DNA from: Chrysemys picta bellii
Taxonomy: Eukaryota
Reading direction: 5' to 3'
Assembly: GCF_011386835.1 (NCBI RefSeq)
Contig: NC_088802.1
Coordinates: 44,392,001 to 44,456,000, forward strand
DNA length: 64,000 bases
Both the position numbers and the translations under genes were made by a program. The first letter of the stretch is position 1. Every line of letters starts with the position of its first letter. The notes beneath the pieces were generated by a model, which was given only the letters and a program-made list of their open reading frames with translations, had not been told where the DNA came from and did not search any database. This document shows positions 1 to 64,000 of the stretch, one piece after another.

Positions 1-993
1 TGCGATGCAAACTGAAAAACTCAACAGGCGTTTCATGTGCGCACTACTGGCACAGCTTGTGTACAACACTTTATCAGACACACTGCAAAAAGCTTTTCAT
101 TCCCCCCCCCCATCCATCATTCCCTTCTCCCCAATGTAGACAAGACCACAGATTAACACCTTTCACTTCATTTTAGTAGGTTACGTTATAGCCAAGGGTA
201 GCAGTGCCCATTATATTGTGCAGCTGTGACGGGCAGAGAAATTTTGTCCAAGGGTCCCAGGGCAAACTGCTATTATTTTGTTAAGTGCCTTGAGGTCTCC
301 AACATTCATAGAGAACAGACTCCAGGCTTTCAAAGTCATATCTGAAAGGCCCACACAGGGAACTCAACCTCTCTCCCTTGTAAGGACAATAGGTTGAGTC
401 CACCTTGCTGAGGTGTGAACCAGAGGTTCCAGGGAGGCCAGATATTTCCACCCAGGAGATGATGGCTTAATGGTGTAGACATCATCAGGCTTAAAAGAAA
501 TAGGAATCTAGTTGTCCATAAGAAACGACAAGCCTGTTGTCAGCCTTAATTCTGCTGGCCTGACCAGATGTGCGAATGCTGCCAAAGAGAACACACTTGT
601 GAACGGTGGACACAGGGAGCAACACCATGCACGGAGCTAGGGATGGGGTGGAGGGTAACTGGGCAGGAAAGCCAAACAGAATGGAAGACCCAGAGCGGAG
701 AGCTCAGGACTGTTTACAAAGCTGCATTATTTCTTGCTGGGAGCGTGGAATGCGGCCAAGCAGGGCTGTTTCCAACTGCTACTGATGGCAACTTCAACAC
801 CCTCCGAAGCCACACGCCATAAGTCTCGGTATTATAGTAGAGATGGACATGTTATTTCCTGTTGGCAATCTGCTGACTGCATTCAGCACACACCACGCGC
901 CTCCCTAACTCCCGGCACGCACAGCAAATGCCAGAGATGGGCTCTTACCTTGTATTCATTTCTCTTCCTTTCCCTTCCCCTCATGCCATATAG

Positions 994-3900
994 GATTGTC
1001 CTCCTCCATACTTCAGCAGTAACCAGCGGCTGGTGGGACCCCAATCGGGAGCACAGCAATTGGAAAGCCCTGCCGAGAATCCTGGGGTGCAGGTGAGGGT
1101 ACTGAGAGTACGGCTTCTTCCCTGATGGGGTGGGTAAGAGTGCTTTGGGGAGAGGGCTGTTGTATTAATTTTGATGGAATAAATGGGCCCAGCGAGTCAA
1201 GGGTCTTAACGTCCTGCGACCCTGTCGCTGCCCAAGTCAAGCGACCCTGTCGCTGCCCAACATTAAAGTTTTAAACAGCGTTCAGGGTTTGGTATACAGA
1301 GACCTCCATCTGCTTAGTACCACGGCAAACACACCATTACAAATCTTTTTAACCCTTTATTGAAATACAGAAAAGGAAAAACATTGACAACATTTGCAAT
1401 GTAAGGAACTAAGTGAGGCTTCCATTTTAACAACGCCCCTTGTTCCCTTTCCTACTAGCCACAGACAGGTTTTGGAAGGACCCCCTCCTATTTATGACAG
1501 CCTTTGAGGTGGTATGAAAGATGATCATAACTGGAGCTGTTAAAGTCTGATCCCATTTTCCTGAAAGACAAAACAAGATATAAACACACCAGAGCGAGGA
1601 GGAAAAACCCAACAAAGCTAGAAAAGGCAGTCATCTGGGTCCCTCTCACATCAGGACGGTTCTCAGGGTCAGGACAAGGCAGGCCCAACGGTCCCAGGAG
1701 AAGATGGAGGTTGCAGCGTGATAGTAAAGCTCTCTTCCTGTCCACCCATCTTCCAGCCAGCAGCTTCTGATTTCCCTCCCAAAGGCTTTGTCTTTTTAAG
1801 GACCCCAAAAGGGAGTGATGGGCAGAATAGTCCATCCTCTCATTATTTGGTTCAGCAATTAGGCCTAATTTCCAACACACTAATTTTGGCTCATTGATTT
1901 CCAGTCCCACACTCTTCTTGTGTGCCAGACGTGATCTTAACACAGTCCTTGTAGGCCTTTTTGTTTGTACTAATTCAGCCTGTTTCCCTTTTGCACCTTT
2001 TCCCAGCAACTCTTATGGGTTATGGTGGCATTTTATGCACTTTACTAACTTCTTACACTTGAATTTACAATTAAGGTAAATTCATAGGCCCAGTAATTAC
2101 AACAGGGCTGCAAAGAGATCATGTCACGTAGTGGGAGATGCTTTGGGTATGGAGGCCGGGGGAATCCTGGGGAGGGTATTTGGGTGTGGGGCAATTCCTG
2201 GGTGTAGTGGATCAAATCCCCTTAGATGTGGGTGCAGGATGCCAGAGAGAATGGTCCTATAGCAGAAATGATTTGGGCATGAAGCTCTGGACAGAATCTC
2301 CTTGGTGTGGGTGCTGCAAGCCTGGGGTTGCAGTGAGAACTCTAGGGCACCATCATCATGGGGTGCTGGTGTAGGTGCATTAGACACAGGGCTCTACAGA
2401 CACCTGTCTCTGGGGGGGTACTCTGAGAGTTGGCATCCTGAACAGAATTCCTGGGCTGAGGAGTGTTGGGCCATGGAGTTCCCAGCAGACTAGGTGCGCT
2501 GACTGCCGCTGACAGTCGTATGACGTTTTTCCATGCTGGGCGGCTTGGGTATTTCTAGGGAGATGAACTATTCTGCGTTGGACCCCCCAGCAGCTATCAG
2601 CTCCCTCCCTGGGAGCAGCTGCGCTTGCCAAGCTACGAGAGCGTGCGGAAGAAGGATCGGCAGCGGGAGATCCATCAGCTGATTGCCGAGAGGTTTGGAC
2701 TGTGGGTGGACCCCTCCCAGGAGGTGAGTGGAAGGCTGCTTCAGCTGCCAAAATCCTGTCTAGAAGCACAGCAGTGGTCTCATCCTGTTTGCCTCTAGGC
2801 CAGCACTCCGCACTGCAGTAGCAGAGGACTCTGTTCTCTGTCTCTGCAGTTCCCTTTCTCTCTGGGAAAGGCACACCCGGGTTCCAGGAAATTCCCTGTG
2901 GTTACATTTCTGCAGGTTAATGCTTGATCCCTCCCCAGGGCATCTGCAGAGCGCGAGGAGAGGGGACAGAGCTGCTGGTCTGACCCATCGGTTTGAAGAT
3001 TGGAATGTGATTCGGGATTCCAAGTCCTTTTTTCCCCCCATTCCTTATGCTGGCAGCCCTCCTCGCTGCTGCTACTGTTGAATGTCTTTTTCCCCTGCCT
3101 GGGCTTGTTCATAAGTTAGTGGATTGTGAGGCTTTGCCTGGTGCTCACCATCCAACCCTTAAGCCTCCCGCTCAGTAGACTAGTGAAAAGCAGTGTTCTG
3201 TCTGAAGCGTCCACATCCAGGTGAGGTCAGTCCTGGGGCAGCACCCCAGGCGGGAAAAGTCTGCTGTACCAAATGGCAGCCTCTCGGTCTTGCCACACCC
3301 AGGGTTGCTTGGGGCAGAATGGAAATCCTGTGACTCTTTCAATGCAGTGGGATTCCTCTACTGACTTCCTTCCTTTAAAGGTTGAGCCGTTAAGCCTGTC
3401 TCCAAAATAGAATCCGTGCAGTTGACATAACAACACTTAGCCCTGCCTTCCAAGGGCAGTTTGCATGCGCAGAGTGCGTTACATGCACTTACTAAACCCC
3501 TAGCGCCTTGTGAGGCACGAGAAGGTAAGGGCCTTGCCTCAGAGGGCGCTGGTGGTAGAGCCAGGTTTAGAACGCGGGAGTTCTGGCTCCTAGCTCTGTA
3601 CCACGCACCTCGCCGCAGACTGATTTCTGTGCAGAAGTGAAGATTTATAGGTGGGGGAGGGGAATATGTAATGGCTAATCTTATTCTAACAGGAAATTAA
3701 TCGTTTCACAGGGAAGATTTCCTGAGAAAAGGTTTTTAATGGAAACGCTGACAGATCCCTGAACTTACCAGCAAATGCCATAGCTGGGGATGAGGAGACG
3801 GGCCATAGGAGTGGGTGGGATGGGTTGTAATAGCTGCATTGGATTTCCACCGCCGCTCTTTAGAAACTGCAGTGGACCTATAATCTCCTCCTGCACACTT

Positions 3901-4232
3901 ATCTAGTTGGCAATGTGGAAAGTGCTGCTGTTCTAAGAAGCGTTTAATGGATGGCCCAGAGTATTTAATTTTAGAGCTGTGGCAATGGTGTGAAAGGACT
4001 CACATAAAGCTGTTCTATAACATGGGTTAATCTTCACCACTGTGTTTCTGCTCAGTATAATGGATTCCCCTCTCCTCTCTGATAGATGCCACCTCCCTAT
4101 GAGCAAGCCCTAAGGCATCCTCCAGCTGTCTCAGGGACTGGAGCAGGGTCAGAGTTACCAGATGGGCATGGATTGCTGGACGCATTCCAGGCCTCAGTCA
4201 GCTACCAAACTCAAAGGAACACAGCTGTGTAG
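994..4232 (+). CDS. 3' part (last three coding exons) of an unidentified gene encoding a PY-motif-rich C-terminal tail; the 5' exons were not identified and probably lie left of the window
   Basis: Exons 994-1092 (tag|GAT..CAG|gtgagg), 2559-2723 (ttctag|GGA..GAG|gtgagt) and 4086-4232 (ctctgatag|ATG..TAG) are all phase 0 and join without stops: DCPPPYFSSNQRLVGPQSGAQQLESPAENPGVQ / GDELFCVGPPSSYQLPPWEQLRLPSYESVRKKDRQREIHQLIAERFGLWVDPSQE / MPPPYEQALRHPPAVSGTGAGSELPDGHGLLDAFQASVSYQTQRNTAV*. A candidate AATAAA lies at 4484-4489. Confidence 0.75.
1158..2126. mobile_element. LTR-like repeat in an intron of the PY-motif gene (boundaries approximate)
   Basis: Composition and motifs resemble the other LTR-type segments in the window (minus-strand AATAAA within 'accctttattgaaatacagaaaagg'). 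It contains an exact 20-bp tandem duplication (1216-1235 / 1241-1260). No TSD could be established. Confidence 0.4.
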
Positions 4233-7130
4233 AATGGGAATCAACCCTGGAACACCTCTCCTTCCTTCTGTGGCAAGGACAGCAGGTCCTGTGAGGTCTC
4301 TCCATGCCGGCAGGGCGGAATGGAACTTCATGCCTTCGGCCAGTCACACAAACAGCTGAGAACCCCTTGTGCCAATCACAGGCAAAGCAGTGTTGATTTC
4401 CATCAACTCACTCCCCTCCAAGAACGAAGGTGGAGTGAAGACCAGGATCGATTTAACAGCCATCTCTCTCCCAGAAACAGTGGAATAAACCTGAGGGGAT
4501 TTCTGCTCCACTATTTTCACTCCAGTAACCTTATCTTAACCAAAGACCATGGAATAATCCTCAGCCATTTCTGTTGTATGTGAGGGGGCAGAGCAAAGGT
4601 GATGGTCCACTCAGCCAAGGACTCTGGAGCAAAGGCATGGGGCTGTTTCACTGTAACGTAAGCCTCTGTGAGGCTGCAGCAGCTACTGCCCCACACTCCA
4701 AGTATTAAACCTCGGAAGCTAGGAATCTCGTCCTCAAATGCTTTATCTTATCTACTTCTTATGTTGTAAAAACATTTACCTTATCAGGTACCAGTGGGAA
4801 TCCTGACCCGCAAGTGACAATGAATGTATTTGTTCTAGAGCTATCATCAAATCATAGCTCCGTGCTCCACATTCCTCGGGGATTTAAAAATGCTACGTGG
4901 AGGAAGGCTTATAAGTTCCGACAAGATAAAGGTTCACCAAGGGCTAGGACTCTTGGGATTGTACAGCAAGTTGCTCCACAATGCTGTAAACAAAGGCAGA
5001 GAACAGCCCCATTTCAGAACAGCATGAGCTGTGTGCCAAACCGTGCAACTGGGAAAGCTAATGTAACTTCAGGGGACTTCACCCTGAAAGGTGCAAGGGT
5101 AGAACCATGCTGATAACACCCTAAGACACTCAGTTCCCCTTCATAAACAAATGGCTATTTGAATTCTGGAGATCAGATCATCTAATTTCCCCAGTGCTGA
5201 TGTAACTGCAACTCAGATTTTCAACTACTTTTTTGTATTTCAGGATGAACTTTTAAAATGTTGTTTACAATGTTGTGGATAAAACAGGGCCAGTCAGATC
5301 ACAAGATGTCTGCAGTCTGACAAGACTGAAGTTTTGTTGTTTGGATTATGCCTCTTTCACGCTTCAGCTGATGAATATGATGCTCTGACTTCTTTGCCCA
5401 ATTGGGAGTTCCAAACTTAGTCAAATTAGCTTTGAAAGTGTGAGCACATCACCTCCTCTAAGTCAAGGGGACATGGCATTAATCTGTTGGGGTTTGAGTT
5501 TGAAAAAGACAAAACCTAATCAGGCTTTCATTTCTTAATATCGTCTGTGTGAGAGAGAGAGAGTGTGTTTTTACAAGAGGGGAAGGGAAAATTCTCTTCT
5601 GCAGTATGTGGAACCTAAACACAACAGTATAGTGTCAGTGACTGAGAACCAGAAAGTGAAACTGACTCCCTAAAAAAAATGATTTGAAGTTTACTAATCT
5701 AAAGAGGCAGGAGGCAAGGATAAGGTTTTTTTTAAAGGCACACTACGCTAGAAATGATAGGAACAGAAGTTTAACACCTTCTACTATTAAAACCAAACAT
5801 TGTAGAAGTCATCTGGCCTTATTTTTTCACTGGCTCCTCTGCCCTGCACAATACTGTAATATGAGCGTTACAAACACTGGAGGGACTCAAAATCCAGACA
5901 AATTGCTTTGGAATGAAACTTTAGAAAGTCATGAAAATATTTCTATTGACTGTAGGGTTTTATTTTTGAATATGCTCATCATGGCAGGACTGGACATAAT
6001 TCTAAAGCTATTGCAGGATTAATTCAGAAGAACATTTTCTTCTCATTCTCTGAAGCTGTCTTTTGGACAGGGAGCTCCTGGAGTTCCCTCTTCTACCTAA
6101 GCAGAGAGGAGTTTTACAACAAAACTTCTGGCAAAGATGCAGGCTCCACAGTACAACCAGAGCTCACCATGTGAGCAGAGCTGATTGGTTATGTCTCCCT
6201 GGACTTTCCCCTCAGAGGATAAGCACAAACAGTGGAGACAGCTCCTTCTGGTACTTGTTCATGCTAATAAACTGCAGTAACTCCCTGCATGAAGGTTTAT
6301 AACTGTTACCAATATGCTGCAAACTCAGCCTCTGATCCCCACCCCAGTTAGCTCCCGCCTATTAGAAACAATGATTATAGTTAGTCTAATGATGATGCCT
6401 CTTGGTGTGTGCTGACTCAGTAACTCCTGAGTAACGATCCTGATGCCGCAGCCTTCAGCAATCTTGTGCCTCGGTTTCCCCATGAGAATAGCTGCTTTCC
6501 TACTTCACACACAGGTTATGAGAGTTCATGTTTGAAGATGTGATCATCATTATCCCGGTTTTACCAATGCGGAAACTGAGGCAGAAGTTGAGGCCCAATG
6601 CTACAGAGGGAGTTGGTGCCAAAGTTGGGATTAGAGTTCAGGTTCCCACTCTTGGACTGACACTCCCTCTTTCCCCCCTCCCCCATTTCAGAATTCCCAG
6701 TGTACATCAGGTGCAGTTAGGACAGGAGCCGTTCCAAGGAATGCTGAGAATCAAAATGGCTGTACCTAGAACTGGAGAATTCCTGTGCAGAAATTGCAGT
6801 ATATCTAGCTGGATTGGAGCACAGCTGTCCAGAAGGGAAAGGCAGCTTTACTGAGCCCTTTTTGTTTTACATTTAAACATCCTCACACTGTTAGAGAACC
6901 CCAGAACATCTATTTGATATGTATTTCTCCAAAGAAACTTCAGGACGGTCCGGATTACCTTGTAACTCTCAAATTTACACCCAATGAGTTCTAGGAGCAG
7001 GAAACTGGAGTTGCCAACAAGTCATTTCAGATCTAGAGGAGTCCTCCAGGCATCTTTTTGATTGAGTGCCAGGTTTGTCACGGTGATCAGTCCCACCCCA
7101 CCAGTCATTACTGCGTGGGGCAGCAGAGCC

Positions 7131-10100
7131 TCAGAGCATGGTGACTAGCTTGAAGCTCCCCACTTCTTTGGTGGGGATAACGTTGATGAAGGTTTTGTAA
7201 AGCACCACCCCTTTTGGTAGACGACAGATCACTTCCCTGCTCTCTGGGCTGCGGGGTGGTGGCACATAGACCTCCTTGGTGAATCGCACAATCCCATCCT
7301 CCAGAGCAAAGAGAGTCTTGTTACAACCCATCCCCACCTGGAAGAGATGAACAGTATATTGTTAGAAAGGGAAGGAGGTGTTTAGGTCACTATGTATCAT
7401 TTAACAAAGTGGACCAAGCCACTAGTCTGATGTCCTGGCTTCAGCCATGGCCAGTACCTGATGTGTCAAAGGAAGGCAATACACACAACACACTCAGGGA
7501 ACTGCAGACAATTCTGTACGCTGTGGAGGTGGGGAGGAGAGATTATTCTAATCCTGAAGCATGAGAACCAATTCCCTTAACTTCACGTGCAAAACTTTCA
7601 ATAGTAATAGTCAAAATTCTCCAGTTGTTTACTAAATCTGGCTCATGCACTGACCCGGTTTTGAATGAACTGTAAAAAGCGTTTGGTAATGAAACAATGA
7701 TTTCAGGATTTTATGGAATGCAATTGAGGAAACAGAGAAGAGCCTTGATAGAGCTAAGGCTGGATTCTGGACTTTGCTGTGGAGAGCTATAATAGATGAA
7801 AAAGTAACTCACATGAGCCCCTGGATGCCAGCGTATTATCCGTTGGGTGGCTAATGTGTTGCCTGCATGAACAAAAGCGCCTGCAACAGAGAGATATGGA
7901 TTCAGATTACAAAAGAATAAGCATCTCTATAGTCTGAGTGCTGGCAGAATGAGAACTGCTCAAGGGCTCACAAAGCCAGCATTGGTTGGGATGTTTCCTA
8001 AAGAGGAATTATCCCAAACTCTAAAAACATTTAAAGTAAGAATGCTCCTACCAGGGAATACAGGGCAGTTGATATGCAATGACAAAAAGCAGTTTTAGCC
8101 TTTGAAAAGATTAGTTCGAGGGCACAAGGCATTTTCTGTTTGCTGCAGGCATTTTTTTTTTTGTTTTTTATTGCCTTTTACATCAGTTTTTTCCATCAGC
8201 AAACCCACCCTAATTGTTAGGCACTCAGTGACAGGCATCTGTACTTTGGCTTCTACTAAGCTGCATAATTCTCCTCTTTATCAATACTTGAAATGCCCAG
8301 CTTCTGAGCAGTGTGAGGGGAAAGGGCATTTAACTTATCAGGTGCCCCCTGGGGTGTTCCTCCTCCCAGATTCCCCAGAGACAAGTTAAGTTAGAACCAA
8401 TACAGGTTCTTATTGGTAACTTCAGTTTGCTGCACGTAGGCAGATCTGGAAGGGAGCTTGTGTCACTCAAGCCTTCTGCTGGCTACTCTCACAATAGTGG
8501 TTCCGTATGCAGTGTGGTTGTAGCCAATGGTGGTTAAACCTTCAGGTGCAAAGAGTCACAAACAGCCCCTCTCATCTGAACTCTGAAACACATAGCAGTT
8601 TCACATGTAACAGTCCCTGAGAACCAGGCAACTTGGGGAGGGCACAATCCAGAGTGTATAAAGCAGCAGGACAGACTGACCCACCTACCCTCTGTTTTCT
8701 TATAGCCATAGCGTTTCCCGGGGCTGCGGCCACCGAGATTTTTTGAGCTGCCTCCACTCTTCTTGGATGCGCATCGCACTGCAACCGCAGTCACCTGCGG
8801 AGCTGCCAAAACTGTATTCAAAGGAGGAACAATAAAAAAAATATTATCTACAGCAATTAATTCAAAATGGGCAAATATTTACATTGTCTTTTAAATCAGG
8901 GCCAAAAGGGATTCAAAGCTCAGTAGTGTCATTTCAAAACAAATGTTAAAGCCAAAGGCAGAAAAAAGCCCTTAGAATAAATGTATTATAAAGAGAATTC
9001 ATGTTTAACCCATTGCGTCTCTCCTGCACACAACCAAGTCGCACTTCAGAAAGCATCCCGCTACCTAAATGGAGTAGCAGAACTCTAAGCAGTGCATCTA
9101 AATGCAAACATTCTGCTATTAGTTGTGGCCATGAACTTTAAATCCTGAGCTACAGAAACAGTTACAGAAAACAGTCAGTGTAGCCAAATGATACGAGCAC
9201 AGCTGGAATTCAGGACACTTGGAGTTTATCTTCCACTAACTCACTCAGTGAAATTGAGTCAAGTCACAAATATTGTATGTCTCAGTTTCCCCATCTGTGA
9301 AATGGGTATTAATACTTAATCTCAAATTGTGAGGTTTAGTGTCTGTAAAAAGCTTTAACAACCCCAGATAAGTGTCTATAAAAATGCAAAGTTTCATTAT
9401 CAAGGCCCCGATACAGGACAATATAGAAGCACATATTTAATTGCTGTCCTGAATAGGAATGAATTTAAGCACATGGCCTAGTAGCCAAGACCTGGGTTTA
9501 AAAAATAAGTTACAGTAAGTGATTCGTCTTTCTCCTTCTTGGAACATGTCGCCTTTTCACATCGCAAAGTTCTTCCATTAAAAACCAAATACACAAAATC
9601 CATTGTCAGTAAATACATTCAAATGTTTAAAATCAAGGAAGTCTGACCCTTTTGTGAATTCAACTTCATAAGAAGTGTCTTCCATATAATTAGTTCTTTT
9701 TCATGCACTCAGCAGCCACTTTCACTTTACTCTAAATCCTTCTATTCAGAGGTCTAAGTAGTGTTTTACTAAACAGTGGTTACCACAAGTGTCTCATTTC
9801 CTTATTTAAAGAAAAGCAGTACATGAATTTTATCTTAATTAAATTATAACGGATACTTTGCAAGTCACAAAGATTTGGGGGGGGGGTGGATGTCTTTAAA
9901 AAGAACAATTTATTATATATGTTTAGAATACATTAAGTAAAAGACAGGGGCCATGACTTAAGAGAAATAGCAGCGGAGTGGGGAAAGGAAGTAATGGGAT
10001 TTATAGAGCTCTGCCTTGGGATTAAATTTAATCCTTATCTAAGAAACTAACTACCTTTGTTTGATCTTCAATGTAATTATTTTATATCATACTGTGCACT

Positions 10101-11613
10101 GGTATATATCTCATGTAAGGACATCAAAGCACTTTACAAATGTCAGTTAAAACTATATAACATCAAATGTAGTAGGAAAGTATTTATATTTTATAGATGG
10201 GTAAACTAAGGCACAAAACTCAAGGGATTTACTCAAAGTCGCACTATGAACTGGTGACAGAATTGAGAAGTTCTGAGCCTCTCCTGGAGAATGCCCTGTC
10301 CACAGCTCTGTTTTTTTATTAGGAGAGGACTTTAAGTTTGAGCACCCATCTGACCTCCCAGCCCACCACCAGTTTCAAAGAGAAATGGAGATTAGGAAGT
10401 GGGCATCTGCTGGATGGCAGGAAGGGAAAGGAACAACAGACTTTTTTTGTTTGTTTTTTTTAAATGAGAACTCGGATTTTCCTTTTTGGGCACAAAGGCT
10501 GCTATGTTAAAGGGCCCACCTGAACCCATTCCAATTCATCAGTTAACAGTAAAAAGATAAACCTGACCTGGTGTAGAAGGATTCCCTACTACATACTGTT
10601 GAACAGGCCAAGAAGTGTAAAACCAGAGTAACTCCACTAAGTCAATATGCAACCAGGCATATGTAATATATGCCTGCCTACTCCCATGTCAGATTTTATA
10701 TACGTTGGGCCAGCTCTACTCTCAGGTGGACAGATGTAAGAACCAGAGTAACTTCAGTGACTTTAATAATTACAATGGTGTCACTGACAGCAGAACTGGC
10801 CCAACCTATAAGAACTGGCATGGGCAGATGTGCATGACATATAGATTTTAATGTCCCAGACCTGGCAGAACTATATACTTCTATTAGTCCTATTAGCACA
10901 TCAAACTACTCTAACTTCAGATACTCCGCTATGGATCAGGCATGATACAGAACTCTAGACAGGGTGACCAATGGGCAAAAAGGGGTAGCTAAGGCGGGAG
11001 GGAAGAAGGGGGGCAATGGCGGTTAATAATACTTAGCGCTTCTAAAGTGCTTTTTATCCATTGAGCTCAAAGTGCGTTTAAAAGGTATCTGGCACCTATG
11101 GACACACATACAACCTTGTAGCTCGATCACAGCAGGTAACCAGTCCACAACTACCTCTTTGTGCCACCCTTTCTGGCATGTTCTAGACTTTCATTGGCTC
11201 CAACATCACCTCGGAAGCCTAGGCAGCTCCCCCCCCATTAGGCTGTAACCACTACACAGCTGAGACACAACCAGATGGCGCCACAACAGCCCCCCCCGCC
11301 CCTACCGGTACTAACAGCCCATAGGCTAGTTACCGGGAGGCCGCACTGCGGGAAAGGGCGATTTCCTACCCCCGCCCGGGCTGCACTTAGTTCAGGGTGG
11401 GCGAGGCCCACCCAGCCCCCGGGTCCCACCACTGCCCTTCCCCGGATAGCGTCCCACTGCCTCCCCTTGACGGACTCTCCGCTTCCCAGGGCGGAGCCCT
11501 GCCCCATCCGCTAATCGCCCCCAGACCCCCCCCCGCGTGCGGACCCGCTCCCCCCCCGCACACTCACGCAGCCTGTTCACCCCCAAACCCGCCAGTCGCC
11601 CCAGCGCCGCCAT
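7131..11613 (-). CDS. MRPL27: 39S mitochondrial ribosomal protein L27 (bL27m), complete, 147 aa
   Basis: Exons complement(11568-11613, 8689-8811, 7813-7880, 7131-7337) = 46+123+68+207 = 444 nt, all GT-AG. Translation: [147 protein letters not shown]. This contains the bL27 signature (ASKK-GGSSKN...GN-LATQR...HPG-HVG-G---TLFAL-DG-V-F). It is head-to-head with EME1, as in human. Confidence 0.97.
9178..9360 (+). mobile_element. MIR-like CORE-SINE
   Basis: Contains the CORE motif 'gtctcagtttccccatctgtgaaatgggtattaatac'. Confidence 0.6.
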
Positions 11614-12030
11614 CTTCCAGCACCACCACTTCCGCTTCCGGTTGGGGCCACTTCCGGCTCCGGCGCAGGATTTCCGGTCAGGACTGAGAGGAGGCGGAGG
11701 CGGCAGGTTTCAATGTGGGGGCGGTAGGAGGGCGGGGTCAGAGTAAGGTCCGTCGCGGCCAGACTCGGACGCCTGGGTTCTCTCCGTGGCCTGGGGGGGC
11801 GGGGTCTGTGCGCAGGGGGAGACGGCGGCACGGACCCTCCCAGGGCGCCTCAGCGGGCGGGTGGCTCCTCCCCAGGCCCCGTCCGCCCCACGGCGGCCTC
11901 GGCCATCGCCTCTCCGCGGACAAGGCTGTGCGCGCCCCCAGCCCCCGCGCGCGGCCGCCTCGGGGGTATCCTGCGCTCGCGGGGAACCCGCCCTGGCGGC
12001 TCGTGCTCGCCGGGAGGCCCCTGAGGCTGC
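11500..12030. promoter_or_regulatory. CpG-island bidirectional promoter shared by MRPL27 (-) and EME1 (+)
   Basis: High GC and CpG density. Four ETS/GABP-type cores: ACTTCCG 11628, CTTCCGG 11635, ACTTCCGG 11650, TTTCCGG 11671. A YY1-type GCCGCCATCTT (11606-11616) overlaps the MRPL27 ATG. The EME1 non-coding first exon must lie here, but its donor is not resolved (candidate gtaagg at 11743). Confidence 0.8.
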
Positions 12031-12238
12031 AAATTGGCTTATTTCTCTGGGTCTTGAAGCACGAGATCTAGTCACCTCTCTGGGGCGCTGGCTGCAGACT
12101 TAGGTTGTTACAGGTCATTAAGTTACCCAGCCCCTTCAGGATCCCCACCCACAGCATGGGGACTGTCTGGAGCCGGCTCCTCATTGCTCTGCTTCCCGTT
12201 CCCAGATGCTGCCCGTTGGAAGGGACTGACTGACCACG

Positions 12239-15200
12239 ATGTCCCTGGAGTCGGATGAGAGCGACGTTGAGCACCTGCCAAAGTTCACTTTTCTAAAACA
12301 ACAGCCTCCTGCGGTAAAAAGCAGCAGCCGCTGCCAGCCTCCTTCAAAGGAGAGGGTTGTGGTGATCTGCAGCTCTGACTCTGAGGAATCCTCTCCTCCT
12401 TCCCCAGGGTTGGAAAAGTTCCCTGGTAACCAGGATTCTGACCGAGTCAGCGCTTGTAAGGATGCGATTGCAAGGCTGAGCAGTGAGAATGAGGAGGAAG
12501 AGGAGATAATACCCTTGTCTGAAAGACTAAGGGGGAAATTGGTGAACAGCAAGTCCTCTAAAATTAGTATTTTGCTTTCTGAGAACCAGCAACTGAGTAG
12601 CTGTGATGCAGTGTGTAAAGCTAGGGGTACTGTGATCCGTCAGAACTATGAACAAGTGGTTACTGACTGCAGAGAACAGTTGCTGCCAAAGGCTTCTGAC
12701 ACCCAGACAAGAACCCCTGTCTCATCCTGGGAAATTTCAGCTAGTGACCAAGATGATGCCACAGAGGATTCCAAGAGGGTACCTTTGCACCAGCCTCCAG
12801 TTTGTCTGTCAGTCTCTCCAGCCCAGAGTAGCAGGTCTCTGGTGGCAGAGGCAAGTTCAGAAATGTCCCCTCCTCAGAAGAAGTCAAAACACAGCCAGGA
12901 GGAGAGAGAGAGGGCTCGCCAGGCTGCGTTGCAGAGGAGGAGAGAGCGGGAAGTGCAGAAGGGGCAGCGGGAGCAGGACCGAGAGAGGAAAAAGGCACTT
13001 GCCAACATGCTGAAGGCCCAGCGACCAGAAGAGTGCCTGAAGCACATAACAGTGGTGCTGGATCCAGGTACCATTCCTGATCTTTTTTTTCAGACTTGAA
13101 TTAAGTGACAGCCCTCATTGTGGACCCCTGACCTTTGCACCCATCTCAGTTCTCTTGCAGGTAGAAGGAGGTGGGCAAGTCCTCAGTGCTTTGCAGTCCA
13201 TGAACTGTGGCTGTGTGATTGAGAGTCAGGCTGTTCCCTGTAGCATCACCTGGAGGAGGAGGAGGGCTGGGTCATCTCAGGTAGGGGACCACAATGTCTG
13301 AAGTTTACACCTTTTTCTTCCTCTGTGCTTAGCACCTGGGGTTGTGTTGCCTGGTGATCTGCAGTTACTGGTGGTAGCCTTGTGTCTGTCTGTGAGCTAC
13401 CCAGAGAATCTTAAAATGAGACTGACTTTTTTGTCTTTCCCTGGCATGCAAAACTTCATTTCCCACTTGTTCTCACTAGCTCTTCTCCATACTATGTAAC
13501 TAAAAACTCCAAGACTTACCTTTCCCATCTCATCTCTTTTCCAGTCCCAGTAACTCTGGCTACTTTCTTCTCAAGCTTCCTGTGAGCCACCTTTATCATT
13601 TCTGAAGGAAGATTTAGATTTCCCCTTTGTTTTCTCTGTTTGGAGTGCCACAGAATTCTGCTCCCAGATGTACCTGTCTTTGTTTCTTATTTCTGTGATG
13701 CCCCCTCCCCCGTTTAACCTTTGGCATTATTTCTAGTGAGATAACACCCTTTTCTACACCTGATTTGACACTAACTGCTTGCTATGGTTCTGTCAGCTCC
13801 TGGTTGACCCTGCTGCTGAATGTTTCAGAAATTAGTCTTTCTCCTGAGTTAAAACTCCTTTAGTGATTTCAGAGACATGGAATAAACCTGGACCATAAGC
13901 CTTGGTTGCCAGGGCAGAAATCTTGGAATGTTCTCCTTGATCTGAACTCTTTCTGTTTTGCCTCTCCCTTGAGATAGTGCCAGTCCTGGTCTTGGCCTTA
14001 CTCCTCTGAAATGCTTAACTGCACCTTTATTCCCATTCTGGACTATTCTAAATCCCCCTTTTATGGTCTTCTTAAATCTTAGCTATGCTCTGGCCAGACT
14101 GCTTTTCCTCCCAGAAGTGGAACCGTTACATCCCCATCCTCCATGCTACCTTTGCTGACTTCTTAGCCATCTTTGAATCCAATTTCAGATTCCTTTGCTG
14201 ATATTCAGACTTATCAATAGATATTCTCTCCACAGTACTTCTGACCTTGTGCCCATCTACTGCCCCAATCACTCACTCCTCTCTCTTGTTCTCATCCCTC
14301 CCCAGAAGGGTAGCTGTTGTTCACTTTGATCTGGAACTTGCTCCCCTCACTCCAGGCCACTGTGCCACTTCCCCTTGTTGAATCTTTTCTACTAGTGACT
14401 CTCTGTAAAGCAGATTGATACTATCTATTAACGCTATATAAACACAATGAATCGTCCATGTCCTCAGACCCTTCTTTCTGCTGAGCTCTCTTAATGTTCT
14501 TCACTTTGGTGTCGCGTTTCACTGGTCTCTTGCTGTTCCCAGCCTTTTGCACACTCTCGCTCTCCGATTACTAATAAACTGATGCCACATGTGCACTATA
14601 AAACTCATCAGCAGTCTGAGTAACTCTGCCCTTCTGCCTCCTTTTGGTGAGCAATGAGCAGGAGCATCAATGTAAGGGAGATGGGTCATTAACAAGCTCT
14701 CAGACTGAAATGTTTCATCTGTGGCTAAAACCCTGGTATACACGAAGCTAGGATCAGAATAGGATCGCTTTCACAAATATCCTGAATTCAGTATGTGTTC
14801 AACTCTGGGCAGGTTGAAGAAGGCAGCTGGATAGAAGAACCCAATATTCTGGTTCTGCTTCGCCTGGAGGATTTTGTATCCATGATCTACAGCTACAGGC
14901 AGGTGAGGTTGCTTGTGGCTTCTATGTGCTGTCCGAACGTGCCTTGCTCAAACAGTTGGGTTACCCATTTCTCTTTTTATGGAGGTTTGTTTGGAGGCTT
15001 AGGGCGAATAACAATTTTCCTGTTTTAAAACAATACGAATGTCCCAATGTTGTCAAGCCTTCTGAACTGGCGAGATGGAACCTCCCGCTCTCCCTCCCCG
15101 CCCCGCCCCATTGCTGCTGTATTGGAAGGAGGCCTTGGGAGTGCAGAAATTTATTTGCATGTTGAGGGGTTTGACTTAACTGCAGCACTGAAACCTGAGA

Positions 15201-18200
15201 CTCCAGTTCTGCAAGTGGATCTGTCTGTGCAAACCCTTACATCTGCACAGTTTCAGCTGCAGGATTGGGGCCTGAGGTTGCTCTTTGCTAGTGTTGTCCT
15301 GAACTGTATGGTTCAAAGGGGGTTTAAATGGTATTTCCTGGCTCTCTTTGCAGGAAGTCCAGGGTGGCACAGAAGGACCGAAAGAGACTTTACGGAGCTT
15401 CGTAGCTTGTGTCATGGAGAGAGCTCCTGGGAAAACTCTAGCACTGGCTGTAGTCGAACTAGAGAAATATTTCAGGTTAGAATTCTCCCTTCAGAGATTT
15501 CTATGCTGTTTCTTGCAGAATAAGTGCTGGCAGTAGCCACAGCTAGAATGCCATAAGTGTTCTGCATCATTACTTGTATTTCCTACTGGCGAAGGCTGAA
15601 ACATGAAAAACAGCAGCAGAGTTCCTTCACTGTTTCATACAGCGTCTCCACCTGGGGACAGCTGGTAACGGTGAGCTCCCGAGCAGCCTGCACTCCTGCA
15701 CCATTCCTACAGTGCCTTCTGCTCACACTGGAGCAGATGTGGACTCCTGGGCTATTCTTTCTCTTCTCAGATCTCACAAAGTTCAGTCCCGGAAGAAGCT
15801 GCGGCAGGCAGTGCTGAATGGAAGCCAAGTAGAAGGACAAGGGAAACGGAAAAAACGGAAGGGAAAGGGGGATTCTGGCCCAGAGCTGTCCAGGGTGGAA
15901 GTGGAAGAAGTGGGTAAACTTGGAGCATTATTCTGCTTTCCTGGCTTTCTCGATGATTTAGCATTTTACTTGAGAAGACCCACTCTGTGGTGAGGGGAAT
16001 TCAACCCTCTTTAATACCTGAGTTTGTGGGGAGAGCCTTTCAGCCTCAGCTCTCTACCATAGGCAAAGAGGAACTGACCTGAACATATCTAATAGAAACA
16101 GGATAGGCCCAAGGATTCTGATGTTAGCGAGAATCAGGTACTTGGTTTTGTCTCTCTCTTTTGGCCGTGTTGTGTGTCTAAGCGCATTCTCTCGCACTCT
16201 CCTTGCTGCTAGGGAGGCAGCCTGAATGAGGTGGAGATTTTCATCTGTGATTAGCTGCTAGAGGACCCTAATGCTGCACATGTATCCCACTTCCCTGGAG
16301 ACCAGGGTGTCTCCTCCATGTCAATTTCAGATGTCATTCCCTTTATGTAGATCTCTGATGTAACACCCATCATTCTTCACAACCCAGTGGATAACCCTAA
16401 CCAGAGTGTGTGCAGTAGGTGGCAATGAACACTGGATGGGGTAAATGGTGCAAAACGGGCCTCTTTATGGAGATGTTAATCTGCTACAACTGAAATTGCA
16501 TTAAATTGGCATGCAGCACATTTTTTCTATAGAGCAACTCAAGAGGCAATGGCTAGAACATCCCAAACTGTATCTTTTAATGCTTCAAACTAGCCATTCC
16601 AATGTTGGGGAGCCAGCTGACTTGAGGCAGCCTTCTTGTTCTACAGCAGGCTGCAATAAGGGACTGGGGCAGCGTCCCAAAAACACCTTGCCACCTCTGA
16701 TGCTAAGTCCTATGAAGGCCCCTTGTTACTCCACAATCTTGTATGTGTTGTTTGGTTTCTTGATCGAGTGTGGCTGTTTTTGGAGGCTTCTTGGGTTCGT
16801 GTCCCCTCCCAAAACATCCCCTAAATGTCTGACCTAAGCAAAAAGGGGAGGGATTGGACTTGAGGCTGGTGTGTGCTGGGGGATGAGTCAGCTCACTCAC
16901 GCTTGGGCCCTATCATGTCTACAGGCATTGGTGGATCTGCAGCTTCACACAGGAGTCCAGGTTAGAATCCTCGAGAGTTGGAAGGAACTTGGAGACTTTG
17001 CCAGTATGTTCACCAAAGCTGTAGCTGAAGCACCATTCAAGTGAGTGAGCGTATGGGGTTTATTTTATAAGCCAACTTGCTTTTGGAGATATCCTCACGA
17101 GAGGCCTCATTTTCATGAGTTTTGGAGGGGAACAGTGATCATACAGCCTTACTTCAGTGCTACACAGTGTAGTACGTTCTTCACTGCAAAAGAGACGGTG
17201 TGTTCTTAACTCAAGTTAGCTAACTCAGGTTAAAATAGCAGTGAAGACACAATGACTCTGCTTTAACTTGGGTAAGCAGCATGAGTTAAAGCTTATAGGG
17301 CAGCCTGGGGTTGAACCTGAGTTGAAAGCTGAGTTGCAGTGTCTTCGTTGCTACTTTAACCTGAGTTAAGAATACACTTTTTTCACAGTGAGGACACATC
17401 CTCAAAGACCAGGCCGTGCTGAGCAGCCATTGATGGGGTGCCTTAGAGCAGACGGTGTTAGTGCCTCTTGCATTGAAACAGGTGGTGCATTGGGCTACAA
17501 CCCCTAGAGCTTGTTTCTCCTAGTCAGTGTTGGAGTCTGACTTGAGAGAGGGTGTCAAGCAAAGATCTTCTTTTCAATCTGTGTTTGGAGGGGAAAGGGG
17601 ATGTAAATAAGGAGAGCTCTGCCCTCTAGCTGGATTCAATCGCTACAGCACCAGCTTTTATGTTTCACCCTGAAAATATTTGTGATTTGAGAGATGTCAC
17701 TGAGGCAGAATCCCCATTTAGCAGATGATCATAATAAGACACACTGTTGTAATTGTTCTCACAGGTCATTCCCCAGCAGTGTAAAGTTGAACCCCATACT
17801 AGCACACCCATCACAGCAGCTTCACTCTCTGTCTCACAATAACATCCATGAAAACACACAAACCTTTAAAATGTTTTTATATGCTGCTTATAATATCTGT
17901 TTGACAGCTTGAATTCTGTTTCCCCAGATTGCACGTGCATTGGTTTGTTGCAGGGTTGCTCATAGCGCTGGGCCATTGGTATCAAAAATAAAAAGCAGAG
18001 ATTATTTGGGCCAGTTTCTGCCTATACCCAGTTCCTTTTGTGCTGCCAAAAGGGGGCCTGAGGCTGCTCTTGCTAAGAGGAATCCCTTGGTAGCACAAAG
18101 CCAGCATAGCTGCCTCTGTGCCCTTTGTTATAGCCAGCCCTGCTTCTAATGTGCCACGCTCTGGTTATTTTCCACCCCTATAAAAGGATCTTGCTAACAC

Positions 18201-20094
18201 TTGTAGGGAAGGTAAGTCAGATTTTGCACATCTATCTTGCTATTATTGATCTCTCTAATTCTGTGCTGGATGTGAGGCTTCCCTGCTCTGTAGCCATTGC
18301 ATCTCTCAACAGATAACTGGAGAGAGAAACAAAAGATAAGTTTTGTGATTGTCTTGTTCTCCTTCCCTTCTGTGCCCTCTGCAGGAAAGAGCGAGAGAAG
18401 ACCGGCTTCTCCTTCTACCTGGAGAGTGAATGGTGTAGGGGGGTGAAGGTGGACCGCTCAGGGAAGGGACTCTCGCAGGTTTGGAAGAGGCAGATCCAAC
18501 AGTTCAACCGGGTCAGTCTGGAGATGGCCAGCGCCATTGTGGCTGCATACCCTTCTCCTCTGCTTCTGGATCAGGTAAGGGTGCCCGACGTTTATTGATA
18601 CAATTGTGCACACACAGCTACTAATGCAATGAGGGGAAGAATGTTACTTGTGTTAAATAACTTCATAGAGATTAATTCTGAGATATTGATCCCATGTCAG
18701 CTTAGAATACTTTGTTTGAAACATCCAGTCCCCTCATGGCAGTGCATGGGGTAATTGTGGCAAACACTTTGTATTTCCATAGCGCCTTTCATTGGTGGCT
18801 CTCAAAACACTTCCAAAGGTGGCCCTTATCCCCACTTTACAGAAGAGAAAAGTGAGGCACAGATTGTAACCCAGCCCCAGCACTCCAATGAGTTAGTGAC
18901 AGAGCCAGGAATAAAACTCCAGTCTCCTCATTCCTCTGCTTTAAGCATTAGATTGCATGTGAGGGAGATGTTGACAACAAGGAGAGCTATTTTTATAGGA
19001 CACCAGAGTAATCTATGGAAAAACTGGGACTGCCTGATAGGCTCTTTTCCTGTTCACTCCCCCCTTCCCCCACAAATATTTGAAATAATTAGTGGTAGTT
19101 CATAAGGAACCTTCCCTTGTGCTTCTGACAGGAGGTACCTTGAGCCTGAATGTTTCAGATGTGAGGCACGTCTGCGTCTGAATATTAATCTGGAATAAAG
19201 CAGGGTGTGAATTTAAAGCAGACTGATTATTCCTGATGAATTGAATGTGTGAATGCTTTGATTCAAGACTTAGTTTGGCTTAATCCACTTCTAAAGTGGA
19301 TAAAACTAATTTGGAATAAGAGCATCTACACTTGAGTTAATCAAGAGTAACTATTCTGGATTAACTCCCGGTGTAGACAGGCCGCTCACAGGATTTGTTG
19401 AAACTCCTCAACAGTGGTGACTGATACAGTTTGAGTCGAAGGCTTTAAATGCAAGTGATGGAAGACATGACTTCTCTGCATCCACTGACTCCGGCAGAAA
19501 GTCACAGACTGGCGTTCAGAGCAGAATGAAGCTATTGAGAGGAGATCTCTGTCTTACTAAAGTTCATCCCCTCCCTTGCTTGAATAAGTGTTCCCCGTGC
19601 AGAGAGGGAAAATGAATCTCCAGTCCTGCATAAGTAAAGCAGCACTGGCTGTTCTAGATGTATCCAGGCTGCACATTTCTTTGTGTTGCAGTTGTGTTCC
19701 GGGCACAGTCCTAACAGTGCACATAGTCTGTCCGTATTGAATTCCTGCTGACAGTGGGTGCTGCCTCTTGGCTACCACGTGAGGTCTGGTGGGAGAACTG
19801 ATAAAAGGAGTGTAAAACATGAAAGGCTGGAGCAGTGAAGGAACCCTTCCCTCTCTCCTTTGTCCACAAAGGAATGTGACCATGGATGAAATCACCATTC
19901 CTTTGTCCTGTTTTTAGGCCTATCGTAGATGCCTTTCAGAGCGGGAGCAACAGAACATGCTCGCTGACATACCTGTGCGCCGTGGCAATGGTGTAACGGC
20001 CACGTCACGGCGGATTGGACCAGAACTCTCCAAACGGATTTACCTGCAGATGACCTCTCGCCATCCTGATCTCTCTCTGGATGTCACTGGCTAG
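12239..20094 (+). CDS. EME1: Crossover junction endonuclease subunit EME1 (MUS81 partner), complete, 597 aa
   Basis: Exons 12239-13067, 13150-13280, 14813-14902, 15354-15475, 15771-15909, 16925-17040, 18385-18574 and 19918-20094 = 1794 nt, with consistent phases and GT-AG boundaries. Recognisable motifs: [97 protein letters not shown]. The ORF track lists 12239..13099 as minus, but that peptide reads on the plus strand (ATG TCC CTG GAG at 12239). AATAAA at 20336-20341. Confidence 0.97.
17176..17396. mobile_element. Palindromic non-autonomous DNA transposon (MITE) in an EME1 intron
   Basis: Imperfect terminal inverted repeats (gttcttcactg / cagtgaggac) and internal inverted repeats built on ttaactc/gagttaa. 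Confidence 0.5.
18770..18945 (-). mobile_element. MIR-like CORE-SINE
   Basis: 'ttatccccactttacagaagagaaaagtgaggcacaga...gagttagtgacagagccaggaataaaactccagtctcct' is the reverse-strand CORE-SINE pattern. Confidence 0.55.
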
Positions 20095-22665
20095 CCCAAG
20101 AGAACATGGATTTTACTGGTTGCCTGGTTAAACGTATTCATCTCCCTTCTAGGAGGAAAAGTGTATTGGGTCTTGCTTGTAAAGACTTAACATCTCCTGT
20201 TTCTGAAGCCTGCAATGGAGGATGCCTGAAATGCTCTACAGGTGCTGTTTTCAGAAAGCACTGAAATGTTTTCCTTGGCCAAGGTGCTGTGAGAGTGTCT
20301 TTCTGCCTGTGATAAATTGCATTTTCTGTCCTGGGAATAAATCTTCTCTACTCTTCCAAGTAGATGGTTTGCTCTAGGACCTATTAGGACTGCTGTATAG
20401 GGCCAGCTCTCCTTTACATGAGCCAAGCTATTTCCAGTATCACCCTTTAAGGAAATCAGCTGCTACGATTTGTCCTTTCCCACACCAGTGAGTTAAAAAA
20501 CAAAACCGACCACTAGTACTGGAGAGACATTGGCTCATTCATAGCTGTCTAATAACACTTGCTTGGAAACAGACTACAAGGTTGTGCTATTAGAATGGGA
20601 GAATTTTATCTTTGGTATAGAAAGAAAAAATCCCCCCCCATGAAAGATGTTTTGTACCCCACTCAGGTACAAAGTTTAGAACTGCACTGACTCAAAGGCT
20701 CCAGCTGCAGCTTGAGCTATGGGGGCGTGAAGTGTGATTTATGGATTAGCGAATGAGTGGAGCTCTAATGGGCTTTATTTGTAGCAAGAGATGCTTTAAG
20801 CTAGGGAGCATCTGCCTTTCGATATGTGCACTTTACTTCCCCTAAAGCCATCAGTACTCAAATGCATCTGTGAGGGCAGCTGAGGTCTTTCAGTACTCAA
20901 AGCAATTATTGAAATGAGTACTAAGTAAAGTCAAATGCTATGCACTGTATATAACTTATTGTACTAGAGAGGAGAAAATATCCATTTTTCTCCAATACAT
21001 CCATCCTGAGATCATCACTACAGCTAGTAAGTGATTTTTTGCAGTGCTGTTAAGGCCTTTGGGATAGTCCTACTGTTAGGCTGTGATAAATTTTAATATT
21101 ATTTCCAGTGCATCTGCTGACTGCTACAGGTCTTTCTCCCATGAGGCAAACTTCACTAGAACAGTTGTCAGGTAGAACACACTCCTCTACTAGCAACAAC
21201 CTGTGCCTATAAGGGGGGTACTGATGGTTCATAAACAGTATTTGCAGCACCTCAGAATAACATACTATTCAGATAAAAAGCAAGCACTTGGGTCAGCATT
21301 ATGGTGGTAGTGTATGGTACAACTGTCAGGTACTCCATGTCTCAACTTGCCTCGGTGGGTTAAGTAGCGTGCCACTGGAACACCCTGCAGCGTATCTTCC
21401 TTTTAGCTGAAACCCCCTCACCACTCTGTTACAATGGAGCCAGGGAGAAGTACCATTACCTTGTGTCCAGTTCGATTAAACAGCATAGGTGAAGGCTTAT
21501 CTTCCTTTCTGTGCTGAACTGTTGGGAATGTGTGAGTACAGTAATCCTGCACACTGCTGTACAGCAACAGAACAGCTGTGCTGAATCACGGGCACAGAAC
21601 ACCAGAATTTGTAGGCTGTTACACTTTAAACACAAAGGCAGTACAAGATCTTATACTGCTAAGGCCCTAGCAGACAAGGTGACCTACGGAAACAAGAGGA
21701 TGCTAACGTGAAACTGGCCAGTTTGAGACACTTTATGGAGAATGGCCTCTACTATATGATGGGTTCTGCCCAGGTGTCTTAATGATACTGTATCCTAGTG
21801 TCACCCATTAACTAATACTGTCCCTAACATAGATTGGAGGTGAAAGATTCTATTTTGATGGCTAGCTGTAGCACCGCTGTCATCTTTCAACAATCCTTCT
21901 GGAGCCTACTCCAGCTCTCACTCAGGGAAAACCAGTCTGCATGGCTGCCAAGTCTTTCCTCGGAATAGCTGTTTTGACACTAGCTTGCTCAGGTTAGTGG
22001 TCCCACTATGGTGTAATAGTAAAATATGTTAGCATACAAGCTCCTAATCAAAACTGAGGCACTGTACAAATGTATGTAAACAATGTAAATATCCAGCTCA
22101 GAATCAGACACCAAACTGCTGCGAAAACTGTTATATTGACAAAGCTGACAATTCTTATTTCAACAGCATTTCATCACTCCACCACCCTGATGTATCAATA
22201 CACAGCCATCCTACATACTTCGAATGGGTCCTGGAATGGGCTTATGTATATTTCTATACCATACAGCCACACCACCACTGATTTTACCAAAGGTTTGCAT
22301 GAACCTTCCTGCAAGTGTCAGCAAGAAGATGGATATACTCCACCTCCTTACAGGGCCATAGTTACCCATGTGGGTTATGGCTTTCCTCACTCCTCTGTTG
22401 ACTGGCAACCTCCTGCTCCATGAGTGAGGGAGAGAGTCTTAACATGTTCTAATTTAATGTTAGCAAACAACAGGAGTTGCAGACCAGCTGAGACACAAGC
22501 ACAACAAAAATGATCTAAGCAGTAGTTCTGCTCTGTTCTGAATGGACCAGCAAATCCAGTGCTGACTGATTAAAGGCAGTTTCACCAGAACACAATTCCA
22601 TAGGAATTCTGGCTGTGTCGATGGTGGCAAGAGATGCTGACAATGCACATGTCCAGGTAGCAGCA

Positions 22666-25600
22666 TCATTGCTGCGAGTTCTGATGTAATACATTTTGCA
22701 CAATTTTGTGGCTTTTCAGAGCAGTTACCACATCCTCATAGAGAGCGTTCACGCTGATGCACAGAGACTGGCGCTGCAGCTCCGTCACCCGACAAACAGC
22801 CACAGTACTAAGGGCACACAGAAATATCAAGAGCAGCAGCTTCAACAATGCCTGGAACCAGGAGCGCCTGTGCCGGGGCAGCTGAGATGGATGAGAAACT
22901 GATGAAAGCTCTGTAATGATATAAATTGCGGGAAAGAGAATGGGAAGACCAAGTCACTTATCAAGAGAAATCTGTATCCCTATAACATGCAGATCTGAAT
23001 CCCTTATGGTAAAATGCTATGCCACATGTTTAGCTCTCTCATAACAAGAAAACAATTACTACACCATTTCAGATTTCCCTAGCTTTCCTCCGTTCTAAAC
23101 ATATGCACAGGCCCCATCCACAAAGGATGAAACAGTACATACTTCTTTTCAAGAAGCAGATGTTTTTGATCTCTCAGAAAACAACCATAATGCCCACATC
23201 CAGATGAGCAAACAGCTATGAAGATGACGACTTGCATTAACCTCATGTTAAGCCTTTGTTGCAGGTATTTTTAAGATACGTTCAATTTTATGAGGCAGAG
23301 GAAATATTCCTTAGCAGCAATTGCAGAACTTTGAATCATGCAGATAAGTAATCAAGAGCTCCATCAATTGCAAATATGTTGAAGTTCTGCTTGTTCTTCC
23401 AGAGTTATTCATATGTTGCAAGATTCTGAACTAGCTCTACCACTGTGGTCTGATTCCCCCACCCCTTGACCATATTCAACACGAGGGATTACTTCCTAAC
23501 ATCTTGCTACATAATCTGGCACTATTAAAAGCATGGTGGATCTGGAGGTAGATACACTTCAATGGTAAGGTTCTTGCTCATTCTCTTCCACCTATTTCTC
23601 CTACGCTGTGCCAAAATATAGATGAGAACAGTTACACTACTCTATAGAATACACCTGCTCCTTGGTGGATATTTCTCAATTGAATCTACAATTGACTTAC
23701 TTGGGATCTCACTGCTTTCTTTTTTTGTTTGTGTTTCCATCTCTTGCCTTGCCGCTCTTAGTGCATCATACTCCCGTCTCCTGCGTTCCTTCTCTTCTGC
23801 CTTCTCTCGCCTCCGCAGTTCCCTCTCCTGAGCCTCCCTTGCTCTCTGCTCTGCTTCACGCTTCTTCTCCATTTCTGAGGACCAACACAAACATTTTTTC
23901 CTTCTGTAATAACAGCCCTCCACCTTCCCCCTTGCTGCATGACTGCTCTTCCCCACTGGGAAGGTAAAGCAATGAAATAACTGCCTCATTTTATTGTTCA
24001 GAAGTTGGATGCACTCCCCGTCTTCCTCCTTCAGATCTAGTCTCTCCTGGAAGCAGTCTTATGTGAGTCAGTAAAAAAATCTACACACTCCTCATTCCTT
24101 ACACTTGGTCAATAGCATCTCTCATCCAGAGATCTCAGCACTTTACAAGCATTAACTGAGCCCCACAATACCACATATGAAGCACTGTCCCCATGTTACA
24201 GATGCATAAAATGGAAGCACAAAGGTTAAAGGGACACTGTCAACTTAAATTTTATTAACGTGATTCATTTTAAAGAAATTCTAGTTTGATGGAGGGCTCT
24301 TTATATAGTATTCCCAGAGTAGTAGTAATTTTTTAAAAAGAATTAAAAAACTAAGGGTTCTTCTGCCCCCATTCATATAAGGGTCTGTTTCACAAACGAG
24401 AAACTGACCCTGCACTGAGCATTGTCAAATGCACAAAGTATATTGAAATAAATGTTTGTCACTAACTTTTGAACTATAGTAATCTTCAGTATTAGAGTTT
24501 TCAGGCAAATGTGATTTTTCAGTTTGTTAATGTTCCTTTAAGGGTTCATTTACATTCAGAGTTTGGACCCATAATTCATCAATGGTAACAGCATTCGTGC
24601 AAGCACTTTGTGGAAAGGCCTCATGCCTTTTTAGTACTGTTGAGGTAAAACATCTGAACCTTCGCTACACTAGCACTTCTACTTGTGGTGAATTAAAGCT
24701 CTGAACTTTGTCAGTGTAGGCAAGACCTATGTGACATGTTCACAGTGAACAACAGTAAGACTCCCATTCTCTTGCTCCAGCACTCAAGCCACACTACCTT
24801 TTCAAGAGGGGAAGAAAAAGAAGGTGCTTATGGAAAATGATCCCCTTTAAGAAGAGAGGCAGTTCTCCAGTACGGTGCATCAGCATGGAAATCATTTTCC
24901 AAGATACACTGAAGTAAAATTAGCCTCTAGGTTTTAGTGGCCTCCCAAGACGTATCAGGAACCCACAACCCATCAGGCCTTTTTGCGGTTACCCATCTGA
25001 TCCTCCAGAGGCCCATGCCTCTCCTCTAGAGTGGACCAGACCTCTCTCCCCTTTCACAGGGTTAAGCAGTTGGCTATTGAGGGATCTCTTCCTCCACCTC
25101 CAATTCAAAACAAATATTTTGTAGCTCCTCGCTGCCAAGATATTTGGAACAGTCTGTGTTAGCTGCCCTGGAAGGGCAGAATCAGCTGGTTTGGAAATGT
25201 AATCAATGGACCCAGAAAAGAGTCTAGAGCGGTATGTGGGTGGGAGGTGTCATGTGCCTACCTCGCTCTGCTTGTAGCCTTCGTTGCCTCTCTCGATCCT
25301 GCTCAGACTGGATAGCTTTCATATGCTGCAGCACCTTCAAGATCCAAGACAACAGCATGAGATCTATGCAGCAGATTCATTGCATTATCCGAATGCAGCC
25401 ATAAGTGGGAGAAGGAATGCATTCCTCTGGGATTGACTTCTAATTCTATGTAGCAGAATACAAGTGAGTCCCAAGTGGCTCTTACAGCGATGCCACAACC
25501 TCCAGGTTTACCCCACAACCTCCACATTGAAGGTGTGCATCGGCAGTACCAAAAAAAAAAAAAAAACCCTGTCATTCAGTGCTGGGACAAGCTAATATTT

Positions 25601-28497
25601 TAGTTTATTTTAACAAGAGGAGACACCATACTGATTATATGACTTAAACATGAAAATGAATAATACAAACCACCACTTAATTTAAGTGAGGCTGCCACAG
25701 ACTCCAGGAGCCCTTGCTTAGGTCCAACTTGCCTCACAGTGCACAGGGCTTTGACCATGAAAGTGAGGTAACAGACGCGTTAATGATGAAGAAAGCTGTG
25801 ACAATAGACACTGATCTGACTTTTCTACACAAGAGATGAACCCCACCCCGCTGATGTCATCTACCAGGCTACATACATGTCTGATAAAGGAATGTCTAAT
25901 AAAATCTGCATTGGGCTAGATCTTCAGCTGGTGCAATTTGGTGCAGCTCCACTGAGACTTCCATGACTTTGCTGAGTGTTTGGAGCGCTGTCTCAGCGTT
26001 CGTCTCAAAGCTGCTGCTTCAGGCAAAATCTCTCCATTAAATAAAGAAATCCTCCTTGCAGCCTGTGCGCTGGTACTAGGTGTATCCACTGCTCCATGAT
26101 CACATGGTTTTTCTAAGGCTGAAAAAGGGGATGTGATCCCTGCCTCAGGAGTAGCAGAGAATTGCAGCAGCATAGGCTCCAACCTGCTCTAGCCCTGCTC
26201 CGTGGCTCCCAGCAGTAACTCTTCACACAAGCCTACAGATTGCCGGCACTTCTTCAGAAGCTCAAAGCTGGGTATGGATTATTTTTCTCAGTACCGTCTT
26301 TTTCCTAGTGATCAACATTTAAATGTTCACTCTTAAATGTTCACCTCGGGCTGAGCACCCAGCTTAGCTCACTTCCTAGATCCCCGGTCAGGGCACTAGT
26401 GAAATCACTGCAGGATTGGCTTTGAATGGGATTAGCCTCTCCCTCCTGACCGATACCTTAAAAATTGCCATGTTGAGAGCCTCCAAGCAAGAAGAGGAGA
26501 AAGAACGGCCATGGAAGCCATGTAGGAAAACAAGAATAAAATACAGAGCAATTTCCTTACTCTGATAGCGGCCTGTTTACATTGCTTCTCATCCAGGCAG
26601 TCGCCTGCCACCTTGGCCAGGCTAGGATCCAAGGGGTTGTCCTTCAGATCCAACCACTTCAGATTCTGCAGGAAGGAAACACAAATGGGACCAGGCTAGA
26701 GTAGGCACACATCAGTACAATGTTAAAGAAAGAGCAATAACAAGACTGTGTTTTATTCTAGAGAGTTCAAAGCAGAAACAAAGAGCTATTTAGTTGTCAG
26801 GTGAATGAAAGAGATATGGGAGACAAGTGCAGATTTCAGGCAGGAGTTTAATTGCAACAAAACTGTGGCAGTTTTGTCAAGGGCAGTGCTGCAGATCCCA
26901 GTTACATTTTGGAGCTCATAGTGGTCTGCTGGCAGAGAGACTGACATTTTACTAGAGAAATCAACTTCAGAAGAATCATGAGACTCTGGGCTACACTCCA
27001 AGGCCTTACGTAAACTGCCTAGCAGAGGGGGTTTACCTTGAGCTGTGCAAAACTGACTGGTAGCATGGCTAATCGGTTGTTCAGGAGATCCAGGTGCTGC
27101 AAGTTAACCAGGCGACCAAAGTCTGAGGGGAGTTGCTGAAGCTGATTTTTACTCAGATCAAGTTTCACCAGGTGGGTCAAACTGCAGAAGTCCGACTGGA
27201 ACCCAAACAGGAGTGAAGAAGTTTACAAGCTTGTCAATCATCTTTACTAAGGAATAACAGATATATCAGCTAGCGTATGCTGCACACTGCAGGGAGCTGA
27301 GGAAGATCTACATGGACTTGGATTCATTACAAAGCTGCTTGTGTGATGAAGGAAAGTTACTCTCTTCCCCCTCTACTCTCGAACGGTGAAGTAGGGAACA
27401 GTGGATACTCTCCTAAACAGCGCTACTCATAGCAATATAATTACAATGAAAATAAGACATACAGTGGTGCTTTTGGTATCCAGCTGGTAGAGCACTTTGG
27501 AATGGAAACTGCTATAATCTTCACTGAGTACACTCATTTTCTACAAGAAAGCCCAGCTAATATGCTATGCCAGCCAACCTCAGTAAAAGTCAATCACCTA
27601 CACTGACCCCTCTGTAATGGTGGCAGTGTCACTCATCCTCCCAAGAAGCTAAGAGAACTGTTAGTTACCACACTCCCGCCTGGTCCTCCCATGCAGGAGG
27701 ATTGTACCTTTCCAAAGGTATTTCCAAACAGACCCCTCCCTCCTCCACAAAGCTTCTCTCTCATCTTACCGGTAGGGAAGTGAGGTTGTTACAGGACAAA
27801 TCCAATATGGTAGCCTTTGGAAGGGCAGCCTGAAAAAGAGCCAAGGAATCAAATTAAACCTATTTCAAAGCTACAGTACTTTAATGCAGTTGATACCCTG
27901 CTGTTTACGTTTCTGTTTCAGTCTTTGGGATTTCTCCCATACATGGAGTTAAGAACTCCCCAGTTGTTACCATTCGAGTTACCTTTGAGACGCTTACATC
28001 TCACTCAAATTCAGGGGCTTATGAACACTGCTCCCCCTGAAACAGGTTCTTCACCCAAAGCATCAATTTAACCCACAATCCACCAGATTTGTTAAATCAG
28101 TCGGGAACCTTCTCTTCTTCAGGTCACTTCAACCACCAAAAGTCAGGACGACAGGAAGAGTTCAAGGTTGTGTATCCTTCTCTTCAGGAGAAACAGTGTG
28201 TGTGCCTTCCAAACACACAACGGGCAACACCTCAAGCTGATAAAAACCACAAAACTTACACAGGGCCCAAGACATTCCCAGGAATCACCCCGCCTCCCCA
28301 CCCCCAGGATTAGTACATTCACAAAGACCAGGGGTAATCTCAGAGGCTCCCCTGCAATACCTTACATCCCCCCAGGAAAGACTGATACTGACCAGTTCTT
28401 TGACTGGTACCTCATTCAGGTCACTCAGGCTCAAGTCCAATTCATTGCCATCAAGTTTGTCTTTCAGGTTTACTCCTTTTCCTCCAGCTTTTGCCAT
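22666..28497 (-). CDS. LRRC59: Leucine-rich repeat-containing protein 59 (p34; ER/nuclear-envelope membrane protein), complete, 306 aa
   Basis: Exons complement(28393-28497, 27770-27829, 27037-27195, 26561-26665, 25262-25334, 23701-23874, 22666-22910) = 921 nt, GT-AG. Translation includes [55 protein letters not shown], the LRRs, the coiled coil [35 protein letters not shown], and a C-terminal TM segment [20 protein letters not shown]. Confidence 0.97.
27853..28132. repeat. Copy A of a locally duplicated ~280-nt structured segment (LRRC59 intron between coding exons 1 and 2)
   Basis: Aligns by eye along its length to 30583-30861. A 35-nt block is identical (27909-27943 = 30633-30667). Confidence 0.85.
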
Positions 28498-29540
28498 GAT
28501 CCTATTGAGAGAGAAATTCAGAGTCTCAAGTGGCTCATTCTTGGAACGGGAAAAAGACAAGGAATGGAGATGGGGGGGCACCAATACATTTTAACAAGCC
28601 TCCAGATTTTCTTTTACTCTGTATCTACCTAACAAGTACAGCAGGAGTAATGACAGCTGTCATTCCCTGCATGTATGCCTCAACTGTAACCTTTAAGGAC
28701 CTCCTTTAGAGGCCAGGGATATTTTGGTCCCCCTGGGCCATTCAGATCTTGCTGGTCCAGGTGCCAGTGTTTACCAGTTCAGGCTAACTGAGGATGTGGC
28801 TTTTGCAACCTGCCTACTGGGAACTGGACTGACAGCCCACCAACTCATTTAGCACAGGCTACTGAACAGCCCACCACATGGGAAAACTATTGGTCGTTCC
28901 TCTTTACTAGTTCAAGCTGGATATGGACTGGCAACCTCCACGTGAGACGCCTGATAGAGATCCTTAGTGTAGGTCACAGCGTGCACCTTCAAGGCTTTTC
29001 TGACTGAGCAAGAATTTTATTTTCTCAGAAATAATCCAGCCTCCTCCAATGCCAGCCTAGGGAGGTGTTCATGGCAGCAGGGCCTCTAGGCACAGTGAGA
29101 ACATTGTGAAGTTTCTGTTTGTCCCACTGTCCGAGGGTTGAGGTTTTGGGGGGATGGGAGTGGGCTATCCCCAGGGTGTTTGTGAAGAGAGCTCTCTGTT
29201 TGAAGGGGAGCCATACAAGAGGGGTAACATGATCCCGAGTGGAGGGGGTGACTGGCTAGAGGGGGAGGAAGCAATACTGAACAGTGCATTGGCCCGGCTC
29301 CCTGACCCTCCGTCCCAGCACATCCTGCTGCCACTTTGCTGCTTTTATTCCCTTGCTTCTGGTAAAGGGGGCGGGGAGCACAAAGGCAGGAGCAGGGCGC
29401 ATCCCCAGGCGCCTCAAGGCGGGGGGCTTTACAGACACTGCATAGAGAGAAGATGAACCCAGTTCCCATCAACCCCATCCCCTGTGGGGGTGCCCCAGCC
29501 CAGCCAGGGCTTCCCCCCAGGGGGCCAAGAGGGAGCCGTA

Positions 29541-29800
29541 GACTGAAAGGCCTCCCCAATGCTCCCCTGCCACCCCCGCACAGGGACCCCCCCCATCCCA
29601 ATACCCTCGACCGCCCCCCCACATGGATCCCCCATCCCAAGACCCCCCGGCCGCCCCCCCCCCCACGGATTCCCCCCATCCCAATACCCCCCGGCCGCCC
29701 CCGCACATGGACCCCCCCATCCCAATACCCCCCGGCCGCCCCCCGCACAGGGACCCCCCCTCCCCAATACCCCCGGCCGCCCCCGCCCAGAGGCGGCGGA
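29541..29800. repeat. ~40-bp GC-rich minisatellite, 5-6 copies, at the start of LRRC59 intron 1
   Basis: Unit approximately cacagggacccccccatcccaatacccccggccgccccccg. It is G-rich on the LRRC59 sense strand. Confidence 0.85.
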
Positions 29801-29830
29801 GCGACCCCTCCCCTCGGGCCCCGCACTCAC

Positions 29831-29900
29831 CGTACCGCCCCACTCCTCTGCTGCCAGCCACTTCCGCATCCACGTCCCCGTCTCAGCCCACCAGCGCCAA
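29831..29900 (-). promoter_or_regulatory. LRRC59: Probable non-coding first exon and CpG promoter of LRRC59 (5' end approximate)
   Basis: Strong donor ACG|GTGAGT (exon ends 29831) inside a CpG island with an ETS motif CGGAAGT. The ATG exon carries an acceptor (tttctctctcaatag|GATCATGG) 4 nt before the ATG and sits in AT-rich, non-CpG sequence. Confidence 0.6.
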
Positions 29901-29994
29901 CGAGCCGGCCCGCTGGCCAAGAGGGCCCCACGCTCAGGCCGGAGGAGGAGGGACAGAGCGGCGCCCTCTGCAGGGCCAGCGGCTCTCAGCTGAG

Positions 29995-30475
29995 CGAGTG
30001 AGCGAGGGTGGGGGAGTGGCTGAAAGTGGGAACAGCGGGCGAGGTGGGGAGGGGTGAAGTTGGGAGCAGGGGGGGTGGGGAGGGGTGAAGGTGGGAGCAG
30101 GGGGAAGAGGTAACGGGGAAGGGTGAAGGTGGGAGCAGGGGGCGAGTGGGAAGAGGTGGAGAGGGGAGGAGTGAAGGTGGGATCAGGGGGCAGGGGGAGA
30201 AAGGGGAGGGGTGAAGGTGGGAGCAGGGAGAGGTGGAGAGGGGAGGGTTGAAGGTGGGAGCAGTGGGAGAGCAGGGAGAGGTGGAGAGGGGAGGGGTGAA
30301 GGTGGGAGCAGGGGGAGAGCAGGGAAGGGTGAAGGTGGGAGCAGGGGGAAGAGGTAATGGGGAAGGGTGAAGGTGGGAGCAGGGGGCAAGCGGGGAGAGG
30401 TGGAGAGGGGAGGGATGAAGGTGGGAGCAGGGGGAAGAGGTGGCAGGTGGGAGGGGTGAAGGTGGGAGCAGGGGG
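29995..30475. repeat. Purine-rich degenerate minisatellite upstream of the LRRC59 promoter
   Basis: About 11 copies of the core gtgaaggtgggagcag at roughly 30-47 nt spacing. The plus strand is almost all G/A. Confidence 0.85.
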
Positions 30476-30582
30476 CAAGGAGGAGAAGGCCCTTGCTAGC
30501 ACTGCTTTGTTTAACACAGTTGAGGGTGACACTGTTTCCCCTTAGTAGCTGTGTCTGATAGGGGCTCGGAAGCCCCGTTATT

Positions 30583-30861
30583 AAACCTGTACCAGAGCTA
30601 CAGTGCTTTAACGTATCTGACACTCTGCTCAAGTTTCTGTTTCAGTCTTTGGGATTTCTCCCATACAGAGAGTTTTAAGAGTTTTCCAGTTGCCACCATT
30701 GTGATCTCTGCCACACATCACTTTTGAGACACTTTTAATCTTCCTCAGATGCTCACTCAAATCCAGGTGTTTATTCCCCCTGAAATTGGTCCTTCCCCCA
30801 AAGCAACAACTTCATCCTCCAGCTACTAAATTTATTAGATCCATTTTCTTCAGGTTACGTC
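30583..30861. mobile_element. Copy B of the LRRC59-intron segment, inserted with a 13-bp target-site duplication
   Basis: AAGCCCCGTTATT occurs at 30570-30582 and again at 30862-30874, flanking sequence similar to 27856-28130. Confidence 0.8.
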
Positions 30862-31009
30862 AAGCCCCGTTATTCTGGGGAGCTCCCCATGTGAATCAGA
30901 GAGCCCACGAAATACTGGATGCTAAATCCCTCTGCACACATGTGTTGATCTCTGTTTACATGACAAGCTTGGGTGCTAAAATAAACCCAGGGGCTAGCCT
31001 TGGCTCTGA

Positions 31010-31734
31010 TGTAACTGAGGTATCATGGATCCAAGGGAGTGCTATGTCTCCTTAAACTGGGGCAATTATTTAGCATCTATGCTCCCTGTGGAATTGGTAT
31101 TCTGTGGTCTCTCCCTGCTTATCTTGCCACGGGGCTGCTTGTGCCTCAGTTTCCTGATCTCTGTAATGTGGTGTGTACCCCACAGGCTGTGAAGGGGTTA
31201 ATGTGGGTTTGAGGGGCCAGTTAGGTTACCTGGCTGCATCTGTAGGAAGAGTCATGTCTAACTGAATAAGAAGCCCAGATGGCCAGGAGTATAAAGACAG
31301 GAAGTTTGCAGCAGAAAGAGGCTGCAGGGACAGAATCTGCAGTTGCTGTCTGGGAGGAGCATGGAGGAGGGGAGGAGAAAACCAATGTGGGAGAATAAGT
31401 CCTGGGGTCCTAGCCCTGGAAGAAGGGTCAACCCCAGAGGAGTTGTGGCGAAAGGAAGCTTGAGAAAGCTAGGAAGGAAGAAGCCTAGGGAAATAGTAGC
31501 AAGGGGTAGGACTGTGCGGATCTTGTCTGCTTGTTATAGGATCTCTGGGCTGGAACCCAGTGTAGAGGGTGGGCCTGGGTTCCCCAACTGGCCACTGGGA
31601 AGTGGCACAGGAGTGTTGGCGATGCTCACCGGACAGCTGGTCCAGAGATACTTTATTACTCTGCAGGGGAAGGACTCTATAGTCACCTGGCTAGAGGGCT
31701 GAGTCACGAAGAGAGAACACCCTCAGTCGTGACA
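31010..31734 (+). mobile_element. Solo LTR (~725 bp)
   Basis: TGTAAC...GTGACA termini and an internal TATAAA at 31290. The end resembles other turtle-type LTRs (ctggctagagggctgagtcac...gtgaca). The TSD is not clean. Confidence 0.6.
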
Positions 31735-31968
31735 TGAGAGCGAGGGGTCACAGCTTGAGTAACTGACTGAAGAGAGTGCCAGACTGGACAAGAGCTGATT
31801 CCCCACAGCAGCCACAAGGAGTTGCCACCTGTAGTGAGAGAACCCTTCATTGCAGTTGTCCCCCTCGGATTCTCCTGGCACCTCTGGGACATGCAGGCCT
31901 CCGTCTCCCCCAACAGATGTTGGTGAACTGGGCAGTCATCCCACAACCTTGTCAGGATCTGGATCAAG

Positions 31969-32740
31969 CAGGGTTGCCAACTTTCTAATCACACAAAACC
32001 AAACACCCTAGCCCTGCCCCTTCCCTGAGGCCCCACCCCCTTTCCCATCCCTTCCCTGAGGCCCTGCCCCCCGTTCACTACATTCCCCCTCCCTCAGTGG
32101 CTCGCTCTCCTTCACCCTCACTCACTTTCACTGGGCTGGGGCAAGGGGTTGGGGTGCGGGAGGGGGTGAGGGCTCTAACTGGGGGTGCGGGCTCCAGAGT
32201 GGGACCAGAAATGGGGGGGTCATGGTGCAGGAGGGGGCTCCAGGCTGGGGCAGGGGGTTGGGGTGCGGGCTCTACCTAGGGGAGCAGGCTTTGGGGTGGG
32301 GCCAGGAATGAGGGGTTTGGGGTGTAGGAGGGGGCTCCGGGTTTGGGGCACAGGCTTCCCTCTGGCAGCTCCCAGTCAGCGGGGGGCTGAGGCAGGCTGC
32401 CTGCCTGTCCTGGCACCGCACTGCACCCCGGAAGCAGCCAGCAGGTCTGGCTCCCAGTCAGAGGCATGGCAGGTGGCGCTGCACGCTGCTCTCACCCACA
32501 GGTGTAACATCGACAGACCCTGATTGTCAGTGGGCAGGATTGAACCTGGGAACTTCGGCGCTAAATGCATGAGTCTCTGCTGCATGAACTAAAAGCCATG
32601 TGGCTCTTAGCTAAGGCTGTAGAGCAGACCCATTAATCTCTACGTGATCTCAATGCCATTAGATGGGACAGAGCACCATGCCCAGGAGGCCTGTGGGTTA
32701 CACAGGCACTGCCCCCACAGGTCCCATTGGCCAGGAACCA
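31969..32740. mobile_element. GC-rich hAT-like MITE (truncated), interrupted by a nested 200-bp element
   Basis: Starts cagggttgccaactttct and has the ggggtgcaggagggggctc-type internal repeats typical of this family. The host sequence resumes after 32702. Confidence 0.6.
32503..32702. mobile_element. 200-bp LTR-like element (TGTAAC...GTTACA) with a 4-bp TSD and internal tRNA-like boxes
   Basis: TSD CAGG at 32499-32502 and 32703-32706. The minus strand has a B-box GGTTCAATCC (32537-32546) and an A-box-like TAGTTCATGCAG. A second copy lies at 54937-55136. Confidence 0.8.
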
Positions 32741-32964
32741 CTTGTGCTTTGGTTAACTTCTTAAAGTTTAACTCTCTCTCTGCACAGCTGTATAATCTGT
32801 TTCTTAGGGAGTTGATAATATCTCGTCTTCCTTGTCTGTCCTTTCCTTCTCTCTACCCCAAAGAATGTAAACTACTTTCCCCCTGCTGTCCCTCTAACAG
32901 CTCTTTTTAGGTGTTTTTTGGAAAGCACTACTGTTGCAGTTAGTATTCTACTGCTAACCCCAGT

Positions 32965-34899
32965 TGTCACGTATCAACGGGGCATGCTATACCTCTGACC
33001 TTCGTACAGTCTCTCTGGGAGTGTGTCCTTCTTAGTGCTAGGCCCTGGGCCTCTACCTTTTACAAGGGCAAGCCCCGGAGCTCTGCTATTCCAAGACTGT
33101 GTCTCTGGCTTCAGCACCTCTGTTTCTCAGCATGGCTCCTTTAGCAGGTCCAAATGAGCTTGCATCTCTGTTGGAGACTTACCCTCCTAGGAGCCCAGCA
33201 ACCAACGGATGTTTCCAGAGATACAGGACAGCCTTTTCAAAATGACATCATTTATTAGTCAATTGGAAGACTGGGACACTACGTTAGAAGAGAAGAGCAA
33301 ACCCAACACATGTTTCTCCCCTAATTTGTCAGCTTCTGTGTATTCAATTAGGTGGTCCCTGCTTTGCCCCGGCCTGGGAACTAGACTGCATGCTGGTAGC
33401 ACCACCTCTCTGCCTTATCTAAATGTCCTGGATTGCCCCCCCAACCCACACAGAGGAGGATCTCATTGCAGTCCCCCAGCACCTTTGTCTCCAGTTCCAA
33501 TCATGCTGTTTTAACATGTCCTGCCAAGTTAATGGTCCAGTCTTTGGTCTTACATTGTATTTCCAAGGTCGCTCCATTCACATGTTGACAGTTCTTCGTA
33601 GACTTACACCCAGTCATTTCATTGCTTATTCTTAGACTTGGCAGAATTTGATATTTTTTTTTAAATAATTTTGATGGCTGATAGCCATGTTTATTTTTAA
33701 GCCATTTTTTAGATTTTTAGTGATTTTAAATGTTCACAATAGCAGGAAATGATGGGGGAGGGGTCAGACAATTATTTAATGACAGTAGACATTGAGATTC
33801 AAAAACGTAATACTTTATAAACCATTAACACAGACTGTCAACATCACATGTCAAACTATGCAAAGGTTATATCCTTAAATCAACAAATCATACCGTATTC
33901 ATTTGCTAGTCCATTTGGAACAAGTATAATTCACTGGATTATGACTAAGTTCTCAAGCACCACAGGCATAAGGTCTCACCCTGGTTTTCACCAACCTAGT
34001 TACTCTTTGGAGGGCGACACCAATAGCCCTTCCAGTCACAGGTCTCCCCAAGTTCTTAGTGACCAGACATTCGGACTGTTCCCCTCTAGTACGTCAACCC
34101 CCGAAGGTGTGAAACCAGCCCCCAGGTACTAGCTCACCTTGGCATACACACTCCACACAGTTTGCACCCCAGAGACCGGCTTGGTATAAAAATAAACAAT
34201 GTTTATTTACTAGAAAAAGCAGAGATTCAGAGATGAAATGGTACATAAAGATGCAACCTCAGGCTTTACACTCTCATATTACATCAAATCCCTTTTTAAG
34301 AAATTACCTACCATCTTAAAACAATTTCCCAGTGTACCCCTTAGCTACAGTGTTCACAGACAGCCTCCTGCCTCAAGGTTGTCCCCCAAGTTCTGGATGG
34401 TCTCCAGTTCAAAGCCCTTCCACTTTAAAAGGGTTTGTGGGGTTTTTCTTTAGTCTCTCTAGATATTAAAAGTGGGGGAAACCCGTTCCTTTCTTGGTTT
34501 CTGAACACCAGTTCAGTTTTCAGTTTCAAGCTGCTCCCACTTGCATTGATGTTCCTCATCATTTTTTCCTGGGATGGACAAGCCTAGGTGCTTGAAGCCA
34601 GTCTCATCTGGCTGGTGAGGTAGCCCTTCCCTGCCTGGTGAGTTGAGGCTGAAGTCACAACACACTTACAATTTTCTATATGTACAGACACACACACCTT
34701 CATAACCTGTATACATCTGACCTTGGCTATTCCGTTCCGTGCATTACAAGCTTTCATAAATGATCTTACTTGACGTTCTCTTACAGTAAAATAACACAGT
34801 GTGCAATCAGTTGGGTTAACTGCTTATTTTGCAGGGTTTAAACCTGCTGTTCTCCCCTGGGACTGCCAGGACCCTGATTGTTGTAGGCCTGGCTTGACA
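32965..34899. mobile_element. Long LTR-type element (TGTCA...TGACA) interrupted by a DNA-transposon fragment at ~33633-33960
   Basis: Inverted TGTCA/TGACA termini and a minus-strand AATAAA in 'aatgtttatttactagaaaaagcagagattcagagatg'. The TSD is degraded. Confidence 0.45.
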
Positions 34900-35506
34900 T
34901 GAGTAAGGTGAAGCCTCACTTCTTGGGTGACAGATTAAGGAGGTAAATGGATTGGCAGGCTGTAAACAGAATGTCTGTGCTAGCTCCGATAAGGGGGAAT
35001 GCTCAAGGAGCCACTTACAGTGGACAAGATAGCAATGGATAAGATAAGTCAGGAATGTAAATGTAAGATAAAGAGAAAGTCATACATGGAGAGCGCGTGG
35101 ACGGCACATACTGTACTGGGATTGGTTCCTATGAAGTGCCTAAGCAAATTCCACAATGTGTAATGCAGTATACATAAAGGAAGAGGTTTGCAGTGTAATT
35201 TTGATGGGTGGTATGCCCTGTACCCACCCCATATGCTTAAGCCTGATCAACTCAAGTGTAGTTTGACTGTATGCCAACAAAGTAATGAGTTCAAAGGTGA
35301 GTTGAGTTCTTGGGAACCAAGTGGATAAGGTCTCAAAAGCTACCCCAACATACTCCTAAGTGGATACGGTCTCAGAGGCTACCCCAACATATCAGCACTG
35401 TGACTTGGATCTAGAGCAGATAACGTAGAAACCCCTTAGGTGAGGGTCACAACCAAGCATTAAGAGAAATGGCACTGGAAGGATTTAAGGGTTTAAATAT
35501 AACAAA

Positions 35507-35721
35507 AAGAACAGGAGTACTTGTGGCACCTTAGAGACTAACAAATTTATTAGAGCATAACCTTTCGTGGACTACAGCCTACTTCTTCAGATGCATCCGA
35601 AGAAGTGGGCTGTAGTCCACGAAAGCTTATGCTCTAATAAATTTGTTAGTCTCTAAGGTGCCACAAGTACTCCTATTCTTTTTGCGGATACAGACTAACA
35701 CGGCTGCTACTCTGAAACCTG
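35507..35721. mobile_element. Penelope-like retroelement terminal fragment in inverted (palindromic) configuration, with a 13-bp TSD and hammerhead-like cores
   Basis: TSD TAAATATAACAAA at 35494-35506 and 35722-35734. The palindrome 35504-35683 is centred on ATGCAT (35591-35596), with 4 non-Watson-Crick positions in 90 bp. The sequence gtggcaccttagagactaac...cagactaacacggctgctactctgaaac is the reptilian Penelope terminal repeat as I recall it. Confidence 0.88.
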
Positions 35722-37004
35722 TAAATATAACAAAGTTAGCTGAAGAGATAGGTTAAATCTAAAGGAGGACCCTATGGGAAGTATTGGGGTAGACTGGGAT
35801 TGGGTAAAAAGGAATTCCACTCGGAGGGAAAAAAGAATGTTTGGCAGAAGATAGTAGAGGTCCATTGAATGCCATAAATAAAGTATTGGCTAAGCACAGC
35901 AAAGGTCCGTTAAATGCCACTACAATTAATAAAAAAATAGGACCCATTGCCAGCCGTGGAAAAATAGTATCTAGTTTATTTCCCCAAGGCAAAGAAAATC
36001 CAGATGAAGGCAGCATTTTCACAAGAATTGTTTCTGGTGGCTAAAACTTCACAAACAAACTATGCCACCTTAAGGAATGAATGTAAAAAGCATAAAGAGC
36101 AAAGGAAAGTTGAAAAGAAGAAAAACTAAGTGGAAATAAAATCCTAAAAGGTCAGGGAGAAAACAGTGTCTGTTACCTATTTGCATAAGTCTAAAATAAA
36201 AAGGAGCTGTCCTTCAAGGACTGTATTTAATGAGTACAGCTTTGCAGGCCAAGTGTACTAAGTTAAATAAGTGTAAAAATAAATACATGTTTAAAAAGCT
36301 TAAAGCTGCCAAAACAATTTGTCTAAAAATATCACTTTGGGAAAGAAGTATGTGGTTTTTTTTAAATAAAAGTAAGACGTTAGAAGCTTTTGCACAAATA
36401 AACACTGCAAAGTTTGAAGGGAATTCGACAGCTGGGGGTTGTGGAACAGTTAAAAAGAATGTTACGTGTTAAAGAAGAGAATGCTTGGTTTAATAATAAA
36501 CCTGGTTATGGCAGTATTATTCTGGGCGGTCACACCTGGTGAAAACCTTAGCAATAAAACAAATTATACAAAGGGGAGGTCAGGTGATGACGGCTCGTGC
36601 TACTATCTGCTTTTTTTCCTGAGAAGCCTTTACAGTCATTCATTCTGAAGAAAATGGGCCTTTCCCAGTGAATGTGTCTGTCAGTGATCAATTTGTGCTG
36701 GCCACTGCAGGCAAAGTAACAATCGAATTTAAATGATTGAACTATAAATGATTTAGTCAAAATCACTAAAAAGGAAATAGGGATTTCTATATGGCTTGAC
36801 TGCTTCAAAATATACTAGTAGAAATAGAACCTGGGTACAGGTGAGTTGTGGGGGAGGGGGCGATTTAAGAGCAACGCAAGGGACATTAATCCGCTCAAAT
36901 AACAAATTGGTTCCCCCCCTCCTTTTTTTTTTTTTTACAATTTAATTCTGCCTCACAAGTGTGGGCCAGAATTAGAGCCCATATAGGGGGTATGCTTCTC
37001 CCAG

Positions 37005-37160
37005 AAGCTGGGAATGGGTGACAGGGGATGGATCACTTGATGATTATCTGTTCTGTTCATTCCCTCAGGGGCACCTGGCGTTGGCCACTGTCGGAGGACA
37101 GGATACTGGGCTAGATGGACCTTTGGTCTGACCCAGTATAGCCGTCCTTATGTTCTTATG
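37005..37160 (+). mobile_element. CR1 LINE 3' end (5'-truncated)
   Basis: ggcacctggcgttggccactgtcggaggacaggatactgggctagatggacctttggtctgacccagtatagccgtccttatgttcttatg: the CR1 3' UTR ending in the TATGTTCT-type repeat. Confidence 0.85.
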
Positions 37161-38285
37161 AGCTCCTTGGGAACAGTGAGGTCCAATTTTTCAGGGATTC
37201 TCCATGTCCCTACACAATAGGGTACTGGGGGCAGGAGAGGACCAGAGGAGGTAATCAGGCAGGATGGTGGATAAACAGCTGTTCAGATTACCCAACCATT
37301 TATCCCCTGATGAAGCCAATGATTCCCTGTGGCTCTCAAGGCAAAACAAAGGACAGAATCGCTTGACCTCCCTGCCCAAACTCCAGCACGTAGGATAGAT
37401 TTAGCCTGGGCCAGTTAACAAAGTGATTTAGCATAAATCTCCTAAAGGGAAATAAAACCGTATCTAATCTCCCATAATATTTTAGAAGCAGCTGCAAGTT
37501 CCAAGGATCCTGCATCTCTGGCGGTAGCATTGCCCTGGACCTAGGATGACTGAGAGCCAAACCTGCAGTGCACAGTACAGTATGGAATCTGTGAGTTTGA
37601 CCTCACCATGGGCCACATTGTGGGTCCAATCCTGCTTCCGGTGACAGACCTCTCCTTGACTTTAGTGAGATCAGGAGCAGGTTCTGTATCTGTAAGGAAA
37701 GGGCTTGTCACATTTGCTTTGCTGCAGATTGCCAATAATCTTTGGCATCCAGGGAAGTGTCCATGGACTTTGGGTTCTGGGTTTAAACCAGGCCAGGAGC
37801 ACTTGGCTCTTATCAGCAGGAAACGAGAGCACAGGTCACAGTTGCACAGCAGATCTGCCAAGTTGCCCTGTTTGGAATGAACAGTTAGTTGGAGACAGTT
37901 AAAATCTTACTCAACCCTAGGCAAGATTTCACTCATTCATACTGTCGCTGTTTTGACAGCCTTGACCGTGTGCCCTCATTTCACCAGAGGGGTCAGTCAC
38001 AAAGATTTCTGCATATTACCTGGATTAATGTGTAACTGGGATTCACCCCTGTAGGCTGATGATCTGAATGTGGGGAGGTTAGACTGACACCAAATTTGTT
38101 ATTATTAATTATCTTACTACACTTATTGTAAGCTCTTGGGGTCAGAGCCTGTGTTTTCCTCTGTGGTTGTAAAGCACAAGCACATGGTGCGTTTGGGATG
38201 CTGCCATATATAGCACTGACAATTGACGTGGTGCGTTATCAACTCAGATAAAAATACATTATTTTTGCCCTGAATACCTTACAGT

Positions 38286-38513
38286 AAATATAGCGAGGCT
38301 CACTGACAATCGATGGACTGCAGCTGTCGCCGAGTGGTACCCACGGGAACTGAAATGGCCACTCGGCTGCCTTCCAAAGAGATGGGAAGTTTTTATCGTG
38401 AAAAGACATGGCCGCACATGGAGAAGGAAGACCAAGACACGAGAAGAATGGAAGACGTGTTGTGATCAGTGCAATCTATACGAAAGCTGAAGGACCAATC
38501 AATCAAGGTGACT
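38286..38513 (+). mobile_element. RTE-clade LINE 3' fragment
   Basis: Open frame 38290-38490: IARLTDNRWTAAVAEWYPRELKWPLGCLPKRWEVFIVKRHGRTWRRKTKTREEWKTCCDQCNLYES*. It matches the RTE ORF C-terminal pattern (RW...W.P...R..GRP..RW.D....W...A..R..W). Candidate TSD TTACAGT at 38279-38285 and 38514-38520. Confidence 0.75.
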
Positions 38514-39089
38514 TTACAGTCAAAGGCTCCGATCCCACAAACACTTATGCACATGCATAAATTTACTTCTCTCTTTATGTATTGATTTTAACTCACATGA
38601 GTGAAGTAACACATGAGTTAGTGTTTGCTGGATTGGCACCGAAACAAGAGAGACAAGCAGGGCAGGACTACAGTCTAAGAGCAGGCGGATGGAAGGAATA
38701 TCAGTGAGGAGAGCGGAGGCAGGATTTGCTACATGAAACTACACTATGGGCCGAATTCTCTGCTCTTTTACAATGGTGTCAATCAGGAGTAACTCCCCTG
38801 ATGTCGGTGGCATTCCATGAGTGTGAGAATAGAATCAGACCACTGTGCCTTAGGGTGCTTCCATTCTTGGATGCCCAACTTGAGACACTCTCAAAGAGCC
38901 TGAATATCAGAAAGTGCTGGGCACTCACCCTCTGAAAATCAGGCCTGGTTAAGCTGCCGCTAGTTGAACACCCAAAATCATCAGCCGCTGTTGTAAAACC
39001 TGGTTTCTGCATTTTAATTTTCCAGCCTTTACTCACACTGTGCTGCAAGGAAGGAGGATGTAGCTGGTGATAGGCTCGCCTCAAGGCTG

Positions 39090-39290
39090 AGATTGGGGCC
39101 CCATTGTGCTAGGCACTGTACAGACGCATCATAAGGCACAGTCCCCCTCCTGAAGAGCTTGCATTCTGCCTGCACAAGGTGGACAAAGGGTGGGCAGGAA
39201 ACGGAAGCACAGTGAGGTGAAATGACTTGCCTGAGATCAGTGATTGAGCCAGAAATAGAACCCAGGTCTCCCGAGTCACAGTCCAGTGCC
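39090..39290 (-). mobile_element. MIR-like CORE-SINE
   Basis: Reverse-strand pattern 'gaaacggaagcacagtgaggtgaaatgacttgcctgagatca...gagccagaaatagaacccaggtctcc'. Confidence 0.55.
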
Positions 39291-40517
39291 CACTGGTAAC
39301 ATTATTTAGTTACTGTTTGTACGGTACTTTAAAGATGTAAAATGTTCAGTTCCTAGCACTGGCACCAGGATGAAATATTTATATAAGTGCTACATGTTCA
39401 CTACTATTGCTAAGTGTGCCGAGGCTATCAGAAATGTAGGCAGGCTGGTATAGACAGCGTCTCTGCCACTTGCCCTCACGTAGCTCTGTCCTACCTTATC
39501 AAAGGGTGTATTTATGGTTTGCCATGTCTCTGCTTCCAGCATCTCCAATTACATAAAGTGGAACTCAGGTCTACAGTTCAAGGGATCTGTGCCAGCAGCT
39601 CACGGAGTTTGCTAGAGGAAAGTGAAGGCAGGAGCAGCCTCTCAGTCTGAGCGAGCCTGAGTGACTGAATCAGAAAGGGGCAGTAATGCCAAACAGGCTG
39701 TTGCATATGAACCTCATCCACCCCCTCAAAAAAACTGTTGTAAAACCTATCCTAGACATGGCTTAATGCTGCCTGGGCTTTGGCAAGTCTTATGTCCAGT
39801 GGTGCTGGTTGGCACTAGCATTTCAGTATCCAGTGACAGCAGTTGTCATTTTACAATCAGAGTAATTTCTCCAGCCCCCTTTGTCCCTAAGGTTCAGTGC
39901 TGCTGTAATCGGCTCAGGGTTGCTTTCTCCCTGTGTCTGGGTGCTGCATAGAGCTAGGTGCCTCTGTGTTCTGGGGCTGGGTGTCTGGATCGGCCTTGGT
40001 CCCTTAGGTGCAGTGATCGTAATTCAGTGTTTCTGGAATAGCTGTGAGCTCCTGTCTGCTCTTCCCACCCGGTGAAGCAATGTGGGTAGCTGGGCTCTGA
40101 GGCACAGGTTCACCTGGGGGCAGGGGGATGCATGATCATTATGTCATGTTGAAGCTAGCGGTTTGGGAGGTGGGAGCTGTACTTGTAAAGTGAACAGAGC
40201 TGAAGGGCATTTGACAAGTTATATAAGGGGGCAGGGTGATTCCGGGAAACAGAGGCCAAGTTGGGGGCAGGCAATTTAAGGTTAGATGGCAGGAGGCAGA
40301 TGTTAGGGGAGAGGAAGTTTGGAGAATAGGTTTTGGGTTGGAGGGGGTGGATGCAAGTGGGGCAGCTTGGGGAACAAGTAAGGGACGCAGATAACAAAGG
40401 CACAGATACCAGGTTGTGCATGGTGGGGTAGAATCCAGGGAAGAGGGCCGGTTTGGGAACAGGACACAGTAGCAGGACAGGTAATGAGCTTCAAAATTCT
40501 CAGTCTCTGTATTCTTC

Positions 40518-40669
40518 NNNNNNNNNNNNNNNNNNNNNNNNNNNNNNNNNNNNNNNNNNNNNNNNNNNNNNNNNNNNNNNNNNNNNNNNNNNNNNNNNNN
40601 NNNNNNNNNNNNNNNNNNNNNNNNNNNNNNNNNNNNNNNNNNNNNNNNNNNNNNNNNNNNNNNNNNNNN
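40518..40669. other. Assembly gap (152 N)
   Basis: A run of N. The ORFs that cross it in the track are artefacts. Confidence 0.99.
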
Positions 40670-41721
40670 GCAAACATTTCCCGCTTAGCTTGTGCAATAC
40701 TCCATGTCCCAGCAGGGCTGGGAAATCTGTTGTTTGTTTAAATGGAAGAATGATGTTTTCTCACAACAGGAACAAAGCTGGGAGGCAGGAGCGCCACTCA
40801 GCTCACAAACTGAGATGAAGCAGCTGCAAGTGTCCATGTGTTGCTTCCAAGCAATACTCAGAGTATGTCGAGATCATCCAAGGTGTGTCACTGTACATGG
40901 GGAGGAAGGGATGGAGACGTTGCAGTAGGTTCCGGAGGGGTAAATGTTCCCCCAAGACATTCCTCTCCCCTCCTCCCCCAATTACCTCTCCCGGTGCAGT
41001 CTCTAGCCCATTCTAAAGGCAAATCAGTAACATGCCATTTCTGGCGGGATGACTGAGCAGCATCCTGAGAAGTGAGAGAGAGAGAGCGTGTCCATCTGAG
41101 GCAGAGACATCCACCACCCCCTTCAATTGGAACAAGGGTGGTGGGATCTGTATGGAAGTGCAGGTGGCTGGTCGGACAGTTGGTAAGGCTCAAGCTAGTG
41201 GGAGGGAGTGGAGTTGATCAAGTGAAGTTGTGAGAGGTGTGTGAGCTGCTGAAGCTACTGTAGACACCCAAGCAGGCTGCTGCCTTGCTTGACCTGACAT
41301 GCCGCACCTCCGTGTGTGCTGGCTGCTTTTCAGGACATAAACCAAGACAGGTTCTTGTCCCAAAGGGTTTCCAACCTACGCAGAACGGATAGAACAACGC
41401 TTCTTATGTTCTTCCATCTGTTTTTACACAGGCTCATTTGTCCATTTTCCTGGCCCAATTATTCCCCTTACGTAACAGATTTTCTTTTTCTCCCGCCTCC
41501 CACCAACCTGCCTCTCCCTTCCCCCTTCTTTGCATCTAGAAGGTTTGGAGTTCATCTTCTCTGTGGACACTGCCTCTTAAAGAGTCTTTCCCCTGTCTTC
41601 CCCCTGGGAGTGGTGGTTGTTGGTCGTATGCCTGTGCTGGGAAGAGATAGTGTGCTGTGAACTGGAGAGTGGAGGTGCCAGGGGTTATGTGGGTGGCTCG
41701 CCACTAACTGCCTTTCAAGCC

Positions 41722-42076
41722 TGGTGTGGGAGCTCGCTGGGGAGGGACCTTGCCTGCAGAAGTGGCTGGGGCAATGTGGGAGCTCGCTGGGGAGGAAGTT
41801 GGAACCCTGCCTGCAGAGCTGGCAGGGGACGTTTAGGGCCATGTGGGAGCTCACTGGGGAGGCACCCTGCCTGCAGAAGTGGAAGGGGCAGTTTGGTGCC
41901 GTGTGGGAGCTGGCTGGGGAGGCACCCTGCCTGCAGAAGTGGAAGGGGTAGTTTGGGACTGTGTGGGAGCTGGCTGGGGAGGGACCCTGCCTGCAGAAGT
42001 GGCAGGGGCAGTGTAGAGCTGTATTGGAGCTCGCTGGGGCGGTTTGGGGCCGTGTGGGAGCTCGCTGGGGAGGGAC
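41722..42076. repeat. ~59-bp minisatellite, about 6 degenerate copies
   Basis: Unit approximately gtgtgggagctcgctggggagggaccctgcctgcagaagtggcaggggcagtttgggcc. It is related to the array at 43795-44332. Confidence 0.85.
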
Positions 42077-43790
42077 CAGGGGTGAAAGTAACTTAAAGGA
42101 CTTGCCGGTACTCCGGAGTCCTGAGGGGCATGGCCTCCACCGGAAGAGGCGTGACCTTTAAATCCCCAAAGGGCCCAGGACTAGGGCTGTGGTAGCAGCA
42201 AGTGGGAGCCCCAAGCCCTTTAAATTACCCCCTGAGCTCCCAGCTGCAGAGCCCTGGGGTTTGGGAGTGATTTAAAGGGCCCTGGGGTCTAGCTGCTGCT
42301 CCCGCAGCGGAGCCCCGGGCCCTTTAAATTGTCGACAGAGCCCCGGGGCTCCAGCAGCAGGGACCGGGGCTCCGGCTGCCACTACCCTCCAGGGCTCTTT
42401 AAATAGTCTCCGGAGCCCTGCTGCTGGAGCCCTGGGGTAGCGGCGGCAGGTCTCTGGTGGCTATTTAAAGGGCCCGGGGTGCTAGCGGCAGCGGAAAGCC
42501 CCGAACCCTTTCAATAGCCACCAGAGCCCTGCCGCCACTACCCAAGGCCTCTGGCAGGCTCCAGGGGCTATTTAAAGGGCCCCGGGCCCTTTAAATTGTC
42601 CCCGGAGCCCTGGGGTAGTGGCAGTGAGGCTCCAGTGGCGATTTAAAGGGCCCGGGGCGGTAGCAGCGGCAGGAGCCCTGGGCCCTTTAAATCGCCACCC
42701 GAGCCCCGCCGCCGCTACCCCAGGGCTCTGGCAGCAGGGCTCTGGTGGCAATTTAAAGGGCTCTGGGCTCCAGCCCTTTAAATTGCTGCCTCAGGAAGCC
42801 GGTCCACCCCGGTATGGGGCACCAGCTCTTACCGGCAGGTTTGTAGAAATTTTGGTGGTGCCCAGAACCTGCCCCTGCCCAAACTCTGCCCCCTCCCCAA
42901 CTCCACCCCCCACCTGCCCAAGGCTCTGGGAGGGAGTTTGGGTGCGGGAGGAGGTCTGGGGTGCAGGCCCTGGGCAGGGGACAGGGGTGCAGGCTCTGGG
43001 AGGGAGTTTGGGGATGGGCAGGAGTGCAGAGGGAGGGGGTGCAGGTTCTGGGAGGGAGTTTGGGGATGAGGGGGTGCAGGGGAGAGGGCTGTGGGGTGAG
43101 ACTGGGGATGGATTTGGGGTGTGGCTGGGGATGAGGGGTTTGGGGTGTGGGAGGGGACTCAGGGCTGAGGCAGAGGGTTATGGTGCATGGGGATGAGGGC
43201 TCTGGCTGGGGTTGGAAATGAGGGGTTTGGGGTGTTGGAGAGGCTCAGGGCTAGGACAGAGGGTTGGGGTGCGGGGGGATGAGGGCTCTGGGGTGGGGTG
43301 GGGCAGGGATGGGGATGAGTTTGGGGTGCAGGCAGGTTGCCCTGGGACTGGAGCCAAAGAGGAGGACTCCCCCTAGCCCTCTCCCTGCCAGCAGCAGCGA
43401 GCTCTGGGGTAGGGACCCCCTTCTCCTGCCTGGCAGCACACTCACCCCCCCCCCCCCCCACTGTCACTGCACATGCTCCTAGGGCCCCTCTCAGGTCCAG
43501 GAATCCCCCTCACCTCCCCTGTGGTGGGTGCCATGCGGGGGCTGCCATCACATGTGGGCCTCCTCCCCTGCTGCTGTAGCCTCACTGGGGGTGGGGGATG
43601 GAGCTGCCGCTTGCCCAGCGTGGGGCAAGAGCGGTGACTGTGGGCAGGGGGGGCGGCTGTACTGGTGGAGGGTCCCATCAGAAAATGAAAGGGTCTGAGG
43701 GGGAAGGGCAGCCTGTCCTGGCAAGTGGTGGGGGGGCACTAGGACCGGCGGCAGTTAATGCAGGCAGGGAGCATGGGGCTTCAGGGGAGA
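42077..43790. mobile_element. Stack of GC-rich non-autonomous DNA transposons (hAT-like MITEs)
   Basis: Starts cagggggtgaaagtaacttaaagg. It has internal tttaaagggcccgggg repeats on both strands, followed by a second element starting caggtttgtagaaattttggtggtgcc with ggggtgcagg/ctctgggaggga repeats. Confidence 0.6.
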
Positions 43791-43794
43791 TACG

Positions 43795-44332
43795 GGAAGT
43801 GGGGGACCCCGCCTGCAGAAGTGGCAGGGGCAGTGCAGGGCTCTGTTGGAGCTCGCTGGGGGGGTTGGGAGCTCGCGGAGGGGGGGGGGACCCCGCCTGC
43901 AGAAGTGGCAGGGGCTGTGTTGGAGCTCGCTGGGGGGTTTGGGAGCTCGCGGAGGGGGGGTCCCCGCCCGCAGAAGTGGCAGGGGCTGTGTTGGAGCTCG
44001 CTGGGGGGGTTGGGAGCTCGCGGAGGGAGGGACCCCGCCTGCAGAAGTGGCAGGGGCTGTGTTGGAGCTCGCTGGGGGGTTTGGGAGCTCGCGGAGGGGG
44101 GGTCCCCGCCTGCAGAAGTGGCAGGGGCTGTGTTGGAGCTCGCTGGGGGGGGTTGGGAGCTCGCGGGGGGGGGGACCCCGCCTGCAGAAGTGGCAGGGGC
44201 TGTGTTGGAGCTCACTGGGGGGGTTGGGAGCTCGCGGAGGGGGGGACCCCGCCTGCAGAAGTGGCAGGGGCTGTGTTGGAGCTCGCTGGGGGGGTTGGGA
44301 GCTCGCAGGGGGAGGGACCCCGCCCGCAGAAG
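43795..44332. repeat. ~71-bp GC-rich VNTR, 7 full units plus a partial, ~210 bp upstream of the ACSF2 ATG
   Basis: gcagaag recurs at about 43815, 43899, 43970, 44041, 44112, 44184, 44255 and 44326. Units are nearly identical apart from G-run lengths. Confidence 0.92.
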
Positions 44333-44339
44333 TTCCTCT

Positions 44340-44540
44340 AACACAGAATCTTTCCTGCGCGCACCCTGGCGCCTGCTCCGCCCCTCGCCGGGCGAAGCTG
44401 TTGGCTGTTCCGCACTCGGAGCGTTACTCGCCTCCTCTCGTCCTCCCTCCCCAAACTCACTCTCGGGCTGCAGCGGTGCCCGTGCCCGCCGGTGGCTGGC
44501 GTGGGGCTGGGCTCTGGGGCGCAGCGCCCCCTACCCCGCC
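44340..44540 (+). promoter_or_regulatory. ACSF2: CpG-rich promoter / 5' UTR of ACSF2
   Basis: CpG-dense segment with GC boxes (ctccgcccc) leading to a strong Kozak ccgccATGG at 44541. Confidence 0.65.
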
Positions 44541-47500
44541 ATGGCTAGCGCAGCCTGGCTGAAGCTGGGGGCTCGGGAGGTGCTGGCTGCGCTTGGGAAG
44601 CGCCCTGGGCTCCGGGGCGCTCAGCGGGTCAGGTAAAGCCGGGGGGCAGACGCCCAGGGATGGAGGGAGTGGAGCTGCCAGGGGAGTGGGGGAGGCATGT
44701 GCCCGAGGGGGGCTCATGGGGGACAGGAGGGGGGCAGTTGGGGGTGTTCTGAGCAGTGGCAGGGAGCCGGGCAGCTTGGGCACGGAGAGCAGTGAAGAAG
44801 ATGCCCTGCAAGGCGGGCGGTTTGGGAAGGGCAGTGGGCAGGTGCAGGGGGGTGATGCAGTTGGGCAGGTTGCCTGGAGAAGGGCAGTTTGGAGGTAGGT
44901 GGGGGGCATGCGCCAATTGGGGTAGTAGGAAGAGGGGGCAGATGCCAGGGGAGGGGTGCAAACAGCTAATTTGCTGCCCAAGTTCTCCTGCTCTGTATTT
45001 CAGCCCTCATCCCTCTAACTCAATGGTTCTCAACCTTTTTGATACCAGGGACCGGCTTGCTGCCTTCCTAAGCTGTGTCAGGAAAAGCTCAGGGACCGGC
45101 ACCCTGAGAAACACTGCTCCAACCTGGCTTTTTTTTTTTTAATTGAGTTGGGTCTGTGAGGGGCCCACTTTATGTTCTGCTTTACAAAACCTGCTACCCT
45201 CAGATTATACTAGACCCTCCTCCCCACCCCTACACTTTTTTCAGATCCCTTTAAGCACTGGCTGGAGACTGTGACTTTGGGTGCAGGGGGATTCACAGGG
45301 AGCAAGGGCATCTCAGTGCAGTCTCCTGCCCCAGATCCAATCTTCCTTCCCCATTGCGTATTCTTGATGACGATCATGTGAAAACCTCTCTCAAATGGCT
45401 CCTCCAGCTCGTTCTGTGTTACTGATCCCAGCAGTTGATTTTGCTTGACTCTGTCGCTGCTCCCTGCTGTTCAATAGGAGCCCCCGTGGGGTGCAGCATG
45501 GGACCTAGACAGAAGTGACCTTACAGTGTGTGGATCCCCAAGCTTTATGGGTCAAAAGTGGAGGGAGCATTGGGTGGTGAGTTAATCCTGTGCAGTTGGC
45601 TGGAAGATGAAGCTACTGTATTATGGAGCTGGAAATGGTTCTTTGTCTTGCTTGGTCTTAAAGCTGGCTCTGGGACAGGTGGTGGGAAAGGGCAGGTAGC
45701 TACGGTCATGGAGCTTTCAAATCCCACCTGCCCTACAGGAAGGGAGTGGCTTTTTCATGAACTCAGGTGAATTCCCAGCAGTGCAGTTGAAATTAAGGTT
45801 CATCCCAGCAGCAAATGGGAGGAAATACCCATTTTCTTTTTCACTGTATAATTTCTACCTGTTCTTTTATAACAAGAGATGGGCCAGGAGGGAGGTGTTC
45901 GGCTGTGGCTCAGAGACCGGGCTGGGGTTGGGAGTGCATTCAATGGCAACGAAACCTGACAAACTGTTCTCACGAAATTACAACTGCCTCTGCATGGGGA
46001 GATAGGCCCCCTTGTGGTCTGGAAGCCAACCCAGGACTGTAATGATAAGGGTGGGTTTGGGTTCAAGGTTCTGGGTGTTTTACTGAAACTCTTCAGAGCA
46101 GACTTGTTGTGGGGAAGGGAGGGGGCAGTGGAAACTTTAAGCCAAAATTCTACCAGAATTCAGAATGCGAAGGCTCCATTAAAGCTCAGGAAACTTCCAA
46201 GTCCTAGATGCATAGATTATAAAGCCAGAAGGGACCTCTAGGATCCCGGAGTCTGATCACTTGTATAACACAGGCCATAGGAGTGCCCTAAATTAATTCC
46301 TATTTGAACTGGAGAATATCTTTAAGAAGAATATCCATTCTTGGTTTAAAAATCCCCTAGTTCAAAACTAGTTTCTGGGGAGTAAAACTCAAGATGGGTA
46401 TGTCTAAAATGTCTGTCTTTAAGAGTGGGGAAGATATGAGGAAACAGCAGAATGGGGCGAATTTTCCTTCCCATCCCCACCCTGCCAAAAATTGTAATTT
46501 AGGTACATTAACGCCTTAGTCATGAGCTGCTATGGTGAGGGCGGAAGGAGTCTTCCCAGAGCAGGTGGCAACTGGGTTGGGGAGGAGTCCATGAGCTTTC
46601 CCCATTGTGCGTTTGGCCTTCAGGAGCTACCCAGACAGACAGAGGGGAGGATGCCAGACAGGGGAATAATGACCTTTGTGGTTGGATAGCCAGAGCCCTC
46701 TCGTGTGCTTCACATGTGGGGGGAGGGGAGCAGAGGGTGATGTAAATGCATTGCTTCCCCAGGGCCCATGCACACTGCACCAAGTCCTGTTCCCTTTCTG
46801 TGCTAATTTCTATAGGGGAAAATATTAGAGGTTGAGAGAGAAAGCTACTTGTCTTGAATCAACAAGTGTAGAGAGGTGGCTGAGGCTGTGCAGAGATAAA
46901 TACATGCAGCTCCTCGTCATCTCAGAGAGTGCCTGTGGATGTGCCAGACTTTCCGCCTGTCCCCACCAGGGAGGAGAACTTTCGGATTTAGCTGCCCTGC
47001 TCCTGCAGGAGGAGGCGGGAGGTGGGGCCTTTGCTTTACTTGGTGCAGACATCGAACAAACATCCCTAAGTCTCTGATACATCTGTGCTCTGTGCTGACA
47101 GCAGAGTCCGTTCTGACCCGCAGCAAGGTCCTCCTCTTTGCAGGCCCCACTGTTGTGGTTGTCTCCTTATCAGACACCAGAGACTGTTTTGGCACCAGAA
47201 TCTGTTGCTAAGGCAATGTATGTGCTCTCGGGGAGAGTGCTTTCATTTGGCAGCCCACTCTGCTCTCCTGGCTCTCAGATTCCTTTGCTCCACACATCCG
47301 ACGGGGAACGGCCGTAGTGGATCAGACCTGCGTGTGACGTTGTGCAGTCTATATGGTTTTATAAAAATATAAGTGAATATAATGTAACTGGGATAGGCTT
47401 CATGCAAAAGATTTCTTGTAAGGTATCATTACAAAGCTCATAATCTACTGAGCGTGATCATCCTATTTGTAGAAATGTACCACTCTTGTATCTAAAACTA

Positions 47501-50500
47501 GAAATATAAAACATAACTCTGAGGGCCTATTGTAATTATGTAAAGTGTGGGCCATTAAGGATGGTTTGGAATCTTGATGACTGCAGATGGCTGTATTTAC
47601 CTGTGAGTTTTCCTGTATATGTGTGTGCTGGCAAGTGAGTAATGAAGTCTTGCAGTGACATGTGATCATGTCACCTGAACTGGAATCCATCTTTAACCTG
47701 GTGCTTTTCCAGTGGGGGGGGGGGGGGGGGGGGTGGAAAGCCAGAGGGACAAAGGGTTCCCTCCTTATGCAAAAGATATATAAAGGGGTGGAAGAGAACA
47801 CAAAGGAGAGAGGAGGCATCATGAAGAATCCCCTAGCTATCACCTGAGCTGCAACAAGAGCTGTACCAGGGGAAAGAATTGTGCCCAGGCCTGGAAGGTG
47901 TCCAGTCTGAGAAAAACTTACTGAAACATCTCTGAGGGTGAGATTATCTGTATTTAGTTTGATTAGACATAGATTTGCGCATTTTATTTTATTTTGCTTT
48001 GTGACTTACTTTGTTCTGACTGTTACTACTTTGAACCACTTAAATCCTACTGTCTGTATTTAATAAAATCACTTTTTATTTGGTAATTTACTCAGAGTAT
48101 GTATTAATACCTGAGGGAGCAAACAACTGTGCATATCTCTCTATCAGTGTTATAGAGGGCGAACAATTTATGAGTTTGCCCTGCATAAGCTTTATACCGG
48201 GTAAAACGGATTTATCTGGGTTTAGAGTTGGGCATCTGAGTGCTAAAGACAAGCACACTTCTGGGAGCTGTTTTCAGGTAAACTTGCAGCTTTGGGACAA
48301 GTGATTCAGACCCTGGGTCTGTCTGGAGCCAGACGGAAGTGTCTGGCTCAGCAAGACAGGGTGCTGGAGTCCTGAGCTGGCAGGGAAAACAGAAGCGGGA
48401 GTAGTCTTTGCACATCAGGTGGCAGCTCCCAAGGAGGTTTCTGTGATCCAACCCGTCACACTGCGGTCTGTCAACTCCTATGTCCTGCCCTGACAAAGGC
48501 CGGGGGAAGGTGATCGGAGCACTTCCTGCCAAAACTGGTGCCTTTCTTTTCACCTCTTCCCTGTGGAAATGTTCTTTCAGGCTGCGTGGTGCACTCACCA
48601 TTGGCCAGAGGGTGTAGAGACTGAGTGTGTAATTTCAGTGTGGCATTAGTGATAATCAATGCTTTGCAAGTTGGTTCCTTCCATCCTATAATCTCAAAGC
48701 ATGTCCTAAGCTCTTTGTGATCCATACAGCCCCCTAAGAGGTAGGCAAGTAGTATCGTTCCCATTTTACAGATGTGAAAAACGACACTTCTGAGATCACA
48801 AAGCAATTTGTGGGTCGGGGCAATGCTGGGAACAGAACCCTGACTTTCTGGCTGTCAATCTTCAGCCCCGAGGTTGTCCTTCCTATTCAATACATGTATA
48901 GTGTTTTTACTTCTTCAAATGTCAACCAGTCCATCCCCAAACATGCCGATGAGGTAGGTGACTAAGTACTGTCCCAATTTCCGAGATGGAAAAACTAGAC
49001 TGTCTAGTTCAGGGCCACACAGTAACTTGGTATCAGAGCCAGGATTAGGTCTCAGGAGTTGCTAGTCTCCAGTCCCATACTCAGTCTTTAAACTGTTCGG
49101 GGAGATTTTGGCAAACCAGTAAAGTGCCTAAACCACGGTCGCTTGTTGCTAACAGTAGTCAAGTTAGCAGGCCATACTGAACCATTCTTGCTTATTTCTC
49201 CAAGCAGCCAAATCAGCAGGTTGTAAATTGGTCATGCAGCGGCCTCAGTGTAACCAGACAGAAGGGGGTGGGTTTTGGCAACATGCACTCTTCAGCCCTG
49301 ATCCTGTGAGGTGCTGAGCCTCAACTCCCAGTGTCTTCAACGGAGTTGCGGGCGCTCAGCAGGGGACTCTTGTATAACCTGTTAAGCAGTGGCTGCCTGA
49401 TCACGCCAGTCTCTCCTTTCCATCTAAATCTCTGCTAGTGAATGCCGTGCTTAGGCAAGAAGCTGGCACTCCCAGAACAGCTGAGGTCAAGAAGAAAAGG
49501 AAGCCGTTACCCGTTAGGATCAAGTTCTGCTCCCACTAAAGCCCATGATCACTTTGCCCTTTACCACAGGGGTGGGACTAAGGTTTGGTTTTTGAGACTA
49601 AAGTCCTGTATCAACTGAACACCTCAGTGCAAGCTTCTCTACACTGCCTCCCCGTGTTCCTCCAGCCTGGCCTGGAGGGACCTCTGCTAAAGTGAGTGTG
49701 GGCCATACAAGTGCCTAGATGGATGGAGTTCAATCCATTCAGTGCGTAATAATAGTGCTAATGCTAAGACCACTCTGCTCCTAGCAGCTGGACTATTTAC
49801 TTGAGGCTGCAGAGCGGGGGTCCGGGGATAAAGACTTTTGAGCAGCCACTGACCTGCTCTTTAGTTGAAGCAGTGGTCTAGCCATGAAATATTGTAGCAG
49901 TTTCTCCTGTTTATCTGAAGAGGGGCACCCTGGTTTCCTTGGCTGAGGGAGAATTTTGCTAGGAAATAAAAGCTCCCTATAAAACCGCCTCTCTCCTGCA
50001 GCTCACTTTGTTTTTCTCTCACTCCGAGTTTATTTACATGCCCTGCCTCGCAGTTTCCAAACAATAAAAGTTAATACTAACGTTGGCCTGTCTTTATCTA
50101 CTCCCATTTGCTCCCTTCTCTCTCACACTCCCTCACACCTGCCATGCTCCCCTCATTATGGCCCGGGCGTAAAAGTCAGCTGTACTGAGTAATATGAGCA
50201 TATCAGAAGCCAGAACTTGCCCCTCTATGTTTTAGGATAGAAATGGGCTGGGGGGACGTGTTTTTCTTTTTTTCCAGAGGCAGGAGAATACGTCTGTGCC
50301 AGTCAAAGACAAATACTGGGCAGAATATTGCTTTTGCAATGCCCCACGATTCGAATGATGGAAATCTGAGCTCTGTCTGATCTATTTTCCTCTAGAAGAA
50401 GTCGTCTCATTAAAGACATTAGTCTCCTTACGTTTTACAAGGAATCTGTACATGCGCCCCGCAGTCCCATAAGCTGATGAACCCAATGGCTATTTATTAA

Positions 50501-53500
50501 CCCCTTCTCTCCTGATTTTTCTTTCATTCAGGAACAGGGTGGGCCAGGATTGGGTAGGTGGCGTGGGAGGCAAAGCAGGAGATGGGAAAGGAGGAACGGA
50601 GCAATCAGGCTACCTGGGGTGGCCAAGTGAAGATCACAAGCCCTGTGCAGCTGGGCTGGCCAGCCCAGAAGAACTGCGGTGGTTGTGTGCTGGTCAGTGG
50701 TGGCTTGGGAAGAAGGGCTGCGGAGTTGGCTCAAAGGACCTGTCAGGGTTACAGCTTGACGGTGGCGTTGTAACCCTTTGATCAGATAAGGTGTTCTGAT
50801 CGTCAGTGGTGTGTACTACACCGGAAGGGTGAAAATAATCGCAAGAACTTCTTGTTTCACTGCTTTGGCCCTGTTGCCCTCCCCCTCTCCAAGAACCATT
50901 TCCTCTCTTCTTCGGTATCAAGTTCAACTCCTCATTCTCCCCTTTAGTGCTCTCTGCGGCCTGCTACTGCTTAGGTTCTTGTTTCCTCCTACAACTGGGC
51001 CTCCCATCCTATATTCCTCTTCCACGCCCTCCTGTTCCCCTGCTTTCAATTTCATGCTACCCCATACGCTTGCAGCAGCATTCCTCTCTGCCTTTACAGC
51101 CAGCTGCTTTGTCTCTGCCTTCCCTCCTGATCTTTCTGCTGAGAAGATCAGCAACTCCTGCTCTTCCTTGTTACTGGCTCCAAGACTAGACGCCCTTTAG
51201 GGCCTGAACTCTTCTCCCTGAGCTTGTCCGCATCTGTGGTGTTATATACACAGATCATAATGTGAGATTGCCACTTTATTGTGGCCTCACTTTGTTTGAT
51301 CTTCCCCCACAAAGTTTTTAATCTGCCTAATTAAAACCTTCTGTCCTTTGAATCCCCTTGAGAGACAGATGCTATGTCTTTATCTGGCTTTATTTTAACC
51401 CTCTTTGTCTCTCTTTTATCTGCTTTTACTCCTTATATTTAATCCAACATGAGGGATTTTCCTACAAACTCTTGGTTTTTGTTCCAGAACTTCAGGGCAA
51501 TTTCCACCTTTTCATTTCCCAGGCAACTCAGTAGTGATTCATCTTCTCTCTGCTTCGCACAGGAGAAGGCAGAGGCCATTAGCTGTCCAAAGCGCACAGC
51601 GGTGTTTCAAGAGAGGTTGCGTATCAAACGAAATATCTGCAGCGCAAAGAACATTAGGGCTGGGCCAATGGGTTAGGACTAGCACAGCGTCCTGCCCTGG
51701 GGGAAACCACCCTTTGGATTTCAAGCTCTAAGCAAGCAGAGCTAGGCACATTTTGGCTGGAAGTGGATCATCCTCTAGAGCTGGGATGGGTTAAGTAAGG
51801 GAGGCTCGCTGCCGGGAGGTCCCTCCTAGGCCTATTGCTACATTTTTCAAGAGTGGCCTCTTAATTTTTGGATGCTTCTGTCTTTGTACTTGAGACACCA
51901 AGGAGCTGATTTTCAGTGGTGCTGAGTGCTCCCAGCTCCCGTCGGTTCAGCTGGAGTTGTGCATGCACACTGATGGATGTACCCAGGCTAGCTAGCTCCA
52001 ATAACAGTAGCAGTGAAGCTGTGGGAGCAGGGGCTGCACACGCTTGCCTGGGACCCTGGGTATGTATTAATAGCAGCAGCAAGAACTAGATGCTTGGTTT
52101 GAGCTAGTGAAGTCAGAGCTAGCTTGCATATGTCCCTGCGTGCCGTGGTCACACCTCAGATGGCAGATTAGATATCCCTCACCTCTGAAAATCAGGCTCT
52201 GTAAAGATGGGCAGTCAGAAATGGAGGCAACATAAAACCCGCTTTTGCTTTGGGCTGAAGGAGCTGCATTGATTGGCTCTGTGGGAAACTGGTCCAGGGG
52301 TTTTTACTAGAGGGACGTTTGCTGTAACAGGGACCTAGCAAGCAAGGAGGAACTTGAGGATAGGGTATGTGTCCATCTTAGACACTTTTATAGCACCAAT
52401 TGCTGTAATATCCAGGTACTTTTTTGGTAGGCTAGAGAGGACACCATCTACCGTGATGTTTACTTGTAAGGGGATGGGGAGAAGAATCTTTCCCCTGTAA
52501 CTCTGACCCATCCCTCTCCCCTCTGTCTCTGGAGGGTGGAAAGTATCTTTATTGCCTCAAAAACTATCCAGAGACCGGTTCCAAGCTCCTGCTGGCCCAC
52601 CTGGGCACCCGCATTCCTTGTGTACATACAGTGCACAGCTGGCTTTCAAAACTCTTGTTCTGCATTGACTGTGACAGATTGCAGGGACACTGCCTTCTCC
52701 CGGGCGAACGTGCCCTCCTCTTCCACAGGTGCTCAGAGGAAGGACTAAAACTTAGCTGCTTGAGAGACAGGCAGTGGAGCTTGTATATCCTGACTAGGAG
52801 GAGGAGTTTTCTGTGACTCTTTAGCCTAGGTTAACTTGGGTTAATTCAGGCTATGAACATTGTCAGACCCTCAGCTGGTGTAAATCAGTACAGCTCTGTT
52901 CGCTGGAATGGAATTACTCCCCTGTGCATTAGCTGACGAGTTGGTGTGTTATCTCTTGAGGAAAACTGCTTGTGCCTGAGTTATAAATTAAATTAATGGA
53001 GATATCCCATCTCTTAGAACTGGAAGGGACCTTGAAAGGTCATCGAGTCCAGCCCCCTGCCTTCACTAGCAGGGCCAAGTACTGATTTTGCCCCAGTTCC
53101 CTAAGTGGCCCCCTCAAGGATTGAACTCACAACCCTGGGTTTAGCAGGCCAATGCTCAAACCACTGAGCTATCCCTCCCCCCCATGCTGAGGTTGCGTCA
53201 GCTTGCCAACTTATGCTGGTGTCTTGGTTTCAAATGTCTGGGGAATTTAACCTCTCAGACTGCTTGTTTTAAAGGTTTCCTTGTTTGCCAGGAAAGATTG
53301 AAAATGTAACTCTGTTCTGATGCTTTCTCTCTCTCTCCCCGCCCCCCCCCCCTTCTTGCACACACAGTTAGCAGCCTCTCTACCTTCTCTTTCCTTCTGC
53401 TCACTCAGGTACTTCATTCTTTCAGGTAGACTGGAGAGCAAAGATACTTGTCTGCACTCTGGTAAATGAGGCTGAGATGCTGAACACCCACTATCCCAGA

Positions 53501-56500
53501 TAAAGTTAGGGGGTGAAGAGAGGCTCAGCAGCTCTGAAAATCAGGCCCTATGTGGCAAATGCATAAGGGAGTGATCTGAAGCCTGGTAGAAATATTCACA
53601 CGAGAGGTTAGTGTCCTCATTCCTCCCTCCTGCCCAGAGTAACGCGTGGGAAGGTCAGCACGCGGCTCTCTGATGCTCGCATTCCAGGGATCTGAAAGCA
53701 CAAGATGAACCTGCCATACAAGACTTGTAATGTCTTTCTAGCCAAATACAATGCAAGGGTTTTTTTCTGCTGGTACCAGACTGGCAGGGATGGCTGAGAG
53801 GACACATGGAAAAGGATGGTCCAATGGTTAGGATGCCCACCTGGAACTTGAGTTCAGATCTTTGCTATGCCACAGACTGCTTGTGTGATCTTGGGCAAGT
53901 CACTTAGCCTCCCTGGGCCTCAGTTTCCCATCTGTAAAATGGGAATAGTGTCACAAAACAGGGCCACTGCACCTGTATTCCCCCTCTATGGTCCACCTAG
54001 GGCACTCATGCTCAGGCTTCTGGCTCTGTGCCATCACCTCTCAGGCGGAGACACACGCCTCTCTCCCTCCAGACCAGGGTTTTTCCAGGCTGCACAGTCC
54101 CCTGCCTACCCTGTGAATTCCCCAGCAAGTCAGACTGCCTCAGCAGGTCTGCTTTGCCTTCTCCTCGGAGGCTATAAACAGCATCATTGCCCACTGTATA
54201 AGTTACCACGCAGCCCTTTCTAAGCAAGTGCATCGATTGTTAAGGTGAAAACAGCACATAGAAAACATTACAAACAATGAAAGAACCCGCACACGTTCTG
54301 ATAAGCTGAGAAGAGATCACCCCAACCCCAACAAGGGTTCTGGCAGGTGACCAGTCTTTCAGACCCCACCAGGGTTTTTTTCCTGTGGTCACAAGTTCAT
54401 AACAGCTGTTAGCTCAGAACAAGTGCCCCCAGGAATAGGTCAAGTCCTTCCAACCTGTCCCAGAAAGGATTGGACAGAAGATGCTGTCTGTTTGCTGGAT
54501 CCAGAAGCAGGCCTGGAGTCAGTTTAAACGTAGCTTATTGTTCCAAGAATCCTTTCGTTGTCCGGTGGTCTCTAGAGAATCCGGTTTGAATCAGTATATG
54601 TGAACCTCTCCGGGTGGTGGGACCTCTTGCAGGTGTTACAATCTGAGTGAATTTGCCTAATCACCTCCCACTGCACACACTGTTCTTAGTTCCTGGAGCG
54701 GCTATGGTGCCCCTCCCCCAGGGAAGTACATACAATCCCTGACCCACAACGATACATACACTTAATTCAATAATTTGCCATGTCTGTCACACACAGCACT
54801 TCCCTACCTCACAAAGAGGTTGGGAGGACAAACACATTAGAGTGTGAGGATCTCAGATACTATGTTAATGAGGGCTATATAAGTACCATAGATAGATGGT
54901 TGTGGTCCAGCGCTCTAGTAGCCCTGTTGTACTATATGTAACACCAACAGACCCCAGTCGTCGGTGGGATCGATCCTCAGGCCTCTGGAGCTCAGTGCAT
55001 GAGTCTTTACTGCATGAGCTAAAAGCCAACTGGCAGTTAGCTAAGGCTGTAGAACAGACTCATTAATCTCTCTCTAAGTGGTCTCGGTGCCACTAGATAG
55101 GACAGAACACCACACCTAGCAGGTGTGTGGGCTACATATCTCCAAAAATACTCTAGTGACTAGCCCTCTGTCTTGTTGGGATTGAGAGTCCCATGACCTG
55201 TAATCCTTTGTATCTACATTATAGTGCAGTGAAGCCAATGTGAGTATAAGATGGCCCCAAAAGAAGGAAAGTATCAGGGGGTAGCCATGTTAGTCTGTAT
55301 CCCCAGAAACAACGAGGAGTCCGGTGGCACCTTAAAGACTAACAGGTTTATTTGGGCATAAGCTTTTGTGGGTAAAAAACCTCACTTCTTTAGATGCAAA
55401 AAGAAGGAAGGACAGTAGCCTAGGGAGTGCTGCGTGAGTTGAGTATCACAAGGGAGACCTTACTGGCAGGGCCGGCTCTGGCTTTCTGGCCGCCCGAAGC
55501 GAAAAAAAGACAAAAACTGCGGCGGCCAGAACAGCAAAGCAAACAAAAAAAAAAACCTGCGGCGCGGCCGGAGTCAGGGTGCAGGGGGACTCCCTGCCCT
55601 GCAGATGTGCCCCGGCTAGCGGAGGGAGCGGGGGGAGAGAGAGAAGGGGGGGCGGCCAGGGCTTCAGCGGGGTGCTGCCACGTGGCCCCTCCCATCGTGC
55701 CCCCAGCGTTGGCTGGGAGGGAAGGACGCGGGCTGCTCTGCCGGGCTTGCTTCAGGGCGCTCCCATCCTCCGCGCCGCTGCCCCCTACAGGGCGGCCAGA
55801 GCGGAACAACAACAAAAACCGCCAAGCCGCCCTAGGATTGGGCGGAATGCCGCCTCCTACAAGCTGCCGCCCAAGCACCAGCTTGCTCGGCTGGTGCCTG
55901 GAGCCGGCCCTGCTTACTGGTGACTGTCTGTCTCCCAGCTGTTGCTGATCCTCGTCTTTTCTTTTACAGTGCCCTGCACATAAATGTGGCCCCCGTCACA
56001 CAGATCGCAACCAACAGCTACATCCAAGGGGCCACCGCTATTCCACTGCTCACCAAAACTGTGGGTCAGTGCCTGGAGGAGACAGCCCATCGGTTTCCAG
56101 ACCGCGAGGCCCTAGTGTTCTGTCGAGATGGGGTTCGGAAAACGTTTGCCCAATTCGTACAAGAAGTGAGTGGCTGACTTGCCGGGTACAGAGTCCAGTC
56201 CTTTAGCTCCCCACCCTTGAGAATTTGCAATGCAGCTGAATCACAGTATGAGTGGGTGGCTTGATCAATCGATTGGAGAAATGGAAAAAAGTGATTTCGT
56301 CCCTGGATTGAAAACAGAGGTTGGGCTTGTTTGGTTTGGATTCTGATCCTGGCTCTGAATACATAGCAAAGCTGCATGCTGATTTATCATCTGATGTTGT
56401 GTGATAAGGTGGGTGGGTGCATACTTGCCCTGTCTTCATGGGCTGCTCTGTAAGGCCTGAGAGCAAAGGGACAGGGTAGTGCGCAGAGGAAGTACTCATG

Positions 56501-59500
56501 CGTAATGCAGTAAATGCACGTCCTAGCTTGCATTACTGCACTTAGGAAGTGGTTCTCTCTCTATCTGATTTATCTTGGGGCAAGTCCTGAAGTCTAATCC
56601 AAATCCCATTGGCATCAGTGTAACTTGATTTTCAGAGGTACTAAGCACCTGTAGCTGCCTAGTCATTCCGCAAGTAAAACTCTCATTAAAATCAGTCAGA
56701 GTTTTGCCTGAGTAAAGACTGCAGGACTTGGCCCTGTTTATAATAATAAGTATGAATTGGCATTCTGAATTTGCATACAATATTCCATCTGTAAATGGGA
56801 GGGAAAGGGAATTTCCACTAGATTTGCCCTATGATCCTAGCTGTGATGGATGGCCTTGATAATCTAAGGTGTTCACGTATTGCTTTTTGTAGATTTGCTA
56901 GAGTTTTGTTAATTTACAAGAATAAACTCTATTTGCAGAACTCGCTAATTTTTAAAATATTTTCTGACTTGCCTGGAAAATACTCATTTCTTAAACCTAC
57001 AAAGAGATTTTATAAGCAGTTATATGGACTGAAATCTAGTTAATCTGGAAACACTAGAAGGAGAGAATGTCAGAAAGTTAATGAAAAGTTACTGAGGACG
57101 TTGGACTGTGTATGTCCAACCCCACCTGAAATGCATTTGCCATTATGCAAGATAAAAGAGGATCTTAATATAATGCCTAGGTTTTGACTCATGTGGATAG
57201 GGTTCAAAAATGAGACGGCTCAGACTTCTCATTAAATTGCGTTCTTCATCCAAATGATTTGAGAAGTAAGCAATAAGGCCCGTATGATTAAAATTCACCC
57301 TGTACATGGATCCAGCAGCACCATATAAGTCCTATTTTGAGGGCCTATGTAGGAGTTAAAGGGTGCATAGGCCTTGACTGCACAGGAATGACGTTGCCTA
57401 TACATGCCTGATATACCAGAATCCCAGCTGCCTTTGTACGCACGGTCTGAGTTTGCGCCTCTCCTGCCATCAGTCACTGGATAAGTGGGGGGGATCTGTT
57501 CTTTGTAAGTCCGCTAGGCACTGCTGTTTATAGAACGAACAGCGCCAAGCAATAAGCTGTCGGGCTGTGCAGTAGTGCTGCATAACGCTTGATTTCCGTA
57601 TCCTTAACTGGGGGCTAAAATGAAGCTCAGCTGCCTTCAAGTTAGCACGTGAGAGACTGAATTGCCTTGATGTGCCCTGCGAGGTGACCTGTCTCCCTAT
57701 CTGGCGTCGTATGTGTTTTGCAGGTGGACCAGGCAGCAGCTGGACTTCTGGCTATTGGCCTGAAGAAGGGAGACCGGCTGGGCATGTGGGGCCCCAACAA
57801 GTATGAGTGGGTTCTAATGCAATTTGCAACAGCCCAGGCAGGAATCATCCTGGTAAGGAGACTTGTCTGTCTGGGCGCCTGGGTTTTTTAGGGCGAGGAG
57901 GAGACAAAGGGGAAGCCTGGAGATCTTGAAGAAGTTGAATAATGTGCTGGGTAAGGGAACTGAAGTGAAGAGTGGGAGCAGATGTCATGCAAGGTCCGTG
58001 CAGTCATCATTAGTCTGACCCTCCGTTACCCAGAGAGCAAAACGCCAAGCTGATGAGAGGGCAGTGGGAGACCAGCCTTCCCTGGGACATAATTTACAAC
58101 TATTGATGGCATGAGGGAATGTATAGGGGGGCTACATATTTTTATATATTGTGCCCCCAAAGAACCAACCCTTAAAGTCCTCCTTAATACTTTCCATGGT
58201 GCCTCTGGATGAAAATCCTTTGCAGAAAGTGACCATTTAAAAATATATATACTAAGCTGTCTGCTCCCTTGAGATTCAGCCATCACCTGATAGTACCATT
58301 AGGGCTTTGTCTTGTTTACATCATAAGGTCCTTGGGGCAAGGCCTGCAGTGTGTCTTCCTGGAAGTTTTGTACAGCATCACCCGCTGTGGTGTCACTCAA
58401 CAGATATAAAGTTAGAAAGGGGAAATAGATGGGTTTAGCTTAGTGGGCTACCAAAAGTCTAAATTTGGTGGCTCAGCTCAGCGTTGGTGGCCAAAACTCT
58501 TCTATGGTGTGCTATGTGCGATAGTGAAGTTTTCACTCTTCGTGTTACCCAGAAAGGATTCTGATTGTCCCTAGAAATGTGAATTACTATGGTGTAGTGG
58601 GCTGAGCACGGGCTAGGAATCAGGGGGCCTGGATTTTATTTCCAGTTTTGCTATTGACTTGTCATTTGACCTTGTGCAAGTCATTTTACTTCCAGGCCCT
58701 ATATGTAAAAATGGGTTTCCCGGGTTAACATGAAATTTAGGTTGTTATCCTAATCCTGGTTGTCCTATACAAGGAAGAAGCTGCAAGTGTGTTTTCATTG
58801 AGGTTTTTTTTTCTTCCAAAGCACCTTTTTCTTCGAGTAAATAGTTAGAAGATGGGGTCTTTGAGGCTTTTTCAGAGCCTTGATTAATTCTCCTGTCTCT
58901 TCCCCATTCTAGGTGTCTGTGAACCCTGCATATCAGGCCCAGGAGCTGGAGTTTGTGATCAAGAAGGTACTGTAGGCCACTTACGGGTAACGCCATTTGA
59001 TTCTGCCCACAAACACTTTGAAACATGGAGATGTTAAAGGCAGAGGGTAACCATGGGAACTGCACCGGCAAAAGAACTTCTGATCACGGAGGGCACTTGG
59101 GAAATGCAGGCAGCAGAAAAACGGCTTTCTGGGGCAGCCTGTGTGAACAGGGCTGGTGGGGGCCACGTGGCCACGTATGCAGGGGGCCCACAGTACAGCA
59201 ATTGGCCCTATGGAGTGTGAATGCCTAGAAGTAAATCTCCTCCATTATCATAAAGAGACTCCTGCGTCCCCTCTCCTCTGTCTCCAGCTGTCAGTTCTAG
59301 ACTAGGTGCTGAGGAAACCACTCAGGTGCCGAGGGTCCAGCATAGGATCGGTTCTACTCACCTTGGACAGCAGAGCATTGGGAGCTACAGATCATTCAGA
59401 AGCTGTGTGCTGGGGTGACTTCAGGCTGACCGGGCAGCAGTCCTCCGAAAGCCAGTTCTAATTCAGGAGCTAACACCACCAGTCTGCGCTCTTGGGCTGC

Positions 59501-62500
59501 TGCCAGTGCAAAACCACAGAGCAGCTGCTGATCCCACTGACTCTGCCCCCGTCAGTAGGCCCCTGTCAATAACTGCAGGAGCAGTTAATAATTTCCCTTG
59601 TTTGAGCCTTGCTGGGCCATTAGTTCTGTGTGTACGGTGGCAGTGGTTAGGTATGATAGAATCATAGGGTGAAATCCTGGCTCCATTGAAGTCAATGGCA
59701 GAACTCCCATTGACTGCAGTGGGGCCAGGATTTAACCCCTTGAAACCAGAGAGGGGAAAATCCTCTGGAGGTGCCAGCCTCCTCCATCACTGCAGGTTTG
59801 CCCCCAACCATGTATTTTCCAGTGCTCTGCTCAGTCTGGCTTGGCTCTTACATATGTGTCCGTTGTGAGTTCAATCCTTGAGGGGGCCACTTAGGGAGCT
59901 GGAGCAAAATCAGTACTTGGTCCTGCTAGTGAAGGCAGGGGGCTGGACTCTATGACCTTTCAAGGTCCCTTCCAGTTCTAGGAGATAATAATATTAATGG
60001 AGATATCCTATTTTTTTCATGTTCTGTTCCCACACGACACATGCTGCTGTGTTTCAAGCCCCACATGCCGGCCTTGGTTCCAGAGCTGCACGGGACCCTG
60101 CCTCAGCTCTGTGTGATAGCATGCAGGGAAGGTCTGGTTTCTAATCCCCAATAATGAGGGATTAAAGTTATTGAATCTTTTATGAATAAAATTAATCCTT
60201 CCTGGATTAAGGGGCCACTTGTGCTCCTGTTTTAACTTGTTCAGTTTGGGAATCTATAACCCAAGTACAATAGGAGGCGGAACCAAAATGCCAGTCTGGA
60301 TTTTCCCAGCTCACTCCCTATGCCATCAGGAGATTGAAATGGAGAATTTACAGCAGCACTGGGCGATCTTTCTCCCACCTCAGTCCCTGGACGGTCAGCC
60401 CCTGCGCTGCAGTTTGATTGCCCAAGTTGTCATCCTGTTAAATCTGGTGTGTTTAAACTCACCAATGTGGCTTCCCCTTTTCAGAGTCAGACAGAACTTT
60501 CCCTAGCAAACGGCTGTCTGTTCCTGCCCCGAAGTTTCCTTAGTGCCCACCCTGAGCAGAGGGGTGGGAACAGATGGCTGCCTTTAGGGAGAAATGAAAG
60601 GTGGTCATCTCTAGAGCTTGGATTCTGGGGCCTGTGTCAACTCTGAATGTTGGCACCGGAGGGTTTTCATAGCGCCACTGCAGCTTTTGTTTGTATCATG
60701 TGTCTGCGCCACTCCTGACTTGCTTTGTGCTTTCCATTCTGATTAGCTCTGTAGGGACAACAGTAGCTTCCCTTTCCTCCTCGAGGACTTGATTGTGGTT
60801 TTTTTCTTGGTCTCTTTGGGTCAGATTCTGCTTTCATTTACACTGGTGTAAATTCAGAACGACTCCATTAAGGTCAGTGGAATCTGTCTGGATTTACAAA
60901 GGGGTGGCCAGGAGCAGAACATGCCCTCTTGATTTCAGTGGGAGTCGCTTGTATCTGTGGCAGGAGAAAGGGTTTCCTGGTATTTATGGGATTGTAGCTT
61001 TGACATGAAGGCTATCTGCCTGTCCTCATCTCCTGCCAGCGCCTTGTCTCTCCTTAGATTGCTATTGTTTGTTAATGGAAGTCTGCAAAACAAAAACCCT
61101 TCCCTCATGGGCTTGGACTATCAAACTAGATTCACCACAGAACCCACCAACAGCCTCATCCTTTTTCTGCCACTGCAGAATAATTCCTTCCAGCACACAA
61201 TAATAAATAGCCATTTTCCAACCTGCTCCTCCCTTCGATCATTTCCCTGCACCAGGTTTCCAGAGCTTTGTAAATACAAACTGATCATGGCCTTCCCAGT
61301 GCAGGTCCTTTACAGAAAGATCTACTACTAACCATTGCCATGTCTGTTAAGAGGGACCCTCCTGCAGCATCTCCTCTCCTCACGTAGCTACCTTTACAGA
61401 CAAGGTGCTTTGGAGTTTTCAGATTAGTATTGTGGCTTGAACTGTCTTGCCCTGATAAATGGACCCTGATCATGGTGTCCCTGGAGTTAAAAGCTATGTC
61501 TACACAGCAACTAGACACCCATGGCTGGCCTGCTCAGGCTGTGGGGATGTTTCATTGCTTTGTAGACTTCCAGGACTAGGCTGGAGCCCAGGCTCTAGGA
61601 CCCTGTGGAGAGGGGGGCTCCCAGAGCTCAGGCAGTCTACACCACAATGAAACAGCCTGAGTCAGCTAGCGTGGGCCAGCCCTGGGTTTTGCTTTGCTGT
61701 GTAGACATACAAAGCCCCAAACTTCCTTGTACAGATGAGGTCTCCGGTGGATTTGACGTGACCTTTCTGAAAGTGAAAGCAATTGTTGCTCTCTCCCATT
61801 GCAAATCACAGAGTCCTTGCAAATAACGTCTTGGTTAAAACTGGCATGTCTTGGCCTCCTCTTGATGTGGTGAGGTTGGGGTTGGGGCGACAGGTAGCAT
61901 TTGTCCTGTTTTCGTGCTAATCGGAAAAGGAACGGCAGAGTTTCAGCAAAATGCGAAGGGCCCAGGAAGCAACAGAAACCCACAGCTGCACATGCAAATC
62001 GGTGTGCGACAGCAGTGCAGCTGCATTCTCCTGGGCACATCCGCTGCTCCCTGCTTTGACAATGTGGCTGTACAGGTTTGAGCCGCCTCTCGCATGTACA
62101 TCTGTGTCAATCAAGAGTAGCACCGCTGCCGTCAGTGCAGCTACAGGAGAGTAAAAGCCGTGGAAGTGAGAGGGGAATCAGGTCCCGGGTGGGTAAACAG
62201 TACCATTTCTAAGCTCTGTCAACCCAATACTAAAACAGGATGTAAACTGGCTTTCAATCTGACGCTGGCTCCCTCAGTGGCAGTGTCGCCTTCAGGAAGG
62301 CTGTTCTTGCCAGCATCAGAGTCAGAAATGGTATCTGAAATGGAACATTCAATTTATGTGCTCTGGGCCAAATTCAGGCCTGGTGTAAACAGTTGCAACC
62401 CTGCTGAAGTCTGTGGAGTTGCACCTGCCTACACCAGGGATGTCTGCTCTGGGCAGAGAGGTGTTAGAATGCTGAACATTAAACCCAACGCTGCAGGTGG

Positions 62501-63687
62501 GTGTGAGCCTGGGATCTCGGGGGCACCATTCTGCTGGGAAACGGGGTTGCTCATGGGGGCAGCAAGGCACAAGGAGGGTTGGAGTCTTTAAATGTCTCCA
62601 GGTGTGGTGAGGAGTTGTCCCCAGCCCCAGCTTCGAAGCTGTCTTACAGGAGGTTCCTTCTAGGACGGGGCTAACATGGTTTGAAAGCTCAGTCTAGACA
62701 GGGGCCGTTGTAACACATACTCATAGCCGAATAAGTAGTGTTAGGGTTTAACTCCTGCCTTTTGGTTTCTCGGGGTGTGTGTGGTGGTTTTCCATCAGCA
62801 GAGAATGCAAGTGCCCTGCTGTCAGGTTTCCAGGGACTGTTCATTACTCCCTGGGCAGCGGGTGTCACCCCAGCCTGACTTCCCTCTCTCTCCCCACACA
62901 GGTTGGCTGTAAGGCCCTGGTGTTCCCCACTCAGTTTAAATCCCAGAGATACTATGAGATCCTGAAGCAAACTTGTCCTGAGCTAGAGAAATCCAGTCCA
63001 GGGGGAATAAAGAGCAAGAGGTGAGTGAGAAACACCAGAGATCCTCTTGTGGTCCCCCAGGGCTGTGCCCTGCACTGGGCCCTCACGCTTGCAGGGTGAC
63101 AAACCTACTACTGAACCTGGTGGATGATCCCAGGGGAAAAGAGGTCCAAAGCAAATATCTCTGTGTAGGCTTTTATACGCTGTGGCACCCATCACCCTGT
63201 TATCTGAGCACCAAATAGACCGCAGATCACTGGCTGATAACAACTGGGACCCGCACCCTGTTCCAGTTAGGAATCAGCCATTATCCTTCCCCAGCAAACA
63301 GAGGAGATCTCGCTTAGACCGACCTGGGCTGGAGCTGAGTGCCCTGTGTTACACACAGCTCCTCCCATGTAACCTGCGTTCCAAAGAGGAGAAAGGAAGA
63401 AGAGTCTAGTATGGCATTATCCCCTTGGGCTCATCCCAGGCGTTAACCCCTAGCAGCACACAAGCACCAAGGCAGTCTGTCCTCCTGACTCTGCTGTTGC
63501 TGACAGTATTTTTCTTTGTCTCAGGCTGCCAGACCTAGCAGTTGTAATCACGTTAGACTCCAAGCTGCCTGGTGCGTTCCAGATGAGCGAGGTGATGCAG
63601 GCTGGGGACAGCAGCCATATGAAGCAGTTACGAGAGGTCCAACAGACTCTGTCCTGCAACGAGCCCATCAACATCCAGTTCACTTCT
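44541..63687 (+). CDS. ACSF2: Medium-chain acyl-CoA ligase ACSF2, mitochondrial; exons 1-6 (gene continues beyond the window)
   Basis: Exons 44541-44632, 55970-56165, 57724-57852, 58913-58966, 62902-63020 and 63525-63687, GT-AG with consistent phases. Peptides: [30 protein letters not shown] (mitochondrial-targeting-like), [94 protein letters not shown], and EPINIQFTS, which begins the AMP-binding motif (QFTSGTTG). Confidence 0.96.
45021..45116. mobile_element. Short MER5-like hAT MITE
   Basis: TIRs caatggttctcaa / tgagaaacactg. Degraded 8-bp TSD ctctaact / ctccaacc. Confidence 0.55.
46210..46360 (-). mobile_element. CR1 LINE 3' fragment
   Basis: catagattataaagccagaagggacctctaggatc...tataacacaggccatag is the reverse complement of a CR1 3' end. 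Confidence 0.6.
47333..48460 (+). mobile_element. Solo LTR (1128 bp) in ACSF2 intron 1, sense orientation
   Basis: TGTGAC...GTCACA inverted termini, a perfect 5-bp TSD CTGCG (47328-47332 and 48461-48465), TATATAAA at ~47777 and AATAAA at 48062. Confidence 0.88.
52995..53180 (-). mobile_element. tRNA-derived tortoise polIII/SINE (CR1-tailed), full length
   Basis: The minus strand reads GGGAGGGATAGCTCAGTGGTTTGAGCATTGGCCTGCTAAACCCAGGGTTGTGAGTTCAATCCTTGAGGGGGCC (A and B boxes), followed by the CR1-like tail ggactcgatgacctttcaaggtcccttccagttct. Confidence 0.88.
53822..53950 (+). mobile_element. MIR-like CORE-SINE
   Basis: 'gtgtgatcttgggcaagtcacttagcctccctgggcctcagtttcccatctgtaaaatgggaata'. Confidence 0.65.
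54937..55136. mobile_element. Second copy of the 200-bp TG..CA element with tRNA-like boxes
   Basis: TGTAAC...GCTACA, exactly 200 bp like 32503-32702. Shares gcatgagtct..actgcatgagctaaaagcc..ttagctaaggctgtaga..cagac.cattaatctct. Near-TSD tata/tatc. Confidence 0.75.
55272..55399. mobile_element. Penelope-like terminal fragment (single arm)
   Basis: gtagccatgttagtctgtatc...gtggcaccttaaagactaacaggtttatttgggcataagcttttgtggg...cacttctttagatgca is homologous to the element at 35507. Confidence 0.75.
55467..55912. mobile_element. hAT-family MITE (446 bp) with a perfect 8-bp TSD
   Basis: TIR CAGGGCCGGCTC / GAGCCGGCCCTG. TSD CTTACTGG at 55459-55466 and 55913-55920. Confidence 0.9.
59862..60010 (+). 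mobile_element. Tortoise polIII/SINE, 5'-truncated
   Basis: About 125 nt with 5 mismatches to the reverse complement of the 52995-53180 copy. Confidence 0.85.
61495..61709. mobile_element. Palindromic MITE (gtctacac/gtgtagac family, probably PIF/Harbinger-like)
   Basis: Perfect 16-bp TIR TATGTCTACACAGCAA (61495-61510) / TTGCTGTGTAGACATA (61694-61709), with nested internal inverted repeats. Confidence 0.7.
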
Positions 63688-64000
63688 GTAGGTACCGCAC
63701 GCTGCTCTGCCTTGCACCGGACACCAGATCCGGCGACCCCTGTGGCCAGTGCTAAGCAGGCTACTCCCTTTGACACCTGGTCACTTGGGGTGGATACTGT
63801 CCCATCTTCCCTGGCCCTTTCAGAATAGGATTTAGGAGGTCATCTAGGATTTTCCCCTTTTCTCCACCACTTCCATGGCTTGCCCCTTCCCAGGAGCTGA
63901 CAGCAGGGATGAGATGTGGGGGCCTGTGTGCCATGGAGCTCTGATCCCAGCAGCAGTTGGTCTGTGTCATATCATTTGTGGGGCTGTCGGATCAGAGGCT

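Follow-up and report, generated by a model that had tools for sequence, protein, structure and literature searches.

A short direct duplication of intron sequence beside a leucine-rich-repeat gene of Chrysemys picta bellii

The locus and the two segments

The window is a stretch of 64,000 nt from contig NC_088802.1 of Chrysemys picta bellii. It contains a minus-strand gene whose exons code for a leucine-rich-repeat (LRR) protein. The gene is probably LRRC59, the name that a sequence-only reading had given it; searches returned only 'leucine-rich repeat'. RNA contigs joining 27828 to 28392, with CT..AC ends, were found in four out of four runs, which places intron 2 at 27830-28392 on the minus strand. 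A non-coding exon 1, beginning near 29831 according to loose contig ends, precedes this intron. The RNA evidence consists of assembled contigs, from which ends, strand and level are not readable. The features are as follows.

27770..27829, minus strand: exon 3, from spliced contigs
27830..28392, minus strand: intron 2, 563 nt, GT..AG, containing segment A; spliced contigs in 4/4 RNA runs
28393..28502, minus strand: exon 2, where translation of the LRR protein starts, from spliced contigs
27849..27856, minus strand: two predicted branch-point-like As matching yUnAy, at 27854 (-25) and 27849 (-20)
27853..28138, no strand assigned: donor segment A, in the 3' half of intron 2; right end uncertain (28131-28138)
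27909..27943, no strand assigned: 35-nt block in A, identical to 30633-30667
30583..30861, no strand assigned: acceptor segment B, the inserted copy, oriented like A
30633..30667, no strand assigned: 35-nt block in B, identical to 27909-27943
30570..30582, plus strand: left TSD copy, whose last 3 nt (ATT) are microhomologous with the donor's left end
30862..30874, plus strand: right TSD copy, whose first 2 nt (5 of the first 7) match the continuation of the donor

Pairwise alignment of A (27853 to about 28138) with B (30580 to about 30869) gave 204 matches, 50 mismatches and 57 gap columns (K2P 0.23). This bears out the sequence-only reading, which had described them as direct copies, diverged and with indels. 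They share the same orientation and lie 2.7 kb apart, start to start. The insert, 279 nt between the TSD copies, is found about 0.7 kb past the 5'-most transcript base seen. The same reading had reported a perfect 35-nt block and an exact 13-bp repeat around B with no counterpart around A, and all three hold. The block is bounded by mismatching letters on either side, the window contains exactly two occurrences of the 13-mer (30570 and 30862), and no exact flanking repeat of at least 7 nt was found around A. With an identical loose search, flanking repeats of at least 13 nt were retrieved in 2 of 300 random intervals. The substitution spectrum between A and B is symmetric (C>T 12, T>C 11, G>A 6, A>G 5) and therefore carries no editing or RT-strand bias, which rules out that the divergence arose through RNA editing or hypermutation by a deaminase. 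An assembly artefact was ruled out by contigs of an independent study, in which the flanks that the 35-nt block has in B are present. Both segments have likely drifted neutrally since the duplication.

The shared sequence had also been said to stop at the branch point of the intron. The As at 27855/27854 lie at -26/-25 relative to the 3' splice site of intron 2, and the A at -25 matches yUnAy, the branch-point consensus; the copy ends within about 2 nt of 27854, the first branch-point-like A. However, a second yUnAy candidate of equal quality is found at -20 (27849), so that the branch point of intron 2 is not fixed. Among the RNA data, X15 contains a single contig across the whole intron and X17 passes 28132 unbroken, while A falls outside the coverage of runs X18, X19 and X20; these observations count neither way.

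Copy number, age and constraint

When the genome was searched at the DNA level, using B or the complete intron as query, two copies only were retrieved. This search skips very common words, a limit that affects neither the pattern search nor the contig depth. The 35-mer, with 3 mismatches allowed, matched twice in the genome and not at all in the control, and a 23-mer, with 2 mismatches allowed, gave one extra match, which showed no extension, against 1 in the control. For organism C, one DNA run showed the 35-nt contig at a depth of 44 and the flanks at 20-22, the ratio expected of two copies, and an A/B profile over 1.26 Mb detected nothing further under E 0.88. A high-copy or low-copy repeat is ruled out by these copy searches, the contig depth and the profile. 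Since only two copies were found, the proposal that A and B belong to a small retroposon family is unsupported; neither many dispersed copies nor the Pol III A and B boxes of a SINE or small retroposon were detected. The perfect TSD would be explained if B were young and had come from a third, diverged source; no third copy was found, which makes such a source improbable.

The fourteen runs that contain at least half of the query words come from near-identical relatives, and B was present in the one such run that was examined. A further comparison was provided by relative D. When compared by hand with the A/B alignment, three of the six D substitutions listed, together with one 2-nt length difference, side with B. 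B thus retains older letters lost from the A of this genome, and the copying therefore predates the split from D.

The sequence-only reading had suggested a snoRNA-like or otherwise conserved intronic RNA and constraint on the 35-nt block. Neither suggestion was borne out. With E values up to 10 allowed, Rfam gave no match for either segment, and no C box, Sm site, A box or B box was found in them. Terminal C and D boxes, or an H box with terminal ACA, define snoRNAs and scaRNAs, and neither combination was present. The sense strand of A does fold with a z of -2.45, and the block contains a 4-bp hairpin capped by a GAAA loop. Yet 2 of 23 control windows fold equally well or better than A, B reaches a z of only -0.65, and of the 25 base pairs of the A fold that are changed in B, 15 are broken, 8 are kept on one side and 2 are compensatory. 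Over 621 nt, 33 letters and 20 gap letters separate relative D from A, a divergence equal to that of the next intron (34 letters and 19 gap letters in 633 nt). Within the block, D carries a substitution at 27931 that turns the loop into GAAG (in 2/2 samples of one study, with one contig under depth 5), and its single change compares with 1.9 expected under neutrality (P 0.44). Conservation of sequence or structure above the intron background was not detected in this one relative species, which at about 5.5% distance gives modest power. An exact run of at least 35 is mildly unlikely by column shuffling (P 0.003-0.006) and counts in favour of a functional RNA or a retroposon family. Nevertheless, with two copies only and a neutral rate of change, it is highly improbable that A is a stable functional intronic RNA of the snoRNA or scaRNA kind, or that A and B are small retroposons of one family that share a conserved recognition block. 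This reading is largely refuted. The exact block is likely due to chance plus detection bias, or to an old, short gene conversion between the neighbours. It is unlikely that B recently converted A in this lineage, because the A of D mismatches B at only 1 of the 35 block sites.

Junctions and the origin of B

The 3-nt ATT microhomology at the left junction was already described in the sequence-only reading. Homology also continues into the first letters of the right TSD copy (2 exact nt, 5/7 alike), so that microhomology exists at both junctions, the right one being a new observation. No tail or filler was found at the B junctions, and the junction sequence lacks poly(A/T) tracts of at least 5 nt at the insert ends.

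Repair-mediated duplications (RDs), which overlap the 'doublets' of Thomas et al. cited therein, were described by Pace, Sen, Batzer and Feschotte (2009; PMC2671141). In the RD passages of that paper, donors lie within 5 kb in 824/1,136 cases and under 3 kb in 753/1,136, RDs are 50-619 bp long with microhomology of 2-9 nt, deletion or filler at the junctions, and they are also reported in chicken and zebrafish. Among 39 proximal duplications, 6 have a TSD of 4-21 nt, 5 of these 6 with microhomology; a poly(A/T) tract occurs in 0/39 proximal versus 17/29 inter-chromosomal duplications. As 6/39 proximal RDs of these passages carry a TSD, the premise of the sequence-only reading that a TSD marks reverse transcription is not supported. 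The A/B pair shares with RDs, as described there, the single other copy, the near donor on the same chromosome (2.7 kb, within 5 kb), the size (279 nt), the microhomology (3 nt left, 2 nt right), the absence of a poly(A) tract and the TSD (13 bp) that a minority bear. Compared with most of that set, it is older and more diverged, its acceptor is not shown to lie inside a transposon, its polarity comes from the TSD rather than from an empty site, and it ends at a branch-point-like site, a feature that the RD passages leave undiscussed.

Local duplications of this kind are ordinary and have been described before. B is a one-off copy of A, probably made by DNA-templated repair of a staggered break, although DNA and RNA templates are not distinguishable by sequence, an unspliced intron piece being the same in either case. 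The claim that A served as the template for inserting B, at a staggered break and with microhomology, is supported. On this reading, a break with 13-nt 3' overhangs would have let the left overhang, ending in ATT, pair with ATT at 27853-27855 and prime about 280 nt of synthesis on the donor. The newly made strand would then have annealed to the opposite overhang through 2 exact nt (5/7 alike), and fill-in synthesis would have duplicated the 13-mer, as in synthesis-dependent strand annealing or polymerase-theta-type repair. Short local pairs 50-5000 bp apart number 12 in 1.26 Mb, A/B included, compared with 10 in total for pairs 50-200 kb apart in the same survey; some of the 11 other local pairs may be LTR pairs or pieces of low-copy repeats.

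Several observations speak against DNA repair. It does not predict that the copy should end so close (about 2 nt) to a branch-point-like A, for which the rough chance is 1-2 in 100, given a few such sites among the 281 ATT/AAT triplets at most 5 kb from the acceptor. The primer end is T-rich (TTATT/CT), similar to a LINE nick, and would prime on sense RNA. The TSD represents a minority outcome, a flanking repeat of at least 9 nt being found in 1/17 local pairs, A/B alone. The intact 13-bp TSD has a P of about 0.035 given the A/B divergence, the exact block has a P of 0.003-0.006, and a repeat family that generates 13-bp TSDs was active in the window.

The position of the copy end and the T-rich primer would be accommodated by RNA-templated insertion in cis. 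Here an intron 2 lariat with its tail trimmed to slightly past the branch point, or else the nascent pre-mRNA, would have been copied by reverse transcription at a staggered break close to the promoter of the same gene; the T-rich 3' end would have annealed to AAU in the branch site, and synthesis would have halted after 280 nt. Priming at the yUnAy A at -25 would avoid crossing the 2'-5' bond, and the TSD and two-ended microhomology are compatible with such an event. Patching of breaks by RNA, intronic sequence included, is known from the templated sequence insertions (classes 1 and 2) of Onozawa and Aplan (2016; PMC5110952), which resemble B in being non-repeat, often intronic inserts at breaks, class 1 with a TSD and class 2 with microhomology. 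However, those RNA-derived insertions come from distant loci whereas the donor here is local, class 2 lacks the TSD that B has, and the poly(A) and upstream polyadenylation signal of class 1 (TSIP/LINE) are missing. For the TTTT/A-like site of class 1, TTATT/CT is a partial match, and a TSD is present. The junctions need no RNA: tail, filler, splice junction and crossing of the lariat joint are all absent, and the copy stops mid-intron. The candidate A at -20 also counts against this reading, and local DNA-type pairs are common, so that some will end at a branch-point-like site by chance. No precedent for insertion in cis templated by a lariat or intron RNA was found in the literature searched. 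We consider an RNA template in cis unlikely, and the narrower proposal, that a lariat trimmed to its branch point templated the TSD-flanked insertion by its own promoter and left a germline fossil of lariat-templated DNA repair, quite unlikely. A tailless retrocopy made in trans by LINE endonuclease and reverse transcriptase would share the traits of the tailless retropseudogenes of Noll et al. (2015; PMC5322556), namely a TSD of 8-30 nt, no tail and 2-18 nt of complementarity between site and copy end, all of which B displays. Such copies also occur in a lizard, and a TSD-making repeat family is present here; lariats and turtles are unmentioned in that paper. By contrast, the source here is no known abundant RNA (no Rfam family), and B is a single copy beside it, whereas further copies would be expected from an abundant RNA. 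Chance landing at most 5 kb away in 2.37 Gb has a probability of about 4 in a million, and the poly(A/T) contrast between proximal and inter-chromosomal duplications in the RD passages of PMC2671141 points away from it. This origin is very unlikely. As a sign of the relaxed L1 machinery that goes with tailless retropseudogenes, PF02994 (L1 ORF1) was searched for, with 0 matches in this genome and 0 in the controls too.

Taken as repair, the A/B pair is one further RD, with unusually clean junctions and from a lineage outside the survey described in the RD passages of PMC2671141, and matters little. Its value is as a prompt for asking whether local duplications end at branch points. Should such ends exceed the chance rate, this would show that excised introns write into the germline beside their own genes; if lariat templating were true, a hidden share of vertebrate local duplications would be RNA-templated and mark branch points.

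Two features were seen in the sequence around the target site, and both are possibly break-prone.

30561..30576, no strand assigned: hairpin with a 6-bp stem, overlapping the start of the left TSD copy
30877..30888, no strand assigned: 12-bp palindrome shortly beyond the right TSD copy

The duplicated segment and its host intron

An intron segment (A) and its copy (B) lie in the same orientation, with the following layout:

27830-28392, minus strand: intron holding A
27853-28132: A, the donor segment
27909-27943: 35-nt block in A
30570-30582 and 30862-30874: 13-bp direct repeat (TSD) flanking B
30583-30861: B
30633-30667: 35-nt block in B

Aligned over 27853-28132 and 30580-30861, the copies match at 204 positions and mismatch at 50, with 57 gap columns (K2P distance 0.23), and the 35-nt block is free of any mismatch. 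The 13-mer occurs at only two sites in the window (30570 and 30862), and both ends of the homology carry it. No comparable flanking repeat was found around A in a loose search, which returned repeats of at least 13 nt at 2 of 300 random intervals; B is the acceptor because it carries the TSD and A has none. The sequence-only reading, which had described two copies with an exact 35-nt block and a TSD restricted to B, is borne out by the alignment and both searches. The microhomology that it gave at the left junction (ATT) is present; its description was incomplete, as the right junction has microhomology too, the right TSD copy opening with 2 nucleotides that match exactly (5 of 7 alike).

Spliced contigs from all four RNA runs define the intron bounds. 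The first exon upstream of this intron is non-coding and lies near 29831, and the exons encode a leucine-rich-repeat protein, which we take to be LRRC59. The branch-point consensus, yUnAy, matches at -25, where a branch point had been placed, and also at -20; the former is therefore a candidate, not a fixed position. Two G/C-skewed minisatellites (29562-29789 and 30038-30455, with spacings of about 41 nt and 23-48 nt) bracket the first exon and sit between A and B.

A/B is a duplication confined to two loci and does not belong to a repeat family. Queries of the 2.37-Gb genome with B and with the whole intron retrieved A and B only. The 35-mer, with up to three mismatches, gave two matches against none for the control, and a 23-mer with two mismatches gave one extra match, which did not extend, against one control match. 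In a DNA run of organism C (separate study), the 35-nt contig had a depth of 44 against 20-22 in four flanking contigs, and B's letters were present on both sides of it. The check proposed earlier, two loci versus many in this genome, thus returns two, which argues against the unannotated small retroposon family then suggested.

Age and the functional-RNA question

The A-B distance is about four times that to organism D, a relative, and A-B substitutions are symmetric, as expected from neutral drift on both copies. Six of the nine differing letters of organism D in 27833-27988 are listed and were read by hand against the A/B alignment: three match B (27864, 27889 and 27908), two are private to D (27886 and 27931) and one is unlike both copies (27885). 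Behind 27950, organism D has two extra nucleotides, as does B. These shared letters and the shared length place the departure of B from A before the lineage split from D.

A functional RNA at A, or an A/B repeat family, is a reading to which we give scarcely any weight. The sense strand of A folds with a z of -2.45; however, 2 of 23 control windows fold equally well and B reaches -0.65. Of the 83 pairs of the A fold, B leaves 49 unaltered and breaks 15; another 8 are kept on one side, 2 are compensatory and 9 fall in gaps. Rfam gave no match in A or B (four weak matches fell within 26500-32000), and no C box, Sm site or Pol III box was found. Over 621 nt of the A-holding intron, organism D shows 33 differing letters and 20 gap letters; the corresponding counts for the next intron, over 633 nt, are 34 and 19. 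The snoRNA-like or stable intronic RNA raised earlier is disfavoured by these missing motifs, the fold comparison and this neighbour-like divergence. Constraint on the 35-nt block had also been suggested, and organism D carries T27931C within it in both samples (one study; one contig at depth <5), changing the hairpin loop from GAAA to GAAG. This single change is in line with neutrality (1.9 expected) and argues against all but weak constraint, in a conservation test covering organism D alone, one species at modest distance. The strongest fold among the 23 control windows (20400-20679, minus strand; z -5.9, 25 shuffles) belongs to a single-copy stretch.

Background of local pairs

The background set comprised the window plus 120 10-kb stretches, 1,263,848 bases in all, and, after tandem-repeat and multi-hit matches were dropped, held 92 pairs unique within it. 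Fifteen lay 50-5000 bp apart, three being pieces of a single larger duplication. With these three set aside, short local pairs, possibly including LTR pairs or pieces of low-copy repeats, numbered 12 with A/B, against 10 in the 50-200 kb class. Among 17 pairs (<10 kb apart, <700 nt), only A/B had a flanking repeat of at least 9 nt; three had an exact run with P <=0.02, the two besides A/B partly owing this to alignment into poorer flanks. The set also contained a near-tandem duplication of about 3.2 kb (L089:3993-L090:782; 91-96% identity) and a direct pair 4.2 kb apart (L096:246-479 and L096:4653-4887; 235 nt, 99% identity), interpretable as a repair-mediated duplication or an LTR pair, young in either case.

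Formation of B

A/B is a real, old, two-copy local duplication of an already known kind. In extracts of Pace et al. (2009, PMC2671141), repair-mediated duplications have donors within 5 kb for 824 of 1,136 single-copy insertions and lengths up to 619 bp, are present in chicken and zebrafish too, and occur at a rate linked to LINE-made breaks. None of the 39 junctions examined there had a poly(A/T) tract and six had a TSD of 4-21 nt, five of these with microhomology of 2-9 nt. A/B agrees with every sequence feature given for the class in those extracts. As repair-mediated duplications sometimes carry a TSD, a TSD alone is no mark of reverse transcription, contrary to the premise of target-primed reverse transcription on which the sequence-only reading had relied. 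Class 1 templated insertion, from what part of PMC5110952 describes, was ruled out, B having no tail and a local donor.

A trimmed lariat of the intron itself, acting as an RNA template in cis, predicts identical junctions, and the template strand has the intron RNA's polarity if synthesis was first primed by the T-rich end. The copy ends at a branch-point-like A, which DNA repair would produce by coincidence in roughly 1-2 of 100 cases by our estimate. At the age of A/B, an intact 13-bp TSD (P about 0.035) and a 35-nt exact run (P 0.003-0.006, with no correction for such runs themselves making pairs detectable) are both somewhat unlikely. At about ten local pairs per megabase, some pairs will have such coincidences; no precedent for lariat-templated insertion was found in searches of the open-access literature, and we regard this origin as unlikely. 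A retrocopy made in trans deserves very little credence; B resembles tailless retropseudogenes, as far as portions of PMC5322556 portray them, at the junctions only.

B was probably made by DNA-templated repair of a staggered break. Its insertion site is flanked by a hairpin with a 6-bp stem on one side and a 12-bp palindrome on the other. The break would have had 13-nt 3' overhangs, the left one, ending in ATT, pairing with A and being extended by about 280 nt; the new strand would have annealed to the opposite overhang, and fill-in synthesis would have duplicated the 13-mer. A mobile-element endonuclease may have made the nick, because the site is T-rich and a fold-back repeat at 35507-35721 has its own 13-bp TSD.

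That repeat (215 nt; 91-bp fold-back; 114 matches in 1.26 Mb) is multicopy, lies within an exact 13-bp direct repeat (35494-35506 and 35722-35734) and is presumably similar to the inverted terminal repeats found in Penelope-like elements; the interval 35494-35734 shows that TSD-making insertions have happened in the window. At 10621-10753, an exact 13-bp direct repeat encloses 107 nt that match nothing else in the 1.26 Mb; this may be another TSD-flanked insertion or a tandem duplication that has decayed. On visual inspection, the stretch at about 31090-31850 resembles an LTR, starting with TG and carrying a TATA-like motif; it has just two matches of 41-47 nt in 1.26 Mb.
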